A DNA stretch of 32,000 nt from Candidatus Iainarchaeum sp. (GTDB lineage: Archaea; Iainarchaeota; Iainarchaeia; Iainarchaeales; JAZDEL01). Positions 1 through 32,000 of this stretch are shown here, piece after piece. Position numbers and translations under genes: made by a program. A model generated the notes under the pieces. The model was not told where the DNA came from, did no database searches, and worked only from the letters and a program-made list of their open reading frames with translations. The stretch is taken from positions 150,001 to 182,000 of the forward strand of contig JAZDEL010000004.1 of assembly GCA_043808785.1 (NCBI GenBank), written 5' to 3'. How positions within the stretch are numbered: position 1 is the first letter of the stretch; the number at the start of each line of letters is the position of its first letter.

Positions 1-85
1 AGGCTTGTATTTATGCGGGTTCACAGAACCCGCGACGTACGCGGCATGCGCGATCGCAAGCGCGCTTCAAGTCCCTCCGGAGGCT
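1..85 (+). tRNA. 3' terminal part of an intron-containing tRNA gene that begins upstream of the window (intron tail 1-65, then T-loop, T-stem and acceptor 3' strand 66-85)
   Basis: 66-72 TTCAAGT (T-loop), 73-77 CCCTC, 78-84 CGGAGGC, 85 T discriminator, then T-run 89-94. It is preceded by the hairpin GCGCG-ATCGCAAG-CGCGC (48-65), whose loop is identical to the hairpin that ends the tRNA-Tyr intron (2344-2361). The 5' part is not visible, so the identity is unknown. Confidence 0.4.
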
Positions 86-119
86 CTCTTTTTTAAATTT
101 TCAGAAAATTTGGCTCTCA

Positions 120-524
120 CTACGCGTGCTTTACCAGCTTCTTCAGCGAGAGTATTATGAAAACAATCGCTGTCGCAACAGCGGCGGCGATGAAGTAGCC
201 CAGCCCCGCGGCAAGCCCCACGGCGGCAATCGCCCAGACAGAGGCTGCGGTCGTCAGCCCTTTAACGTGGTTCTCCGCGCGGAAGATGGTGCCTGCGCCG
301 AGGAAGCCTATGCCTGTGACAATGCCCGCAGCAATCCTCGTGGGGTCTGCGCTTGAACCGTCAAAGCCCATTGAAAGGACAGTGAAAAGCGCGGAACCCA
401 TGCATACGAGCATGTGCGTGCGCAGCCCCGCCGCCTCGTCCGACTTCTCGCGCTGGTACCCTACAACAGCGCCGAGAAAGGCGGCAACAATCAGCCGCAA
501 TACAATGTCGGTTTCAGTAAGCAT
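120..524 (-). CDS. MgtC/SapB family membrane protein
   Basis: Translation from MLTETDIVLRLIVAAFLGAVVGYQRE... shows the typical MgtC N-terminal motif and 4-5 TM helices. ATG at 524 was chosen over the upstream ATG at 626 because the protein family begins there and an A/T box lies about 30 nt upstream. Confidence 0.85.
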   Translation of the reverse strand: MLTETDIVLRLIVAAFLGAVVGYQREKSDEAAGLRTHMLVCMGSALFTVLSMGFDGSSADPTRIAAGIVTGIGFLGAGTIFRAENHVKGLTTAASVWAIAAVGLAAGLGYFIAAAVATAIVFIILSLKKLVKHA

Positions 525-594
525 GTAAACTAATATGGGGGAGGTGGTTAATAAATTTTTTGGGCGTTTATTTGTTGGTGAAAAAGGCGGTATT

Positions 595-1044
595 ATGGGG
601 GAAACGGGCAACACAATGCAATTCATAGCGAATTATGACGGCTGGGTTTCGGTTAAAAAACTCAAAATAGAGCCCGCAACCGAGCCGCGCACTATAATGG
701 AATTCCTGGCAAGCCTGGGCACGGGAATTGACGCGAAGGTCGAGGCAAATTTGAGGAAAACCGTCGAGTTGGCAAAGGTGGACGCTGTGCTTGCGCAGGT
801 TCCCGCGGGAAAGAGCGAGGAGCAGATTGCCGGCGTGCTTAAGGCAATGAATTCACGGGCAGTTACAGGGGCGATAAACGAAATAACCGCACTTGAGAAG
901 TTCCAGAAGAACGAGCAGAAGGAATTAGCGGATTTCTGCAGGGTTTATGCCATGAGGAAAAAACTCAGGGAGTGCGGGCTTAATATCGATTATTCGTCCA
1001 TCGAGATACCGGGGATGAAGAAAATCAAGAAGGCGAAGGTCTGA
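595..1044 (+). CDS. hypothetical protein (soluble, Lys/Glu-rich C-terminus)
   Basis: Long ORF in the track (535-1044). TATA-like GTTAATAAATTTTTT at 546-560 favours the ATG at 595 or 616. No family recognised. Confidence 0.5.
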   Translation: MGETGNTMQFIANYDGWVSVKKLKIEPATEPRTIMEFLASLGTGIDAKVEANLRKTVELAKVDAVLAQVPAGKSEEQIAGVLKAMNSRAVTGAINEITALEKFQKNEQKELADFCRVYAMRKKLRECGLNIDYSSIEIPGMKKIKKAKV

Positions 1045-1135
1045 TTGCCTAACGCCCTGCACGCCCGAAATGCACCGCAAACCAACATGCGCCCCGCGGC
1101 AAAAGGTTTAATAACGCCCGAACCGTATTTTGTCC

Positions 1136-1993
1136 ATGGTTTTCTGGTTCGATGTTTCGGCGCTGCACCTTGTGCAGCAGTTCGCGAACCCGCTGCTGGA
1201 CATTTTCTTCCTCGCGGTTACCGAACTCGGCAACCCGCTGTTCTGGCTTTTCATTGCCGCTTTCATTTACTGGCAGGGAAAGGAGGACGATTCCTTTTTC
1301 ATAGTGAACCTCATTACATTCAGCGCGGCCATAAGCGGCATGCTGAAATTTGGGGTTGCAAGGCCGAGGCCCGATGCTTCGGAGTTCAGGGTTATTGCAA
1401 GGGGCATTATGATGCACTCCTTTCCGAGCGCGCATGCGACGCTTGCCGCGTCCGCTTACGGCTATTTTTCCGCGGGGTCGAAAATATTGCGCAGGCTTGC
1501 GCTTGCGCTGCTTGTGCTCCTTGTGGCGGTTTCACGCATTTACCTCGGCGCTCACTTCCTCACGGATGTGCTTGCGGGCTTGCTGATAGGGTATGCGATA
1601 GGGAAGGCGAACTTCCTGCTTAAGCAGAGGCTGAAGGGCGCAAAGTTCCGCCTCACTAAAATCGGGGACGAGCTCGGGCTTGTTGTTGCCGTGGCTGCCG
1701 CTGTTGCGGCGATTGTTTTCGTGCAGCCAATGAGCATCGCGCAGGGCATCTTCGGCTTCTATGCGGGGTTCTTTGCATTCAAATACTTCGGCCAGCCGCA
1801 GTGCGGCGGGAAATGCATGCATCCCGCGCTTAAGCACGGCATAGGCGCGATAGGGCTGTGCGCGCTTGTGCTGCCCGCATATTCGGGAATGCTCGGAAAC
1901 GCCCTGCTTGACGGCTTGCTCTATTTCCTTGCGGGATTGTGGATAAGTTTCCTCTGGCCGCTACTCAGTTCGGGAATACGCCGAAGGGAATAG
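1136..1993 (+). CDS. PAP2-family phosphatase (undecaprenyl-diphosphatase-like) with extended C-terminal membrane domain
   Basis: The three PAP2 motifs are present: KFGVARPRP, PSAH, SRIYLGAHFLTDV. ATG at 1136 lies about 27 nt downstream of GGTTTAATAAC (1105-1115). Confidence 0.85.
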   Translation: MVFWFDVSALHLVQQFANPLLDIFFLAVTELGNPLFWLFIAAFIYWQGKEDDSFFIVNLITFSAAISGMLKFGVARPRPDASEFRVIARGIMMHSFPSAHATLAASAYGYFSAGSKILRRLALALLVLLVAVSRIYLGAHFLTDVLAGLLIGYAIGKANFLLKQRLKGAKFRLTKIGDELGLVVAVAAAVAAIVFVQPMSIAQGIFGFYAGFFAFKYFGQPQCGGKCMHPALKHGIGAIGLCALVLPAYSGMLGNALLDGLLYFLAGLWISFLWPLLSSGIRRRE

Positions 1994-2043
1994 ATTAATA
2001 TATTTTAGCAGGGTAGGTTATTAGGAAGGGGAATGGATAATGC

Positions 2044-2106
2044 GTGCAGGCTAGGCGGGCTGAGCCAAAGCGAAGCCCCCCGGATCGTGCACGGATCCTT
2101 CCGTGC
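2044..2106 (+). ncRNA. conserved 63-nt structured leader module abutting tRNA +1 (copy A)
   Basis: Near-identical to 15061-15123: GTGCAGGCTAG, a hairpin with a GAGC..GCGAA loop, then CGGATCGTGCACGGATCCYTCCGTGC. It ends exactly at the tRNA-Tyr 5' end. A/T-rich boxes lie 25-45 nt upstream. Confidence 0.5.
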
Positions 2107-2397
2107 CCCGCCTTAGCATAGTAGCCAATGCGTTCGGCTGTAGTTGAGCCTTTCTTTTGCAAAGAAAGCCTCGGGAAAGAAAGGAATTTTGCTTCGCAAA
2201 ATTCAATCAGAATTCCCGCGGCTGAAAGGAAAGGCGATGCGAACCGTTCGGAACGGTTGTGTGCCATTTTTGATGGCATGGCGCATTTGCGAGAGGAAGG
2301 AAGGCTAGTTCCATCGAGCGAGAGCGAAGATGGAACGCGGCACATCCGATCGCAAGCGGATACCGAAAGATCCCCGGTGCAACTCCGGGAGGCGGGA
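2107..2397 (+). tRNA. tRNA-Tyr(GUA) with a ~218-nt intron at the canonical 37/38 position (intron about 2144-2361)
   Basis: Hand fold of all four arms:
- Acceptor CCCGCCT/AGGCGGG (C1-G72, the archaeal Tyr identity pair), with A73.
- D-stem GCAT/ATGC.
- Anticodon stem TTCGG/CCGAA, loop CT-GTA-G|A.
- T-stem CCCGG/CCGGG.
A T-run follows the gene (2398-2412).
Caveat: the T-loop is TGCAACT (G at position 55) and the D-loop AGTAGCCA lacks GG. Confidence 0.7.
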
Positions 2398-2420
2398 TTT
2401 TCTTATTTTTTCCGTGCGCA

Positions 2421-2588
2421 TTAAGGCTGCTTCCTTAAAACAACCTTTCCGTCCTTTGAAACAGCCCACTGCAGTTTGTCCTTGTCCTTCAGTTTCAGGA
2501 ACCTGAACACGCGCTTAGGCACCGTGGTCCTGTGCCTGTAGCCCTTTACTGTTACGCCCGATTCCTCGAGGATTATTACTTCATCCAT
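2421..2588 (-). CDS. small AbrB/MazE/SpoVT-family DNA-binding protein (55 aa, below the ORF-track cutoff)
   Basis: Own translation: MDEVIILEESGVTVKGYRHRTTVPKRVFRFLKLKDKDKLQWAVSKDGKVVLRKQP. This has the swapped-hairpin AbrB-like pattern (T.VPK.V...L.L..GD.L). The gene is divergent from pstS. Confidence 0.65.
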   Translation of the reverse strand: MDEVIILEESGVTVKGYRHRTTVPKRVFRFLKLKDKDKLQWAVSKDGKVVLRKQP

Positions 2589-2610
2589 AAAAATGCAGCC
2601 TGAGAAGAAA

Positions 2611-2682
2611 TATTGATACTATATTGATATGCACCGCCATATTTATAAGGTGTTGGAATACTATTGGTATACAATTGGTATT
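2611..2682. promoter_or_regulatory. pstS / AbrB divergent promoter: TATA box flanked by two pairs of 11-bp-phased direct repeats
   Basis: TATTGATAC (2611-2619) and TATTGATAT (2622-2630) lie upstream of ATATTTATAA (2639-2648). TATTGGTAT (2662-2670) and AATTGGTAT (2673-2681) lie downstream of it. Confidence 0.5.
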
Positions 2683-2712
2683 GGCGGTTAACAAAATTAC
2701 GGAGGCGAAAAA

Positions 2713-3690
2713 ATGGAAATGAAACTCATATTTGCCGCGGCCGCACTCGCGCTTGTCTTGCTTGTTGCTGGCTGCGCGGGCAACGGCGATGCATCCCAGG
2801 GCGGCGGCACGCAGGGCGGGGAGAAAAGCACGATAAAGGTTTCGGGCGCATGGGCCCTTTATCCCCTGATGGTAAAGTGGGGCGAGGAATACAACAAGGT
2901 TAACCCGAATGTGAAGGTGGAAGTTTCGGCAGGCGGCGCGGGAAAGGGAATGACCGATGCGCTTGCAGGGCTTGTTGAAATGGGCATGGTTTCAAGGTCA
3001 ATTTACCCTGAAGAAATCGAAAAGGGCGCATTCTATGTGACGGTTACCGAGGATGCGGTTGTTGCTGTTGTGAACAAGGGCAACCCCGTGCTCAATGAAC
3101 TCCTTGAAAAGGGAATGTCAAGGGAGGGGTTCGAAAAGATTTACATAAGCGGGGAAACAAAAACCTGGGGCGGGGTTATTGGCAAGCCCGAAATTACGGA
3201 CAAGATAAACGTGTACACGCGCTCCGATTCCGCGGGGGCGCCGGAAACATGGGCAGCATATTTCGGAAAAAAACAGGAGAACCTCCTCGGCATCGGCGTT
3301 TACGGAGACCCGGGGCTTTCGGAAGCTGTGAGGAAGGACAGGCTCGGCGTAGGCTACAACAACATAGGTTACGCATATGACATGAAAACAAAGAAGCAAA
3401 TCAGCGGGATTGCGGTTGTGCCTATAGACACAAGCGGGAACGGGAAGATAGATGCGGATGAGATGGTGTATGAAAACATAGACACGCTCACTGATGCTAT
3501 AGGCGCGAACAAATACCCGCATCCGCCTGCAAGGGGCCTGAACCTTGTGGTAAAGGAAAAATTCACCGGCGCGACAAAGGATTTCGTGAAGTGGATTCTC
3601 ACCGACGGCCAGCAATATGTGAAGGAGAGCGGGTATGTGCCTCTGCCCGGTGAATTCGTAAAGGAACAAATCAGGAAGCTCGGGGAGTGA
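2713..3690 (+). CDS. pstS: phosphate ABC transporter substrate-binding lipoprotein PstS
   Basis: Signal peptide with lipobox LLVAGC. PstS-like sequence (SGAWALYPL..., SAGGAGKG, TRSDSAG). SD GGAGG lies 7 nt upstream. First gene of the pstSCAB order. Confidence 0.9.
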   Translation: MEMKLIFAAAALALVLLVAGCAGNGDASQGGGTQGGEKSTIKVSGAWALYPLMVKWGEEYNKVNPNVKVEVSAGGAGKGMTDALAGLVEMGMVSRSIYPEEIEKGAFYVTVTEDAVVAVVNKGNPVLNELLEKGMSREGFEKIYISGETKTWGGVIGKPEITDKINVYTRSDSAGAPETWAAYFGKKQENLLGIGVYGDPGLSEAVRKDRLGVGYNNIGYAYDMKTKKQISGIAVVPIDTSGNGKIDADEMVYENIDTLTDAIGANKYPHPPARGLNLVVKEKFTGATKDFVKWILTDGQQYVKESGYVPLPGEFVKEQIRKLGE

Positions 3691-3717
3691 GGGCGCAGGG
3701 GAAAGGCGGAATTTCCA

Positions 3718-4617
3718 ATGGGCTGGCGCGAACCTAAGAACGGCATTGCGGAAAGGGCGATGTTTATCCTCACCGCACTTGCGGGGGCAATAATCATAAT
3801 CATTGCCGCGGTGCTGTTCTTCAAGGCGCTCCCGATACTTACATCAAAGCCGACAGGGGAACTGCTGTTCTCCCCGATATGGCAGCCTTGGGGCGGGCAG
3901 TTCGGGTTTTATGCTTTCATCCTCGGCACGCTCTGGGTTACCGCGCTTGCTATGCTGATTGCGGTCCCTGTTTCAATACTTACCGCTGTTTACCTTGCGG
4001 AATATGCCCCCGCAAGGGTCAGGGGAATAATAAAGCCGGCAATAGACCTGCTTGCCGCAATCCCCTCGGTTGTTTACGGATTATGGGGCGTGCTTGTTGT
4101 TGTGCCTTTCATAAGGGATGTGATTGCGCCGATTGCGGGAATTGAGACAACGGGCTACACAATACTTGCGGGCGGAATAGTTCTTGCGATAATGGTTTTT
4201 CCCGTAATAATTTCCGTTTCCACGGAGGTAATTGCCTCGGTTCCGCGGGAATTAAGGGAGGCGTCAAGGGCGCTTGGGGCGACAAAATGGGAAACAGTGA
4301 AATATGTAACCGTGCGAAGCATTTTTCCGGGGATTTTCGCTGCCATAATTCTCGGCTTCGGGCGCGCGATAGGGGAGACAATGGCGGTGCTCATGGTTGT
4401 CGGGAATGTTGCAAAGGTTCCCTCGGGAATTTTCGACCCGGCATATCCTTTGCCGGCGCTTATAGCGAACAATTACGGCGAGATGATGTCAATACCTATG
4501 TACGATTCCGCGCTGCTGCTTGCAGCGCTGATGCTGCTTGCGGGGGTTGTTATTTTCAGCGCTGTTGCGGAGATAACGCTTATGCGCTTCGGGGGGGGAA
4601 TGCATGCACGTGGATAA
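3718..4617 (+). CDS. pstC: phosphate ABC transporter permease PstC
   Basis: Six-TM permease with the EAA-type motif REASRALGATKWETV. Position in the operon. Confidence 0.9.
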   Translation: MGWREPKNGIAERAMFILTALAGAIIIIIAAVLFFKALPILTSKPTGELLFSPIWQPWGGQFGFYAFILGTLWVTALAMLIAVPVSILTAVYLAEYAPARVRGIIKPAIDLLAAIPSVVYGLWGVLVVVPFIRDVIAPIAGIETTGYTILAGGIVLAIMVFPVIISVSTEVIASVPRELREASRALGATKWETVKYVTVRSIFPGIFAAIILGFGRAIGETMAVLMVVGNVAKVPSGIFDPAYPLPALIANNYGEMMSIPMYDSALLLAALMLLAGVVIFSAVAEITLMRFGGGMHARG

Positions 4618-5458
4618 ACGCAGGCTCGAGGAAAATTTCTTCAGGGCGCTGATGCTCTGCTGCACGCTCCTTGTTGTGGGAAGCCTGTTTGCGGTGCTTG
4701 CGGTAATACTCATAAACGGCCTGCCTGCGCTGAGCATTGAAATGCTTACGCAAACCCCGAAGGGCGGATATTATTTGGGGAAAGAGGGCGGGATACTGAA
4801 TGCAATAATCGGCACGATTTATCTTGCAGGCGGGGCAACGGCTGCTGCAATAACGATAAGCCTGCCTGTCGCGCTTTACCTGAACATGCGCCCTGCGAAA
4901 TCAAGGTTCTCGAAATTCGTGAGGAACTCGCTCGACATACTCTGGAGCGTGCCCTCCATAGTTTACGGAATATTCGGATACACAATAATGATTTACATGG
5001 GAATGCGCGCCTCGCTCCTCGGCGGGATAATCGCGTTAACGCTCCTTGAACTGCCGATAATGATAAGGGCGATGGACGAAGTGATGCGGATTGTTCCGAT
5101 GAAACTTATGGAGGCGTCATACGCGCTCGGTGCCACAAAAATCAGGACAGCACTGGATGTGATTGCAAGGCAGGCAATGCCCGGCATAACAATGGCTGTG
5201 ATGCTTGCATTGGGCAGGGCAGCGGGTGATGCTGCATCCGTGCTTTTCACAGCGGGATACAGCGACAATATTCCCTCCTCGCTTTTTGAACCCGTGGCTT
5301 CGCTCCCGCTTGCGGTTTTCTTCCAGTTAGGCACGCCGTTCCCCGAGGTGCAGCAGAGGGCATATGCATCCGCAGCGGTGCTGCTTGTGATGATGCTCCT
5401 GCTGAGCGCGGGTGCGAGGGTTGCGACAAAAAGGTTTTCCGCATATGTTGTGAGGTGA
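4604..5458 (+). CDS. pstA: phosphate ABC transporter permease PstA
   Basis: Permease with MEASYALGATKIRT. Overlaps the pstC end by 14 nt. Confidence 0.9.
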   Translation: MHVDKRRLEENFFRALMLCCTLLVVGSLFAVLAVILINGLPALSIEMLTQTPKGGYYLGKEGGILNAIIGTIYLAGGATAAAITISLPVALYLNMRPAKSRFSKFVRNSLDILWSVPSIVYGIFGYTIMIYMGMRASLLGGIIALTLLELPIMIRAMDEVMRIVPMKLMEASYALGATKIRTALDVIARQAMPGITMAVMLALGRAAGDAASVLFTAGYSDNIPSSLFEPVASLPLAVFFQLGTPFPEVQQRAYASAAVLLVMMLLLSAGARVATKRFSAYVVR

Positions 5459-5464
5459 ACTTGA

Positions 5465-6262
5465 ATGAAGGCGAAAATAACGGCAGAGAACCTGAAGGTT
5501 TCCCGCGTGCCTGCGAAAATAAAAATAGAAAACCTGAATGTTTCCTACGAAAAGCACGCCGTGCTTAAGGGCGTAAGCCTGGAAATTCCCGAAAAGAAAA
5601 TAACGGTTATAATCGGCTCATCCGGCTGCGGGAAAACCACGCTGCTGAAAACCCTAAACAGGCTCACGGACATTGTTGAAGGGGTGAAAACCACGGGCAG
5701 GGTAAGGGTGGATGGCAAGGATGTTTTCGGGAACAATGCGGATGTGAACTCAATAAGGAAAAAAATGGGGTTCATATCGCAGACGCCCAACCCCCTGCCG
5801 ATGTCGATTTACGACAACATAACTTATGGGCCAAGGATTCACGGCACTAGGGGCAAGGGGGAACTTGATGCAATAGTTGAGCGCTGCCTGAGGAGCGCTG
5901 GGCTGTGGAACGAACTTAAGGGAAGGCTGAAGGAGCCTGCAACAAGGCTTTCGGTGGGGCAGCAGCAGCGGCTCTGCCTTGCAAGGGCGCTTGCAGTGGA
6001 GCCTGAAATAATACTCTGTGACGAGCCAACCTCCGCGCTTGACCCGATTTCAGCAAGGCATATCGAGGAGGAACTGCTCGCGCTGAAAAAGGATTACACA
6101 ATTGTTTTCGTGACGCACATACTCAGGCAGGCGAAGAGGCTTGCGGATTATGCGGTTTTCATGAACATTGGCGAGATTGTGGAGCAGGGGGATGCGAAAA
6201 AGGTTTTTGAAAAGCCTTCCGACCCGAGGACAAGGGCATACATTAAGGGGGAATTCAGCTGA
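5465..6262 (+). CDS. pstB: phosphate ABC transporter ATP-binding protein PstB
   Basis: Walker A GSSGCGKTT, signature LSVGQQQRL, Walker B ILCDEPTSALD, and PstB-type C-terminus TRAYIKGEF. Confidence 0.95.
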   Translation: MKAKITAENLKVSRVPAKIKIENLNVSYEKHAVLKGVSLEIPEKKITVIIGSSGCGKTTLLKTLNRLTDIVEGVKTTGRVRVDGKDVFGNNADVNSIRKKMGFISQTPNPLPMSIYDNITYGPRIHGTRGKGELDAIVERCLRSAGLWNELKGRLKEPATRLSVGQQQRLCLARALAVEPEIILCDEPTSALDPISARHIEEELLALKKDYTIVFVTHILRQAKRLADYAVFMNIGEIVEQGDAKKVFEKPSDPRTRAYIKGEFS

Positions 6263-6376
6263 GGGTTTGGGCGCAAGAGGGCATTTAGGCTTTCCCCTAA
6301 CAAAAAAAGAAAGAATTTATTAACAGGAATGGAGAGTTAATATGCCCCGCAAGTTCGGGGCGGAAGGGGTGTGTTT

Positions 6377-6922
6377 ATGGGAAAGGCTTTTGCGTTTGGC
6401 GCGGTTCTTGCACTCGGGCTGATTGCGCTTTCATTCGGCTGCGCGCAGCAGCAGGGCAACGGGCAGATAGTTGGGGGGGATAAGGACGAGCACGGCTGCA
6501 TAGGTTCCGCGGGATACAGCTGGTGCGGGGCAAAGCAGGAATGCCTGCGCACATGGGAGGAAGAGTGCACTGCGCAGGGTTCGGGCACAGAAATAAATAA
6601 TTTCGAAGAGTGCGTTGCCGCGGGCAATCCCGTGATAGAAAGTTACCCGAGGAAGTGCAGCACGGGGGCGAAAACTTTCACGGAGGAGATCCCCGCACAG
6701 GCGCTGACTGAGGAAGAGGCGAGGGAAATTGCGCAGAACAGTTCGTGCATCGAGAACGGCGCGCTTAAGGAGAGCGCTTTCCGCAACGATAACACGAAAA
6801 CATGGTGGATTGATCTGGAGCCCGCGGAAGCGCAGGGTGGCTGCAGCCCCGCGTGCGTTGTGAGCGAGGAAAGCAAAACAGCGGAAACGAACTGGAGATG
6901 CACGGGGCTGGTGCCGGAATAG
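6377..6922 (+). CDS. secreted Cys-rich lipoprotein, unknown function
   Basis: Lipobox LSFGC. SD GGAAGGGGTG lies 5 nt before the ATG at 6377. Cys-rich motifs HGCIGSAGYSWCGAKQEC and FEECVAAGNPVIESYPRKC. Confidence 0.6.
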   Translation: MGKAFAFGAVLALGLIALSFGCAQQQGNGQIVGGDKDEHGCIGSAGYSWCGAKQECLRTWEEECTAQGSGTEINNFEECVAAGNPVIESYPRKCSTGAKTFTEEIPAQALTEEEAREIAQNSSCIENGALKESAFRNDNTKTWWIDLEPAEAQGGCSPACVVSEESKTAETNWRCTGLVPE

Positions 6923-6923
6923 G

Positions 6924-7793
6924 TCATGCTATTAACGCAAGCGCAACGCCTGCGGCAAGCGCGATTGCGGCGCCCGCATACTGGTGCGCGGATATTTTTT
7001 CCCGGTTTATGAGAACCCCGAGGAGAAGGCCGACAGTGGTGTAATTCACCATTATCGCCGCGACTATTGCGAGCTTGTTATCCACAAGCGCAACCGTGAA
7101 AAGCAGCCAGCCGATGGTGTCGAAGAAACCCGTCGCGAGCAGAAGGCGCGGGGAAGAGAAGAAGTTTTTCCTGAAACTGCCGAAGCCGCGGCGCAGAAAT
7201 ATTAGGAGGAGCGGGGCTGCGGCAAGCACGAGCCAGATGAACCAAACGCTGATTGCGGGGGAGGCCTGCCTTGCGCCGAGCGTCAGGAGATAGTTCATTA
7301 TTGCAAAGCTTGCAGCGCTCGCCACGGCAAGGAGGGCGCCTTTCTCAAGGTTTCCTGAAAAAATCGCCGCGGAAAGGGAGGAAACGGAAACAAGCAGCAC
7401 GCCCGCGAAAACAATTGCGATTGCGGCAAACTGCACAAGGGAAAGCGCCTCCCCGAGCAGGGTTGTGCTCAGGAGCACGGTAAGCGGCAGTTCAAGCGCG
7501 AAAACGACCATTACAATTGAAAGTTTTCCCTCCCCCAGCGCCCTGAAAGTAATCATGGAACTTGCAAGGGCAAACAGGCCGAGGAATAGGAGCAGCGCAA
7601 GGTTCTGCGGCACGAGAAGGAGGTGCATATCCTGCAGCGCGAGAGGGAGCAGCATTATAGTGCCCGTTACCGCTATGAAAGCGAGCGCGTGCACCCTGCC
7701 TACCCTGCGCACGCTGCGCTGTATAAGGAAGTCCCCGAGGCCCCATGCGAGCATGGCGCCGAATGCCGCGAGAATGCCGAAATCGAAAGCCAT
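6924..7793 (-). CDS. EamA/DMT-family transporter
   Basis: Ten predicted TM helices in two EamA-like halves. Start MAFDFGIL (7793) is preferred because the shared A/T box ATTAATAT (7842-7849) is too close to the ATG at 7838. Confidence 0.8.
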   Translation of the reverse strand: MAFDFGILAAFGAMLAWGLGDFLIQRSVRRVGRVHALAFIAVTGTIMLLPLALQDMHLLLVPQNLALLLFLGLFALASSMITFRALGEGKLSIVMVVFALELPLTVLLSTTLLGEALSLVQFAAIAIVFAGVLLVSVSSLSAAIFSGNLEKGALLAVASAASFAIMNYLLTLGARQASPAISVWFIWLVLAAAPLLLIFLRRGFGSFRKNFFSSPRLLLATGFFDTIGWLLFTVALVDNKLAIVAAIMVNYTTVGLLLGVLINREKISAHQYAGAAIALAAGVALALIA

Positions 7794-7864
7794 GCGGAAC
7801 ACAATAAAGTGCGGCGCAGTCTTTTTTAAACCTAACACAGCATATTAATCGGTTCGTGGTTTGC

Positions 7865-8992
7865 ATGGAGCTTGCGAAATTAAGGAAACCGCTGATGGTA
7901 ACCGTTACCGTTGCCGCGGTCGCGGTTTTCCTGTACTATTACGGGAAGCTCCTGCTGACGCTCACATACGAGCAGTTCCTGAACGAGCAGGCGGTTGCGG
8001 CCCTAATGCCGCAGTTCCTCAGTTTTGCCGCGCTTATCATAGGGACTGAAATATTCCTCATAATTTCAAGGTTCGCGCTCGCAAGGTACCTCGAAGCGCA
8101 TTACGGGAAGAGGGAGGTGAAGCTGCTGCTGGGCATATACACGTATGTTGCATGGGGCTTTGTGGCGATAATCATAATTGCCGGCTTCTTCAAGGATGTC
8201 GGCGCGCTTCTTACGTCGCTCGGGCTGATAGGTTTCGGCCTGACGCTCGCGCTGCAGAAGCCGATACTCAATTTGGTGGGCTGGCTCACGATATTCCTCA
8301 CCGACCCGTTCACCGTGGGGGAGAGGATAGAGGTTTCGAGCGTGAGGGGCGACGTTCTTGCGGTAAAAACGATGTACACCAGGCTGCAGGGCACGAGGGT
8401 GAATTCCCAGCAGAAGACGGAGACGATAATAACGATCCCTAACGAGTTCATACTCACGAACGCCGTAATCAACTACTCGAGGATGAACGACCAGTACACC
8501 GACGACATAACCTTTTCGATAACCTACGAGAGCAACTGGAAGAAGGCTTCGGAAATAATCGAGAGGGCCGCGCTGGACGTTACGCTGAAATACATACAGG
8601 ACGCGCCGAAGACAAGGGCTGAGAAGCTCGCGTGGCAGCAGGCGCTCAGGCTCCTGCGCGAGGCGCCGAAGAAAATAAGGAAGGGGTTCACAAGGGAAAC
8701 CGACGAGGGCGTGGAAACCGTGAAGGCGGCGGACGGTACGGCGCTGCCGGAAATCCCGAAGCCGAACGTGCTTGTCACGCTGGGGGCTTCGTCCATAGAC
8801 CTGAACGTGACTTACAAGACTTATTTGCGCGCGATAAGGGCCACAAAGAACGAGGTTACCAGGCGGGTCGTGGACGAGTTCGACAAGGCGAAGGATATAG
8901 AGTTCGCGTACCCGCACATGGAGATTGTGGCGGGCGACAAGAGCAAGTCGAGGAAGGGCGCGGGCAAGAGCATACTCGCGTATTCGGAGTGA
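7865..8992 (+). CDS. mechanosensitive ion channel (MscS family)
   Basis: TM helices, then the MscS beta-domain signature PFTVGERIEVSSVRGDVLAVKTMYTRLQG...ITIPNE. The ATG at 7865 is about 20 nt downstream of the TATA-like box. Confidence 0.85.
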   Translation: MELAKLRKPLMVTVTVAAVAVFLYYYGKLLLTLTYEQFLNEQAVAALMPQFLSFAALIIGTEIFLIISRFALARYLEAHYGKREVKLLLGIYTYVAWGFVAIIIIAGFFKDVGALLTSLGLIGFGLTLALQKPILNLVGWLTIFLTDPFTVGERIEVSSVRGDVLAVKTMYTRLQGTRVNSQQKTETIITIPNEFILTNAVINYSRMNDQYTDDITFSITYESNWKKASEIIERAALDVTLKYIQDAPKTRAEKLAWQQALRLLREAPKKIRKGFTRETDEGVETVKAADGTALPEIPKPNVLVTLGASSIDLNVTYKTYLRAIRATKNEVTRRVVDEFDKAKDIEFAYPHMEIVAGDKSKSRKGAGKSILAYSE

Positions 8993-9029
8993 GCGCCTGC
9001 GTGCGCCCATTGACAGCGGGGCAAATGGC

Positions 9030-9797
9030 ATGTTTGTCGATTCTCACTGCCACCTTGACTGGTTCGGGGAGGAGGCGGGGAAGGTTCTTGCGCGCGCCGG
9101 GGAAAAAGACGTGCGCGCGGTTGTTTCCTGCGCGACAAATCCGGAATCGATAGCAAAAAACCTCGCGCTCGCGCAAAAATTTTCGCGCGGGAAGTGCGGG
9201 GTTTTTGTTTGCCTTGGCCTGCACCCCTCGGATTTGCTGAGGATGAAGAAGGCGGAAATAGAGGCTGGAATTGAAAGCGTGCGAAAAAACTGCGGCGCGC
9301 GCGGGGTTGTGGGGGCGGGGGAAGTGGGGCTCGATTACAAGCACGCAACCGCGCCCGCCCAAAAGAAAAAACAGCAAAAGGTTTTCGCCGAGTTCATTCA
9401 AATTGCAAAAGAAAAAAATTTGCCATTGGTTGTGCACTCAAGGTTCGCCGAGCGTGAGACAATGGAACTGCTGCGGAAACACCGCGCGGAGCGCGTGGTT
9501 ATGCACTGGTTCACGAATAGTGTGCAGAGCGTGAAGACGGCGGAGGATTTGGGCTTCTTTTACACCGCGGGGCCCGCAATTCTGCATTACGCTGATGCCG
9601 CGAAGGTTGCGGCAAAGATGCGGCTTGAAAACCTGATGCTTGAGACGGATGCGCCCGTGGAGTTCGCGGGGAAGAGGGCGGAACCCTCTTGGATTCCGCG
9701 CTTAGCGGAAAAGGCGGCGGAACTGCACGGAACAAAGGCTGCGGAAATTGAAAAAACAACAACAAAAAACGCAAAGGCGTTTTTTGGCTTTGCTTAG
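9030..9797 (+). CDS. TatD-family metal-dependent hydrolase
   Basis: MFVDSHCHLDW start motif, GEVGLDY, VVHSR, METDAP. Confidence 0.9.
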   Translation: MFVDSHCHLDWFGEEAGKVLARAGEKDVRAVVSCATNPESIAKNLALAQKFSRGKCGVFVCLGLHPSDLLRMKKAEIEAGIESVRKNCGARGVVGAGEVGLDYKHATAPAQKKKQQKVFAEFIQIAKEKNLPLVVHSRFAERETMELLRKHRAERVVMHWFTNSVQSVKTAEDLGFFYTAGPAILHYADAAKVAAKMRLENLMLETDAPVEFAGKRAEPSWIPRLAEKAAELHGTKAAEIEKTTTKNAKAFFGFA

Positions 9798-9872
9798 GGC
9801 GCGGCAAACGCGAAGGTGTTTCTCGGCAGTTGGGGGCAAGGTTTTAATACAGCCTAAGACAATAATTCTGCG

Positions 9873-10124
9873 ATGCACACCGCAAGCATAAGGTTCGAAA
9901 TTCCCGTAAAGGGCGTCCGGGGCAGGGAACTGCTCGGCTTAATTCAGGATTACTTCGACGAGCGGAAGCTGGAGCCGCTGAGGTTTGCGATTGTGAAAGC
10001 CGCGCGCGGCAAGGCGTGGGTTGAAGCGGTTGTGATGGTCGAGGATGCGCCGCACGCGCACCCGAAAATGAGGCGCAAAGGGAAGCACAAAACCGTGCTG
10101 CGCATGCGAAAAAAGAAAAGGTGA
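9873..10124 (+). CDS. hypothetical small basic protein
   Basis: ORF starts 30 nt downstream of GGTTTTAATAC (9841-9851). Highly basic C-terminal tail. No family recognised. Confidence 0.4.
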   Translation: MHTASIRFEIPVKGVRGRELLGLIQDYFDERKLEPLRFAIVKAARGKAWVEAVVMVEDAPHAHPKMRRKGKHKTVLRMRKKKR

Positions 10125-10172
10125 AAATTTGGCGGGCGGGTTTGGCGCGGCAGGATGCGGAAGGTGAACCGA

Positions 10173-11174
10173 ATGGCGGACAGGTTTGTTGCGGTTCATG
10201 TCGTTCCAACCGGCGTAAGGGCAAGCGTCGGCGGATATGTCGGCGATGCGACGCCCGCGACAAACAAAATGGCGGAAGTCTGCGACAGGATGATTGTGCA
10301 TCCCAATGTTGTGAACGGGGTGATGCTTAACTGCGCGCGGGAGAACGTGCTTTATGCGGAGGGCTACGCATTAGACCGCTTCTTTCTGGGGGAAATCGCA
10401 TTGCGTGAAGTGAGGCGCAACAAAATCGGGGTTGTGCTCGATAAGGTTGACAAAAAGCACTACAACTTCGGCGTTAACCAGGTGAATGCGGTAATTTCGA
10501 ACAAGGGAATCGATGTTGTGGGGATTGGGGAAACAAGCGAGAAGGTAAAGGATTCCGTTTTCAGGAGCGAGGCTGGCGCCTTCATAGGGCAGATAGGGAA
10601 CCCCGAGGTTTTGTTTTCCGCAACGCAGAAACTCCTGCGCAAAGGCGCCGAGGTTATCTGCCTTTCCGTGAAAATAAACGTTTCGCACAAGCTGATGAAG
10701 GAATATTTCAGGGGGAAAATACCCAACCCTTACGGAGGCCTTGAGGCGATAATTTCGCACGCTGTTTCGAGGAAGTTCGGCATACCGTGCGCGCACGCGC
10801 CATTGCAGTTGTATTCAAACAAGATACACGAGTTCGGCATAGTGGATAAGCGCGGCGCTGCGGAAGCGGTTACGACTGCATATTTGGGGTGCGTGCTCCA
10901 AGGGTTGGACCGAACCCCAAAACTAGTGCCCATGAAAGAGGCGAAGTGGAACGATTTCAAGGTCACGGAGATTGATGCGCTCGTGTGCCCGTACAATGCG
11001 TTGGGCGGAGTGCCGATGCTCGCGTGCGAGAGGATGGGGATTCCGATAATTGCGGTTAAGGAGAACAGCACAATCCTCGGCGTGACGAAGGAGAAACTGG
11101 GGCTGAAGAATGTCGTGAAGGTTAAGAAATACGACGACGCGGTTAAGGTGCTCAGAAGGATGGCGCGAAGATAG
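10173..11174 (+). CDS. DUF3326-like protein
   Basis: N-terminal VVPTGVRASVGGYVGDATP resembles the DUF3326 signature as I recall it. SD GGAAGGTGA lies 7 nt before the ATG at 10173. Confidence 0.55.
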   Translation: MADRFVAVHVVPTGVRASVGGYVGDATPATNKMAEVCDRMIVHPNVVNGVMLNCARENVLYAEGYALDRFFLGEIALREVRRNKIGVVLDKVDKKHYNFGVNQVNAVISNKGIDVVGIGETSEKVKDSVFRSEAGAFIGQIGNPEVLFSATQKLLRKGAEVICLSVKINVSHKLMKEYFRGKIPNPYGGLEAIISHAVSRKFGIPCAHAPLQLYSNKIHEFGIVDKRGAAEAVTTAYLGCVLQGLDRTPKLVPMKEAKWNDFKVTEIDALVCPYNALGGVPMLACERMGIPIIAVKENSTILGVTKEKLGLKNVVKVKKYDDAVKVLRRMARR

Positions 11175-11180
11175 GCAAAT

Positions 11181-11474
11181 TCACTTCCGCACGAACAAAT
11201 TGCACTTGCAGTGCCCGTCCTTCTCGATTTCGGCCTTGTGCCAGAAGCAGGGGCAGATTTTCTTCACGTCTTCCGCCTTGTCCCCGACCAAAGGGCGGCA
11301 GGGGCAGTACCTTGCGCCGTGCTTTTCCTCGTTCTTGAGGAGGCCAGTGATTATCATATCCGTAATTTTATTATCTGGGTTCAGGCGGAACCCCGCGCGC
11401 CCGGCATAGAGCGCGGAATTTTTCTTCAGCGCCTCGGCTTTTTCGCTTTGCGCCTTCCCGATTTTTTTGGGCAT
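11181..11474 (-). CDS. ferredoxin:thioredoxin reductase catalytic-subunit-like protein (FTR/FDR family)
   Basis: Cys pattern CPCR ... CPC ... HCKCNLF matches the CPC/CHC 4Fe-4S plus redox-disulfide motifs of the FTR catalytic subunit. Leaderless ATG at 11474 lies about 27 nt from the A/T box at 11496-11506. Confidence 0.8.
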   Translation of the reverse strand: MPKKIGKAQSEKAEALKKNSALYAGRAGFRLNPDNKITDMIITGLLKNEEKHGARYCPCRPLVGDKAEDVKKICPCFWHKAEIEKDGHCKCNLFVRK

Positions 11475-11520
11475 GACAGCATTGTGCGGCACAAGCATTA
11501 AAAACGATACCTTTAAATAC

Positions 11521-11542
11521 ATTATGACCATATGGTCATAAT
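11521..11542. promoter_or_regulatory. perfect 22-bp palindrome (candidate operator) between the TATA box and the DUF134 start codon
   Basis: ATTATGACCATATGGTCATAAT equals its own reverse complement. TTTAAATA sits at 11512-11519 and the ATG at 11543. Confidence 0.6.
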
Positions 11543-11965
11543 ATGCCGAGGCCGAGGATGTTAAGGTTCGTGGACGCGGAACCCGGCGTTGATTATTTCA
11601 AGCCGAGCGGGATACCGCTTGCGGAGCTTGAGGAGGTTACGCTCAGCGTCGAGGAGATGGAGGCGCTGAGGCTCGAATTCATGGAGAAGATGGGCAAGGA
11701 GGATGCCGCAAAAAAGATGGGGATTTCGCGCACCACTTTCTGGCGCGTGCTGAGCAATGCGGGGGAAAAGGTTGCGGACGCGCTCACAAACGGAAAGGCG
11801 ATGAGGATAGAGGGCGGTGATTACGAAATCAGGGGCACGGGAAGGGGCGCACGCGGTTTCGGGCGAGGGGGCGCGGCTTTCGGCAATAGCCGCGGTTTCG
11901 GAAGGGGAATGAGGCGCGGAACCGGCGGCGGAAGAAACCGCGGAATGCACTGGAGAGGAGGCTAA
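11543..11965 (+). CDS. DUF134 (UPF0251) family predicted DNA-binding protein with RGG-rich tail
   Basis: MPRPRMLRFVDAEPGVDYFKPSGIP ... MGISRTTFWRVLSNAGEKVADALTNGKAMRIEGG is the canonical DUF134 pattern. The C-terminus has Gly/Arg repeats. Confidence 0.85.
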   Translation: MPRPRMLRFVDAEPGVDYFKPSGIPLAELEEVTLSVEEMEALRLEFMEKMGKEDAAKKMGISRTTFWRVLSNAGEKVADALTNGKAMRIEGGDYEIRGTGRGARGFGRGGAAFGNSRGFGRGMRRGTGGGRNRGMHWRGG

Positions 11966-11968
11966 AAC

Positions 11969-12127
11969 ATGGCGGATGGAAAAGGAAGAATGGGCGGAAA
12001 GGCGATAGGCACGGGCGGAACCTGCGTATGCATGGAGTGCGGATATACGGAAACGCACAACCGCGCAAGGCCGTGCAAGACTTGCGAGTGCCCTAAGTGC
12101 GGCGCATTGATGGCAAGAAAGGAATGA
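11969..12127 (+). CDS. small zinc-ribbon protein (52 aa, below track cutoff)
   Basis: Own translation: MADGKGRMGGKAIGTGGTCVCMECGYTETHNRARPCKTCECPKCGALMARKE, with two CxxC pairs. It starts 4 nt after the DUF134 stop, preceded by GGAGGAGG. As I recall, small proteins of this type often accompany DUF134. Confidence 0.6.
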   Translation: MADGKGRMGGKAIGTGGTCVCMECGYTETHNRARPCKTCECPKCGALMARKE

Positions 12128-12159
12128 AGATTAAGAAAAATGAAAAGGAGGTGAAAATT

Positions 12160-12402
12160 ATGCCTAATTGTGACGGAACAGGGCCTTTCGGCAATTTCAG
12201 GAACTGCGTTCCCGCGGGCGCGGAAAACGCCGCGGGGTTCGGCGCGGGCTACGGCAGGGGCGCTGGCAGGGGCATGGGTGCGAGGCGCATGCGCAGGCTC
12301 GCTTATGCGCAGGCCGAACCCATGGACAGGGATGCGGAACTTGAAGCGCTGAGAAGGGAACTGAACGATATAAAGAAAAGGCTTGGCGCGCTGGATAAAT
12401 GA
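12160..12402 (+). CDS. DUF5320-like protein
   Basis: MPNCDGTGPFG start, a Gly/Arg-rich middle and a C-terminal coiled coil (ELEALRRELNDIKKRL) match the DUF5320 layout. SD AGGAGGTGA lies upstream of the ATG at 12160. Confidence 0.7.
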   Translation: MPNCDGTGPFGNFRNCVPAGAENAAGFGAGYGRGAGRGMGARRMRRLAYAQAEPMDRDAELEALRRELNDIKKRLGALDK

Positions 12403-13166
12403 GTGCAAAATGCGCGGTGTTTGGAATGGACACTCTCCTGCTCATAATCCTCGCAACCGTGGCGGACAGCCTTGTCGCGCTTGCGGGAATTTTTACGCTC
12501 GCGTTCAGCAGGGAGACCCTGAAGAAGGTGCTGTTCGCGCTTGTCGGCTTTTCCGCGGGCGCGCTGCTTGCGGGGGCGTTCTTCCATTTGATTGCTGAGT
12601 CTCTCACGGAGATGCCGGTGGACACGGTTTTCACATATGTGTTCGCGGGGTTCGTGCTGTTCTTCATAATCGAAAGGTTCCTGCACTGGCACCACTGCCA
12701 CAAGGGCGAGTGCGAGGTGCACACCTTCAGTTACATGGTGCTCATAGGTGACGCGATACACAACTTCATCGACGGGCTGATAATCGCCGCGGGATTTACC
12801 GTAAGCGCGGGGTTCGGCGCGGTGACAACCCTGCTCATAATAGCGCACGAGGTTCCGCAGGAGATAGGGAATTTCGGCGTGCTTGTTCACGGGGGCTTCG
12901 GCAGGGGAAAGGCTCTGCTCTACAACCTCCTTGCGCAGGCCACATGCATCCTCGGCGGAATTTTCGGGTTTTTCATGGCGCAAAGCGCCGCCGGGGTTGC
13001 GGAAACCCTCCTGCCTTTCGCGGCGGGCGGGTTCATTTACATCGCGGCAAGCGATTTGATACCGGAACTTCACAGGGAAGCGGACATAAGGCGCGCGGCG
13101 GGGGCGTTTGTGTTCTTCCTGCTCGGCGCGGGGTTCATGTTCTGGATGAAGGCCGCTTTGGGGTAG
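12399..13166 (+). CDS. ZIP-family divalent metal transporter
   Basis: HNFIDGL and HEVPQEIGNFGVL motifs. The start overlaps the previous stop (ATGA). Confidence 0.9.
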   Translation: MSAKCAVFGMDTLLLIILATVADSLVALAGIFTLAFSRETLKKVLFALVGFSAGALLAGAFFHLIAESLTEMPVDTVFTYVFAGFVLFFIIERFLHWHHCHKGECEVHTFSYMVLIGDAIHNFIDGLIIAAGFTVSAGFGAVTTLLIIAHEVPQEIGNFGVLVHGGFGRGKALLYNLLAQATCILGGIFGFFMAQSAAGVAETLLPFAAGGFIYIAASDLIPELHREADIRRAAGAFVFFLLGAGFMFWMKAALG

Positions 13167-13174
13167 GTGCCTGA

Positions 13175-14293
13175 ATGCGGAAATTTGCTTTTGCAATTGC
13201 GGCGCTCCTTGCCCTGCTCCTGCTCGTGCAGCAGGCATCCGCGGAAGAGGGAACTGTATGCGCGTACTTTTTTTACAGCAACGGCTGCCCATACAGCGCC
13301 GCGGTTAACAAATACATGAGCGGGGAAATCGAGCCAAGGTACCCGAACCTTGATTTCAGGCGCATTGAAGTGGGCGGAAATGGAATAATGGAAATGGGCG
13401 AAAACGGAAAACTGCAGCTTAAATTCAACGATGAGTACGGCTTCCCCCGGGGTGCGCGGGACTCGGTGCCGCTTGTTTTTATAGGCGGCAAGTACCTGAT
13501 ATGGAAGCACGGGGTAATGGAAAATATCGAGGCTGAGATAAAGGCGTGCTCCGCCCGCGGCGGATGCGATTGCCCGAGTGCGGGGGACGGGATTCCGCAG
13601 GAGTTTTCCGCTGGCGGGCTTGTTTCGCTGGCTGCGGCGGATGCACTTAACCTGTGTGCGATTGCACTGATTGCATTATTTATTGCCGCAATCCTCTTAA
13701 GGGCGGGGAAAGGGCGGAAAAATGCCCTGCACTCGGGGCTTGCATTCAGTGCCGCGGTTTTCATGATGTATTTTGCGTTCGGGCTGCTGCTTATGTCCGG
13801 GTTCAGGGCAGGCCTCGGGTTTATGCGCCTTGGGAGTACGTGGCTGCATGCCGCGCTCGGCGCGGTTTTGGTGCTGTTCGGCCTGCTGGGCGCAACAAGC
13901 ACATGGCGCGGCTGGGGAAGGATTGCCTCAAATTTGTCAAAGGACATCGGGGCATTTGGGGGGCGCATAACGAAGGATACTACCGCCACATGGGGCGCGT
14001 TTGTTGCGGGCATTGCCGCGAGTTTCTTCCTTACGCCCTGCACCGCGGGCAGGTATGTTTTCGCAGCGGAAATGCTTTCGCACCTGAGGCTGTCGCAGGC
14101 ACTGCCTTACCTGTTCATTTACGTGTGCATATTCATGATTCCTATGCTGGCTGCAACTCTGATTGCGCACGTTTTAATCGGGCAGAAAAAGCGTGCCGAA
14201 GGCGAGATGCTACGCAGAATGAAAGTCCTGCGCATTGCCATAGGCGTGCTCCTGATTGCAATTGGCGCCGCAATGGTGCTGGGGCTTGTATAG
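13175..14293 (+). CDS. fusion of an extracytoplasmic thioredoxin-like domain (CPYS) with a CcdA/DsbD-type thiol-disulfide transporter
   Basis: Signal peptide, YFFYSNGCPYS ... VPLVFIGG (thioredoxin/glutaredoxin-like fold), then a 6-TM domain with membrane Cys residues (LNLCAIAL, LTPCTAG). Confidence 0.7.
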   Translation: MRKFAFAIAALLALLLLVQQASAEEGTVCAYFFYSNGCPYSAAVNKYMSGEIEPRYPNLDFRRIEVGGNGIMEMGENGKLQLKFNDEYGFPRGARDSVPLVFIGGKYLIWKHGVMENIEAEIKACSARGGCDCPSAGDGIPQEFSAGGLVSLAAADALNLCAIALIALFIAAILLRAGKGRKNALHSGLAFSAAVFMMYFAFGLLLMSGFRAGLGFMRLGSTWLHAALGAVLVLFGLLGATSTWRGWGRIASNLSKDIGAFGGRITKDTTATWGAFVAGIAASFFLTPCTAGRYVFAAEMLSHLRLSQALPYLFIYVCIFMIPMLAATLIAHVLIGQKKRAEGEMLRRMKVLRIAIGVLLIAIGAAMVLGLV

Positions 14294-14364
14294 GGTCGTT
14301 TTATATACAAGAATGCGCAACTAATTAAAACCCTGCAAAGGGCAAAAACCAACGGAGGCTAAAC

Positions 14365-14811
14365 ATGAAATTCAACTTAAAGGGCACTATTATCGGCGGA
14401 GTGCTCGGGGGAATTGCGGCACTGGTTGTCGGGTTCGTGTTCAACTTTGTTTGGAGCGCGATTTTCCCGAAATATATGTCGCTCATGTCGGAACTCGGCG
14501 GACTGCGCCCATATGAAGACCCGCTGATGACTGTGTTCATTTTCGGCCAGCCTTTTGTTTTCGCTCTCGCGATGGCGATAGCATACAACTGGATGAAGCC
14601 CGCATGCGTGTGCGGGAAGGAGGGGAAGTGCAACAGGATGTGCAGGGGCGCTATTTACGGCGCGCTTGTATGGTTCGTTGCGCAGGTGCCTGCTGCGTTC
14701 ACAATCTATACAAGCATGGACTATCCGCTGCTGGTTGTTGCGGGCTGGCTGATAGGGCCGCTGTTCACCTACCCGATTGCGGGAATGATAATAGCGAAGT
14801 TTGCGGAGTGA
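14365..14811 (+). CDS. hypothetical membrane protein with Cys-rich loop (CVCGKEGKCNRMC)
   Basis: TATA TTTTATATAC (14298-14307), SD GGAGG, four hydrophobic segments. Confidence 0.6.
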   Translation: MKFNLKGTIIGGVLGGIAALVVGFVFNFVWSAIFPKYMSLMSELGGLRPYEDPLMTVFIFGQPFVFALAMAIAYNWMKPACVCGKEGKCNRMCRGAIYGALVWFVAQVPAAFTIYTSMDYPLLVVAGWLIGPLFTYPIAGMIIAKFAE

Positions 14812-15027
14812 ATGCCTGTGGGGCTTCGAAGCAAAATAAAAACAAACTGGCAAATTGCAAAGATGTTCCGCGGGGACGGCTTTACGACAAACCAGTTGGA
14901 TAAAGAAGGAAAGTTGCACGAAGCCAGCCCTTTTGTTTACAGGCCGTTCGCTTTCATCCAGGGGCTCGCCCATAAATTAAGGAAGGGGCCGGGCACGGGA
15001 AAAAGCTCGGCGGCGAGAGGGAAATAG
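14812..15027 (+). CDS. possible small protein
   Basis: ATG directly follows the stop of the previous gene (TGAATG). No family and no other support. Confidence 0.25.
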   Translation: MPVGLRSKIKTNWQIAKMFRGDGFTTNQLDKEGKLHEASPFVYRPFAFIQGLAHKLRKGPGTGKSSAARGK

Positions 15028-15060
15028 CATTAAAAACCTATTTCCCCCAATTTCTATTCA

Positions 15061-15123
15061 GTGCAGGCTAGTTCGGGTGAGCCCCGAGGCGAACCCGTAC
15101 GGATCGTGCACGGATCCCTCCGT
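15061..15123 (+). ncRNA. conserved 63-nt structured leader module abutting tRNA +1 (copy B)
   Basis: Aligns along its whole length with 2044-2106, including an identical 18-mer CGGATCGTGCACGGATCC. ATTAAAAACC lies about 27 nt upstream of its first G. Confidence 0.5.
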
Positions 15124-15258
15124 GCCCCGGTAGTCTAGCGGTTAGGATGCGGCCCTGTCGGAACTTTTGGGGGCGCGGGGTTCTTGAAACCCCGCTTCCG
15201 AAAAGTTCACAAAAGTTGCGGTGAGGCTGCGACTCGGGTTCGAATCCCGGCCGGGGCG
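15124..15258 (+). tRNA. tRNA-Asp(GUC) with a 63-nt intron at 37/38 (15161-15223)
   Basis: Hand fold of all four arms:
- Acceptor GCCCCGG/CCGGGGC, with G73.
- D-arm GTCT-AGCGGTTA-GGAT.
- Anticodon stem CGGCC/GGCTG, loop CT-GTC-G|A.
- T-arm TCGGG-TTCGAAT-CCCGG. Confidence 0.8.
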
Positions 15259-15383
15259 TTGGCCCATCGAACGAAGCGAGATGGGCCCTGGCCTGATACT
15301 TATTTTCGCAAACCTTTTGGAAGCGGGGGCGAGGCAAACGAGCCCCCGCGCTCAAAAAGGTTTTTCGAATCCCGGCCGGGGCG
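15259..15383 (+). repeat. 105-nt structured insert followed by an exact second copy of the tRNA-Asp 3' end (T54 to discriminator)
   Basis: TTCGAATCCCGGCCGGGGCG occurs at 15239-15258 and again at 15364-15383. The insert contains hairpin GGCCCATC-GAACGAAGCGA-GATGGGCC (15261-15287) and long hairpin 15311-15362. Confidence 0.75.
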
Positions 15384-15456
15384 TAACCTTTCAGCATGGC
15401 GCTTTGCTTTATTAACCCCCAATATTTAAATACCAGTTAGGCGCAATAAAAGGTTC

Positions 15457-18135
15457 ATGCTGCGCGGGTTAACCCTGATAGCCCTTATGGGCGCTGTTGC
15501 ACTTCTTTTCGGGTGCGCGGGGCAGATGGGAACGCCGGAAGAAATCGCGATGCAAAACGCGACTGTGAAGAATTTCATGCAGCAGTACCCGAACGCAACC
15601 GTGCAGATAAACAGGCATGGTGCCGAGGCATTTGCCGGCATAGCGGATGAAATACGGAAGGACTGCCAGAACCCTGACCTGCAGGCAAAGGAATATTACA
15701 AGGTTGTTGTGAACGACGCGGCAAGCGGGGATTACATAAAGGCGTGGATAGATTGGGAGGGCAAGAAACTTGAGTGCATGTACAGGAAGGGGCAGAAGGT
15801 TTCGGAAACCGCGGAAACCGGAAAGGGCACGGGGGAAAAGGCTGCGGAGAAATGCACCGCAGGCTGGGCATGCAAGGATGCGATGCACAAGGCATACAGG
15901 AACGAGGACTGCAATTGGGATGGGGAAAAGTTCTGCGAATTCGGCTGCGGCGCAGGAAGGTGCTTGGCGAGCGATGAGGGAGGCGCAACTGCTGGCGCGG
16001 GAGGCGGAAGCCAGCAGGGCGGGGAAAATGCAGCCGACCTTTGTGCCGGCATTGTTTGCCCGAACACGTGCGAGGGCAGCGTCAGGAAATTCAACGGCAC
16101 GTGCGTCAACGGCGTGTGCAATTATTCCGTAACCGCGTGCGGGCAGGGCTGCGAGAACGGCGCTTGCAAGGGGAACGCGTGCGCGGGCATTGTTTGCCCG
16201 AACACGTGCGAGGGCGATTTCATAAACAAGGGAAAGTGTGTTGAAGGCGCGTGCACATCGGAGCAGATACAGTGCCCTTACGGCTGCGAGAACGGCGGAT
16301 GCAGGGATGCGCCCGCGGAGCAGGCAAACGAGCAGAACCAGGAGCAGAACGCGGGGGAACAGCAGAACCAGGAGCAAAATCAGGAGCAGAACCAGGGACA
16401 GGAGTGCGCGGGAGGCTGCCCTGACAAGTGCGAGGGGAACCTGAGAACGCATGCAGGGCAGTGCGTTAACGGCGAGTGCCAGTATGCGCAGGAGCAGTGC
16501 GCGAACGGATGCGAGAACGGCGTTTGCAAGGCGGCATCGGGCGGGGCAGCGTATTCGTGCGGCTGGACATGGCCGCAGCAGATAAAGGAAAATGGCGTGT
16601 TGAAATGGGCGTGCCCGTCCTCGAGGCCTTACTGCAAGGGAGGCACCACAAACTGCTGCCAGTACAACGCCACGCAGGGGCATTATGATTGTATCGATTG
16701 CGTGCAGGGCGCGTGCACCAATCTGGGCGGAAGTTCTGGCAGTTCCGGCAGCGACCCGTGCGCGAATGTCACGTGCCCGAACAAGTGCGTAAACACGACA
16801 AGGTATTACAACGGCAAGTGCAACAGCAACGGGCAGTGCGATTATTCGCTGCAGGCGTGCCCGAACGGGTGCACTAACGGCACGTGCAACAACGACCCCT
16901 GTGCGGGGGTTAGCTGCCCGAATACGTGCGCCAGCACATACAGCCTTAAATACAACGGGCAGTGCTCGAACGGCGTGTGCCAGTACACGACCAAGGCATG
17001 CTTCTTCGGCTGCTCAAACAACGCGTGCAGCCAGCCGCCGGTGGGCACGATATTCGTGACAAGCACGACATATAATGCGAGTCTTGGCGGGCTTGCCGGG
17101 GCGGACGCGAAATGCACTGCGAGGGCGAGCGCCGGAAGCCTAACCGGCACGTGGAAGGCGCTTATAAGCAACACCGTGACAAACGCCAAGGACAGGATTC
17201 CGGACACCGTACACAAGGGGCTGGACGGCCTGACTATAGCGAACAATGAGGCGGATTTGTTCGACGGCACTATTGCGAACAGAATATACTTTACTGAGAT
17301 GGGCACGGCGTATTCGGGCGCACCGGATTATGTGTGGACCGGATTTGAAACAGGCGGCATAGCCACGGGCGTGAACTGCGGGAACTGGGCAAGCACTTCG
17401 GGAAACACATACCCCGGAAGCGCCACAGGAACCGGCAGCGGCTGGATGAAATCGGGGGTGCAGAGGGCGTGCTCCACAACAGCAAGGCTTTATTGCATAA
17501 AGACCACGGCGGGATGGGACAAGTGCGAGGGCGTTACATGCCCGAACACGTGCGACGGCAGCTACAGGGAATACAACGGGCAGTGCCAGGGAATTAACGG
17601 GATTTGCAAGTACACAGCACAGCCGTGCGCATTCGGGTGCACAAACGGCGCGTGCAACACCGCGCCTGTCGGGGCAATCTTCAGGACAAGCACGACATAT
17701 ACAGGCAGCCTCGGCGGCATGGCGGGGGCGGATATGAAGTGCCAGCAGAGGGCGAATGCGGCAAGCCTTGCAGGAGTATGGAAGGCGGTAATAAGCGACA
17801 GCCTGAAGAACGCGGGCGACAGCGGCAGGATTCCGGATACTGTTTACAAAAGGATGGACGGGCTTGTTATTGCGAACAACAAGGCGGATTTGTTCGACGG
17901 CACTGTTGCGAATGCGCCGAAGCTGAGCGAGAACGGGCTGTATGTCAGCGACCTTGCGTGGACGGGATTCACAACAGGCGGAACTCCCACCGGAGTGAAC
18001 TGCGGCAACTGGCAGAGCACATCGGGCAATGCATACCCCGGGCACGCGTCATATACGGATGCGAAATGGTTTAACTGGAATGTCAGCAAGGCGTGCAGCA
18101 CGGCCGCGGGGCTGTACTGCGTAAGGTATTCCTGA
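15457..18135 (+). CDS. large secreted lipoprotein: PepSY-like N-domain, about 7 tandem 6-Cys modules, N/Q/E linker, two endostatin/DUF1554-like domains
   Basis: Lipobox LLFGC and a leaderless ATG 25 nt after ATATTTAAATAC. Repeated module CxG(I/V)xCPNxCxG(x9-11)CxxGxCxY(x5-6)CxxGCxNGxC. Two copies of IF(V/R)TSTTY..SLGG.AGAD.KC...W(K)A(L/V)IS...VWTGF..GG..TGVNCGNW...ACST...LYC. Confidence 0.9.
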   Translation: MLRGLTLIALMGAVALLFGCAGQMGTPEEIAMQNATVKNFMQQYPNATVQINRHGAEAFAGIADEIRKDCQNPDLQAKEYYKVVVNDAASGDYIKAWIDWEGKKLECMYRKGQKVSETAETGKGTGEKAAEKCTAGWACKDAMHKAYRNEDCNWDGEKFCEFGCGAGRCLASDEGGATAGAGGGSQQGGENAADLCAGIVCPNTCEGSVRKFNGTCVNGVCNYSVTACGQGCENGACKGNACAGIVCPNTCEGDFINKGKCVEGACTSEQIQCPYGCENGGCRDAPAEQANEQNQEQNAGEQQNQEQNQEQNQGQECAGGCPDKCEGNLRTHAGQCVNGECQYAQEQCANGCENGVCKAASGGAAYSCGWTWPQQIKENGVLKWACPSSRPYCKGGTTNCCQYNATQGHYDCIDCVQGACTNLGGSSGSSGSDPCANVTCPNKCVNTTRYYNGKCNSNGQCDYSLQACPNGCTNGTCNNDPCAGVSCPNTCASTYSLKYNGQCSNGVCQYTTKACFFGCSNNACSQPPVGTIFVTSTTYNASLGGLAGADAKCTARASAGSLTGTWKALISNTVTNAKDRIPDTVHKGLDGLTIANNEADLFDGTIANRIYFTEMGTAYSGAPDYVWTGFETGGIATGVNCGNWASTSGNTYPGSATGTGSGWMKSGVQRACSTTARLYCIKTTAGWDKCEGVTCPNTCDGSYREYNGQCQGINGICKYTAQPCAFGCTNGACNTAPVGAIFRTSTTYTGSLGGMAGADMKCQQRANAASLAGVWKAVISDSLKNAGDSGRIPDTVYKRMDGLVIANNKADLFDGTVANAPKLSENGLYVSDLAWTGFTTGGTPTGVNCGNWQSTSGNAYPGHASYTDAKWFNWNVSKACSTAAGLYCVRYS

Positions 18136-18190
18136 TTTCGGCGCACGGCGGGTGCGGATTGCCGCAGCATGCGCATGCACCATTGCACGC

Positions 18191-18685
18191 TCACGGGTTA
18201 AGCAGCATCACATATAAGTTCAGCAGCGCTGCAAAACTCACCCACAGAAGGTACGGCAAAAGCAGCAATGCCGCTGTGCGCGAAATTTTCCGGAATGCGA
18301 GCACGGTTCCGAAGATAGCGAACCATAGCAGGACTATTCCGGCAAATCCCAGCGCCAGGGAGCGCATGCCGAAGAAGAGGAACGACCAGAGCACATTGAG
18401 CAGCAGCTGGGCGGAGAAGAGCGAAAGCGCGGTGCCTGAATTGTTTTCCGGGGTGCCGCGCCGAAGCACGAGGTAAAGCGAAATCCCCATCAGCGCGTAG
18501 AGGGAAAGCCATACGGGCGCGAAAACCCAGTCCGGCGGGCTGAAGGGGGGCTTGGAGAGCGAGGCATACCACGTGCCTATCGCGGGGAGCGTGAAAAACG
18601 AGCCGATTATTCCCGCGAGTTCGCAGAGCGCGATGCACCCCGCGAGCGCCCCCAGTTTTTTTATTTTTATTATCATGCATTGCAA
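18191..18685 (-). CDS. tspO: TspO/MBR (tryptophan-rich sensory protein) family membrane protein
   Basis: WYASLSKPPFSPPDWVFAPVWLSLYALMG and LLLNVLWSFLFFG motifs, five TM helices. Confidence 0.9.
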   Translation of the reverse strand: MQCMIIKIKKLGALAGCIALCELAGIIGSFFTLPAIGTWYASLSKPPFSPPDWVFAPVWLSLYALMGISLYLVLRRGTPENNSGTALSLFSAQLLLNVLWSFLFFGMRSLALGFAGIVLLWFAIFGTVLAFRKISRTAALLLLPYLLWVSFAALLNLYVMLLNP

Positions 18686-18793
18686 TATTGCGCCGAAAAA
18701 TATAAATGCTGGCGGGTTGTTTTTGGCTTTTCACATTTCCACAGAACGGTTGCGGGGAAAAAGTATTTATACAACAAGCCCAGTCATAAGTAC

Positions 18794-19144
18794 ATGGCGG
18801 GCGCGGAACGGGTAACCGGCAGGCACAGGCACCTTGCGGGGCTTGTCTTCGTAATCCTGATGCTTTACTTCATGGTTTCCGCGCCGCAGGAACGGGCGGG
18901 CCAAAACATCGGCGGCACGGATGCGGGGAATTCCGGCGGGGGGGTGCGGGCGGAGAATTACTGCACTCCCGAATCAAGAAACGCGGAAGTGTGCATGTCC
19001 CTCTACAAGCCGGTGTGCGGGTGGTTCGATGCGGAAAAAATCCGGTGCTTCAGGTACCCGTGCGCCGCAAATTACCCGAACAGCTGCGTTGCGTGCACCG
19101 ATGAAAAGGTCGCTTACTGGACCGAGGGGGAGTGCCCGAAATAG
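18794..19144 (+). CDS. secreted protein with a Kazal-like Cys-rich domain
   Basis: Leaderless ATG 25 nt after GTATTTATACA. N-terminal TM/signal segment. C-terminus CTPESRNAEVCMSLYKPVCG...YPNSCVACTDEKVAYWTEGEC follows the Kazal spacing (..Y.PVCG.....Y.N.C..C....). Confidence 0.6.
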   Translation: MAGAERVTGRHRHLAGLVFVILMLYFMVSAPQERAGQNIGGTDAGNSGGGVRAENYCTPESRNAEVCMSLYKPVCGWFDAEKIRCFRYPCAANYPNSCVACTDEKVAYWTEGECPK

Positions 19145-19243
19145 GGCGCAGGCATGCGCAAAACAGGCGGAACTTTTCGCCTTTGCCGCGGGAAAGCCGA
19201 ACCAGTTAAATATAAATAGTGGTTTTTACCTTAAAGTGTGGAC

Positions 19244-20476
19244 ATGAAAGGCAAAATTACGCCGTTGGGATTTGCAATTGCCGTTGTGCTCCTCTTCGGC
19301 TGCACAATGCAGGTCCAATCCCCCGAGGAACTGATAAATGCCAACGGAACCGCGCAGGCATTCATGGCTGCGCACCCTAACGCGCAGGTGAGTTACACTT
19401 ACATAAGCATGGCGGCATTCGGCAATGTAAGTGCGCAGATTGCCTCCGACTGCAAAGGGGTTGTTGCCCCGGGGGAATTTTACAAGGCGGACATTTACGA
19501 CATGGCGACAGGGCAGAGGCTCGTGATGTGGCTTGACTGGGAAAAGAGGGCGATGCACTGCCTTACTGAGAAACGGGACAAGGGCATAACGCCCTCGGCG
19601 AAGTGCGAACCCGGCTGGAAGTGCATTGACGGCACGCACCGCGCATACAGGAACGAGGACTGCTCATGGAAATACGAAACGTTCTGTGAGTTCGGGTGCG
19701 ATAAGGGAGACTGTGCAAAAGACACGTGCGCAAAGGTTACGTGTGCGGATTACTGTGTAGGGAAGACTCTTTTCAGCAACGGGAAGTGCGCGGAAGGGGC
19801 GTGCACATATGAACGTACGGAGTGCGAAGGCATATGCGAGGGTGCGCAGTGCACGGAGGATAAATGCATAGGGGTCAGTTGCGATGACAAGTGCGACGGA
19901 AGCGTGAGAAAATACGGCGGCGAGTGCGCAAGCAGGGTTTGCTCATATTCCGATGAGAAGTGCGAGCTCGGCTGCTACATGGGGCGGTGCCTGCAGAAGG
20001 GCACAATGTTTGTGACATCGCAGGAATGGAACGGCAATCTCGGCGGGATAAGCGGCGCGGATGCGAAGTGCCAGGCCGCGGCATCGGCGGCAAAGCTCCA
20101 GGGAAAATGGAGGGCGCTGGTAAGCGACAAGGACCACTCGGCAAAAAGCTGGCTGCCGGACAGTGCCTACACAAAACTTGACGGAACCATGGTTGCAAAG
20201 AACAGGGCTGACCTGCTTGACGGCACAATCCTCAGCCCGATAAACATTGACGAATTCGGCAAGGCTGCATCTGGCTTCAGGGTGTGGACAGGCACCTCGA
20301 TAACAGGCACCCCATATGACGGGCCGCTGAGCGGTTACTGCGATAATTGGGTAAGCTGGAATGTCAACAAGGTCGGCGGAGTTGGAAATAAAAACAGCAC
20401 CGACAGCGGCTGGATAAATTACGGCGCCGAACTATGCGAAAGGACCGGAAACCTGTACTGTATGCTTTTTTCTTAG
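19244..20476 (+). CDS. secreted lipoprotein, short paralog of 15457-18135 (N-domain, 2-3 Cys modules, one endostatin/DUF1554-like domain)
   Basis: Lipobox LLFGC. Collinear similarity to the 892-aa protein (HRAYRNEDCSWKYETFCEFGC; MFVTSQEWNGNLGGISGADAKC...WRALVS...VWTGT...YCDNW...LYC). Confidence 0.85.
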   Translation: MKGKITPLGFAIAVVLLFGCTMQVQSPEELINANGTAQAFMAAHPNAQVSYTYISMAAFGNVSAQIASDCKGVVAPGEFYKADIYDMATGQRLVMWLDWEKRAMHCLTEKRDKGITPSAKCEPGWKCIDGTHRAYRNEDCSWKYETFCEFGCDKGDCAKDTCAKVTCADYCVGKTLFSNGKCAEGACTYERTECEGICEGAQCTEDKCIGVSCDDKCDGSVRKYGGECASRVCSYSDEKCELGCYMGRCLQKGTMFVTSQEWNGNLGGISGADAKCQAAASAAKLQGKWRALVSDKDHSAKSWLPDSAYTKLDGTMVAKNRADLLDGTILSPINIDEFGKAASGFRVWTGTSITGTPYDGPLSGYCDNWVSWNVNKVGGVGNKNSTDSGWINYGAELCERTGNLYCMLFS

Positions 20477-20588
20477 GTCGCCCCTTGGGACGGCGGGCAC
20501 AATTTGGTTTCCCAAACTAAAAGCACGCGGCAGGTTTGGTTTTCCCGCAGGGCAGGGTTTATATATAACCTTGCGGTTTAGATTAGGC

Positions 20589-22829
20589 ATGAGGCAGTGG
20601 AGAGGCGCAAGCCTGATCCTTATTTTTGCGCTTATATGCGGCTACGTGTCAGCATCCGTGAGCATGGGCACTGGCCCGAATTCCATGTACAACCCCGCTG
20701 CGCAGCAGGGTTCGGCAGGTTCGGGGCAGCAGGGCACATACACAAACCAACAGGGGCAGGGTTACGCGCCGATGCAGGGCCAGATACCGGCCGGAATCGG
20801 GCTCGTGCAGTCCGGGTTTAACTCGGGCATGTTTGATGCAAGCTTTGCCGACACCGAGCACCAAGCTCAGGTGATGGTGGTTGAAAGTGCGGCAACCGCG
20901 CTCAATTGGATCGGGCTCAACAGCACAAGGTTTGCGGAAGGCTGCAGGAAGGACAAGCCTGCGCTTATTTCTGAAATTTCAGGCATAGTGGCACAGGAGA
21001 ACTCCTGCGAAGCGGTTGAGCGCGAGGCAAATGCCTGCGACCCGAAAAAGTTCTGCCCGGGGCAGCAATCAGGGCATGCCCTGCCGGTGGAGATGAAAAT
21101 AGCGCTTAATGCTGCCGGCTATGACACAAAAACAATCGGCATTAACGACATAACTCTGGACATGTTGACAAACGCGTGCAAGGCGCAGTGGCGGTCGAGA
21201 AATGATTCTCAAAAGCAGATGCTTGAGAAGCTCGAGCAGAGCATTGCACAGCAGATACCGCGGCTAAGGGAGCAGTGCAAACAGAGGGCGCAGGGAATGA
21301 CGAACGTAATCGTAAGGCTGCCAGATGTCTACGTAAATCCGGTGGCGATTGCAAATGTGAACCAGCAGATGGGAATGTTGCCCATGATGCAGCGCACCGG
21401 CATTGATACGGGGCAGGGCGGGGGCGCCGGCTGCACATCGGAAACAATGCCGAGATGCCAGCAGAACGAGCATCCCGAGTGCTGGGGAAATGTTTGGAAC
21501 TGCGTTGCGCCGTCGCAAAGCCAGGGGGGCGGGGGAATGATACAGTGCCCGCAGCAGGGCCCCGACTGCGGCCCGAGTGCGCCGCCTTACTGCGAGAACG
21601 GAATATGGAAATGCCCGCAGGTGCAGGAGCAGCCATGGCAGCCCAATGAAGGAACCACAACAGCGGAAACAGTTACGCAGGAGCAGGCTGTGCAGCAAAC
21701 CGAAACAGGCGGCGGCGCAAGCGGGGAAACCACGGAGGGCACAACTGGGGAAACAGGGAGCACAACAACTGAAACAACATCCGAAAGCGGAGGAACCGAA
21801 CAGGCTGCCGCTGATGCGGGAATTGGAACCCCTGCAACGGGGCTTAGTGTTGCGCCGGGGATTGGAATGGCAGTTTGTGGCAATGGCATATGCGAGCCTG
21901 GCAGGGGGGAAAGTTACGATAACTGCAGCAGAGACTGTATGCAGGGTGCGGGGCAGCAGGGCACTTATGGCGGAGGGCAGCAAGGTTATGGTCCTGCGCA
22001 GGGGAGCGGGCTGGGTTCGGCGGCCCAGCAGGGCGGCACGATTTCACCCCAGGCTGTTGCGGGAATGGTGCAGGGAGGCGGCGGCACAATGGTTGTTACT
22101 ACAGGCGGGGGCGGAAACATGCTGCCAATGGGGCAGCAGGTGCAGGGAGTGGCTGTGTCGCCATATGGCCAGCCTATGGGTGGGGGGCAGGGCATGCCTG
22201 GGCCAGATCCGCAGGCGCTCTGCGAAACGACTGACGCGGAAATAATTGACATATACACGATGGCAATGAACACCGGTGAGGGAGACGGGCAGATGGCCGA
22301 AGCTATGTGCCCTGCGGAGGCAAGAAAGGCTTGGGGAACACTAAGCATGGCTAAGTTTGAAAATGCGAGGTGTATTGCCGAGGCAGAGCTGTACTGCTTA
22401 GCAGGCAAGGAGGCTGCAGAAAAATGCAGGGCGGCAAAGCCCGACGAGTTGGCGGCTAATATCGTTAATATTATGTGCAGGCGGGTCACAGGAAGCGGCA
22501 ATGCCGCGGAGAGCGCACTCGTCGGGATTGCCAGCAAGTTGGTCCAGTTAGACCCCGCAGCCGCCAACCAGTTGTGGGATACTGCGGAAAGCGCGGAGAG
22601 GGATATGAACAGCCTGGGCATACTTGACATTGTGCTTGGAAACGCCGATTATGCCGCAAAGAGTGAAAAGAGGGCTAAAAATATGGATGACATGCTGAAG
22701 AAGATGGAGGATGCCGGCTTGAACGATCCTGAAATAACTTCCACTATAAAGAGGGAGATAGAGGCACAGACAGCCGCGAAAGAAGCGCACAGCAGCATAT
22801 TCGGCATACTTGGAAGGATATTGAGGTAA
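20589..22829 (+). CDS. large secreted Q/G/T-rich protein of unknown function
   Basis: Signal peptide MRQWRGASLILIFALICGYVSASV after TATA GGTTTATATATAACC. Long low-complexity Q/G and T/E/G tracts. CGNGICEPGRGESYDNCSRDC motif. Helical Cys-containing N- and C-terminal regions. Confidence 0.75.
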   Translation: MRQWRGASLILIFALICGYVSASVSMGTGPNSMYNPAAQQGSAGSGQQGTYTNQQGQGYAPMQGQIPAGIGLVQSGFNSGMFDASFADTEHQAQVMVVESAATALNWIGLNSTRFAEGCRKDKPALISEISGIVAQENSCEAVEREANACDPKKFCPGQQSGHALPVEMKIALNAAGYDTKTIGINDITLDMLTNACKAQWRSRNDSQKQMLEKLEQSIAQQIPRLREQCKQRAQGMTNVIVRLPDVYVNPVAIANVNQQMGMLPMMQRTGIDTGQGGGAGCTSETMPRCQQNEHPECWGNVWNCVAPSQSQGGGGMIQCPQQGPDCGPSAPPYCENGIWKCPQVQEQPWQPNEGTTTAETVTQEQAVQQTETGGGASGETTEGTTGETGSTTTETTSESGGTEQAAADAGIGTPATGLSVAPGIGMAVCGNGICEPGRGESYDNCSRDCMQGAGQQGTYGGGQQGYGPAQGSGLGSAAQQGGTISPQAVAGMVQGGGGTMVVTTGGGGNMLPMGQQVQGVAVSPYGQPMGGGQGMPGPDPQALCETTDAEIIDIYTMAMNTGEGDGQMAEAMCPAEARKAWGTLSMAKFENARCIAEAELYCLAGKEAAEKCRAAKPDELAANIVNIMCRRVTGSGNAAESALVGIASKLVQLDPAAANQLWDTAESAERDMNSLGILDIVLGNADYAAKSEKRAKNMDDMLKKMEDAGLNDPEITSTIKREIEAQTAAKEAHSSIFGILGRILR

Positions 22830-22888
22830 ACAAGGCAACAGCGCGATGCGCTTACGCCTCGATTATCTTCCTGCAGCGAGCCGCGGCT

Positions 22889-23302
22889 TCAGGCTTCGAT
22901 TATCTTCCTTACAGCTATCTTTCTCACGCCGACCTCGAGCGTGCCGGAAGCCCTGCCGTACGTAAGCTGGCCGCTCCTTGGAGTGAACCCGCTCTTCGTT
23001 ATGGACGCGCGGACGGTGACGTCGTATTCCCCTGACTTTTTCTGTATCTTGCCGCTCATTGCGTTTATCTGGAACGCGTCCTTGGAGCGCAGTTTCTCCA
23101 TGCTTGCCTTTGGCCCGCTTGAAATAAGCTCGAACTCCCTTACCGCGCCGCAGCCGTTGAGGATCATGCCATACTCTATATCTTTATCCTTTGCCAGCTT
23201 GTTCAGGCGCTCGAAAATATCGGTGCCGTCGTTGATTTTCACGACGAATGTGTTCTCTTTTGACGTAGAATCCTCCGCCCTGCCGCATACCTTTTCAGCC
23301 AT
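22889..23302 (-). CDS. PPC (DUF296) domain DNA-binding protein
   Basis: Sequence pattern typical of PPC/DUF296 (FVVKINDGTDIFE.L...A......G.ILNGCGAV..FEL ... G.L.V). Confidence 0.75.
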   Translation of the reverse strand: MAEKVCGRAEDSTSKENTFVVKINDGTDIFERLNKLAKDKDIEYGMILNGCGAVREFELISSGPKASMEKLRSKDAFQINAMSGKIQKKSGEYDVTVRASITKSGFTPRSGQLTYGRASGTLEVGVRKIAVRKIIEA

Positions 23303-23375
23303 AATAAAACCACCCACCCAAAAAAACAGGGCATTGCAGCCCCGAAATTGAAAACTTTTTACCCACCCGTTGCAT

Positions 23376-23459
23376 TTATTCGTCCATTGTGCCGCCGCAG
23401 CCGCAGCCGCACGAGGAACTTGATTTGCTTTTCTTCTTTGCTCCCTTTTTAGCAGCCAT
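23376..23459 (-). CDS. candidate 27-aa Lys/Ser-rich peptide ending in CGCGCGG (below track cutoff)
   Basis: Own translation: MAAKKGAKKKSKSSSSCGCGCGGTMDE. SD GGGGTGA lies 6 nt upstream and GTTTAAATA (reverse complement of 23516-24) about 55 nt upstream. No homolog known to me. Confidence 0.4.
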   Translation of the reverse strand: MAAKKGAKKKSKSSSSCGCGCGGTMDE

Positions 23460-23554
23460 TAAAATTCACCCCTTAAGAGGGCGGCAGCCCCTGAAATATA
23501 ACCCTCCTCAATCAGTATTTAAACATATGCGGGCAAAAATCAGGCATCCCCCAA

Positions 23555-23634
23555 CAATTCAAAATTCCGCGGTTCCGTAATTTCCAATTCCGCGGTTTCC
23601 GTGGTTCGGCAATCTCAAATTCCGTGGTTTTTTA
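23555..23634 (+). promoter_or_regulatory. cluster of TTCCGYGGTT-type direct repeats upstream of the ABC transporter
   Basis: AATTCCGCGGTTCCGT (23563-78), AATTCCGCGGTTTCCGTGGTT (23586-606) and AAATTCCGTGGTTT (23617-30), ending at the ATG at 23634. Confidence 0.5.
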
Positions 23635-24632
23635 TGCCTGCGAACGCTATCGAAACCGAAAAAATATGCAAGAGTTACGGCAGCCTGAAGGCTGTCGACA
23701 ACGTAACCCTCTCGGTTAAGCAGGGCAGCATTTTCGGCCTGCTCGGCCCCAATGGCGCGGGAAAGACAACGCTTATTTCGATGCTTGTGACAATGCGCAA
23801 GCCTACTTCGGGAAGCGCGAAGGTTAACGGATTCGATGTTTCATCGCAGGCGGGCATGGTCAGGAAAAGCATAGGAATTGTTTTCCAGGACCCGAGCCTT
23901 GATGATGAACTTACCGCAAGGGAGAACCTTGAGATGCACGCCTCCCTTTACGGCGTGCCCAAAGAGAAAAGGGCGGAGAGGGCTGCGGAGGTTGTGAAAA
24001 TAGTAGGGCTTGAGGGCAAGATGGATATTGTTGTGAAAAAATTCTCGGGGGGGATGAAGAGGCGCCTCGAGATTGCCCGCGGATTGATTCACCACCCGAA
24101 AGTGCTTTTTTTGGACGAACCAACCCTCGGCTTGGACCCGCAGACAAGGGCGGGGATATGGAAATATATAAAAGAAATAAATAAGGCCGAGGGAATCACG
24201 ATAATTCTCACAACGCATTACATGGATGAGGCGGACGGGGTGTGCGGCAGGATTGCGATAATCGACAACGGAAAAATAATGGCAATGGACACTCCGGCAA
24301 ACCTTAAGAACGCGCTCGGCGGCGACATAATTTCGGTTAAGTGCGGCGGGGGGGAAGAATGCGCCGAAAAACTTCGCGCAGTTAAGTGGGCAAAAAAGGT
24401 TACGGCGCACGACGGGTTCATGGATGTTACAGTGGAAAAGGGTGAGGAGAAAATTCCCGAACTTATGCGCCTCGCGGAAAAAAGCGGGACAAAGGTCGGG
24501 TCAGTCAGCCTGAGGAAACCGTCCCTTGACGACGTGTTCCTGCATTACACGGACAGGACAATAAGGGAGGAAGAGGCGAAGCCCATCGAGGGGATGAGGA
24601 TGAGGGGCAGGGCATGGGGGAGGGGGGGATAA
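23634..24632 (+). CDS. ABC transporter ATP-binding protein (ABC-2/DrrA-like exporter subfamily)
   Basis: Walker A GPNGAGKTT, signature FSGGMKRRL, Walker B LFLDEPTLGLD. ATG at 23634 (MPANAIETEK) is preferred to the GTG at 23601. Confidence 0.9.
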   Translation: MPANAIETEKICKSYGSLKAVDNVTLSVKQGSIFGLLGPNGAGKTTLISMLVTMRKPTSGSAKVNGFDVSSQAGMVRKSIGIVFQDPSLDDELTARENLEMHASLYGVPKEKRAERAAEVVKIVGLEGKMDIVVKKFSGGMKRRLEIARGLIHHPKVLFLDEPTLGLDPQTRAGIWKYIKEINKAEGITIILTTHYMDEADGVCGRIAIIDNGKIMAMDTPANLKNALGGDIISVKCGGGEECAEKLRAVKWAKKVTAHDGFMDVTVEKGEEKIPELMRLAEKSGTKVGSVSLRKPSLDDVFLHYTDRTIREEEAKPIEGMRMRGRAWGRGG

Positions 24633-25387
24633 TGCTTAGCAACGAACTTGAAGGCATTTATACCCTCTGGAAAAGGGAGATGATAAGGTTCTTCCGCTCC
24701 AAGAGCAGGGTCATAGGCAGTTTGGGGATGCCCTTCTTTTTCCTTGCGATTCTCGGATTGGGCGCGGGCAGCGCGTTCAGCATGCCTGGCGGGAATTACC
24801 TGCAGTTCATCGCCCCCGGCATAATAGGGATGGTGCTGATGTTCGGCTCGATGTTCTCGGGAATAATCGTGCTTGTCGACAGGCAGTTCGGCTTCCTCAA
24901 GGAAACGCTTGTTGCGCCGATAAGCAGGCTCTCCATAATAATCGGCAAGGTGCTCGGGGGGGCGACAACCGCGATGCTGCAGGGCGTGCTCATAATGGCT
25001 GTCGCAATTCTCCTCGGCGCGCAGATGCAGCTCGCAAACATACTGCTCCTGCTCGTGTTCATGTTCCTTATTTCAACAATGTTCGTTTCCCTCGGGATTG
25101 CGATTGCCTCCATCCTTGAGGACATGCACGGTTTTCAGTTAATAATGAATTTCATAATAATGCCGCTGTTCTTCCTCAGCGGTGCGCTGTTCCCGCTTTC
25201 CTCCGCCCCCGCGCCTATTGCAATAGCCTCGATGCTCGACCCCCTTACTTACGGCGTGAACGGGCTGAGGTTTATACTTCTCGGGCACTCCGACATAAAT
25301 TTCTTCTTTTGCACCGCGGTTGTGCTCGGGTTCACCGCTGTTTTCATGGCAGCGGCGATTTTCCTTTTCGGCAGGATTGAGGAGTAA
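24632..25387 (+). CDS. ABC-2 type transporter permease
   Basis: Six-TM ABC-2 permease. Its start overlaps the ATPase stop (TAATG). Confidence 0.85.
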   Translation: MLSNELEGIYTLWKREMIRFFRSKSRVIGSLGMPFFFLAILGLGAGSAFSMPGGNYLQFIAPGIIGMVLMFGSMFSGIIVLVDRQFGFLKETLVAPISRLSIIIGKVLGGATTAMLQGVLIMAVAILLGAQMQLANILLLLVFMFLISTMFVSLGIAIASILEDMHGFQLIMNFIIMPLFFLSGALFPLSSAPAPIAIASMLDPLTYGVNGLRFILLGHSDINFFFCTAVVLGFTAVFMAAAIFLFGRIEE

Positions 25388-25900
25388 TTAAGGGAGCGGC
25401 TTTTTGCGAGGGAGCGGCCGCGGCTTTATGGCCGATTTGCTTTCGGGCTTTGCCGGCCTGCCATAGATCAGCGGCGGATAAGGTTCGGCGCTTGCCAGCC
25501 TCCTGCCAAACCACCCCCCCAACGAAGACAGGGCGCCGTCAAAAATTCTTTTATAGCAAAACGCGGCTGCTCCGCCAAAAGAAACAACCTTTACTTTATC
25601 ATTTTTGCCTAATTTTGCCGAAATAGCCCTCACGGCTTTCTTAAAACTTTTTTTATACGGCGGGAAAGAGCTTACTATGGGGCGGTTTTTATAACCGTGC
25701 CTAATCAAAAAAAATCTTTCGGGAGGAATACTGGTCAGCGAAGATAATGCACATAACTCCTTTTCAGAAAATGCAAAATAATCAAACACGAAAAGAAAAG
25801 TATTGGGCTCCTTTTTAAAACTCTCTTTTATGAACTCGGCAAGCTGTTCCATCTTTTGCGTTGGCAGCCGGTGAAGATGAATTCCGATAAGCAACTGCAT
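25388..25900 (-). CDS. hypothetical protein in a locally AT-rich segment
   Basis: Leaderless ATG at 25900, about 27 nt from GCTTAAATTT. No family recognised. The N-terminal two thirds are encoded by visibly AT-richer DNA than the flanks. Confidence 0.5.
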   Translation of the reverse strand: MQLLIGIHLHRLPTQKMEQLAEFIKESFKKEPNTFLFVFDYFAFSEKELCALSSLTSIPPERFFLIRHGYKNRPIVSSFPPYKKSFKKAVRAISAKLGKNDKVKVVSFGGAAAFCYKRIFDGALSSLGGWFGRRLASAEPYPPLIYGRPAKPESKSAIKPRPLPRKKPLP

Positions 25901-26041
25901 GAAACAATAAGGCGCACGGTAAATTTAAGCATTTCCGTTTCGGGCAGGCTTTCGGCTTTTTCCGCCAACCAAACTTTTCAGGGAACCCTGCACAGGCTTC
26001 CGCGGGCGCAATAAAAACCTTTTGCCTGCACATTTTATCGT

Positions 26042-26115
26042 GCCCCCGTAGTATAGCCTGGACAGTACTCGGGCCTCCGGAGCCCGTGACCGGGGTTCAA
26101 ATCCCCGCGGGGGCG
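26042..26115 (+). tRNA. tRNA-Arg(CCG), intron-less
   Basis: GCCCCCG-TA-GTAT-AGCCTGGACA-GTAC-T-CGGGC-CTCCGGA-GCCCG-TGAC-CGGGG-TTCAAAT-CCCCG-CGGGGGC-G. AATAAAAACC lies about 27 nt upstream. Confidence 0.95.
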
Positions 26116-26230
26116 CTTCGGAAAAAACAAAACAAAAAACGAACCGACGGTTCGCCGGGTTTTTGGGTTTTGGTTTTTCGGGTTTTGTTTTTCGGATTTA
26201 TTTTTGGTTTTGCCGCTTGTTTTTTTGCCT
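26116..26230 (+). terminator. hairpin plus multiple G-punctuated T-tracts downstream of tRNA-Arg
   Basis: GAACC-GAC-GGTTC hairpin (26141-53), flanked by A-rich (26121-40) and T-rich (26160-26228) runs. T5-T7 tracts are archaeal termination signals. Confidence 0.45.
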
Positions 26231-26299
26231 TAGCCCTTTGCCTAACAAAAAAACGGCATATTTAAATACGGCTGGGCAATAGTATTGCAGGCGTTTTAC

Positions 26300-28438
26300 A
26301 TGGATAGGGGCTTGAAGTTAATCGCTTTGTTCTGCGTGCTCGGGGTTGCGGGCATGCTGCTGCTCGGCTGTGTTGAACAGCCAACTGCCCCGGGCGGAAA
26401 TCCTCCGGGAAATCCGCCAACAAATCCGCCCACCAACCCCCCCTCGAACCCGCCAGCCAACCCGCCCGCACAGAACGGGGAATTTTCAACGCTGAACAAA
26501 TTTTCGAATTATGAGGAACTTGCCGCTGCTTTCGGCAGTTCTGCCTATCGCGGCGGGGAGTACATGACGAAAGATATGGTGCTTGCAGGAGGCGCAACAC
26601 CTTCAATGGCGCCCGCATCTGCCGAATCAGCGCAGGACAGCGGCAGTTCAAGCAACGGCGGTGTCGGCTACTCGACAACCAACGTTCAGGTGGAAGGGGT
26701 TGATGAAGCCGACATAGTTAAGAGCGACGGGAAATATATTTACAACATCACGGGCAGCATGCTCGTGATAACGGATGCGTACCCGATTGAAACCGCGAAA
26801 ATACTGTCGCAGACCAAGCTCGGCGGAATGATGCGGGTGGAGAACTTTTCCCCGCAGGAGATGTTTGTTTCTGGCGACGTGCTGCTTATTTTCGGGAGCA
26901 AGACTTACAATTACAATTACGGATATGAGGGCACAATAACAAGGTGCGGAGGAATGGCAAGGTGCATTGTCCCGCCGTATTATATGCAGAGCATGGCTTC
27001 CGCAAGGATTTACGACATAAAGGACAGGGCGGCGCCTAAACTGGAGAAGGAAGTCGAGTTCCAGGGAAGTTATCTCACATCGAGGATGATAGGGGATAGC
27101 GCCTACTTTGTAATCAACAGTTCGCCGAACTACTGGGCAATGGCGATGACGGGGGACGAGAACAACATAATCCCCGTGATGGCGGAGGACGGCGCGGTAA
27201 AGAGGGTCGCGGAGGCAACGGAGATAGGATACATTCCGCCCATACCCGTCAACAGTTTCGTAACCATAGCGTCGCTGAACATGAAGAGCGGGAAACTGCA
27301 GAAGGAAACCGTTGCAGCGAGCGCGGAGAACGTTTATTCATCGCAGGAAAACATATACCTTGCCGCAACCGAGTGGAATTACTGCGACAGGCCGTATCCC
27401 GTGCCGCTCTCTGCGGAAATTGCGGTTGATTACTGCATGAAACGCAGTAGTGAAAATACCGCGGTAACAAAATTCGCGCTTTCTGAAGGGGAAATAAAGT
27501 TCGAGGGCTGCGGCTCCGTGCCCGGGCACGTGCTGAACCAGTTCTCGATGGATGAGTATGAGGGGAATTTCAGGATTGCAACCACGGAGGGGCAGGTCTG
27601 GGGCACGGGGGAAAGGCGCAGCTCGAACAACCTTTATGTGCTGGGTGCGGACATGAAGACTGTGGGCACGCTCGAGGACCTTGCACCCGGGGAGCAGATT
27701 TATTCGGTAAGGTTCATGGGCAAGCGAGCATACATGGTTACTTTCAAAAATACCGACCCGCTGTTCGTGATTGATGTTTCGGAACCCACGGCGCCAAAGG
27801 TGCTGGGCAAGCTGAAAATACCGGGCTACTCGGATTACCTGCACCCGATGGATGAAACCCATATAATCGGCGTCGGGAAGGAGGCGACTGAATCAAAATA
27901 CGGCGATTTCGCATGGTACCAGGGGATGAAGATTGCGGTTTTCGATGTCAGCGATGTGGAGCACCCTGTCGAGATGCATAAGGTCGTGATAGGCGACCGC
28001 GGAACCGATTCATACGCGCTGAACGACCACAGGGCATTCCTCTATGACGCGGAAAAGGAACTGCTGGTGCTGCCGATACAGCTGGCGGAAATCTCGGCGG
28101 AGGAAAGGGCGCGTGCGGAGAAGCGCGCGCAGGACTGGCCGCTTTACGGCGAACCCGTGTTCCAGGGCGCTTTCGTGTGGAGGCTGACGCTTGCGAACGG
28201 CTTCGAGGAGCGCGGGAGAATAACCCACATCACGCCCGAGGAGGAACTGAAGCGCGGCTATTATTACGGCTATGATTACCAGGTAAAGAGGGCGATGTAC
28301 ATAGGCGGCGTGCTTTACACGCTCTCGGACAGGATGCTGAAGGCTAACAATCTGGGGACGCTGGCGCAGCTAAAGGATTTTGTTTTCGAGAAGGGCAGCG
28401 AGGATTACTACTACGGCTATTACCCGCGCGGCGTGTGA
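26300..28438 (+). CDS. secreted beta-propeller domain lipoprotein (COG4880 / Beta_propel family)
   Basis: Lipobox LLLGC, (NPPx)n linker, YSTTNVQVEGVDEADIVKSDGKYIY, DPLFVIDVSEPTAPKVLGKLKIPGYSDYLHP, GMKIAVFDVSD. ATG at 26300 lies about 30 nt after ATATTTAAATAC. Confidence 0.85.
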   Translation: MDRGLKLIALFCVLGVAGMLLLGCVEQPTAPGGNPPGNPPTNPPTNPPSNPPANPPAQNGEFSTLNKFSNYEELAAAFGSSAYRGGEYMTKDMVLAGGATPSMAPASAESAQDSGSSSNGGVGYSTTNVQVEGVDEADIVKSDGKYIYNITGSMLVITDAYPIETAKILSQTKLGGMMRVENFSPQEMFVSGDVLLIFGSKTYNYNYGYEGTITRCGGMARCIVPPYYMQSMASARIYDIKDRAAPKLEKEVEFQGSYLTSRMIGDSAYFVINSSPNYWAMAMTGDENNIIPVMAEDGAVKRVAEATEIGYIPPIPVNSFVTIASLNMKSGKLQKETVAASAENVYSSQENIYLAATEWNYCDRPYPVPLSAEIAVDYCMKRSSENTAVTKFALSEGEIKFEGCGSVPGHVLNQFSMDEYEGNFRIATTEGQVWGTGERRSSNNLYVLGADMKTVGTLEDLAPGEQIYSVRFMGKRAYMVTFKNTDPLFVIDVSEPTAPKVLGKLKIPGYSDYLHPMDETHIIGVGKEATESKYGDFAWYQGMKIAVFDVSDVEHPVEMHKVVIGDRGTDSYALNDHRAFLYDAEKELLVLPIQLAEISAEERARAEKRAQDWPLYGEPVFQGAFVWRLTLANGFEERGRITHITPEEELKRGYYYGYDYQVKRAMYIGGVLYTLSDRMLKANNLGTLAQLKDFVFEKGSEDYYYGYYPRGV

Positions 28439-28501
28439 AGTGAAAAGCATACGCAGCCAACCCCCCGAAAAGATTTAAAAGCAGAAAACCCGAATTATTA
28501 C

Positions 28502-29155
28502 ATGGTTCTTGAAATCCTCTCGCCGCTTGTCGAGGCGCTTAACCCTTACCTCGACATAATTTACCCGAACTTCATGTCCGCCCTGCCCGCGCTGGCGCTA
28601 ATAATGCTGAGCATCGCGGCATATGCCACGCTCATATACATATTCTACAGGCTGGTCGCGAAGAGGGATATCTTCGAATGGAACGTGGAGAAGTACAGGA
28701 TAAAAAAGGGCGGGATGTTTGCCGCAATTGTCGACCTGGTGCTTGGCATAATAAAGTACGGCATTTTTTTCCCTTTCGTGGTTTTCCTCTGGTTCGGCGG
28801 GTTTTCCGTGCTGCTTTCCCTGCTTGCGAAAAACATAAACATGACACACCTGCTGCTGATATCCGCAACCCTTGTGGCGGCAATAAGGCTCACCTCATAT
28901 TACACCGAGGACCTTTCAAAGGACCTTGCGAAACTTGTGCCGTTTGCGCTTCTCGGCATTGCGCTCGCGGAACCGACTTTCTTTTCGCTCGAGTTGTTTG
29001 CGCAGAGGCTGGCGGACATGCCGCAGTTCCTTCCGCAGATTGCCGCGTATCTCACGTTCATAATATTGCTGGAGTGGGTACTGCGCGTGGTGCTGGCGTT
29101 CAAGCACCTTGTTTTCGGGGTTGCCCGGCCTAAAGCAGAGGGAAACGGGGCATAA
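28502..29155 (+). CDS. hypothetical integral membrane protein
   Basis: Five to six hydrophobic helices. TATA-like GATTTAAAAGC lies about 30 nt upstream. Confidence 0.6.
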   Translation: MVLEILSPLVEALNPYLDIIYPNFMSALPALALIMLSIAAYATLIYIFYRLVAKRDIFEWNVEKYRIKKGGMFAAIVDLVLGIIKYGIFFPFVVFLWFGGFSVLLSLLAKNINMTHLLLISATLVAAIRLTSYYTEDLSKDLAKLVPFALLGIALAEPTFFSLELFAQRLADMPQFLPQIAAYLTFIILLEWVLRVVLAFKHLVFGVARPKAEGNGA

Positions 29156-29458
29156 CAAAACAATTAATAACTGCCCGTGGGGCTGCAAGGGGTGAATGTG
29201 ATGATACGCGGGGTAGGGAGAATAAAGGGGGTTATCAGCAGGCTGCTGGCTAACCGCCTGCAGCGCAAACCGAGCGCCCACGGGGAGAAGCGCGAAATTG
29301 CCCCATCGGGGGAACGCCATGTGGAACCTGCCTCGCATTCCGGCGAAACGTGGACGGAATACGGGAAGGGACAGGGGTCAGATGTCGACCCCCGCACAAA
29401 ATTATCCGCAAGGAAGAGGGGACCGGGCAATTTCGAAACAACCGCCTGAGCTTAGCCC

Positions 29459-29863
29459 CTACTTAATCCTCTGCGCCATCTTCACCGCGGATTCGACCGA
29501 GCGCGTTGCGTAGCCGTCTATCCTCTGCATCGCCTGCATGCGCGTCATGCGCGGGCCGGAAATGCCGAGGGAAACGGGCTTGTTGTGCTCGAGCGAGAGG
29601 TCCATTATCTTGCGCGCCGCGTGCTGCGCAACAATCTCGTCGTGCCCGGTATCCCCTTCTATTACCGCGCCGAGGGTTACAACCGCGTCGATGCTTTTGT
29701 CCTGCAGCAGTTTCTTTATCGCGAGCGGCATATCGTACGTGCCCGGCACGTGGATTGTTTCCCCCGCCTCGACGCCAAGGAACTGTGCGTGCTCCCTTGC
29801 GCGCTGCAGCATCAGGCTGGTTACGTCATAGTTGAACTCCGAAACAACGAACCCTAACTTCAT
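29459..29863 (-). CDS. ribH: 6,7-dimethyl-8-ribityllumazine synthase
   Basis: [15 protein letters not shown]...[10 protein letters not shown]...[16 protein letters not shown] is typical archaeal RibH. SD GGAGGTGA. Confidence 0.9.
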
Positions 29864-30036
29864 CTATATTCACCTCCAAGGATAAACAAACCGCATATTA
29901 CCGCACCATCGGAGATGGCGCACATATTGCGGAGTGCCCCTATTTTGGCAAAGCCAAAATGGGCACAATTGGGCTTGCCCAATTCGTGCCGTACGCAATC
30001 GGGCTTGAATTCGGATACTACAAAACCCAACTTCAT
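29860..30036 (-). other. uORF or ghost gene start: duplicated ribH ribosome-binding site plus first 10 codons, then unrelated sequence; its stop overlaps the ribH ATG
   Basis: GGAGGTGG-N5-ATGAAGTTGGGTTTTGTAGTATCCGAATTCAAG encodes [11 protein letters not shown], against [11 protein letters not shown] in ribH. Seven differences are synonymous. The ORF ends in the ATGA overlap at 29860-29863. Confidence 0.35.
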
Positions 30037-30091
30037 CAAAACCACCTCCAAATTTTCGGTTTTTTGTTTTGGTTTTTGTTTTTTTATTTTT

Positions 30092-30574
30092 TTACAGTTC
30101 AAATTGGTCGGCATTAACCGAACCCTGCCTTTGCCCCGTGCCTGCAAGCGCACGCAGGGAATTTTTGCAGTTCCCGCCTTTTTCGTTCCGCAAAAGCGCG
30201 AGCGCGTTGCGCGCGTGCTTAACCGTGCGTTCGCGCATAATTTCGCGCATCTGCTTTTCGTTTTTTCCCTCATCCTCGTGAACGAAAACCTCGATAATGT
30301 GCCTGCCGGTTTGCAGCGCCGCGTTCTGCAAACCCTGCGATGCCACAAGCGCGCATTCCTTGTCTATGGGCTTCGAGCCGGGCATGCCGAGCGCGATTAC
30401 GATGCCGCAATCCTGCTCCGCGAGCAGTTTTTTCGCGGCAACGGGCAAGTCCTTTATCCCCGGAACCGTGAGGCGCACAATGCGCGCATCGCCTTCCGTG
30501 CGCAGGGTGCGCCCGCACAATGCGCCCATGTCCGCGCACGCGAACATTGTGTCCGCGATGCCGATTTTTTTCAT
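30092..30574 (-). CDS. ribC: archaeal-type riboflavin synthase
   Basis: TVPGIKDLPVAAKKLL, ALGMPG and HIIEVFVHEDE match the Methanocaldococcus MJ1184-type enzyme. Confidence 0.85.
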   Translation of the reverse strand: MKKIGIADTMFACADMGALCGRTLRTEGDARIVRLTVPGIKDLPVAAKKLLAEQDCGIVIALGMPGSKPIDKECALVASQGLQNAALQTGRHIIEVFVHEDEGKNEKQMREIMRERTVKHARNALALLRNEKGGNCKNSLRALAGTGQRQGSVNADQFEL

Positions 30575-30599
30575 GCCTGCTCCCTCCGCAGGTTTTTTT

Positions 30600-31292
30600 T
30601 CATAATTTCGCCTCCAATGAAAGTGCTGAGCCGTCGCGCAGGGAAAATTTTTTTCGCAAATTCACGGGAGCGATTACCTCGGCGATGTGCGAAGGATGGG
30701 AGGTGCGCTCGGGAACGACAATTGCGCCGCTTACCTTTGGGACGCCCGCCTTGCCTGCAACCGTAATGCAATAACATTTGCTCGAGCCGAATGTCCGTCC
30801 CCCCGCGGAAAAGCCGGAAATGAAAATCGGGGCAATGCTGTCCAGAAAATTTTTCAGTTCGTGCTCTTCGATTTTCAGGTTCATCGTGCCGAGAAAGGGC
30901 GTGAAGCCGAGCGCATCCCTCAACTGCGCGAGGTATTTCTGCTGCGAGAGGTAATAGGAACCCTCGCCCAATCCGGAAACCACGGAACCCGTGATTTTCA
31001 TTTTTTTTGTTTTGTTTTTCGCCGAAAAAATGCTTTGCATGAGCGAGAACTGCGCGTGCAGGGAATCCCTGCCCTTCTTTGTGAGCGAGACCGTTATCCC
31101 GCGTGCGCCGGCACTGCGGCTAACCATCCCCGCATTTTCAAGCGCACGCAGCCTGCGGGAGGCGGATTGCTGGGAAGCGCCGAGCGCGTGCGCAACTGCG
31201 CCTGTGGAAAGCAGGGCGGAACCGTTAAGGCCCGCACGCTGCGCAACAAGCATAAGCAGTTCGGGATCCGCACTTGTACCTGCCCTTTTCAT
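30600..31292 (-). CDS. ribK: CTP-dependent riboflavin kinase fused to an N-terminal winged-helix domain (RbkR-type regulator/kinase)
   Basis: The C-terminal half (MKITGSVVSGLGEGSYYL...GTMNLK...GAIVVPERTSHPSHIAEVIAP) matches the MJ0056 family. The N-terminal half (ALGASQQSASRRLRALENAGMVSR) is an HTH. Confidence 0.8.
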   Translation of the reverse strand: MKRAGTSADPELLMLVAQRAGLNGSALLSTGAVAHALGASQQSASRRLRALENAGMVSRSAGARGITVSLTKKGRDSLHAQFSLMQSIFSAKNKTKKMKITGSVVSGLGEGSYYLSQQKYLAQLRDALGFTPFLGTMNLKIEEHELKNFLDSIAPIFISGFSAGGRTFGSSKCYCITVAGKAGVPKVSGAIVVPERTSHPSHIAEVIAPVNLRKKFSLRDGSALSLEAKL

Positions 31293-31362
31293 GCAGGGAT
31301 TGTGCCACATAGTTACTTAAAAACGTTATGATTAACGGAAATGAGTAGGCAAACGGGCGCGC

Positions 31363-32000
31363 TCACTTCGCCATGTAAATCGTCTGCGTCGGGAAGGCGA
31401 AGTCTATTTTGTTTTTGTCGAACGCCTCTTTGATTGCGAAGTTCACGTTGCTCTTCACGCGCATCCAGTTGTCGAGGTCCTCTATGTAGTAAATCAGGAA
31501 AATATCGAGGCTGAAATCCTTGAACTCGGAGAAATAAATATCGGGGTTTTTCCTGCAGCCCTTTGTTTTGCCCACGGCTTCGGTGAGCAGCTTCTCCGCA
31601 AGGCGCATTTTTTTCACGGGCGTGCCGTAAGTGATGCCGAGATGCACGCGCATCTTGCGCGCGGGGACTGAGGAAATGTTGGTTACGATTGCGCTACTTA
31701 TCTTCGAGTTCGGCAGGGTGACTATGCGGTCGTCAAGGTCGAGCACGCGCGTTGTGCGCAGGCCGACCTCCTTAATCTGCCCTATCCTGCCGTCGAATTC
31801 CACCCAGTCGCCTATTTTGAACGGCTTGCTCGCGAATATGGAGATGCCGCCGAAAAAGTTCGATATGGTTTCCTGCGCTGCAAACGCCACTGCAAGGCCG
31901 CCTATGCCGAGGCCGGCAAGCAGCGCCGTTACATCATAGCCGAAGTTGCTGATTATCATTATGCCGGCGAGGAGCATTATGCTCGCCTTCGAAAGTTTCC
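31363..32000 (-). CDS. mechanosensitive ion channel (MscS family), N-terminus beyond the window
   Basis: PFKIGDWVEFDGRIGQIKEVGLRTTRVLDLDDRIVTLPNS signature. The reading frame stays open to the window edge. Confidence 0.85.
   Translation of the reverse strand, partial: KLSKASIMLLAGIMIISNFGYDVTALLAGLGIGGLAVAFAAQETISNFFGGISIFASKPFKIGDWVEFDGRIGQIKEVGLRTTRVLDLDDRIVTLPNSKISSAIVTNISSVPARKMRVHLGITYGTPVKKMRLAEKLLTEAVGKTKGCRKNPDIYFSEFKDFSLDIFLIYYIEDLDNWMRVKSNVNFAIKEAFDKNKIDFAFPTQTIYMAK

What the first reader, a model, noticed from the sequence alone, without database searches (positions are those of the whole stretch)
2044..2106. Conserved 63-nt GC-rich leader placed directly in front of two different tRNAs (Tyr and Asp)
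2044-2106 and 15061-15123 align end to end. Both contain GTGCAGGCTAG, a hairpin, then CGGATCGTGCACGGATCC(T/C)TCCGTGC. An 18-mer is identical in both. Each copy stops at or within 2 nt of tRNA position +1.

A/T-rich promoter-like boxes lie about 27-45 nt upstream of the module rather than of the tRNA, so the module is probably transcribed as a 5' leader.

The last 18 nt can form GCACGG-ATCCYT-CCGTGC, touching +1. tRNA leaders are normally short and unconserved. A conserved structured leader therefore suggests one of three things: a co-transcribed small RNA, a processing signal (for example 5' maturation that does not rely on a canonical RNase P substrate), or a mobile module that targets tRNA genes.
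Basis: seen in the sequence. Interest (0 to 1): 0.8.

Follow-up and report, generated by a model that had tools for sequence, protein, structure and literature searches.

The report
Structured leader cassette on archaeal tRNAs
Two tRNA genes of an uncultured DPANN archaeon carry the same folded 63-base stretch directly in front of them; it looks like a transcribed, intron-like insertion cassette that spreads among tRNA genes, not a general tRNA processing signal.

Summary
Copies at 2044-2106 and 15061-15125 share three parts. First, an 11-nt 5' box. Second, a hairpin with a tandem G.A motif whose outer stem differs at 8 of 14 positions yet stays paired. Third, a 26-nt 3' block (25/26 identical) ending in a 7-bp hairpin. 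That hairpin stops at -1 of tRNA-Tyr and overlaps +1/+2 of tRNA-Asp.

TATA-like boxes lie upstream of the module, so it is most likely transcribed as a leader. The host is a Diapherotrites/Iainarchaeota MAG. No Rfam family matches.

It is not a general leader. tRNA-Arg in the window lacks it, and so do 13 tRNA calls in about 130 kb of related contigs. The only other full copy found, in another Iainarchaeota MAG, abuts the 3' end of tRNA-Phe on the opposite strand.

Related cassettes sit elsewhere in tRNA loci: at the 3' end of the tRNA-Tyr intron, at the window start, and as hairpins in a 104-nt insertion flanked by a 21-nt duplicate of the tRNA-Asp 3' end.

Best reading (about 0.5): one subfamily of structured, duplicative cassettes that colonise tRNA exon boundaries and are removed by normal processing (RNase P here). 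A dedicated RNA function is not excluded.

The parts
1994..2007 (+). A/T-rich TATA-like box upstream of the tRNA-Tyr module. Its centre is about 43 nt before the module start, which predicts a start site near 2028.
   Evidence: Read from the sequence; A/T 8-mer profile. Promoter function is inferred, not shown.
2044..2106 (+). Leader module, copy 1. 5' box GTGCAGGCTAG 2044-2054. Hairpin 1 2054-2081: outer stem 2054-2061 / 2074-2081, tandem GA at 2062-2063 and 2072-2073. Invariant 3' block 2081-2106. Hairpin 2: GCACGGA 2089-2095, loop 2096-2099, TCCGTGC 2100-2106. Ends at -1 of tRNA-Tyr.
   Evidence: (87.6 bits).
2107..2397 (+). tRNA-Tyr(GTA). Exon 1 2107-2143, intron 2144-2361 (218 nt, position 37/38), exon 2 2362-2397. 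C1-G72 and A73.
   Evidence: ARAGORN with introns.
2302..2361 (+). Intron-type cassette at the 3' end of the tRNA-Tyr intron. AGGCTAG 2302-2308, GA-bracketed hairpin 2309-2335, ACGCGGCA 2335-2342, terminal hairpin ATCCG-ATCGCAAG-CGGAT 2344-2361. It ends exactly at the 3' splice site.
   Evidence: Weak full-length hit of model R1, 12.9 bits. Its hairpin is homologous to a hairpin in the tRNA-Asp 3' insertion, 0/2000 shuffles. Its 3' part is homologous to window 39-62, 0/3000 shuffles.
1..65 (+). Second intron-type cassette, cut by the window edge. AGGCTTG 1-7, hairpin 15-33, ACGCGGCA 39-46, terminal hairpin GCGCG-ATCGCAAG-CGCGC 48-65. It is followed by TTCAAGT CCCTC CGGAGGC T (66-85) and a T-run. 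That stretch is probably the T-loop to 3' end of a tRNA whose 5' part lies outside the window.
   Evidence: The tRNA exon is read by eye; Rfam gave no hit on this short piece.
15028..15039 (+). TATA-like box (cATTAAAAACc) upstream of the tRNA-Asp module. Its centre is 28 nt before the first module base.
   Evidence: The distance equals the TATA-to-+1 distance at the module-less tRNA-Arg.
15061..15125 (+). Leader module, copy 2. 5' box 15061-15071. Hairpin 1 15071-15100, with GA at 15079-15080 and 15091-15092. 3' block 15100-15125. Hairpin 2 15108-15125, whose last two bases are tRNA-Asp +1/+2.
   Evidence: (92.1 bits).
15124..15258 (+). tRNA-Asp(GTC) with a 63-nt intron, 15161-15223, at position 37/38.
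   Evidence: Rfam RF00005, 45 bits; ARAGORN. A full bulge-helix-bulge motif (CUGU/GCGG central helix, AACUUUU/AAAAGUU outer helix) was drawn by eye from the sequence.
15260..15363 (+). 104-nt insertion after tRNA-Asp. It is flanked by exact 21-nt direct repeats of the tRNA 3' end (15239-15259 and 15364-15384). It holds two GA-bracketed hairpins (15261-15287, 15323-15349) related to hairpin 1 of the module and to the tRNA-Tyr intron hairpin.
   Evidence: (14.1 bits).
26042..26116 (+). tRNA-Arg(CCG), used as a comparison. It has no intron and no module. Its TATA-like box (26010-26017) is centred 28 nt before +1.

Best explanation
The 63-65-nt module is a transcribed 5' leader cassette. It is one subfamily of small structured cassettes with a common layout: an AGGCUAG box, then a hairpin of variable sequence, then a terminal hairpin whose last base touches an exon boundary. 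These cassettes have been duplicated or transposed among tRNA genes of this Iainarchaeota lineage. That is the same kind of process described for archaeal tRNA introns and for scars left by integrated mobile elements at tRNA genes.

At tRNA-Asp the cassette looks like an insertion placed exactly between the transcription start and +1 of a gene that would otherwise have almost no leader.

Shown: the sequence, the fold with compensatory changes, the positions, the related copies and the patchy distribution.

Inferred: that the cassette is transcribed from the upstream TATA-like box. Also inferred is that it is cut off at +1 by RNase P, which reads the tRNA body and not the leader, while the intron-type copies leave with the intron through the splicing endonuclease.

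Unexplained: the invariant 26-nt 3' block. It probably binds a factor, either one needed for spread of the cassette or an RNA-binding protein.
For: (1) In module-less tRNA genes of this clade the A/T box is centred 20-30 nt before +1. At tRNA-Asp the same distance (28 nt) separates it from the module start, so the module looks like a precise insertion at the start/+1 junction.

(2) The module is not general. tRNA-Arg in the window lacks it. So do 13 tRNA calls (Arg, Met, Lys, Phe, Ala; some are the same locus recovered in two assemblies) in about 130 kb of related contigs. The exact 18-mer hits one archaeal genome among 185,579 species representatives. The other 28 hits are G+C-rich bacteria that score 27 bits or less against model R1, against 81 bits for the archaeal copy. 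There are no true hits in JGI metagenomes, IMG/VR, phage or plasmid collections.

(3) That one other copy (L014 6886-6953) has the identical 27-nt 3' part and a hairpin 1 with different but still paired bases. It lies 2 nt from the 3' end of a tRNA-Phe on the opposite strand. Compared with a relative (L044) it sits at the edge of an insertion between tRNA-Phe and lysS.

(4) Related cassettes abut other exon boundaries: the 3' end of the tRNA-Tyr intron and window 1-65. GA-hairpin relatives lie in a 104-nt insertion flanked by a 21-nt duplicate of the tRNA-Asp 3' end, a classic integration signature. The two best non-self hits of model R1 in 64 kb searched both fall inside these two tRNA loci.

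(5) The module-to-+1 register differs by 2 nt between Tyr and Asp, so the cleavage site must be set by the tRNA.

(6) Precedents exist. Similar intron sequences in different tRNAs indicate intron transposition (PMC4033280). Mobile-element integration has been proposed to create introns and tRNA fragments (PMC3293823). G+C-rich leaders precede tRNA halves (PMC3218864).
Against: Only three full copies are known, and the full genome could not be scanned. No terminal inverted repeats, no target duplication and no recombinase or transposase gene were found around the leader copies.

All cassette copies in the window are in the tRNA sense orientation. The 3' block is invariant between genomes. Both facts fit a selected RNA function just as well.

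Homology between the leader type and the intron type rests on a weak model hit (12.9 bits) plus shared layout and short shared words, not on a strong alignment.

The opposite-strand L014 junction comes from a short-read MAG about 1 kb from a contig end, so misassembly cannot be ruled out. No mobilising mechanism is identified.
Confidence: 0.5

Rival explanations
1. The module is a dedicated functional RNA. It could be a cis-acting leader that helps fold, stabilise or hand over long-intron pre-tRNAs. Or it could be a small RNA co-transcribed with the tRNA and released by RNase P cleavage at +1, for example an RNP RNA whose GA-bracketed apical loop binds an L7Ae-type protein.
For: Hairpin 1 shows compensatory changes, while the 5' box, the GAGCC...GGCGA core and the 26-nt 3' block are invariant. 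All copies in the window are in the sense orientation. Both module-bearing tRNAs have long introns and the module-less tRNA-Arg has none. The leader folds on its own without disturbing the predicted tRNA fold. The overall shape resembles an H/ACA hairpin: closing stem GUGCA/UGCAC, internal loop with invariant strands, variable upper stem, GA...GA apical motif (comparison with H/ACA from my own knowledge).
Against: The module is absent from most tRNAs and most related genomes examined. The L014 copy is not followed by a sense tRNA. No Rfam family matches, including C/D and H/ACA families. No ACA/ANA box lies at the required distance, and there are no C or D boxes. The tandem G.A sits in a continuous helix with no 3-nt bulge, so it is not a canonical kink-turn.
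Confidence: 0.25
2. The module is a DNA-level recombination site, or the arm of an att site, left by integrative elements that target tRNA genes. The overlapping near-palindromes GGATC-GTGCAC-GGATCC and GCACGGA-TCCY-TCCGTGC, and the CGGATC repeats spaced 11 bp apart, would be protein-binding sites.
For: The 3' block contains two overlapping near-palindromes and a direct repeat with an 11-bp period (read). The module abuts tRNA boundaries in either orientation. A 21-nt duplicate of the tRNA-Asp 3' end flanks a small insertion carrying related hairpins. tRNA genes are known integration sites in archaea (PMC3218864, PMC3293823).
Against: No duplicated tRNA segment flanks the leader copies or the L014 copy. 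No integrase gene is in the window. The conserved tandem G.A motif is meaningful only on one strand, which points to a folded single strand (RNA or ssDNA) and not to duplex DNA. No match in viral or plasmid collections.
Confidence: 0.12
3. The module itself makes the tRNA 5' end without RNase P, either as a self-cleaving ribozyme or as a substrate for the splicing endonuclease.
For: tRNA genes of this clade appear almost leaderless, as in the RNase P-free Nanoarchaeum (PMC10100707). A 63-nt structured leader touching +1 is an awkward RNase P substrate.
Against: The cleavage site is shifted by 2 nt relative to the module between Tyr and Asp. No known ribozyme family matches. No leader/trailer bulge-helix-bulge can be drawn, because the Tyr trailer is a T-run. 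RNase P proteins are reported in Diapherotrites (PMC4919917).
Confidence: 0.04
4. A recent neutral segmental duplication or gene conversion copied one tRNA's upstream region to another, with no selection on it.
For: There are two copies 13 kb apart on one contig.
Against: Divergence is highly uneven: 8/14 stem positions differ against 2/47 elsewhere, p = 3.7e-5, and the stem changes are compensatory. The same 3' block is present in a different genome with no flanking similarity.
Confidence: 0.03

Closest known systems
Transposed bulge-helix-bulge introns of archaeal tRNA genes (Thermoproteales; Fujishima et al. 2010, as summarised in PMC4033280)
   Same: Related short non-coding sequences occur in different tRNA genes of one lineage. 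They are removed from the transcript by normal processing, and their distribution among genomes is patchy. The intron-type cassettes here (2302-2361 and 1-65) are such a case.
   Different: The leader copies lie outside the tRNA, at -1/+1. They have no bulge-helix-bulge and would need RNase P, not the splicing endonuclease. One copy lies on the opposite strand at a tRNA 3' end.
G+C-rich leaders of split or trans-spliced tRNA halves (Nanoarchaeum equitans; Aeropyrum pernix tRNA-Asp with a promoter inside the 'intron', PMC3218864)
   Same: A structured G+C-rich leader lies between a promoter and an exon start. The tRNA-Tyr intron here has a T5 run and a TATA-like box about 30 nt before its cassette, which resembles the tandem split arrangement.
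   Different: Here the leader precedes complete tRNAs. No complementary partner sequence was found in the window and no bulge-helix-bulge forms at the junction. The same leader serves two different tRNAs.
Integration scars of mobile elements at tRNA genes (Caldiarchaeum subterraneum model, PMC3293823)
   Same: The tRNA-Asp locus carries a 21-nt duplicate of its own 3' end flanking an insertion that holds hairpins related to the module. In L014 the module lies at the edge of an insertion next to tRNA-Phe.
   Different: The insertion is only 104 nt. No recombinase gene is present, and no tRNA duplicate flanks the leader module itself.
Archaeal H/ACA guide sRNA with a K-loop (own knowledge; no Rfam hit)
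   Same: A single hairpin with a closing stem, an internal loop with invariant strands, an upper stem of variable sequence and a GA...GA motif at the apex.
   Different: No ACA box 14-16 nt from the internal loop. The upper stem is longer. An extra 3' hairpin is present. The G.A pairs lie in a continuous helix. No target was identified.
Small RNAs whose 3' end is made by RNase P cleavage of a downstream tRNA or tRNA-like structure (for example MALAT1/mascRNA; own knowledge)
   Same: A structured RNA lies directly 5' of a tRNA and would be released by the same cut that matures the tRNA.
   Different: There is no evidence that the released leader is stable or functional. The L014 copy has no sense tRNA downstream.

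Membership tests
Archaeal bulge-helix-bulge intron / split-tRNA leader | A bulge-helix-bulge motif (two 3-nt bulges separated by 4 bp) at the junction with the exon | tested here: not met
   For the leader copies, no 4-bp leader/trailer helix can form next to the acceptor stem. The Tyr trailer is UUUUCUUAUUUUUU and the Asp trailer is unrelated. By contrast, the anticodon-loop introns of both tRNAs do show the CUGU/GCGG central helix (read by eye).
Archaeal bulge-helix-bulge intron / split-tRNA leader | A complementary partner sequence on a second transcript (for split tRNAs) | tested here: inconclusive
   No reverse-complement copy of the 18-mer in the window at up to 3 mismatches. The rest of the genome could not be searched.
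H/ACA guide sRNA | An ACA (ANA) box 14-16 nt 3' of the pseudouridylation pocket | tested here: not met
   Positions 14-16 after the upper stem read AUC, and no ANA triplet follows the closing stem. No H/ACA family appears in Rfam scans at E up to 10.
H/ACA guide sRNA | A hairpin with an internal pocket and a K-turn or K-loop in the upper part | tested here: inconclusive
   A closing stem, an internal loop, an upper stem and a GA...GA apical motif are present. The G.A pairs are flanked by Watson-Crick pairs on both sides, with no 3-nt bulge.
C/D box sRNA | A C box (RUGAUGA) and a D box (CUGA) near the two ends | tested here: not met
   No RUGAUGA in any copy. CUGA is present only in the Tyr copy. 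No Rfam hit.
MITE / IS-derived miniature element | Terminal inverted repeats and target-site duplication | tested here: not met
   The ends GTGCAGG... and ...CCGTGC are not inverted repeats of each other. The flanks of the two copies share no duplication.
MITE / IS-derived miniature element | Many copies, including at non-tRNA sites | tested here: inconclusive
   In 32 kb there are only two full copies plus weak relatives, all inside tRNA loci.
Integrative-element att site at a tRNA gene | A direct repeat of part of the tRNA flanking the inserted DNA | tested here: not met
   Not met for the leader module or for L014: no partial tRNA duplicates. It is met for the separate 104-nt insertion after tRNA-Asp, which has a 21-nt exact repeat.
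Integrative-element att site at a tRNA gene | A recombinase gene in the element | tested here: not met
   No integrase, transposase or homing-endonuclease domain in the window ORFs scanned against Pfam.
Known self-cleaving ribozymes | A match to a ribozyme family and a fixed cleavage site relative to the ribozyme core | tested here: not met
   No Rfam hit. tRNA +1 is shifted by 2 nt relative to the module between the two copies.
Kink-turn / K-loop (L7Ae-binding motif) | Tandem sheared G.A pairs next to a 3-nt bulge or a terminal loop | tested here: inconclusive
   Tandem GA/GA is conserved in six hairpins. The inner 2-3 bp (GCC/GGC) can close the loop and leave no bulge. Protein binding cannot be tested here.

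The most novel reading that the evidence does not exclude
The cassettes are the still-active mobile unit behind the gain of archaeal tRNA introns and the splitting of tRNA genes. This would be a structured element, with conserved end blocks and a structure-only middle hairpin, that lands precisely at tRNA processing sites: the 5' end, the 3' splice site and the 3' end. Depending on where it lands it becomes a leader, an intron end or a flank insertion. The tRNA-Tyr gene, with its internal T-run and TATA-like box, would be caught on the way to a tandem split gene.
Probability: 0.2. Interest if true: 0.75.

Novelty: new variant of a known kind. Interest (0 to 1): 0.5.

Why it matters
How archaeal tRNA genes acquire introns, and how they become split or permuted, is an old open question. 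The evidence so far is mostly indirect: similar introns in different tRNAs, and fragments next to integrated elements.

This locus shows several things side by side in 32 kb. One cassette family sits in two leaders and at the ends of two introns. Related hairpins sit in a 3' insertion with an att-like duplication. A cross-genome copy lies at a tRNA 3' end. That gives a concrete sequence to follow in genomes, populations and transcriptomes.

If the module instead turns out to be a stable RNA released by RNase P, it would be a new tRNA-linked small RNA in DPANN archaea.

Either way it is a caution for annotation. ARAGORN run without its intron option missed both tRNAs. Rfam at its gathering threshold missed tRNA-Tyr, and Rfam has no family for the module.

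Tried and rejected
(1) Known RNA family. Rfam at gathering and at E up to 10 gave nothing for the module in the window or in L014.

(2) Coding. The 2-nt indel in the hairpin loop puts the two conserved blocks in different frames in the two copies, so a peptide is excluded (read).

(3) Wider homologues. An exact 18-mer scan of GTDB species genomes gave one true hit (L014) and 28 chance hits in G+C-rich bacteria. A 21-mer scan of JGI metagenomes gave 10 chance hits in bacterial coding sequence. IMG/VR, phage and plasmid searches gave nothing real; L049 is a chance hit in a phage gene.

(4) Reaching the rest of the source contig failed. Its proteins (MFH1224956.1, MFH1224938.1) are not in the contig index.

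(5) Synteny walks. Homologues of DUF1554, PstS and LysRS gave about 130 kb of archaeal contigs. These are mostly Iainarchaeota; L048 looks unrelated. They hold 13 tRNA calls and no module.

(6) Leader pairing with intron, trailer or mature tRNA. Duplex energies are no better than shuffles. The one exception is the Tyr trailer, and that rests on an 8-mer (TTCCGTGC) that lies beyond the T-run terminator and occurs four times in the window. Whole pre-tRNA folds keep the leader separate.

(7) Hammerhead, group II domain V, integron attC, IS200/IS605 ends and omega-RNA-like guide ideas were considered from the sequence and dropped, because core motifs or associated genes are missing.

(8) A generic GA-bracketed hairpin pattern is not enriched window-wide (17 hits against 11.6 expected). 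Only the five clean ones inside the two tRNA loci are meaningful.

Full report
WHAT IS THERE

The window comes from an uncultured DPANN archaeon. Its proteins are identical to NCBI entries from a 'Candidatus Diapherotrites archaeon' MAG, on a contig of 200,738 nt. Archaeal marker domains are present.

ARAGORN as run by the tRNA tool, without its intron option, finds only tRNA-Arg(CCG) at 26042-26116. With introns allowed it also finds tRNA-Tyr(GTA) at 2107-2397, with a 218-nt intron at 37/38, and tRNA-Asp(GTC) with a 63-nt intron. Both have good cloverleaves. Rfam confirms tRNA-Asp at 15124-15258.

The 18-mer CGGATCGTGCACGGATCC occurs only at these two places even with 3 mismatches allowed; none are expected by chance. 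Copy 1 ends at -1 of tRNA-Tyr. The last GC of copy 2 is +1/+2 of tRNA-Asp.

ANATOMY

The module has three parts.
- A 5' box, GTGCAGGCTAG, 11/11 identical.
- Hairpin 1. Its 7-8-bp outer stem is only 6/14 identical between the two copies but stays paired. Inside it is an invariant GA-GCC...GGC-GA core, that is, tandem G.A pairs around a short apical stem-loop.
- An invariant 26-nt block, 25/26 identical, ending in hairpin 2: GCACGGA-UCCY-UCCGUGC.

Across three copies, four pairs of hairpin 1 carry compensatory double changes. Hairpin 2 never varies, so it has no covariation evidence for or against. The contrast between the variable stem and the constant rest is significant (Fisher p = 3.7e-5). 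This rules out a neutral recent duplication. It shows selection on a fold in hairpin 1 and on sequence elsewhere.

The tandem G.A motif has meaning only on the + strand. A 2-nt indel shifts the reading frame between the conserved blocks, so the module does not encode a peptide. No Rfam family matches at any threshold.

IS IT A LEADER?

In module-less tRNA genes of this clade the A/T-rich box is centred 20-30 nt before +1. This holds for tRNA-Arg here and for Arg and Phe in related contigs, and it implies almost no leader.

At tRNA-Asp the box (cATTAAAAACc, very like the tRNA-Arg box) is centred 28 nt before the first base of the module. At tRNA-Tyr it is about 43 nt before. The module is therefore most likely transcribed. 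At tRNA-Asp it looks like 63 nt dropped exactly between the start site and +1. This rests on promoter geometry only; no transcript data exist.

The module-to-+1 register differs by 2 nt between the two genes. The mature 5' end must therefore be set by the tRNA body, as RNase P does, and not by the module. No leader/trailer bulge-helix-bulge can be drawn, and the Tyr trailer is a T-run. All five RNase P proteins have been reported in Diapherotrites (PMC4919917). Whole-precursor folds keep the leader as a separate domain.

DISTRIBUTION

A covariance model built from the copies (R1) scores the two window copies at 92 and 88 bits.

The exact 18-mer hits 29 loci among 185,579 species-representative genomes. 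Only one is archaeal: a 'Candidatus Iainarchaeum' MAG, locus L014, at 81 bits. The other 28 are G+C-rich bacteria scoring 27 bits or less, and that score is owed to the selected word itself. JGI metagenomes gave only chance hits in bacterial coding sequence. IMG/VR, phage and plasmid collections gave nothing real.

About 130 kb of archaeal contigs, mostly Iainarchaeota, were reached through homologues of DUF1554, PstS and LysRS. They hold 13 tRNA calls (Arg, Met, Lys, Phe, Ala; some are the same locus in two assemblies) and no module. The module is therefore rare and patchy. It is not a clade-wide feature of tRNA genes.

THE THIRD COPY CHANGES THE PICTURE

In L014 the module (6886-6953, + strand) has the identical 27-nt 3' part and a hairpin 1 with yet another, still paired, stem. 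What follows after 2 nt is the reverse complement of the 3' end of a tRNA-Phe(GAA). That tRNA has its own A/T box on the far side. It also carries two insertions: 27 nt in the anticodon loop by the Rfam alignment, and about 36 nt after position 9 by eye.

So the module there is convergent with a tRNA and is not its leader. A relative (L044) has tRNA-Phe 74 nt from lysS. In L014 the module plus an EamA transporter gene lie between them. The caveat is that this junction is in a short-read MAG about 1 kb from a contig end.

RELATIVES INSIDE THE WINDOW

The best non-self hits of R1 both fall inside the two tRNA loci.

One hit is 2294-2361, the 3' end of the tRNA-Tyr intron. It reads AGGCTAG, then a GA-bracketed hairpin, then ACGCGGCA, then a hairpin AUCCG-AUCGCAAG-CGGAU that ends exactly at the 3' splice site. 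The heptamer AGGCTAG occurs three times on the + strand, each time in one of these cassettes.

The 3' part of that intron cassette recurs at window 39-62 (0/3000 shuffles) with a compensated stem, GCGCG/CGCGC. It has the same layout from AGGCTTG at position 1. It is followed by what reads as the T-loop, T-stem and acceptor 3' strand of a tRNA plus a T-run. That would be a second intron-type cassette in a different tRNA at a different intron position. The exon assignment is by eye, and Rfam gave no hit on so short a piece.

The intron hairpin is also homologous to a hairpin in the 104 nt that follow tRNA-Asp (0/2000 shuffles). Hairpin 1 of the Tyr leader resembles the second hairpin there (12/2000). 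That 104-nt segment is flanked by an exact 21-nt duplicate of the tRNA-Asp 3' end, the usual mark of integration at a tRNA gene.

A generic GA-bracketed hairpin pattern is not enriched across the window. The five clean instances all lie in these two loci and all on the tRNA strand.

INTERPRETATION

The shared layout is a short box, a hairpin conserved in shape but not in sequence, and a terminal hairpin whose last base touches an exon boundary. It is found at two tRNA 5' ends, two intron 3' ends and, in another genome, a tRNA 3' end. Distribution is patchy, and an att-like scar in the same locus carries related hairpins.

I read the leader module as one subfamily of duplicative, intron-like or mobile-element-derived cassettes. 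They settle at tRNA processing sites, where they do no harm because RNase P or the splicing endonuclease removes them. Precedents are intron transposition among tRNAs in Thermoproteales (PMC4033280), intron gain through integration of a mobile element in Caldiarchaeum (PMC3293823), and G+C-rich leaders or internal promoters in split tRNA genes (PMC3218864).

What this reading does not explain is the invariance of the 26-nt block, or how the cassette moves. There are no terminal inverted repeats, no target duplication and no recombinase in the window. I put it at about 0.5.

RIVALS

- A dedicated RNA function, about 0.25. This would be a folding or stabilising leader for long-intron precursors, or a small RNA released by RNase P, possibly an L7Ae-type RNP. 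It fits the selection pattern and the sense orientation. It does not fit the L014 context or the rarity. The module looks like an H/ACA hairpin but lacks the ACA box, so it is not a member of that family.
- A duplex-DNA recombination site, about 0.12. This fits the near-palindromes and the 11-bp-spaced CGGATC repeats, but not the strand-specific G.A motif.
- RNase-P-independent maturation, about 0.04. This is disfavoured by the 2-nt register shift.
- Neutral duplication. This is rejected by the uneven divergence.

VERDICT

It is a new variant of known kinds (transposed tRNA introns, split-tRNA leaders, integration scars). The interest is moderate: a tangible handle on how archaeal tRNA genes get disrupted. 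That is tempered by the small number of copies and by the lack of transcript and whole-genome data.

Noticed in passing
window 15239-15384: An exact 21-nt direct repeat (TTCGAATCCCGGCCGGGGCGT) of the tRNA-Asp 3' end flanks a 104-nt insertion that contains the likely T-run terminator and two GA-bracketed hairpins. It looks like an att-type integration scar of a very small or decayed element.
   Followed up: partly
window 1-95: The window opens inside a structured non-coding stretch. An intron-type cassette (1-65) is followed by TTCAAGT-CCCTC-CGGAGGC-T and a T-run. This is probably the 3' exon of a fourth tRNA with a non-canonical intron near position 53/54, and its 5' part lies outside the window.
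   Followed up: partly
window 2144-2361: The 218-nt tRNA-Tyr intron contains a T5 run inside a hairpin (about 2262-2279). This doubles as a TATA-like box about 30 nt upstream of the AGGCTAG cassette. It could be an internal terminator plus promoter, which would make this a tandem split tRNA gene like Aeropyrum pernix tRNA-Asp.
   Followed up: no
window 2107-2397: tRNA-Tyr has an unusual D-loop (AGUAGCCA, no GG) and T-loop (UGCAACU instead of UUCRAAU). It keeps the archaeal C1-G72 identity pair.
   Followed up: no
window 2099-2106 and 2410-2417: The 8-mer TTCCGTGC that closes the module recurs 13 nt after tRNA-Tyr, beyond the T-run. It could pair with the leader over 9 bp. But this 8-mer occurs four times on the + strand of the window, so it may be chance.
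   Followed up: partly
L014 7128-7868 and L053 6111-6977: A free-standing ORF with a LAGLIDADG-like domain lies directly upstream of tRNA-Phe in two Iainarchaeota contigs. In both, tRNA-Phe carries non-canonical insertions: a D-loop intron in L053, and position 9/10 plus the anticodon loop in L014. A relative without the ORF (L051) has an uninterrupted tRNA-Phe.
   Followed up: partly
L014 6856-6867 and 6901-6912: A 12-nt piece of hairpin 1 (GTGCTGCCGAGC) is repeated about 45 nt upstream of the L014 module. A TATA-like box lies about 110 nt upstream, so the L014 RNA, if made, may be about 150 nt long.
   Followed up: no
window 15457-18135 and 19238-20476: Two large secreted-type proteins have cysteine-rich tandem repeats and C-terminal DUF1554 domains. 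DNA repeat families D1-D7 lie inside the first one.
   Followed up: no
window 26120-26226 and 30052-30091: Runs of A-rich and then T/G-rich short repeats (TTTTGGGTTTTGG...) follow tRNA-Arg and recur near 30.06 kb. They form long inverted repeats with each other (I13, I14, I20).
   Followed up: no
window 2713-6262: The pstSCAB phosphate-transport operon directly downstream of tRNA-Tyr has its closest homologues (67-68% identity) on contigs of about 1 Mb from other lineages. The one contig fetched (L048) shares no flanking genes with the window. This may indicate horizontal acquisition next to the tRNA.
   Followed up: partly

Follow-up and report, generated by a model that had tools for sequence, protein, structure and literature searches.

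The window, i.e., the whole stretch of 32,000 nucleotides analysed here, carries at positions 2107–2397 of its forward strand (the strand of all features below unless otherwise stated) a gene which ARAGORN, when introns were allowed, identified as tRNA-Tyr(gta) with a 218-nt intron after position 37. In the ARAGORN -i output, the 5′ exon (2107–2143, tRNA positions 1–37) contains the acceptor strand CCCGCCU, the D arm, the anticodon stem strand UUCGG, and the loop nucleotides C32 U33 G34 U35 A36 G37, and the 3′ exon (2362–2397, positions 38–73) contains A38, CCGAA, the variable loop AGAUC, the T arm, the acceptor strand AGGCGGG, and the discriminator A73. The spliced 73-nt RNA was also called as tRNA-Tyr, and its minimum free energy (MFE) fold is a cloverleaf with stems of 7/4/5/5 pairs (acceptor/D/anticodon/T) and a 7-nt anticodon loop. 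The archaeal and eukaryal TyrRS identity set consists of C1-G72, A73, and the GUA anticodon, all of which are present here (C2107-G2396, A2397, and G34 U35 A36 at 2140–2142). The calls and the cloverleaf fold corroborate the preliminary description of this locus, which had proposed a tRNA-Tyr with archaeal identity and good stems. The near-universal tertiary nucleotides U8, A14, G19, A21, U54, C56, A58, and the G53-C61 pair were also found, with two exceptions: G18 is replaced by A (2123) and U55 by G (2379). The precursor folded better than shuffled sequences (z = −5.3; 0 of 200 shuffles as good).

The gene was not reported by the default ARAGORN run or by the Rfam tRNA model in a scan of the window. 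The 218-nt insert is the likely cause, because orthologues with the same elbow and introns of 39–66 nt scored 46.1–50.8 bits with RF00005, above its gathering threshold of 29 bits. Finders and completeness checks tuned to GG/TΨC and short introns may therefore miss DPANN tRNAs, as both default tools did here.

An AT-rich TATA-like box (TTAATATATTTTAG, 1995–2008), located about 100 nt upstream of the tRNA +1, is a putative archaeal promoter, and an oligo-T tract (TTTTCTTATTTTTTCC, 2398–2413) directly after A73 is a likely archaeal terminator, both being predicted from the sequence; the orthologues, too, are followed by T-rich tails. A similar upstream stretch, TTTAGC(G/A)GGGTAGGTTATTAGGAAGG, was observed in the orthologue L001 (W denotes the window copy and numbers preceded by L the related loci recovered). 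The 5′ leader hairpin GCACGG-AUCCUU-CCGUGC (2089–2106) ends exactly at the 5′ end of the tRNA, the RNase P cleavage site, and L021 has a hairpin at the same place (ACGCGG-AUCCCU-CCGCGU) with two base pairs changed on both sides. Transcription may start from the AT-rich promoter and yield a leader ending in this hairpin, and RNase P would trim the 5′ end. A PAP2 gene adjoins the tRNA-Tyr gene in W, L001, L002, and L003, and the C-terminus of the upstream ORF is similar in L004, L038, and L039, as judged by eye. No integrase or mobile-element gene was found in the window, and a relic of an integration site was rejected on this ground. A viral origin was also rejected, as two IMG/VR scans, one for the 3′ exon and one for the core of the intron, gave no match.

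Among the matches listed, at least 162 loci with at least 120 complete tRNA-Tyr genes were recovered, 15 with G55 and 105 with U55 or C55. Four partial G55 genes add to the 15 complete ones among these matches, and the set includes five 'Candidatus Iainarchaeum' MAGs; nine G55 matches are Iainarchaeum or archaeal MAGs and the remainder metagenome contigs. L019, from the complete genome CP064981.1, ends inside the intron.

The preliminary description had left open that the gene is decaying; on such a reading, the elbow mutations and a bloated intron would mark a tRNA-Tyr gene without a working product. Few nucleotides of tRNAs are as conserved as G18 and U55, the Rfam tRNA model is silent on the window copy, and the intron is about seven times as long as the median (31 nt) of the 105 U/C55 genes recovered. 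However, the 15 complete G55 genes all share both elbow changes and have the same acceptor and T arms, although the flanking coding DNA of the G55 contigs is only 67–80% identical to the window where alignable, and the last 31 nt are identical across the 13 TGCAACT sequences recovered (13/13). The stems vary by compensatory changes only, both in the D stem (GCAU/AUGC, GCUU/AAGC, GUUU/AAAC, GUAU/AUAC, GCUC/GAGC) and in the anticodon stem (UUCGG/CCGAA, UCCGG/CCGGA, CUCGG/CCGAG, CCUGG/CUAGG). The conserved adjacency of PAP2, the perfect cloverleaf of the spliced RNA, and the passing of RF00005 by short-intron orthologues also speak against decay. These comparisons strongly disfavour a pseudogene, which we regard as very improbable, and indicate that the G55 gene is real and conserved; the same unusual loops recur in every G55 orthologue recovered.

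The intron itself (2144–2361; i(38,218) in ARAGORN) lies at the canonical 37/38 site, which bears out the earlier account of a 218-nt, non-coding, hairpin-rich insert at this position. An intron was found at the same site in L001–L004, L020, L021, L026, L027, L038, L039, and others; among the matches listed, all 120 complete tRNA-Tyr genes have one, and the partial gene L124 has none. In a comparison of related loci, as had been proposed beforehand, the intron is present at the same site but is not fixed, with lengths from 0 (L124) to 277 nt among the orthologues. In the 105 canonical U/C55 genes among the matches listed, it measures 14–49 nt, with a median of 31. A literature search gave no usable published range of archaeal tRNA intron lengths.

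The 3′ half of the splicing motif (2356–2362) consists of GCGG (2356–2359), which pairs with C32-U35 (2138–2141), and of the bulge A2360 U2361 A2362, which holds the 3′ splice site before A2362. This 3-nt 3′ bulge has the central helix on one side and the stem CCGAA on the other. The 4-bp central helix (CUGU/RCRG) has all four pairs in 11 of the 15 G55 orthologues (W included) and three of four in the other four, and forcing it together with the cloverleaf yielded a fold 1.1 kcal/mol above the free MFE. For the 5′ splice site, a closed 3-nt bulge is lacking, as the ends of the intron allow one U-A pair only; in the constrained fold, the site lies where the central helix meets the three domains of the intron. 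The motif was called relaxed because the 5′ site sits in a junction with a single inner U-A pair, and on this structural prediction the intron is a relaxed bulge-helix-bulge (BHB) intron. Since the 5′ site is not a canonical bulge, cleavage there would depend on an endonuclease of relaxed specificity. DPANN endonucleases with an extra loop have been associated with disrupted tRNA genes (PMC5829648). The archaeal splicing endonuclease would cut the relaxed BHB at the 3-nt 3′ bulge and at the junctional 5′ site, and RtcB-type ligation would join the exons. Canonical archaeal tRNA-Tyr(GUA) genes with a BHB share with this gene the acceptor (C1-G72, A73), the T stem, the CUGUAG loop, and a 37/38 intron whose 3′ end pairs with C32-U35. 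They have GG D-loops, UUC T-loops, and introns of 14–49 nt, whereas the window gene has A18/G55, a 218-nt three-domain intron, and a 5′ site in a multi-helix junction.

In domain 1 (2148–2235), the pyrimidine tract GCCUUUCUUUU (2148–2158) can pair either with AAAGAAAG (2161–2168) or, at long range, with AAAGGAAAGGC (2225–2235), and encloses a hairpin, GAAUUUUGC-UUC-GCAAAAUUC (2184–2204), predicted both by the constrained fold and by RNAalifold. This hairpin shows a compensatory U-A to C-G change in L001. In L021, domain 1 is only a simple hairpin, CUCUUUUC-UUCG-GGAAAGGG, so that W, L001, and L002 carry an insert of about 70 nt in the loop of this hairpin. Domain 2 (2236–2287) is a predicted three-way junction (GAUGCG / AACCGUU-CGG-AACGGUU / GUGCCAU-loop-AUGGCAU / CGCAUU) which is nearly invariant in W, L001, L002, and L021, with a compensatory U-A to C-G change in L002 and a G·U to G-C change in L021. 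Domain 3 (2288–2354) is formed, in the constrained fold, by the helix UGCGA (2288–2292)/UCGCA (2350–2354), a purine-rich linker, and a hairpin at 2308–2336 with a tandem G·A internal loop (GA/GAA) and the cap GC-GAGA-GC; in L001 its closing helix is GCUCGG/CCGGGC instead. A GA/GA(A) hairpin with other stems is present in L001, L021, L104, and L129. Of the hairpins listed in the preliminary description, CTTTCTTT/AAAGAAAG, GAATTTTGC/GCAAAATTC, TGCCAT/ATGGCA, and TTCCATC/GATGGAA are as described, but the one given as AACCGTTC/GAACGGTT is really AACCGTT/AACGGTT, with 7 bp and a CGG loop. A mimic of a T arm, AACCG-UUCGGAA-CGGUU, was rejected for the same segment, as the compensatory change in L002 backs the 7-bp stem with a 3-nt loop. 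A K-turn was likewise rejected for the hairpin at 2308–2336, given that, by manual inspection, the GAA-GA arrangement of W is not kept in L021, L001, or L129, which share the tandem G·A loop alone.

The 3′ 134 nt of the intron (2228–2361) together with the 3′ exon are 87% identical to L021, compared with 68–73% for the flanking coding DNA. Double compensatory changes were counted in 9 predicted pairs among only four sequences, all close relatives. L001 shares the 5′ 148 nt of the intron with W at 93% identity, but its 3′ end is of the L003/L038 type; the stem of the W hairpin at 2308–2336 is identical to a stem in the distant L038. More distant orthologues have unrelated intron sequence or none. 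By these comparisons, the intron is a fast-evolving modular mosaic RNA, whose hairpins appear to be kept by compensatory substitutions and whose core seems more constrained than the neighbouring genes.

It is quite possible, though short of probable, that the intron is selectively neutral filler, with hairpins arising by insertion or duplication and exchanged by recombination between identical exons, and that the splice motif alone matters. Its length from 0 (L124) to 277 nt, the unrelated sequences of distant orthologues, and the mosaic modules (halves of different type in L001; the 2308–2336 stem of W found again in L038) are all consistent with this reading, as is the failure of the searches reported below to detect a known RNA family or C/D or H/ACA boxes. 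Distant orthologues with an unrelated intron or none also argue against an essential function. Set against this are the three-way-junction core, almost invariant in four genomes and more conserved than the adjacent coding DNA, and the compensatory double changes in several stems, which one would not expect of a sequence free of constraint. A structural role, in the precursor or as an excised RNA, is the most likely one for the intron as modelled here.

An Rfam scan of the window at gathering thresholds and a permissive scan of 1950–2550 detected no intron family; the permissive scan gave two unrelated matches at chance level. A group I intron, ribozymes, and small RNAs were rejected for want of an Rfam match, and the archaeal host and the presence of a protein-spliced motif also stand against a group I intron. 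The intron of Haloferax volcanii tRNA-Trp carries a C/D box guide RNA, and it is likewise a long (~100 nt or more), structured 37/38 intron. The window intron may also have a function of its own, before or after excision; it differs in having no conserved C, D, or ACA boxes among its orthologues and no Rfam match. A C/D box guide (RUGAUGA, CUGA), for example for pseudouridine 35, was rejected as no exact C box occurs in any orthologous intron and CUGA is missing from L001; an H/ACA guide was rejected as the ACA is not conserved (ACCA in L021). The earlier statement that the intron contains no credible ORF stands, with one qualification: ORFs do overlap the gene (2128–2424 on the forward strand and 1995–2345 on the reverse strand), but they have no Pfam match, and the length differences between orthologous introns are not multiples of three, so that the reading frame is not conserved. 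Coding potential was rejected on this basis, the stop-free frames of the minus strand reflecting a purine-rich composition. A repeated or mobile element was also rejected, as the intron, searched by blastn in the window and the 162 loci, matched tRNA-Tyr introns only. The window intron is a further example, from a very small genome, of a tRNA intron that is long, modular, and apparently recombining. On the related contigs, long introns of tRNA genes are common.

The D-loop AGUAGCCA (i.e., AGTAGCCA; 2120–2127) reads A14 G15 U16 A18 G19 C20 C20a A21, with A18 at 2123 and G19 at 2124, and the T-loop UGCAACU (TGCAACT in DNA; 2378–2384) reads U54 G55 C56 A57 A58 C59 U60, in which G55 (2379) replaces the near-universal U55. 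Relative to canonical tRNA-Tyr D-loops such as AGTGGCCA (L051), the window D-loop differs by one G to A change. The loop sequences given in the preliminary description are right and its suggestion of a co-varied elbow contact is supported, the same loops being present in all G55 orthologues, but its numbering was off by one: it had read 'G18 C19' and placed the change at G19, while the real change is G18 to A18, coupled with U55 to G, and G19 is kept. The covariation between the two loops that it had proposed to look for in related loci was found: among the tRNA-Tyr genes in the matches listed, A18 (AG) accompanies G55 in 15/15 and G18 (GG) accompanies U55 or C55 in 105/105, a table that greatly overstates independence, as the A18/G55 link may rest on two events (once in tRNA-Tyr and once in tRNA-Thr). 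The second of these concerns tRNA-Thr(GGU), which is A18/G55 in L004 and canonical in its L003 counterpart, and was read as an independent occurrence. More generally, T-loops beginning with TGC go with a D-loop without GG in 17 of 17 tRNAs. G19 and C56 are both kept alongside A18/G55.

By textbook accounts, G18 and pseudouridine 55 hardly vary among cytoplasmic elongator tRNAs, and the exceptions known to us are either specialised (tRNA-Pyl, cell-wall tRNA-Gly) or mitochondrial. In the literature searched, on A18/G55, on the T-loops of DPANN tRNAs, and on the tRNAs of Iainarchaeota, there was no earlier account of the combination. T-loops outside tRNAs follow YGNRA (for the most part UGNAA), with receptors that 'almost exclusively' provide an adenosine between positions 4 and 5 (bioRxiv 10.1101/2022.12.26.521914). 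The window T-loop, UGCAA-CU (2378–2384), matches both (YGNRA)NY and the UGHAA riboswitch T-loop consensus, with Y and A at positions 1 and 5. An adenosine occupies the place of G18 in all 15 G55 tRNA-Tyr genes among the matches listed and in one tRNA-Thr, where it may stack between positions 57 and 58. By analogy, we infer a swap between two known T-loop types: the tRNA type (UUCRA, in which G18 intercalates between 57 and 58 and bonds to pseudouridine 55) would have been replaced by the general type of riboswitches and other RNAs (UGNRA, in which an adenosine intercalates between positions 4 and 5 of the loop), and G55 would take the part of riboswitch position 2. C56 would still pair with G19, so that the outer stacking face used by RNase P and the ribosome would be unchanged. 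With G55 in place of U55, a pseudouridine 55 is impossible in this tRNA.

The resemblance is to the T-loop modules of FMN and cobalamin riboswitches, in which the partner loop also offers an adenosine at the intercalating position and the base at position 3 is free for a long-range pair. The window module differs in sitting in a tRNA, where UUCRA with G18 is otherwise the rule, and its position 3 (C56) is predicted to form a Watson–Crick pair with G19, which riboswitch modules do not require. Another way to rebuild the elbow would be a Watson–Crick or wobble pair between G55 and Y20, extending G19:C56 to a two-pair mini-helix. In 15/15 G55 genes, G19 is followed by C or U, and both can pair with G; however, Y20 is also the commonest state among canonical tRNA-Tyr genes, and such a pair leaves unexplained the strict pattern of A18 with G55 and G18 otherwise. 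In the established T-loop geometry, moreover, a sharp turn lies between loop positions 2 and 3, and 55 and 56 are not stacked for pairing with consecutive D-loop bases. A Y20:G55 pair is therefore unlikely. It is close to the contact through 'GC' that had been imagined in the preliminary description. On each related contig found, a sense-codon tRNA that is ordinary in other respects keeps A18/G55, which is exactly the riboswitch combination. If confirmed, the swap of T-loop types would mean that tRNA-type and riboswitch-type contacts are interchangeable in a living translation system, and it would provide a natural double-mutant cycle for elbow folding, for recognition by RNase P and the ribosome, and for the need for pseudouridine 55.

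Natural tRNAs with a non-standard elbow are often specialised, which raises the question of whether the window gene is a secondary tRNA-Tyr, otherwise employed, with a canonical copy elsewhere doing the decoding, as for the cell-wall tRNA-Gly of staphylococci. L118 shows that a tRNA-Tyr with the same D and anticodon stems as W and a canonical elbow (AGTGGCTA/TTCAAGT) exists in some organism. However, its contig is AT-rich and has an unrelated gene neighbourhood, and L118 therefore looks like the orthologue of another organism rather than a paralogue. Neither the window nor any of about 20 related contigs showed a second tRNA-Tyr, DPANN genomes of ~1 Mb usually have one gene per anticodon, and the window gene retains its anticodon loop together with C1-G72 and A73. 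We give a specialised copy only a slim chance.

tRNA-Pyl of Desulfitobacterium hafniense and Methanosarcina is natural and translationally active without G18G19 and T54-Ψ55-C56, and the D. hafniense form has G55, A57, A58, C59, and U60 in its T-loop, as in the window tRNA (PMC1851642). It also has no G19:C56 pair; its D-loop measures 5 nt, its anticodon stem 6 bp, and its variable loop 3 nt, and it reads a stop codon, whereas the window tRNA-Tyr is canonical in all other respects and decodes a sense codon. The non-proteinogenic tRNA-Gly of Staphylococcus has altered D-/T-loop elbow nucleotides, e.g., U19 in place of G19 (PMC4574755). These tRNA-Gly are extra isoacceptors diverted to the cell wall beside canonical tRNA-Gly genes; the window tRNA-Tyr has no canonical partner in the window or the ~20 related contigs and keeps G19:C56.

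On balance, we consider it fairly probable that the window gene is an expressed tRNA-Tyr(GUA) of an Iainarchaeota (DPANN) archaeon, with its elbow switched to the riboswitch type of T-loop and a fast-evolving, modular, structured intron. More tentatively, and with less than even confidence, A18/G55 may be an alternative, fully functional elbow in an essential single-copy sense-codon tRNA, perhaps spreading, and/or the conserved three-way-junction core of the intron may act in its own right as a lineage-specific non-coding RNA that is stable and probably circular. An alternative elbow of this kind, with an A18 intercalator and G55 without pseudouridine 55, may be spreading to tRNA-Thr GGU, and would imply a lineage-specific change in the readers or modifiers of the elbow, such as a lost or relaxed requirement for the position-55 pseudouridine synthase. 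In relatives, the T-loop also occurs as UGCAA-AU, UGCAA-GU, and UGCAG-AU.

With introns allowed, ARAGORN predicted a tRNA-Tyr(gta) gene spanning 2107-2397 (+) and interrupted after position 37 by a 218-nt intron. The spliced 73-mer was also identified as tRNA-Tyr by ARAGORN, its minimum-free-energy structure was a clean cloverleaf, and the precursor fold was considerably more stable than those of shuffled sequences (z = -5.3), bearing out the intron of about 218 nt at 37/38 proposed in the preliminary description. Neither ARAGORN with default settings nor the tRNA model of Rfam recovered the gene; across the whole window they reported just two tRNAs, a tRNA-Arg (26042-26116) and one with an intron (15124-15258), and a permissive Rfam scan of 1950-2550 gave only chance-level matches. 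A predicted tRNA-Arg at 6389-7644, containing a 1174-nt intron, was rejected as an artefact of a very large ARAGORN intron limit. The tRNA-Asp/tRNA-Asn labels on related or compared contigs (L001:1568-1862, L118:5303-5635, and L162:258-382) were also artefacts; these are tRNA-Tyr genes for which ARAGORN, run with long introns, had chosen another intron boundary. The intron is non-coding, as already proposed: the ORFs overlapping the gene had no Pfam match, and intron length differences among orthologues were not multiples of three.

The gene is flanked upstream by a PAP2 gene (1130-1993), whose homologues (82%, 58%, and 42% identity) are found on three contigs that all carry, directly downstream, a tRNA-Tyr with T-loop TGCAACT and D-loop AGTAG... 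When one genome per species was scanned with a T-loop and acceptor pattern, nine archaeal MAGs matched, five of them "Candidatus Iainarchaeum archaeon", together with about 30 bacterial genomes, a number within the range estimated for chance with 18 specified bases. In L021, a contig of an Iainarchaeum MAG, both tRNA-Tyr exons were identical to those of the window, and identity was 68-73% in flanking coding DNA and 87% over the last 134 nt of the intron together with the 3' exon, which places the window in an Iainarchaeota (DPANN) genome. Across the 15 complete genes with G at the near-universal U55 (G55 genes), the acceptor and T arms were invariant, all differences in the D and anticodon stems were compensatory, and members with short introns scored 46-51 bits against RF00005, thus passing. 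These results effectively exclude a pseudogene, and the decaying gene considered in the preliminary description was not borne out. Neither the window nor any of about 20 related contigs showed a second tRNA-Tyr. The window encodes ordinary transport and housekeeping functions (MgtC, DUF2666, PAP2, PstSCAB, and others), and no integrase was found in it. The locus is a genuine, conserved, intron-containing tRNA-Tyr gene.

The D-loop/T-loop contact (elbow) was analyzed in a metagenome scan for tRNA-Tyr in which the T stem and acceptor were fixed and the T-loop was left free, yielding at least 120 complete genes. Genes with G55 T-loops (TGCAACT, TGCAAAT, TGCAGAT, and TGCAAGT in one partial gene) always had an AG rather than a GG D-loop. 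Among the complete genes in the matches listed, AG accompanied G55 in 15 of 15, and GG accompanied U55 or C55 in 105 of 105, which supports the co-varied contact suggested previously. Similarly, TGC T-loops and GG D-loops never occurred together (17 to 0) in the 215 tRNAs predicted on the collected loci. The window D-loop, AGTAGCCA, differs by a single base from the canonical AGTGGCCA of L051, and the tRNA-Tyr of L118, which has the D and anticodon stems of the window gene and a 258-nt intron, retains a canonical elbow (AGTGGCTA/TTCAAGT). Because of this association, the one-base difference, and the elbow of L118, the sequences indicate that G18 was replaced by A18 and U55 by G55, with G19 and C56 kept. 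The D-loop change had been assigned to position 19, one position off, by counting straight along the loop; it lies at 18. The covariation carries limited statistical weight, since possibly only two evolutionary events are involved.

According to a study of T-loops in FMN and cobalamin riboswitches, T-loops outside tRNAs follow YGNRA (in full (YGNRA)NY for the 7-nt loop); UGNAA predominates, and UGHAA is preferred functionally. The base that the receptor inserts between positions 4 and 5 of the loop is "almost exclusively" adenosine, and tRNA T-loops, with U at position 2, are the exception (bioRxiv 10.1101/2022.12.26.521914). The window UGCAA-CU, with A at the G18 position, exactly matches this general, non-tRNA type. 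By analogy, the tRNA-Tyr elbow has probably switched from the tRNA flavour (UUCRA with G18) to the general one (UGNRA with A), with the C56:G19 pair, which forms its outer face, kept. That G55 instead pairs with the pyrimidine after G19 is improbable, as such pairing would leave the strict A18 unexplained and is hard to reconcile with the tight bend that the T-loop makes between positions 2 and 3. With the A18/G55 elbow, two near-universal nucleotides are altered in a sense-codon tRNA, in a manner corresponding to a known alternative T-loop solution; searches within one literature library found no earlier description of it or of Iainarchaeota tRNA peculiarities. Judging from the gene, pseudouridine 55, made by Pus10 in archaea (PMC7337903), cannot be formed because position 55 is G.

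The tRNA-Thr(GGU) at L004:4793-4865 has D-loop AGCUAGUA (A18 G19) and T-loop UGCAAAU (G55) and scored 69.4 bits against RF00005. It is one of the 17 tRNAs with TGC T-loops, and we read it as a second, independent A18/G55 occurrence in the same lineage. The tRNA-Thr(GGU) of L003 (2999-3070) has a canonical elbow. On other archaeal metagenome contigs, C55 T-loops (UCCGAAU, UCCAAAU) were observed in tRNA-Tyr (L073, L093, L113, L128, and L138) and tRNA-Thr(UGU) (L053, L061, L088, L099, L122, and L137), usually with a normal GG D-loop; in L122, C55 occurs together with an AG D-loop (AGCCCAGUU). In uncultured archaea, position 55 seems less strictly conserved than the textbook view holds, and C-to-U editing is a possibility for the C55 tRNAs.

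At the 3' splice site the arrangement is textbook: GCGG (2356-2359) pairs with C32-U35, and a 3-nt bulge (AU|A) separates this helix from the anticodon stem. All four pairs of the helix were present in 11 of 15 G55 orthologues, and three of them in the other four. The 5' splice site lies outside any 3-nt bulge because the two ends of the intron can form only a single pair. Imposing the cloverleaf together with the central helix cost 1.1 kcal/mol. Because of these arrangements and the constrained fold, the modelled motif is a relaxed bulge-helix-bulge; DPANN endonucleases with an extra loop accompany disrupted tRNA genes (PMC5829648). In the constrained fold, the intron (+ strand) comprises three domains: D1 (2148-2235), in which a pyrimidine tract has three alternative purine-tract partners and which encloses hairpin 2184-2204; D2 (2236-2287), a three-way junction; and D3 (2288-2354), with a closing helix beside the central helix and a hairpin containing a tandem G.A internal loop. 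The hairpins described initially were present, except that AACCGTTC/GAACGGTT consists of 7 bp capped by a 3-nt loop.

Comparison of W (the window copy), L001, L002, and L021 showed that D2 is almost invariant and that nine predicted intron pairs carry double compensatory changes. D1 of W, L001, and L002 is a ~70-nt insertion into the loop of what is still a simple hairpin in L021. The first 148 nt of the L001 intron are 93% identical to W, its close relative, whereas its 3' end is of the type (GCCGGGCGUGACGGCA) found in the distant L003 and L038. The 8-bp stem GUUCCAUC/GAUGGAAC of the W hairpin at 2308-2336 is unchanged in distant L038. These sequences suggest that intron modules were exchanged between lineages, plausibly by recombination between identical exons. 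No intron copies were found elsewhere in the collected DNA, no viral match in IMG/VR scans with the 3' exon and the intron core, and no conserved C/D or H/ACA boxes in the introns. Typical of its lineage, the intron is a structured RNA that evolves fast, under real structural constraint in close relatives and with no identifiable function.

As proposed earlier, orthologous loci in related MAGs were compared: the complete G55 genes, all 15 with A18 among the matches listed, carry the intron at 37/38 (39-277 nt, median 114 nt; 31 nt for tRNA-Tyr elsewhere). A partial G55-type gene at a contig end (L124, T-loop UGCAAGU) has a 0-nt intron (...GTCCGGCTGTAGACCGGAAG...); judged from this intronless gene, at least one relative can do without the intron. 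Other tRNAs of related contigs also have long introns, which are a trait of these contigs. The tRNA-Asp(GUC) at window 15124-15258 has a hairpin-forming 63-66-nt intron and a canonical elbow, and the tRNA-Thr(UGU) genes of L038 (6760-6945) and L039 (1663-1841) contain introns exceeding 100 nt, as judged by sequence length.

Downstream, a 55-aa ORF (2421-2588, - strand) converging on the tRNA-Tyr 3' end weakly resembles PrlF/MazE antitoxins (30.8 bits, slightly below the Pfam cut-off), and no partner toxin gene was obvious nearby. Upstream, a 6-bp hairpin (GCACGG-AUCCUU-CCGUGC, 2089-2106) ends exactly at the tRNA-Tyr 5' end; it is kept in L021 through two compensatory pair changes, is missing in L001, and might affect RNase P processing. 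On the AT-rich contig L118, an archaeal RNase P RNA (5742-5970; RF00373, 109.5 bits) of only 229 nt, against 288 model positions, adjoins the tRNA-Tyr with the canonical elbow and 258-nt intron.

Follow-up and report, generated by a model that had tools for sequence, protein, structure and literature searches.

A candidate modular RNA cassette in the leaders, intron and trailer of pre-tRNA-Tyr and pre-tRNA-Asp from an Iainarchaeota genome

We examined an archaeal tRNA-Tyr gene in which the 3' end of the intron resembles the 5' leaders of two tRNA genes. The segment concerned (2302-2361) is exactly the final 60 nt of a 218-nt intron and, in the explanation that we favour with about as much doubt as confidence, it is one copy of a lineage-specific, modular cassette for pre-tRNA folding and protein binding in Diapherotrites/Iainarchaeota. 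Copies would sit in the discarded parts of the precursor, whether 5' leader, final stretch of the intron or 3' trailer, and their anatomy and conservation suggest a module that folds autonomously and probably binds protein.

Host genes and copies of the cassette

The window, by which we mean the whole stretch of 32,000 nucleotides analysed, comes from a metagenome-assembled genome of Diapherotrites/Iainarchaeota (DPANN). Its features are listed in Table 1. The archaeal BHB motif has a 4-bp central helix between two 3-nt bulges and spans both exon-intron boundaries. Both host introns are of this kind: that of tRNA-Asp has a perfect hBHBh' motif and that of tRNA-Tyr a relaxed hBH motif (H helix CUGU/GCGG 4/4, h 5/5, h' 1/5). 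The GCGG of the latter's central helix is supplied by the 3' arm of the terminal hairpin of the intron, which ends at the 3' splice site. The tRNA-Tyr exons form one contiguous gene with an ordinary intron, and the halves are not separate genes. The tRNA-Asp intron is missing from the orthologs L014 and L006.

Table 1. Coordinates of the host genes and of the cassette copies in the window
Feature	Position	Strand	Basis and details
tRNA-Tyr(GTA)	2107-2397	+	Aragorn, introns allowed
tRNA-Tyr exon 1	2107-2143	+	Aragorn; C1-G72 acceptor pair; conserved in L003, L004 and L005
tRNA-Tyr intron	2144-2361	+	Aragorn and BHB search; 218 nt, canonical 37/38, strongly structured
tRNA-Tyr exon 2	2362-2397	+	Aragorn, BHB search
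tRNA-Tyr 5' leader cassette	2044-2106	+	Composite pattern, covariance model, RNAalifold; ends at the tRNA 5' end
tRNA-Tyr leader, GTGCA	2044-2048	+	
tRNA-Tyr leader, AGGCTAG	2048-2054	+	
tRNA-Tyr leader, putative tandem-G·A hairpin	2054-2081	+	
tRNA-Tyr leader, 3' module	2081-2106	+	CGGATCGTGCACGGATCCTTCCGTGC; holds palindrome GTGCAC and hairpin ACGGA-TCCT-TCCGT
Intron-borne cassette	2302-2361	+	AGGCTAG 2302-2308, then G·A hairpin 2308-2336, then terminal hairpin ATCCG..CGGAT
tRNA-Asp 5' leader cassette	15061-15123	+	GTGCAGGCTAG, then G·A hairpin 15072-15099, then 3' module as in tRNA-Tyr
tRNA-Asp(GTC)	15124-15258	+	Intron 15161-15223, 63 nt, canonical 37/38
Degenerate tRNA-Asp trailer hairpin	15260-15288	+	GGCCCATC-GA-ACGAAGC-GA-GATGGGCC, then T-run; E=0.002
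Fifth G·A hairpin, new with respect to the sequence-only reading	15322-15350	+	GCGGGGGC-GA-G-GCAAA-C-GA-GCCCCCGC; E=3e-5
Duplicate of the 21-nt tRNA-Asp 3' end	15364-15384	+	First copy 15239-15259; perfect repeat

A reading made from this sequence only had held that the intron end parallels the leaders in having AGGCTAG followed by a GA-containing hairpin, and our searches bear this out. The window has just three AGGCTAG sites (2048, 2302 and 15065), and a hairpin follows each of them directly on the 3' side. The composite pattern AGGCTAG-N5-8-GAGC-N3-8-GCGAA has three matches, all beside tRNA-Tyr or tRNA-Asp, versus none in 100 shuffles. Compared as plain sequence, the intron segment resembles the leaders modestly (p=0.036 and 0.014), through AGGCTAG and the GA hairpin; in the 3' part, ATCCGATCGCAAGCGGAT and CGGATCGTGCACGGATCC match at about 12 of 18 positions in an alignment made by eye. 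A generic 'stem-GA-stem-GA-stem' pattern is no commoner than in shuffles and is not diagnostic alone.

A covariance model built without the intron copy, with 2053-2082 and 15070-15101 among its seeds, recovers that copy (2307-2337, E=0.004). It also retrieves the remaining hairpins of the four that the sequence-only reading had listed, plus the fifth one of Table 1. The copy at 15261-15287 had been described as only approximating the pattern, which is correct: it lacks the G-C apical pairs. This trailer hairpin is closest to the tRNA-Tyr intron copy (p=0.002). The two copies of the 21-nt tRNA-Asp 3' end bound a 125-nt insertion (104 nt between copies) that contains both trailer hairpins. The 104-nt insert is missing from the ortholog, and the ancestral trailer TAACCTTTC lies downstream of the second 21-nt copy. 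No BHB was found in any register at the 125-nt insertion, and we dropped its reading as a T-loop intron, which the BHB search does not support.

In 152 kb of related DNA, searched on both strands, every covariance-model match with E<0.01 adjoins a tRNA gene and lies on the tRNA strand, with the exception of L001 for the strand. The cassette is carried by tRNA-Asp in 3/3 genomes, by tRNA-Glu in 1/1 and by tRNA-Tyr in 3/8, and was not found in about ten other tRNA genes (Arg, Thr, Met, His, Ser, Lys). In exact-pattern scans of genome and metagenome contigs with GATCGTGCACGGATCCNTCCG, L001 was the single true relative; a match in a high-GC bacterium, L002, is due to chance. Scans of viral contigs, and BLAST against phage and plasmid collections, gave no match to the cassette. 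Loci reached through the DUF1554 neighbour had no tRNA-Asp.

Structure and covariation of the hairpin

In its proposed anatomy, the cassette has a conserved 'AG', a stem of 5-8 bp, an internal loop that is symmetric (5'-Y-GA-G / C-GA-R-3'), a short capped stem whose length varies, and a small hairpin ending 0-2 nt before the processing site. In the intron copy, the hairpin has the stem TTCCATC/GATGGAA, the apical element GA-GC-GAGA-GC-GA and a bulged A. We infer from the sequence that the internal loop would form two sheared G·A pairs: both GA dinucleotides are invariant in 9/9 copies, and they are positioned for 5'-GA/3'-AG.

We assayed the pairing in an alignment of nine copies that was fitted to the covariance model and includes the four seeds; model-based alignment was used, and the varying lengths of the apical stems defeat MAFFT. 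In this alignment 87.8% of cells pair, versus 58% in shuffled alignments, none of 500 shuffles reaches 87.8%, and sliding the partner lowers pairing to 37-52%. All seven lower-stem pairs show double changes, and the same hairpin is found in the predicted minimum-free-energy fold of every copy. The earlier suggestion that a conserved apical GA element on compensatory stems marks a constrained RNA motif, verifiable by covariation, is therefore upheld by the double changes and the invariant GA..GA. The hairpin is under RNA-level, strand-specific structural selection.

RNAalifold gives a P1/P2/P3 consensus for four window-type leaders. In these, the 5' element GUGCA would pair with the palindrome of the 3' module, closing a compact P1/P2/P3 domain; between the window and L014 the 5' element changes from GUGCA to GUACA and the palindrome from GUGCAC to UGUACA. 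P1 and P3, which rest on only 2-4 independent sequences, are a consistent fold of the window-type leader as modelled. A full H-type pseudoknot, in which the 5' element would pair with the hairpin-X loop, was rejected because the 1-nt connecting loop was reasoned to be too short.

Conservation, gain and exchange among orthologs

Comparison of the window with the tRNA-Asp ortholog L014 separates the leader clearly from its surroundings. Promoter, 5' element and hairpin are identical at 80/83 positions and the tRNA 5' half at 35/36, against about 50% identity in the upstream intergenic DNA. Since that flank serves as the neutral reference, the 80/83 identity points to selection on the Asp leader at the RNA level. 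Judged by sequence identity, this copy equals the tRNA itself in strength of conservation, and from the TATA spacing it probably makes up the entire leader, beginning at the transcription start.

The tRNA-Tyr copies behave differently. The leader copy is missing at 5/7 orthologous loci fetched, closest relatives included (L003, L004 and L005 among the loci without it), and this absence from the closest relatives means that its gain or loss is recent and that it is no ancestral feature. The intron copy has been replaced or lost in L004, L005, L010 and L012. In L011, the tRNA-Tyr leader is homologous to the 3' end of the intron, with perfect blocks of 12 and 14 nt flanking a differing apical stem, and in L013 the two share a 36-nt perfect repeat. 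The occurrence of one cassette before both tRNA 5' ends and before a 3' exon, noticed in the sequence-only reading, thus recurs independently in these two tRNA-Tyr genes. The leaders of tRNA-Tyr and tRNA-Asp in the window have 11 + 26 identical nt in common, with a register difference of 2 nt. The 3' module is identical at 26/26 positions across both of them and L001, while the Asp ortholog matches at 19/26. Terminal modules of the introns are of two types, A and B, whose distribution contradicts the phylogeny. In L006, both tRNA-Asp and tRNA-Glu carry the cassette without an intron. Finally, the L001 cassette lies on the strand opposite to tRNA-Phe, facing the 3' end of that gene tail-to-tail, and is probably outside the tRNA-Phe precursor in the sense orientation. 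Presence of the cassette differs between close relatives, and modules have been exchanged among tRNA genes as well as between leader and intron within a single gene. Because the Tyr leader copy is missing in relatives and modules are swapped between genes, we regard the cassette as duplicative.

Such mobility could also be that of a selfish or neutral passenger, either a REP- or MITE-like repeat or the scar of an integrative element, which would be harmless in the excised parts of pre-tRNA and have no host role. Conserved GTAG tetranucleotides stand 5' of the palindrome in REP elements, and the cassette resembles REP/IS200/IS605-type repeats in its CTAG 5' of an imperfect, strand-specific palindrome, its multiple copies and its variable stems. 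It differs from them in that we found no Y1 transposase associated with it, that its copies occur at tRNA genes only, and that the CTAG is limited to one clade, being absent from L006, L011 and L013. The presence/absence polymorphism among close relatives speaks for a passenger, as do the 3' module that is identical in paralogs and in the genome of another species but diverged in the ortholog, the inverted placement at a tRNA 3' end in L001, and the perfect 21-nt tRNA-Asp repeat around the 104-nt insert with its two hairpins. An attachment scar would show a direct repeat of a tRNA gene end around foreign DNA, with an integrase nearby. Further, an integrase gene adjoins tRNA-Tyr in L013, and introns are known from published work to be gained through the integration of mobile elements (PMC3293823). 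On the other side, the Asp leader has hardly diverged where neutral DNA has, the GA dinucleotides are invariant and strand-specific on stems that change by compensation, the window encodes neither transposase nor integrase, no copies lie away from tRNA genes in the 152 kb, and the phage, plasmid and viral collections hold no match. We consider the passenger explanation unlikely.

The same palindromes could act in DNA, as 5-bp inverted arms around a 7-bp spacer (GGATC-GTGCACG-GATCC and analogues) forming the core at which a tyrosine recombinase directed to tRNA genes would act. Several lineages show this inverted-repeat geometry, the 3' module is conserved perfectly from one genome to another, and integrating elements classically use tRNA genes for attachment (PMC3293823). 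We nevertheless find this very unlikely: the GA..GA of the hairpin is strand-specific, the 5' element co-varies with the palindrome in the manner of an RNA helix, the window has no recombinase, and the two Tyr copies enclose exon 1 rather than an element.

Known RNAs, processing and a possible role

The cassette has neither the geometry of a k-turn nor H/ACA or C/D features, and it corresponds to no Rfam family. The only family found with Rfam 15 was tRNA; the best other matches over the cassettes reach 13-17 bits versus gathering thresholds of 76-95. With the k-turns and K-loops bound by L7Ae (in box C/D, H/ACA and RNase P RNA), the cassette shares tandem G·A pairs, predicted here from sequence, beside a regular stem in an archaeal non-coding RNA. 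However, its bulge is of 0 nt (leaders, L003, L006, L013) or of 1 nt, an A (Tyr intron, L011), and the 3-nt bulge that separates the canonical stem from the G·A pairs in a k-turn is missing. Covariation fixes the register of the stem, and the k-turn/L7Ae idea raised in the sequence-only reading is abandoned.

Other classes were rejected on similar grounds. The window-type leader superficially resembles an H/ACA hairpin, with a lower stem, a 6/7-nt internal loop, an upper stem and the G·A element. In archaeal H/ACA RNAs, an ACA (ANA) box directly follows the lower stem at a distance of about 14-16 nt from the pocket, and the upper stem has a k-turn; in the cassette the ACGGA after P1 forms hairpin P3, pocket and P1 together span 11-12 nt, and no H/ACA family of Rfam matches. 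An intronic box C/D sRNA of the tRNA-Trp type has boxes C (RUGAUGA) and D (CUGA) near its ends and C'/D' inside. Direct reading of 2144-2361 found no boxes in the required order, and there is no Rfam match. Hammerhead ribozymes have a CUGANGA core, a three-stem junction and a UH cleavage site; despite a likeness to UGA-stem II-GAA, the UGA of the cassette is closed directly by the lower stem, with no CUGA turn and no Rfam match at E<=10. 5S rRNA was likewise set aside, for want of its defining feature or of an Rfam match, and so was a degenerate tRNA 3' half or T-arm, the UCGGGU/CGAA/CCCG matches to tRNA-Asp being not significant (p=0.89).

A structured RNA lying immediately 5' of a tRNA recalls MALAT1/mascRNA, in which RNase P makes the 3' end of the upstream RNA at a tRNA-like structure. 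The cassette leader is predicted to be released likewise by 5' processing of the tRNA. The cassette could itself be a hitch-hiking small RNA of 60-100 nt, structured and trans-acting, with a 3' end made by RNase P in the leader copies or carried inside an excised, possibly circular, intron. The Asp leader apparently runs from the transcription start to the RNase P site, is conserved as strongly as the tRNA and folds into a predicted compact domain, and in Nanoarchaeum equitans small RNAs reportedly mature through tRNA processing. On the other side, box C/D, the ACA box and an Rfam family are all lacking, and the stems of paralogs differ, which leaves no obvious common guide or target. RNA-seq work on small-RNA and tRNA processing in N. 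equitans has been published (PMC3491384). We find the small-RNA reading decidedly unlikely.

That both exons of tRNA-Tyr are preceded by the same cassette in three lineages raises the question of split tRNAs. Each half gene might once have had the same leader, fusion leaving that of the 3' half as the intron end. The leaders of split and tri-split halves in N. equitans and Caldivirga maquilingensis are similarly conserved non-coding sequences directly before a tRNA 3' part, as in this DPANN archaeon, and papers of 2009/2010 on split tRNAs are said to have likened such leaders to introns. The likeness drawn in the sequence-only reading fails on several counts. Leaders of split halves are complementary to the partner half and have a BHB at the leader-exon boundary (PMC4033280), whereas the cassette copies are direct repeats within one contiguous gene. 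Duplex energies of leader and intron are no better than those of shuffles (p=0.70 and 0.94 for tRNA-Tyr, p=0.56 for tRNA-Asp), and 5/7 leader junctions, both of those in the window included, have no BHB partner. The Tyr leader copy is recent, leader and intron copies are near-identical within a genome and differ between genomes, as expected of ongoing copying and not of ancient inheritance, and the L006 genes have cassettes but no introns. A split-half relic is in our view highly improbable.

We also considered that the splicing endonuclease might cut off the leader at a BHB-like motif, the cassette being a shared signal for this enzyme. The similarity does reach both cleavage sites, as in L013 (UUGCAG-UUU and UUGCAG-CU, each ending at the cut). 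Of seven leader junctions, five (tRNA-Tyr and tRNA-Asp of the window, L006 tRNA-Glu, L011 and L013 tRNA-Tyr) have no BHB partner with H 4/4 and h>=2, and we put the weak matches at the other two down to chance; all true splice sites were recovered by this search. With the 2-nt register difference between Tyr and Asp leaders also against it, we give this explanation almost no credence.

A close precedent lies in the transposed tRNA introns of the Thermoproteales, where similar short non-coding sequences across tRNA genes point to gain by copy and paste (Fujishima et al. 2010, summarised in PMC4033280). In that account, too, near-identical sequences occupy different tRNA genes and are removed at maturation, but the units are whole BHB-bounded introns at various positions, whereas the cassette is a sub-module of leader, intron 3' end and trailer. 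Its leader and trailer copies and the 125-nt Asp insertion lack a BHB, and its intron copy is the last 60 of 218 nt. The cassette further adds a conserved G·A motif, orthologous conservation and a different phylum (DPANN).

In the cassette explanation that we favour, the module would prevent the tRNA body from mispairing with long leader or intron RNA and would present the junction. It would then be removed, with the leader by RNase P or with the intron by the splicing endonuclease, and would spread among tRNA loci by DNA recombination or gene conversion. Because two different enzymes would cut beside it, the cassette is not the cleavage signal itself; a BHB is present at the intron sites and lacking at 5/7 leader junctions. 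RNase P proteins have been reported in Diapherotrites (PMC4919917). Counting against a host need, tRNA-Tyr can do without the cassette in 5/8 genomes.

Intron gain and the disruption of archaeal tRNA genes are an open question, with prior evidence drawn for the most part from intron families of the Thermoproteales and from a single population study on the integration of mobile elements. Here one RNA module is common to leader, intron and trailer, within and across tRNA genes, and the empty and filled orthologous sites, module swaps and fresh intron gain among close relatives make the flow of sequence between leader and intron traceable stepwise. The motif is compact and co-varying, is not in Rfam and is now searchable; it is specific to precursors of tRNA-Asp, tRNA-Glu and tRNA-Tyr in a poorly studied DPANN phylum, and it provides constructs with which the influence of structured leaders on archaeal RNase P and splicing can be tested. 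We tentatively suggest, while leaning against it, that it could represent an undescribed class of functional RNA in Iainarchaeota, either a protein-binding tandem-G·A domain on these precursors or a trans-acting small RNA produced by RNase P and splicing. If that were so, copying between leader and intron would be a directly observable route by which archaeal tRNA introns are grown or seeded.

A covarying hairpin in tRNA leaders, introns and trailers

The window is archaeal DNA: a PAP2 protein from the neighbourhood is 100% identical to one of a 'Candidatus Diapherotrites archaeon' MAG. Aragorn, run with introns allowed, called three tRNA genes in the window, and the splice sites of the two introns were checked geometrically. 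The Asp intron is canonical with a perfect hBHBh′ motif, and the Tyr intron has a relaxed hBH motif (central helix CUGU/GCGG 4/4, h 5/5, h′ 1/5). Intron call and BHB geometry together show that 2302-2361 comprises precisely the final 60 nt of a genuine canonical intron, in which the closing GCGG supplies the intron side of the BHB central helix. Toward its 5′ end this Tyr intron is highly structured over 150 nt; that portion is kept with compensatory changes in two related tRNA-Tyr loci, L003 and L004, and may be a stable intron RNA. Elsewhere, GC skew (~+0.14) is strongly positive over nearly the whole window (1-28000), long ORFs lie mostly on the plus strand, and downstream of tRNA-Arg an A-rich run gives way to low-complexity G/T-rich repeats (GGTTTT-type) around a small palindrome, CGAACCGACGGTTCG.

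Features of the window and of related loci
Feature	Sequence	Positions	Remarks
tRNA-Tyr(GTA)	window	2107-2397	218-nt intron after position 37; Aragorn
tRNA-Asp(GTC)	window	~15124-15258	63-nt intron 15161-15223; Aragorn and Rfam
tRNA-Arg(CCG)	window	26042-26116	Aragorn
Tyr leader cassette	window	2044-2106	
Asp leader cassette	window	15061-15123	
Tyr intron copy	window	2302-2361	
Asp trailer hairpins	window	15260-15288; 15322-15350	
Structured 5′ part of Tyr intron	window	2144-2301	hairpins ~2147-2173 and ~2184-2205; three-way junction ~2237-2291
Octamer of Tyr leader and trailer	window	2099-2106; 2411-2418	
21-nt repeats of Asp 3′ end	window	15239-15259; 15364-15384	perfect
104-nt insert	window	15260-15363	between the repeats
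Stretch resembling Asp intron start	window	15314-15329	resembles 15164-15179
Repeats after tRNA-Arg	window	26117-26230	
Tyr intron end	window	2337-2361	
Tyr intron end	L003	1800-1827	
Tyr intron end	L004	3720-3748	
Tyr intron end	L005	6010-6035	
Partial second cassette copy	L001	6850-6872	
tRNA-Phe(GAA)	L001	6955-7089	minus strand; introns after ~position 9 and at 37/38
Phage-type integrase gene	L013	4301-5167	same strand as tRNA-Tyr
Terminase-like gene	L013	11388-12935	beyond the integrase gene

AGGCTAG occurs three times in the 32 kb, always directly 5′ of a hairpin with GAGC..GCGAA, and the composite pattern gave three matches against none in 100 shuffles. Common to the Tyr and Asp leaders are also GTGCAGGCTAG and a 26-nt 3′ module, CGGATCGTGCACGGATCCYTCCGT(GC), which adjoins the tRNA 5′ end in both; the tRNA-Arg leader is short and plain. 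In pairwise local alignments the intron segment resembles the two leaders with modest significance (p=0.036 and 0.014) and is closer to the Asp trailer (p=0.002). Searching generically for 'GA-stem-GA inside a stem' gave no enrichment over shuffles; specificity resides in the whole arrangement. At the Tyr gene an octamer, TTCCGTGC, ends the leader and recurs in the trailer just past the T-run, leader-trailer duplex energy is better than in shuffles (p=0.017), and the trailer is also similar to the leader of L003 (ATTTTTCCGCA), which lacks the cassette. Chance may explain these resemblances, or they may trace a rearrangement.

We seeded a covariance model with four leader hairpins, leaving the intron copy out, and ran it unfiltered on both strands of 152 kb, comprising the window and related loci. 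The sequence-only reading had claimed that the hairpin recurs on different stems, and the model bears this out: it recovered the copies in the intron (E=0.004) and in the trailer at 15260-15288 (E=0.002), and added a fifth at 15322-15350 (E=3e-5). Orthologous or paralogous copies were found in L014 (a tRNA-Asp ortholog), L013, L001 and L003, and no match below E=0.01 lay away from tRNA genes on either strand of the 152 kb. Pairing cells make up 87.8% of the resulting alignment, a figure somewhat inflated by fitting the alignment to the model, against 58% in shuffles, with 0/500 as high; with the partner slid, pairing drops to 37-52%. In sequence the stems bear no visible relation to one another (for example GGCGGGC/GCCCCCC, UUCCAUC/GAUGGAA, CUGUU/AACAG, GUACUACU/AGUAGUAC). 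As had been proposed, they are compensatory under a kept apical element: double changes occur at each of the seven lower-stem pairs, and both GA dinucleotides are unchanged in every aligned copy. The hairpin is strand-specific and co-varying around an invariant GA..GA. In an RNAalifold consensus of four window-type leaders this G·A hairpin (P2) stands with P1, the 5′ element paired with a palindrome, and P3, ACGGA-NNNN-UCCGU directly before the tRNA; P1 and P3 are supported by very few independent sequences.

Known RNA elements and processing sites

The leaders had also been likened to those of split tRNA halves. Split-tRNA leaders do pair in complementary fashion (PMC4033280), whereas here the leader is not complementary to the intron; the likeness fails, and descent from a split tRNA is highly improbable. 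A script that finds every true splice site found no BHB partner at five of seven leader-tRNA junctions and weak matches only at the other two, which rejects the leader as a BHB substrate and leaves endonuclease processing of the leader barely credible. RNase P, whose five proteins have all been reported in Diapherotrites (PMC4919917), is expected to be present and to process the leader copies, with the splicing endonuclease acting at the intron copy; because the adjoining sites are cut by two different enzymes, the cassette is unlikely to be a cleavage determinant.

The suggestion of a k-turn did not survive either, the bulge being 0-1 nt instead of 3 in a register fixed by covariation. The ACA box of H/ACA RNAs, the C/D boxes and the hammerhead core are all absent, and isolated cassette regions gave no Rfam match at a cutoff as loose as E<=10. 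We consider a small RNA hitch-hiking on these transcripts quite unlikely. An origin from tRNA was rejected, since cassettes compared with their own tRNAs showed no significant similarity.

Turnover of the cassette among related genomes

Through neighbouring proteins we fetched seven further tRNA-Tyr loci and one orthologous tRNA-Asp locus. The ~62-nt Tyr leader cassette is missing in L003, L004 and L005, where the PAP2 neighbour is 82%, 58% and 42% identical to that of the window, and in L010 and L012 too, which implies a gain, or repeated losses, within a short time. The L003 intron has AGGCTAG and an entirely different hairpin, again compensated (CUGUU-GA-GUGGC-GUGA-GCCAC-GA-AACAG), the L004 intron has another insert in their place, and the L005 intron is short and has neither. 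Two unrelated types, A (..CACATCCGATCGCAAGCGGAT) and B (..CGCCGGGCGTGACRGCR), form the final ~25 nt of the Tyr intron and split the window and L004 from L003 and L005, at odds with the protein phylogeny, which indicates module exchange. Type B also terminates the tRNA-Glu leader of L006. The tRNA-Tyr of L011 has GUGGCAUC-GA-G..C-GA-A-GAUGGCAC-AA in both leader and intron 3′ end, with different apical stems, and that of L013 a 36-nt perfect repeat common to the two; likeness of the leader to the 3′ end of the intron has thus recurred in tRNA-Tyr of this phylum as a lineage-specific trait that evolves in concert. The cassette has been gained and lost, its modules have been swapped, and its copies evolve in concert. 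In L013 the integrase gene directly follows tRNA-Tyr, which probably serves an integrated element as its attachment site.

L014 and L003 derive from one sample; the protein next to L014 shows 80% identity. Identity with the window is ~50% in upstream intergenic DNA, 80/83 over promoter, 5′ element and G·A hairpin, 35/36 in the tRNA 5′ half, and 19/26 plus an indel in the 3′ module, where changes are correlated (5′ element GUGCA to GUACA, palindrome GUGCAC to UGUACA). Several T-arm and acceptor positions of the tRNA 3′ half also differ. Among species-representative genomes the only true DNA relative was a 'Candidatus Iainarchaeum' MAG. In L001 the 3′ module is 26/26 identical and the hairpin compensated; the cassette is intergenic among minus-strand genes and faces, tail-to-tail, the 3′ end of a tRNA-Phe that has two introns and lies on the opposite strand. 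That tRNA-Phe was missed by Aragorn and by the Rfam gathering threshold. The full cassette is preceded, 48 nt upstream, by a partial second copy, the hairpin 5′ half (GTGCTGCCGAGCGCGGCGAG) without its lower-stem partner. Comparison of window, L014 and L001 shows the hairpin kept between orthologs and the flanks common to within-genome paralogs and L001. One copy is strongly conserved between orthologs; a harmless passenger repeat, which would account for the turnover, is unlikely.

In L006 a long structured leader is present in only two of seven tRNA genes, the intron-less tRNA-Glu and tRNA-Asp, and consists of GUGCA, a G·A hairpin (GUGC-GA-G..C-GA-GCAU) and a 5-bp/7-nt-loop hairpin adjoining the tRNA; its apical stems are compensated (GUGC/GCGC vs GCCC/GGGC). 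Over a small census of ~150 kb, ~25 tRNA genes and ~10 genomes, the cassette is restricted to non-coding pre-tRNA parts of few tRNA species, and none was seen on the Arg, Thr, Met, His, Ser and Lys genes inspected.

The window's tRNA-Asp intron is not in the orthologous genes of L014 and L006, and by this comparison is a recent gain. The gene also has a duplicated 3′ end, enclosing an insert with two G·A hairpins and a T-run; L014 has neither. The 125-nt insertion in the Asp 3′ end was rejected as a T-loop intron, BHB being absent in every register, and so resembles a scar of integration or duplication. End duplication, inserted hairpin pair and new intron resemble a mobile-element model of intron gain (PMC3293823). 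No integrase or transposase gene is encoded within the window, and viral, phage and plasmid collections contained no related sequence. It is very unlikely that the cassette is itself a DNA recombination site.

A proposed pre-tRNA folding module

Our preferred reading, to which we give about even credence, is that the cassette is an autonomous, probably protein-recognised folding module of pre-tRNA, discarded after processing and spread by recombination or conversion. GA..GA would form two sheared G·A pairs, a rigid platform probably recognised by a protein. With its terminal hairpin, which stops 0-2 nt short of the junction, the cassette would fold autonomously, prevent mispairing between the tRNA body and long stretches of leader or intron, keep the junction defined, and be thrown away with leader or intron. 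Gene conversion or DNA recombination among tRNA loci would generate new copies, possibly with the aid of elements integrating at tRNA genes.

Neither Rfam nor the literature searched describes a module common to leader, intron and trailer, or its G·A motif. The closest known phenomena are the intron 'transposition' families of Thermoproteales, split-tRNA-half leaders and mobile-element-driven intron gain. What sets the case apart from these is that the unit is a sub-module found also in leaders and trailers, that a conserved G·A motif is under selection, and that the host group is DPANN.

Follow-up and report, generated by a model that had tools for sequence, protein, structure and literature searches.

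The tRNA-Asp gene and its duplicated 3' end

The window, i.e., the whole 32-kb stretch of DNA that was analysed, carries a tRNA-Asp(GUC) gene whose 3' end is present twice. All window features given below lie on the forward (+) strand. Upstream of the gene, in front of its leader, an A/T-rich box is found (CATTAAAAACCTATTTCCCC, 15028..15047), which is identical in the related contig L008 described below. A similar box, AATAAAAACCTTTTGCC, is located at -31..-17 of a tRNA-Arg gene, and judged from its sequence the box at tRNA-Asp is probably the promoter. Further downstream lies a structured and conserved 5' leader of ~64 nt (15060..15123), which contains a GA-loop hairpin at 15074-15097.

The 5' exon of the tRNA (positions 1-37) spans 15124..15160 and is identical in the Ca. 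Iainarchaeum genome L001. Here, Rfam reports a complete tRNA at 15124-15258 with 45 bits and an insertion in the anticodon loop, and the 5' exon is also given by ARAGORN in intron mode. Reading of the sequence by hand reveals a tRNA-Asp(GUC) with a 63-nt intron at position 37/38 (15161..15223) and places T54 at 15239. This is a canonical BHB intron with the top-scoring hBHBh' motif, consisting of an outer helix h of 7 bp, a central helix H CUGU/GCGG, the bulges CG^G and UG^A and an inner helix h' AACUUUUG/CAAAAGUU; it is not present in L008. The 3' exon (positions 38-73) follows at 15224..15258, and its last 20 nt (15239-15258) represent copy 1 of the duplicated end. Copy 1 is contiguous with the 5' strand of the T-stem and completes the Rfam alignment, and it is the 3' end in use by tRNA-Asp.

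The 20-mer TTCGAATCCCGGCCGGGGCG occurs exactly twice within the 32-kb window, at 15239-15258 and 15364-15383, whereas a count of 0.01 is expected and at least two matches were obtained in 0/100 shuffles. The exact 20-nt duplication starting at T54 that an earlier note on this DNA had described is borne out by the window count and the shuffles, although the lengths given there had to be corrected. Since the T after the discriminator is common to both copies, the full repeat is 21 nt, TTCGAATCCCGGCCGGGGCG(T), at 15239-15259 and 15364-15384, and the unique insert in between comprises 104 nt (15260..15363) instead of 105 nt. Copy 2 (15364..15384), an exact repeat of positions 54-73 plus the T, is an orphan 3' end. 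It is followed by AACCTTTC (15385..15392), the start of the ancestral tRNA-Asp trailer, which including the shared T at 15384 is identical with L008 at 9/9 positions.

The insert is structured, as had been noted before. Its fold displays two hairpins with -46.5 kcal/mol and z = -4.0. Hairpin A is located at 15261-15287 (GGCCCATC[GAACGAAGCGA]GATGGGCC) and hairpin B at 15310-15363 (AAACCTTTT..GCGGGGGC[GAGGCAAACGA]GCCCCCGC..AAAAGGTTT), the inner stem-loop of the latter spanning 15323-15349. Both contain an 8-bp G+C-rich stem and an 11-nt loop, which starts with GA and ends with CGA; their primary sequences are not similar. Between the two hairpins lies TTATTTT (15300-15306), a candidate terminator. 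This stretch, as well as the lack of a T-tract right after copy 1, had been pointed out in the earlier note and both were read in the sequence.

The 104-nt insert contains no ORF. No Rfam match was obtained for it even at E up to 5, and neither a C box nor an ACA box, as in C/D or H/ACA sRNAs, was seen by eye. At the insert ends (TGGCCCATCG... and ...CAAAAAGGTTT) terminal inverted repeats are absent, both by direct reading of the sequence and in a listing of inverted repeats; a MITE, IS or casposon with terminal inverted repeats was rejected on this ground. Searches of IMG/VR with hairpin A, hairpin B and a block from the tRNA-Thr locus (see below) yielded no matches, and the 20-mer alone retrieved an unrelated phage tRNA and the end of a high-GC prophage. 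No recombinase domain was detected among the larger ORFs of the window scanned against Pfam, and no integrase, transposase or endonuclease gene among the scanned ORFs of the 32-kb window. A LAGLIDADG gene was not found in the window by tblastn either.

An empty site in a related genome

A comparison with related genomes for an empty site, as the earlier note had proposed, identified one in L008. This Logan contig was found via the upstream neighbour protein (80% identical) and shares the gene order Zip, SfLAP-like protein, 148-aa ORF and tRNA-Asp with the window. In anchored comparisons, the identity is 81% for the 148-aa ORF and 91% for promoter and leader, and the mature tRNAs agree at 67/72 positions. 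The tRNA-Asp of L008 harbors no 37/38 intron and a single 3' end, after which TAACCTTTC follows. In the window, TAACCTTTC is found after copy 2, and copy 1 is followed by TTGGCCCAT. The chance probability of this 9/9 trailer match at a fixed register is ~4e-6. Since the sequence after copy 2 is the one found after the single end of L008, copy 2 represents the ancestral 3' end, still in its original surroundings. [quoted passage not shown]

Judged from the two sequences, copy 1 and the insert would either be a novelty relative to L008, or both would have been excised precisely from L008 through recombination of the repeats; with two genomes for comparison, the polarity is not proven. A tandem duplication of the 3' end together with a trailer hairpin was also considered, but is unsupported, since the insert has only the 7-mers AACCTTT and AAAGGTT in common with the L008 trailer and these are not significant.

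The 5' exon of this tRNA-Asp is shared by a few other DPANN archaea, in which the organisation of the gene varies. It is intron-less in the Ca. Iainarchaeum genomes L001 and L003, and contains two introns each in L002 and L005. In L004 the gene is intron-less as well, and a 15-nt copy of positions 1-15 lies 92 nt upstream, leaving a 77-nt insert. On the sequence level, this 5'-end repeat is the mirror image of the tRNA-Asp case of the window. For the more distant SfLAP-like homologues P0011 and P0012 no synteny was observed.

A second instance at tRNA-Thr

A further locus of this kind is located at the very beginning of the window (1..94), as revealed by alignment with L009. L009 is the orthologous region of the same relative as L008 (Logan SRR22387960) and was found via the adjacent MgtC gene (84% identical). 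In L009, the tRNA-Thr(UGU) gene is complete and has no intron, and it is followed by an insert of 60 nt, a repeated 3' end starting from T54 and a T-tract. The corresponding parts of the window are the last 5 nt of tRNA-Thr (1-5), a structured insert of 60 nt (6-65), the orphan TTCAAGTCCCTCCGGAGGCT (66-85) and the T-tract (86-94). The earlier note had taken 1-85 for a partial tRNA with an intron at 53/54; the alignment with L009 shows the end of tRNA-Thr, the 60-nt insert and an orphan 3' end instead, and no BHB is found between the two tRNA-Thr copies. The T54 boundary is the same at tRNA-Asp and tRNA-Thr, and the arrangement of a tRNA, a small structured insert and an orphan terminus recurs in this lineage.

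The orphan of L009 differs from the resident end at 4/20 positions. Here, a compensatory change has led to the pair U6:A67 in the acceptor stem of the resident tRNA. In contrast, G67 is retained in the orphan, which has gained A68 and thereby a C5.A68 mismatch. The orphan does not follow the changes in the tRNA and hence does not serve as an exon. Co-evolution of the distal copy with the tRNA, as expected of an exon, was thus not found at the paralogous tRNA-Thr locus; the copies of tRNA-Asp are identical. The region downstream of the resident gene is nevertheless well conserved. Taken together, a 32-nt block, orphan and T-tract show ~95% identity between the two species, and in the trailer hairpin 7/17 pairs are changed on both sides between the window and L009, with 0 broken. 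On the sequence level, this conservation and the compensatory changes suggest selection rather than a neutral scar.

Together with the T-rich stretch at tRNA-Asp, the cross-species conservation at tRNA-Thr points to a possible present function of the 104-nt insert. We conjecture that hairpin A, TTATTTT and hairpin B would at present serve as structured 3' trailer and as terminator, and possibly give rise to a stable RNA.

In other genomes, the same slot downstream of tRNA-Thr is either empty or occupied by a much larger element. In L014, whose MgtC is 65% identical, the T-tract directly follows tRNA-Thr, 57 nt before MgtC, which represents the empty site. In L010-L013, four assemblies of one population, tRNA-Thr is followed by 1059 nt, a decayed orphan (GTGCGAAGTCATCCAGAGGCT) and a trailer with T-tract homologous to that of L014. 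The 1059-nt element carries, antisense to the tRNA, an intact gene for a 353-aa homing endonuclease of the two-motif LAGLIDADG type. The protein matches Pfam LAGLIDADG_3 with 33.6 bits at a cut-off of 22.5, contains the motifs GAFIGDGC and GIFDTDGNV, and shows weak matches to intein endonuclease domains and PI-PfuI. The tRNA-Thr slot can hold a homing-endonuclease element. The orphan of L010-L013 keeps the ancestral acceptor sequence CAGAGGC, as in L014 and L009, and the resident end reads CAGGAGC. Inserted and native end differ in L010-L013, in contrast to the tRNA-Asp of the window, where they are identical at 21/21 positions. No significant similarity was detected between the small inserts of the window and the LAGLIDADG element.

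Modules shared with tRNA leaders and a tRNA intron

Related structured modules are found at other tRNA genes of the window. The gene for tRNA-Tyr(GUA) (2107..2397), identified by ARAGORN in intron mode, harbors a 218-nt intron (2144-2361) with modules that occur in the two inserts as well, a hairpin at 2311-2333 and a terminal block at ~2335-2359. Hairpin A of the tRNA-Asp insert is homologous to the intron hairpin 2311-2333 (7/3000 shuffles), and at their 3' ends the tRNA-Tyr intron and the tRNA-Thr insert match over ~26 nt (1/3000 shuffles). Furthermore, the leader of tRNA-Tyr (~2043-2106) is paralogous to that of tRNA-Asp (0/3000 shuffles). The similarity of hairpin B to intron 1 is only marginal (57/2000 shuffles).

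A covariance model, R1, was built from five GA-loop hairpins, and its training copies match by construction. It matches only the two tRNA leaders, the tRNA-Tyr intron, the two hairpins of the insert and the leader of L008. The scores are 24.5 bits for the tRNA-Asp leader, 24.3 bits for the insert hairpins and 21 bits for the tRNA-Tyr intron, in comparison to at most 14.5 bits in the rest of the window. The GA-hairpin that the earlier note had seen in both the insert and the leaders is hence real as a motif class. Based on the similarity tests and the covariance model, the inserts belong to the same pool of structured modules as the tRNA leaders and introns of this genome. By analogy with the model of Sugahara et al. 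(PMC3293823), such a kinship would be expected if introns and inserts had a common origin related to mobile DNA.

Origin of the duplicated end

These results are best explained by a functional tRNA-Asp(GUC) gene, which most probably bears the scar of an insertion that replaced its 3' end. Here, a segment of 125 bp, consisting of a 21-nt copy of positions 54-73 plus one base and of 104 nt of structured DNA, lies between position 53 and the original 3' end. The tRNA is made from the 5' exon, the normally spliced 37/38 intron and the proximal 3' end, copy 1, and copy 2 is the displaced ancestral end, which still sits on its ancestral trailer outside of the mature tRNA. On the level of the two ends the situation is clear: the insertion at 37/38 is a normal BHB intron, and copy 2 is the native end, displaced and not spliced in. 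Mechanistically, mobile DNA that enters a gene it must not destroy would supply a replacement terminus and thereby orphan the native one.

Mediation of the tRNA-Asp event by a mobile element is inferred from these observations, and the 104-nt insert would then be a reduced or non-autonomous element. Two agents are known to act in this manner and would be candidates, a site-specific integrase with a crossover in the T-loop and a homing-endonuclease cassette of the fungal 'mORF' type. The former would explain the perfect 21-nt identity of the copies, although no integrase was seen. A homing cassette is documented in the tRNA-Thr slot of relatives, but the end that such a cassette brings in is normally unlike its target, which makes the filled allele resistant to cleavage. 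Since the copies at tRNA-Asp are identical at 21/21 positions, they fit an att core or target duplication and not a homing cassette. The suggestion of the earlier note that an att or target-site duplication was left by an element is upheld by the empty site, the native trailer at copy 2 and the element in the tRNA-Thr slot, whereas its other expected companions, i.e., an integrase, a transposase or terminal inverted repeats, were not found among the scanned ORFs and at the insert ends.

A duplication of this kind could also have arisen in the complete absence of a mobile element, which we consider unlikely. Following a double-strand break in the T-loop, an aberrant templated repair would have produced an exact local duplication with filler DNA: synthesis from a sister copy through the 3' end of the tRNA, a template switch into intron- or leader-like sequence at another place in the genome and re-annealing at the break. 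Such a course would agree with two identical repeats that agree with the host tRNA down to the lineage-specific C5:G68 pair, with an insert built from modules of the genome's own tRNA-Tyr intron and leaders, and with the fact that neither a mobility gene nor terminal repeats were found. However, the repeats end within one base of a tRNA terminus at three independent loci, the 3' ends of tRNA-Asp and tRNA-Thr and the 5' end of tRNA-Asp in L004. An element selected for an exact functional terminus fits these ends better than random repair does. Repair would also leave the recurrence of the T54 boundary and the gene-carrying element in the same slot of relatives unaccounted for. Within the insertion model itself, chance decay of kb-sized elements would hardly account for three independent inserts of 60-104 nt.

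Far less probable is the reading of the duplication as a second, non-canonical intron at 53/54 or as alternative 3' exons, both of which had been put forward in the earlier note. Here, the splicing endonuclease would remove a 125-nt interval and either end could be used. Indeed, any 125-nt interval between the repeats could be removed with an identical mature tRNA-Asp as the result, and due to the 21-nt repeat 22 pairs of splice sites lead to the same product. Every pair was scored for an outer helix h, a 4-bp central helix H, two 3-nt bulges and an inner helix h'. At 22/22 offsets no hBHBh' motif and no relaxed BHB was detected between the copies; the search included the junctions 15238/15239 and 15363/15364, for which the earlier note had proposed it. 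A general BHB scan of 15030-15460 ranked the 37/38 intron first (h7/H4/h'8) and found nothing linking copy 1 and copy 2. Likewise, no BHB was present in an in silico construct with copy 1 deleted, in which a former 53/54 intron might have become visible, or in the mirror construct for L004.

Genuine second introns do occur in this region of the tRNA-Asp of relatives, at 68/69 in L002 and at 59/60 in L005. Both were recovered by the same scorer (H 4/4 and h' 12 for the former, h5/H4/h'4 for the latter), as was the tRNA-Tyr intron with h5/H4/h'1. Since these controls come from the lineage itself, the scorer represents a fair test here. The best offset between the copies in the window is likewise 59/60, for which the T-stem provides h=5, although with H 2/4 and h' 0 it falls short of the real intron at that position in L005. 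It could be argued that the inserts have sequence modules in common with a real intron, that of tRNA-Tyr, and that PMC5829648 reports a broad specificity for the epsilon2-type splicing endonucleases of DPANN archaea. Nevertheless, tRNA-Asp is already complete with copy 1, so that no splicing is needed, and in the empty-site relative L008 copy 2 simply corresponds to the old end. At tRNA-Thr of L009, the distal copy has drifted and mismatches the 5' strand of the acceptor, which itself has changed in a compensatory pair with the proximal copy. The alternative 3' exons fail on the same evidence as the second intron. Apart from this, a split or permuted tRNA gene was rejected, since the adjacent tRNA is complete and no orphan 5' halves are found in the window.

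The least credible explanation is an assembly artefact, in which a metagenome mis-join at a common 21-mer would mimic a duplication: the source is a MAG with one assembly of the exact tRNA-Asp locus and 21 is a commonly used smallest assembly k-mer size, but the DNA enclosed by the repeats is unique, has a structure and is akin to the other pre-tRNA modules of the genome instead of a copy of the flank, the tRNA-Thr architecture was found in two species, each assembled independently (NCBI MAG and Logan SRR22387960), and the gene-carrying version in four independent assemblies.

Returning to the insertion of a replacement terminus, a broader picture is possible, although doubtful at this stage. 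The Diapherotrites may harbor a family of miniature, non-autonomous 'terminus-replacing' elements, each consisting of 60-104 nt of hairpin modules and one terminal segment of a tRNA, which would be either the 3' segment from T54 or the 5' segment up to position 15. They would spread from one tRNA gene to another by means of a nuclease or recombinase provided in trans, such as the free-standing LAGLIDADG enzyme of the tRNA-Thr slot, and would draw on the module pool of the long tRNA introns and leaders of this lineage. If this is true, the insertion of mobile elements would be tied directly to intron gain and to the disruption of tRNA genes. Furthermore, the conserved trailer of hairpin plus orphan would then be a selected RNA or a recombination site and not a neutral scar.

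How archaeal tRNA genes come to carry introns at odd positions, to be split or to leave orphan fragments has long been asked. According to the prevailing model, which is based on few examples, the integration of mobile elements into tRNA genes is the cause. Here, graded states are present at two loci in several close genomes: an empty site, a tiny insert with an orphan, a 1-kb endonuclease element with a decayed orphan, and the gain of a canonical intron. If this series represents one process, it would offer a tractable system for testing if introns and fragments of tRNAs are derived from insertions of this kind. For the annotation of tRNAs in MAGs it matters that apparent 'two 3' ends' or a '53/54 intron' can be the scar of an insertion.

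Comparison with known systems

Non-canonical BHB introns of archaeal tRNAs, including the 'transposition' of introns among tRNA positions in Thermoproteales, are similar to the present case in several aspects. An insertion in the T-arm is found in a lineage rich in non-canonical introns, and related modules are present in different tRNAs at different positions. In contrast to such introns, no BHB exists at the junctions, the flanking exon is duplicated and the distal copy is not kept as an exon.

Insertions of casposons, catalysed by the Cas1 casposase, at the 3' ends of tRNA genes with target-site duplication are described in PMC5137440 and PMC4046053. The insertion at a tRNA 3' end and the direct duplication of the terminal segment, here with the palindrome CCCGGCCGGG, are common features. 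Unlike casposons, the insert is tiny and lacks terminal inverted repeats as well as cas1 and polB. In casposons, the target duplication is ~14-15 bp, whereas it is 21 bp here.

A different principle is realised in the mORFs of fungal mitochondria. These endonuclease ORFs bring along a replacement for the 3' end of a gene and leave the native end downstream, which results in gene hybrids such as atp6 of Allomyces and atp6, atp9, cox2 and nad3 of Glomus (PMC3630166). The layout consists of the gene core, the inserted 3' end, the endonuclease gene and the native 3' end. The tRNA-Thr slot of L010-L013 matches this order, with the orphan being ancestral. The target of a mORF is a mitochondrial protein gene, and here it is the tRNA gene of a DPANN archaeon; in the literature searched no description of a mORF-type layout at an archaeal tRNA gene was found, which is not a proof of absence. 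The window differs from mORFs in that it lacks an endonuclease gene and has identical inserted and native ends, so that the site would not be protected from cleavage. Moreover, no homology was detected between its inserts and the LAGLIDADG element in the mORF-like slot of L010-L013.

A resemblance in arrangement also exists to integrated archaeal elements. Fragments of tRNA genes as direct repeats at the borders of integration, and introns delivered by the element, have been described (PMC3293823, PMC9897764), namely in the model for tRNA-Thr of Caldiarchaeum (Sugahara et al. 2012; PMC3293823) and in cases from Thermococcaceae (PMC9897764). In pNOB8- or SSV-type elements, as here, a complete tRNA and a direct-repeat fragment of its terminus flank the insertion. 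An empty site in relatives and an orphan with its native flank are shared as well, and so is the gain of an intron in the same remodelling, since the 37/38 intron is also not present in L008. On the contrary, integrated elements are ~2-23 kb in size and carry an integrase, whereas the insert described here has 104 nt and none. Their repeats comprise ~44 nt from the anticodon region, in comparison to 21 nt from T54, and their content differs from the present insert, which consists of hairpin modules common with the tRNA introns and leaders of the host.

Partial duplications of tRNA genes at the borders of insertions are an established phenomenon (PMC9897764, PMC3293823). The present case is unusual in that the insert is miniature, structured and without a gene, is related to introns and leaders, recurs and is conserved, and in the presence of a LAGLIDADG version at tRNA-Thr.

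Structured leaders and GA-loop hairpins

The tRNA-Tyr (window 2043-2106) and tRNA-Asp (15060-15123) genes have a leader in common that is structured, conserved and about 64 nt long. It is made up of GTGCAGGCTAG, a GA-loop hairpin and CGGATCGTGCACGGATCC.TCCGT, directly adjoins position 1 of the tRNA, and is also kept in the relative with a single tRNA-Asp 3' end (L008, 3204-3270). This leader may be a 5'-processing or protein-binding element. The tRNA-Arg gene (window 26042) apparently has almost no leader.

The hairpins whose loops start with GA and end with (G)CGA lie at window 15074-15097, 2057-2078, 2311-2333, 15264-15284 and 15326-15346. The earlier note had described the GA-hairpin of the tRNA-Asp insert as shared with the leaders, and this holds for the motif class. 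Within the window, the class occurs only in leaders of pre-tRNAs, in a single intron and in the insert at tRNA-Asp. The loops could contain tandem sheared G.A pairs (K-loop-like); no Rfam family matched the class.

The tRNA-Tyr(GUA) gene itself (window 2107-2397), which was found neither by Rfam (gathering threshold and E up to 5) nor by default ARAGORN, carries a 218-nt intron at 37/38 (2144-2361). Its T-loop is TGCAACT with G at position 55, and the BHB (bulge-helix-bulge motif) of the intron is of the h5/H4 form with a nearly absent inner helix.

Possible promoter motif and neighboring features

The motif AAACCTTTTG / CAAAAGGTTT is over-represented in the window, with 6 matches (1099-1109, 5427-5437, 9374-9384, 15310-15320, 15353-15363 and 26015-26025) against 1.1 expected. 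Since several of these sites lie about 25-30 nt upstream of a gene or tRNA start, the motif possibly belongs to the BRE/TATA used in this lineage.

On the 3' side of tRNA-Arg (window 26117-26240), an A-rich stretch is followed by a small hairpin (GAACCGACGGTTC) and then by degenerate tandem repeats rich in T and G (TTTTGGTTTTTCGGG...), which span about 75 nt. The region probably acts as a strong terminator. Close downstream of the tRNA-Asp locus, two genes (15457-18135 and 19238-20476) encode large proteins that resemble secreted proteins or lipoproteins and have a DUF1554 domain at the C-terminus. For the 892-aa DUF1554 protein, no homologue above 39% identity was found.

tRNA-Asp in related archaea

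Among close relatives, the number of tRNA-Asp introns ranges from 0 to 2. Two BHB introns are present in each of two DPANN archaea, L002 (450-635; at 37/38 and, with 34 nt, at 68/69) and L005 (9999-10235; about 121 nt at 37/38 and 38 nt at 59/60). A mirror-image case is seen in L004 (1187-1293, minus strand), where tRNA-Asp lacks an intron and its positions 1-15 recur as an exact 15-nt copy 92 nt upstream. Directly after this copy stands the palindrome AAACCTTTTTCGAAAAGGTTT, which is similar to the base of hairpin B of the tRNA-Asp insert and whose right half is BRE/TATA-like and directed toward the tRNA. In L008, the tRNA-Asp T-loop (3323-3329) reads TCCGATT, with C replacing the normally invariant U55, which could be genuine or an assembly error.

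The tRNA-Thr tail and its counterpart in relatives

Window 1-94, previously taken for part of a tRNA that carries an intron at 53/54, instead contains the tail of a complete tRNA-Thr(UGU). A 60-nt insert comes next, and then a second 3' end, which is an orphan. Compared with L009, the orthologous region of a relative, the long hairpin of the insert displays 7 compensatory pair changes and 0 broken pairs, and a 32-nt block together with the orphan is about 95% conserved. This exceeds the conservation that a neutral scar should show.

In a Diapherotrites population (L010-L013; GCA_043820655.1, GCA_018813965.1, SRR27458547/8), an intact, free-standing LAGLIDADG homing-endonuclease gene of 353 aa (L010 1265-2326; L012 1339-2400; also in L011 and L013) is placed, antisense to tRNA-Thr, between this tRNA and an orphan that derives from the ancestral tRNA 3' end and has decayed. 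The reading frame of the gene extends about 55 nt into tRNA-Thr on the opposite strand. This arrangement of endonuclease gene, tRNA and orphan is similar in layout to the mORF gene hybrids of fungal mitochondria.

Follow-up and report, generated by a model that had tools for sequence, protein, structure and literature searches.

[quoted passage not shown] Fragments of tRNA genes derived from integration have been described in archaea for the tRNA-Thr of Caldiarchaeum (PMC3293823) and for Aeropyrum (PMC3218864). [quoted passage not shown] In E. coli, the tRNA-linked repeats (TLRs) are described as units that stand behind a tRNA or rRNA gene and have, at their own 3' ends, a repeat of its final 18-19 bp; their origin and function are given as unknown in these accounts (Egan and Landy 1978; Rudd 1999; PMC8144298).

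The locus considered here is the tRNA-Asp(GUC) gene of a DPANN archaeon of the Iainarchaeota/Diapherotrites type, whose genome is available as 1.42 Mb in 10 contigs (52-54% G+C, 92.9% complete); the window, by which is meant the whole stretch of 32,000 nucleotides that was analysed, corresponds to contig C4:150001-182000, and the features of the locus described below lie on its + strand. The gene carries one long hairpin (h1) in its intron and a second one (h2) in its trailer, ahead of a duplicated tRNA 3' end, which will be called the echo. We consider it probable that h1 and h2 are independent copies of a young family of nested hairpin cassettes enriched at the ends of tRNA and other genes, and that their ability to pair with each other is incidental.

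Among the described systems, the closest match found for the layout of the trailer is that of the E. coli TLRs, and the resemblance is in layout only: here too a short non-coding unit stands directly behind the tRNA and ends in a copy of the gene end (21 nt here; 10-23 elsewhere), as in the definition of a TLR, a unit which follows the tRNA and is closed by a repeat of the final ~18-19 bp of that gene (PMC8144298). Unlike the TLRs, the units described here are archaeal and contain nested hairpin cassettes which are also present elsewhere in the genome, and no homology across the domains is to be expected. As regards the intron, the similarity to the Thermoproteales lies in the occurrence of related introns in different tRNA genes of one genome (here those for Asp and Trp) and in splice-competent sites from which EndA removes the intron, a removal that is predicted in the present case; unlike the Thermoproteales introns, most copies of the family are not introns (they occupy tRNA trailers and leaders, gene ends and sites upstream of promoters), the expansion is lineage-specific, and the cassette's own tail builds the inner helix h' of the splice motif.

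The tRNA-Asp gene and its 37/38 intron

The gene extends from 15124 to 15258 (Rfam tRNA, 45 bits; type from ARAGORN with intron search) and, by the same ARAGORN search, is the only tRNA-Asp gene of the genome. Its 5' exon (positions 1-37; Rfam and ARAGORN) lies at 15124-15160 and its 3' exon (positions 38-73; Rfam tRNA alignment) at 15224-15258. Directly 5' of the gene is a structured leader cassette (15060-15123), in which a hairpin with a GA loop comes first and the hairpin GCACGGA-TCCC-TCCGTGC second; the last 29 nt of the cassette are also found 5' of tRNA-Tyr (window 2081-2109; 96.6% identity). At permissive thresholds, the tRNA was the sole real match to Rfam, and the h1 and h2 hairpins gave chance matches only.

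In the Rfam alignment the anticodon loop contains 66 inserted nt, and the borders of the splice motif (15160|15161 and 15223|15224) delimit a predicted intron of 63 nt (15161-15223) at the canonical position 37/38, with the hBHBh' motif CTGT cg|g AACTTTTG ... CAAAAGTT GCGG tg|a. This motif is strict (h=7, H=4, with the pairs C-G, U.G, G-C and U.G, and h'=8) and is the best of 35 candidates between 15060 and 15400. The hairpin h1 (15161-15208; -30.0 kcal/mol) lies within this intron, as had been maintained in the earlier note, and is followed by its tail (15209-15217; A CAAAAGTT), in which the sequence of the 3' arm is repeated. In the proposed splicing structure, the 5' arm of the cassette (15162-15169) would pair with this tail (15210-15217) to form the 8-bp inner helix h', and the GCGG at 15218-15221 would provide the 3' strand of the central 4-bp helix by pairing with C32-U35 (15155-15158), so that the splice sites would come to lie in 3-nt bulges, C36 G37 | G15161 on one side and U15222 G15223 | A38 on the other (3' bulge 15222-15224). 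The h1 cassette is thus the body of the predicted canonical intron and supplies most of its putative splice signal. Formation of the strict splice motif costs 4.7 kcal/mol relative to the conformer in which the whole h1 hairpin is kept. An intron of the same build is present in the tRNA-Trp on contig C10.

The genome encodes one EndA, its domain being found in a 186-aa ORF (contig C7:3230-3490), as well as RtcB (contig C3:81183-82487), and it also contains the RNase P RNA gene. The size of EndA suggests the homotetramer type; enzymes of this type cut canonical motifs only (PMC5829648), and this fits the strict motif of the tRNA-Asp. Splicing of the transcript is to be expected because no other tRNA-Asp gene is available; the intron would be removed by EndA and RtcB, and the ends of the tRNA would be trimmed by RNase P and RNase Z. 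The tRNA-Asp gene was read in 11 relatives; it lacks an intron in six of them, and in the other five it has other, lineage-specific hairpin cassettes at 37/38. In the congener (G001), the tRNA-Asp is not assembled.

A hairpin cassette family and the complementarity of h1 and h2

A search of the genome with BLAST and regular expressions yielded about 20 copies of the h1/h2 element. In each cassette the tail reads TTTTCGC(C/A)A(A/G)C; the arms are CTTTTGGAAGYGGG on the 5' side and CCCRCGCTCCGAAAAG on the 3' side, and between them lies a nested apex that varies from copy to copy. The apex is modular, one GA...GCGA-capped version being common to four copies. A 12-mer of the arm is matched 17 times in the genome, compared to a single match of the reversed control; the congener has four matches, and in 39 further genomes of the order the number does not rise above background; a gapped pattern of the family found no match in public genome contigs. 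On this distribution, the family may be described as a young, lineage-specific expansion.

The association with tRNA genes is strong: 10 of the 20 copies are placed inside a tRNA gene or at most 15 nt away from one, where random placement would give 0.11, and a further copy is found 12 nt downstream of the RNase P RNA gene. The orientation of the copies follows a simple rule. Read in the sense of the tRNA, the hairpin precedes the tail (R orientation) in each of the six copies that closely follow a tRNA and in both intron copies, those of tRNA-Asp and of tRNA-Trp, and the tail comes first (F orientation) in the two copies located immediately before the 5' end of a tRNA and in the two which precede an echo, namely h2 and the copy behind tRNA-Leu(CAG). 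The rule extends to the copy at the RNase P RNA gene, to a copy 7 nt after the stop of an ORF and to copies ~28 nt before TATA boxes, so that in every interpretable copy the A/T-rich tail faces away from the adjacent piece of gene. In the intron of tRNA-Ser(GCU) and in the trailer of tRNA-Leu(CAG), large palindromes of the form hairpin-tail-centre-tail-hairpin are found.

The second hairpin of the locus, h2 (15310-15363; -31.4 kcal/mol), is a copy in F orientation, its tail (TTTTCGCA, 15303-15310) being on the side which faces away from the echo; it abuts the repeat at 15364 and therefore stands, as previously reported, just before the duplicated 3' end. Its apex loop, GAGGCAAACGA, is common to the copy at contig C9:124494. 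The asymmetric positions of the arms bear out the earlier observation that h2 is an inverted copy of h1, albeit a diverged one. The nearest copies of h1 are those behind tRNA-Gly(GCC) and tRNA-Glu(CUC), with 38 of 50 positions each, h2 ranking 4th; the nearest copy of h2 is at C2:133467 (41/50), followed by those behind two tRNA-Ser genes, h1 ranking 10th. The two are therefore not mutual closest relatives, which points to independent placements, and a local inverted duplication was rejected, since each of the two is closer to copies elsewhere in the genome. Given that h1 comes after an exon and h2 before a fragment of the tRNA, their inverted relative orientation and their complementarity follow from the tail rule alone; the complementarity is a by-product of orientation.

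This bears directly on the proposal, made when the two hairpins were first noticed, that h1 and h2 pair better with each other than with themselves, in two nearly perfect helices, and that the resulting fold could act as a processing switch. In its present form the proposal is that pairing of h1 with h2 in the primary transcript is a regulated switch of processing, or else a leader/trailer duplex similar to that of split tRNAs, and we give it hardly any credence. It is the case that 42 complementary pairs are possible in the duplex, compared to 20 + 20 within the two hairpins, and that the energy of the duplex (-60.5 kcal/mol) in practice equals that of both hairpins together; the latter (-61.4 kcal/mol) is the lower of the two, so that mutual pairing is not the better one, and the cross-pairs reported by a repeat finder are 80% complementary for pair I1 (15190-15214 with 15304-15328, 25 nt) and 79% complementary for pair I3 (15162-15180 with 15344-15362, 19 nt), which is well short of nearly perfect. 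In a partition-function fold of 15124-15384, the summed probability of h1:h2 pairs is 0.0, with some 18-19 pairs expected within each hairpin; local hairpins are thus predicted to dominate the computed ensemble, in which the long-range fold is unpopulated. To judge from the sequence, the long-range fold would also have the 3' exon within it and would cross the acceptor stem, which makes it incompatible with the cloverleaf.

The analogy with the split tRNAs of Nanoarchaeum, which make use of complementary flanks (PMC3218864), is that here as well the sequence after position 37 is complementary to the sequence before a 3' tRNA fragment. Unlike the fragment of a split tRNA, the one found here begins at T54 rather than at position 38, it has no splice motif, and the gene is complete in cis, with an entire 3' exon between the two hairpins. 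Joining of the flanks would set G37 beside the second T54 and give a product which lacks positions 38-53, and a motif scan of 15060-15400 detected no bulge-helix-bulge at the junction of the paired flanks (37/54') or at 53/54. The two mutually exclusive folds which a conformational switch involves are not both appreciably populated in the computed partition function, nor are h1 and h2 jointly conserved, the pair having been found at no other tRNA-Asp locus examined in the relatives; moreover, at 18 other loci a member of the family stands as a lone hairpin. It had been stated beforehand that the pairing idea would be contradicted if probing showed local hairpins only and the h1/h2 sequence proved to be a common dispersed repeat with no link to tRNAs. 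As regards the sequence, a common dispersed repeat it is, and its link to tRNAs is strong. For the pairing idea the practical outcome is negative, and the complementarity needs no functional account.

The duplicated tRNA 3' end and the 104-nt insert

The direct repeat consists of a first copy inside the gene, which begins at T54 and takes in the discriminator G73 and one further T (15239-15259, 100%), and of the echo (15364-15384), which is exact over 21 of 21 nt; the original flank and the next gene's promoter come after it. The insert between the two copies comprises 104 nt of non-coding DNA. [quoted passage not shown] The trailer hairpin is also found behind tRNA-Gly in the relative G015, and GA...CGA loops resembling its own cap several copies of the cassette.

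At the junction of h2 and the echo, the end of the hairpin and T54 and T55 of the echo form a T5 run (15361-15365), the first run of at least 5 T after the tRNA. Archaeal RNA polymerase terminates at oligo-T, and the run is a putative transcription stop: the transcript would continue through the trailer as far as the T5, with h2 folding locally. A sigma-70/terminator scan, which is unsuited to archaea, did not call h2, whose loop is over the limit of the tool.

The T5 run and the antisense copy could also be accommodated by a different account of the trailer, according to which it is a degenerate minihelix derived from the tRNA-Asp and kept as a tRNA-like signal for processing or termination, with 15285-15291 as a mimic of the 5' strand of the acceptor, the echo as T-loop and 3' strand, and h2 inserted at 53/54. 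Indeed, 15285-15299 is partly complementary to the echo (duplex -24.8 kcal/mol, with 3% of shuffles as good, which is weak when taken alone), and the trailer of tRNA-Gln, both in this genome and in the congener, is a clear acceptor/T-stem minihelix with a compensatory change from A-U to G-C. At the tRNA-Asp locus, the antisense strand has two mismatches and shares 3 nt with the hairpin before it; seven of the 10 echoes tested are without a significant antisense partner, several echoes carry mismatches, and the layout is not conserved at the tRNA-Asp genes of relatives, which together make this account quite improbable. The rule that an antisense copy precedes every echo was examined and rejected, as it is significant only for the two tRNA-Gln units and marginal for that of tRNA-Asp. 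In the case of tRNA-Gln, the echo covaries with its tRNA and with the antisense strand between two species, which gives some reason to think that certain echoes are not neutral scars but are maintained or have a function.

The echo of tRNA-Asp is not an isolated occurrence, as five tRNAs of this genome are followed by echoes: besides Asp, these are tRNA-Thr(UGU) (20 nt from T54 onwards, 2 mismatches), tRNA-Ile(GAU) (19 nt, 1 mismatch), tRNA-Gln(UUG), which has two units of 11 and 22 nt, and tRNA-Leu(CAG) (12-13 nt). A relative of the tRNA-Asp leader cassette precedes the echo of tRNA-Ile. Echoes were also found in the relatives G001, G004, G012, G015, G018 and G021, and an anchored test gave 10 exact echoes among 199 tRNAs where ~0.24 would be expected. 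Their lengths range from 10 to 23 nt and all of them end at the discriminator or one base past it; the ~16 echoes seen enclose 37-144 nt of hairpin DNA and no gene. Several bear 1-3 mismatches, which indicates decay of the older ones, and the echoes accordingly have the appearance of insertion relics. The congener has neither the Ile nor the Thr echo and carries a family cassette behind its tRNA-Ile instead; at the tRNA-Asp loci of relatives, a 3' duplication is present in only one distant relative, with different inserts. An exact scan with the echo and its flank retrieved neither an empty nor a filled allele from public metagenome or genome contigs, and the only remote copy of a tRNA 3' end, apart from the local echoes, is a fragment of tRNA-Leu(CAA). 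No splice motif makes use of the echo in the motif scan, there being no 3' site at 15363 +/- 2 and no 5' site at 15238 +/- 2; an alternative 3' exon via 53/54 or the border of the echo was likewise rejected, the single candidate being a trivial, weak one which arises from a CCGG palindrome.

The anatomy of the h2 insert and of the echo can be read directly from the DNA, and their history is reconstructed by analogy with the other tRNAs: an insertion of 104 nt of DNA behind the gene would have re-copied the last 21 bases of the tRNA; the gene would have stayed intact to the left of the insertion, with the echo unused to its right. The suggestion made in the earlier note that the arrangement might be a relic of recombination survives in this weaker sense, that the duplicated 3' end together with h2 resembles the scar of a DNA insertion as seen at other tRNAs.

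The main rival to this history is the classical integrase scar, in which the 21-nt repeat would represent the attL and attR of a tyrosine-integrase element inserted in the T-loop of the tRNA-Asp, nearly all of whose DNA was subsequently lost and whose 104-nt remnant was colonised by cassettes, h2 among them. The repeat, a 21/21 duplication from T54 to the 3' end with an intact gene on one side, has the geometry of T-loop integration and of the archaeal att duplications, and integration is documented as a source of archaeal tRNA fragments (PMC3293823, PMC3218864); of the six tyrosine-recombinase genes in the genome, two stand immediately after tRNA genes, and the fragment of tRNA-Leu(CAA), a remote 25-nt copy of its 3' end, lies beside a small ORF on another contig. 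Unlike in archaeal att duplications, only 104 nt of hairpin DNA separates the repeats, two hairpins and spacers of the genome's own cassette types, among which no genes of an integrase or element, nor remnants of such genes, were found, and the same small geometry recurs many times. The lengths of the echoes and the absence of genes from the short stretches they enclose count against this rival as well, as do duplications of 30 and 73 nt which bracket copies of the family at non-tRNA sites and which a tRNA-specific integrase would leave unexplained; of the recombinase genes, none is in the window, the one on C4 being at 124476-125006 and the other five on other contigs. An integrase scar is thus an unlikely origin of the repeat.

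Spread of the cassettes and a possible gain of tRNA introns

If, as we favour, h1 and h2 are independently placed members of the cassette family, the manner in which the cassettes spread has to be considered. In being dispersed, imperfect and mostly extragenic palindromes, present in about 20 copies, they resemble the bacterial REP/BIME/REPIN sequences, with which they also share the formation of mosaics, a fixed relative orientation and abundance in one lineage. Unlike these sequences, they show a strong preference for the borders and loops of tRNA genes, some of their insertions come with long target duplications, and no RAYT/Y1 gene accompanies them; mobilisation of the RAYT type was rejected, as no match to PF01797, and hence no Y1 transposase, was found in the 92.9% complete genome. 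Direct repeats flank only four of the 20 copies of the family, so that duplication is not an obligatory product of cassette insertion. The cassettes may spread at the DNA level, either through an enzyme acting in trans or through template switching where hairpins are stable, a process by which 10-70 nt of the target can be copied again; the mechanism of insertion is put forward with low confidence.

More tentatively, and with the balance of our judgement somewhat against it, the cassettes could be an active and undescribed mobile hairpin element of DPANN archaea which inserts at the loops and bases of the stable stem-loops of tRNA and other RNA genes.

As regards the arrival of archaeal tRNA introns, at the present locus the body of the intron belongs to a repeat family that appears to have expanded recently; since other copies of this family lie outside genes in the same genome, the donor population is identifiable. 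Insertion with an echo of the tRNA 3' end recurs across an archaeal order, the E. coli TLRs being the closest counterpart found among those described, and the existence of related genomes which differ by single cassettes makes insertion and loss directly testable. If the cassettes are indeed mobile, each would deliver a ready-made h', so that after position 37 only four complementary bases would be needed to obtain a spliceable intron, and an insertion in the T-loop or at the 3' end would survive only with a duplicated 3' end; the tRNA-Asp locus would then display both outcomes together and would offer a testable route for the de novo gain of archaeal tRNA introns.

Echoes behind tRNA-Thr(UGU) and tRNA-Gln(UUG)

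At the start of the window (window 1-94; contig C4:149930-150094), the gene for tRNA-Thr(UGU) ends at base 5, and a hairpin insert of 60 nt separates it from an echo, that is, a short direct repeat of the tRNA's own 3' end lying downstream of the intact gene; this echo is 20 nt long (window 66-85), begins at T54 and carries 2 mismatches, and the T6 terminator of the locus is found only downstream of it. A double arrangement is present in the same genome behind tRNA-Gln(UUG) (contig C1:149537-149703; locus L110), where two units follow the gene, terminating in exact copies of its 3' end of 11 nt and 22 nt, respectively. Unit 1, together with an antisense strand, gives an acceptor/T-stem minihelix, in which a compensatory change from A-U to G-C is seen between this genome and its same-genus congener; in both genomes, the echo covaries with the T-stem of its own species.

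Echoes and trailers in other members of the order

In the relative G012, two tandem units of ~46 nt lie downstream of tRNA-Asp (locus L007); the copy of the gene's 3' end that closes the first unit is exact and covers the last 12 nt, and the one that closes the second is diverged and 9 nt long. In another relative, G015, the gene for tRNA-Gly(UCC) (locus L002) has a cassette-type intron and a 13-nt echo, and shares the trailer hairpin GGCCCATCGA...GATGGGCC with tRNA-Asp of the studied genome.

Cassettes and tRNA-like fragments at other sites

Copies of the h-family (the hairpin and A/T-rich tail cassettes that include h1 and h2 at tRNA-Asp) also occur away from tRNA genes in the studied genome. 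On contig C9 (7244-7534), a cassette lies 12 nt 3' of the gene for RNase P RNA (107.7 bits), in the same orientation, hairpin then tail, as behind tRNAs. Three further copies (C2:27368-27400, C9:124541-124575, and C2:205590-205622) have in common a downstream module of ~20 nt, GCACCGGAAACGCACCCTCC-like, followed by a TATA box ~28 nt from the hairpin, which could be either a module that recurs upstream of promoters or a cassette with an outward promoter. Two other copies lie between direct repeats that have diverged, 73 nt long in one case (~80% identity; C2:216736-216962) and 30 nt in the other (C2:133390-133538); long target duplications are therefore not confined to tRNA ends.

Sequences resembling parts of tRNAs are present as well. 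The 3' end of tRNA-Leu(CAA) (gene at C10:182889-182973) recurs as an exact 25-nt copy on a different contig (C8:2606-2630), directly downstream of a small ORF; this copy looks like a true attR, belonging either to an integrated element or to a contig-spanning island. The lone T-arm and acceptor-like fragment GGGTTCAAATCCCGCCCCCGCC (C2:266540-266570), for which ARAGORN makes no tRNA call, may be a tRNA fragment, or else a gene interrupted in an unusual way.

Cassette exchange at tRNA-Ile(GAU)

The tRNA-Ile(GAU) locus is syntenic between the studied genome and its congener. In the congener (L144, on its contig C75) it carries an h-family cassette with its tail, in place of which the studied genome (C1:150994-151150) has a cassette of the leader type, the kind lying in front of tRNA-Asp (15060-15123), and a 19-nt echo; whole cassettes have been exchanged between these close relatives.
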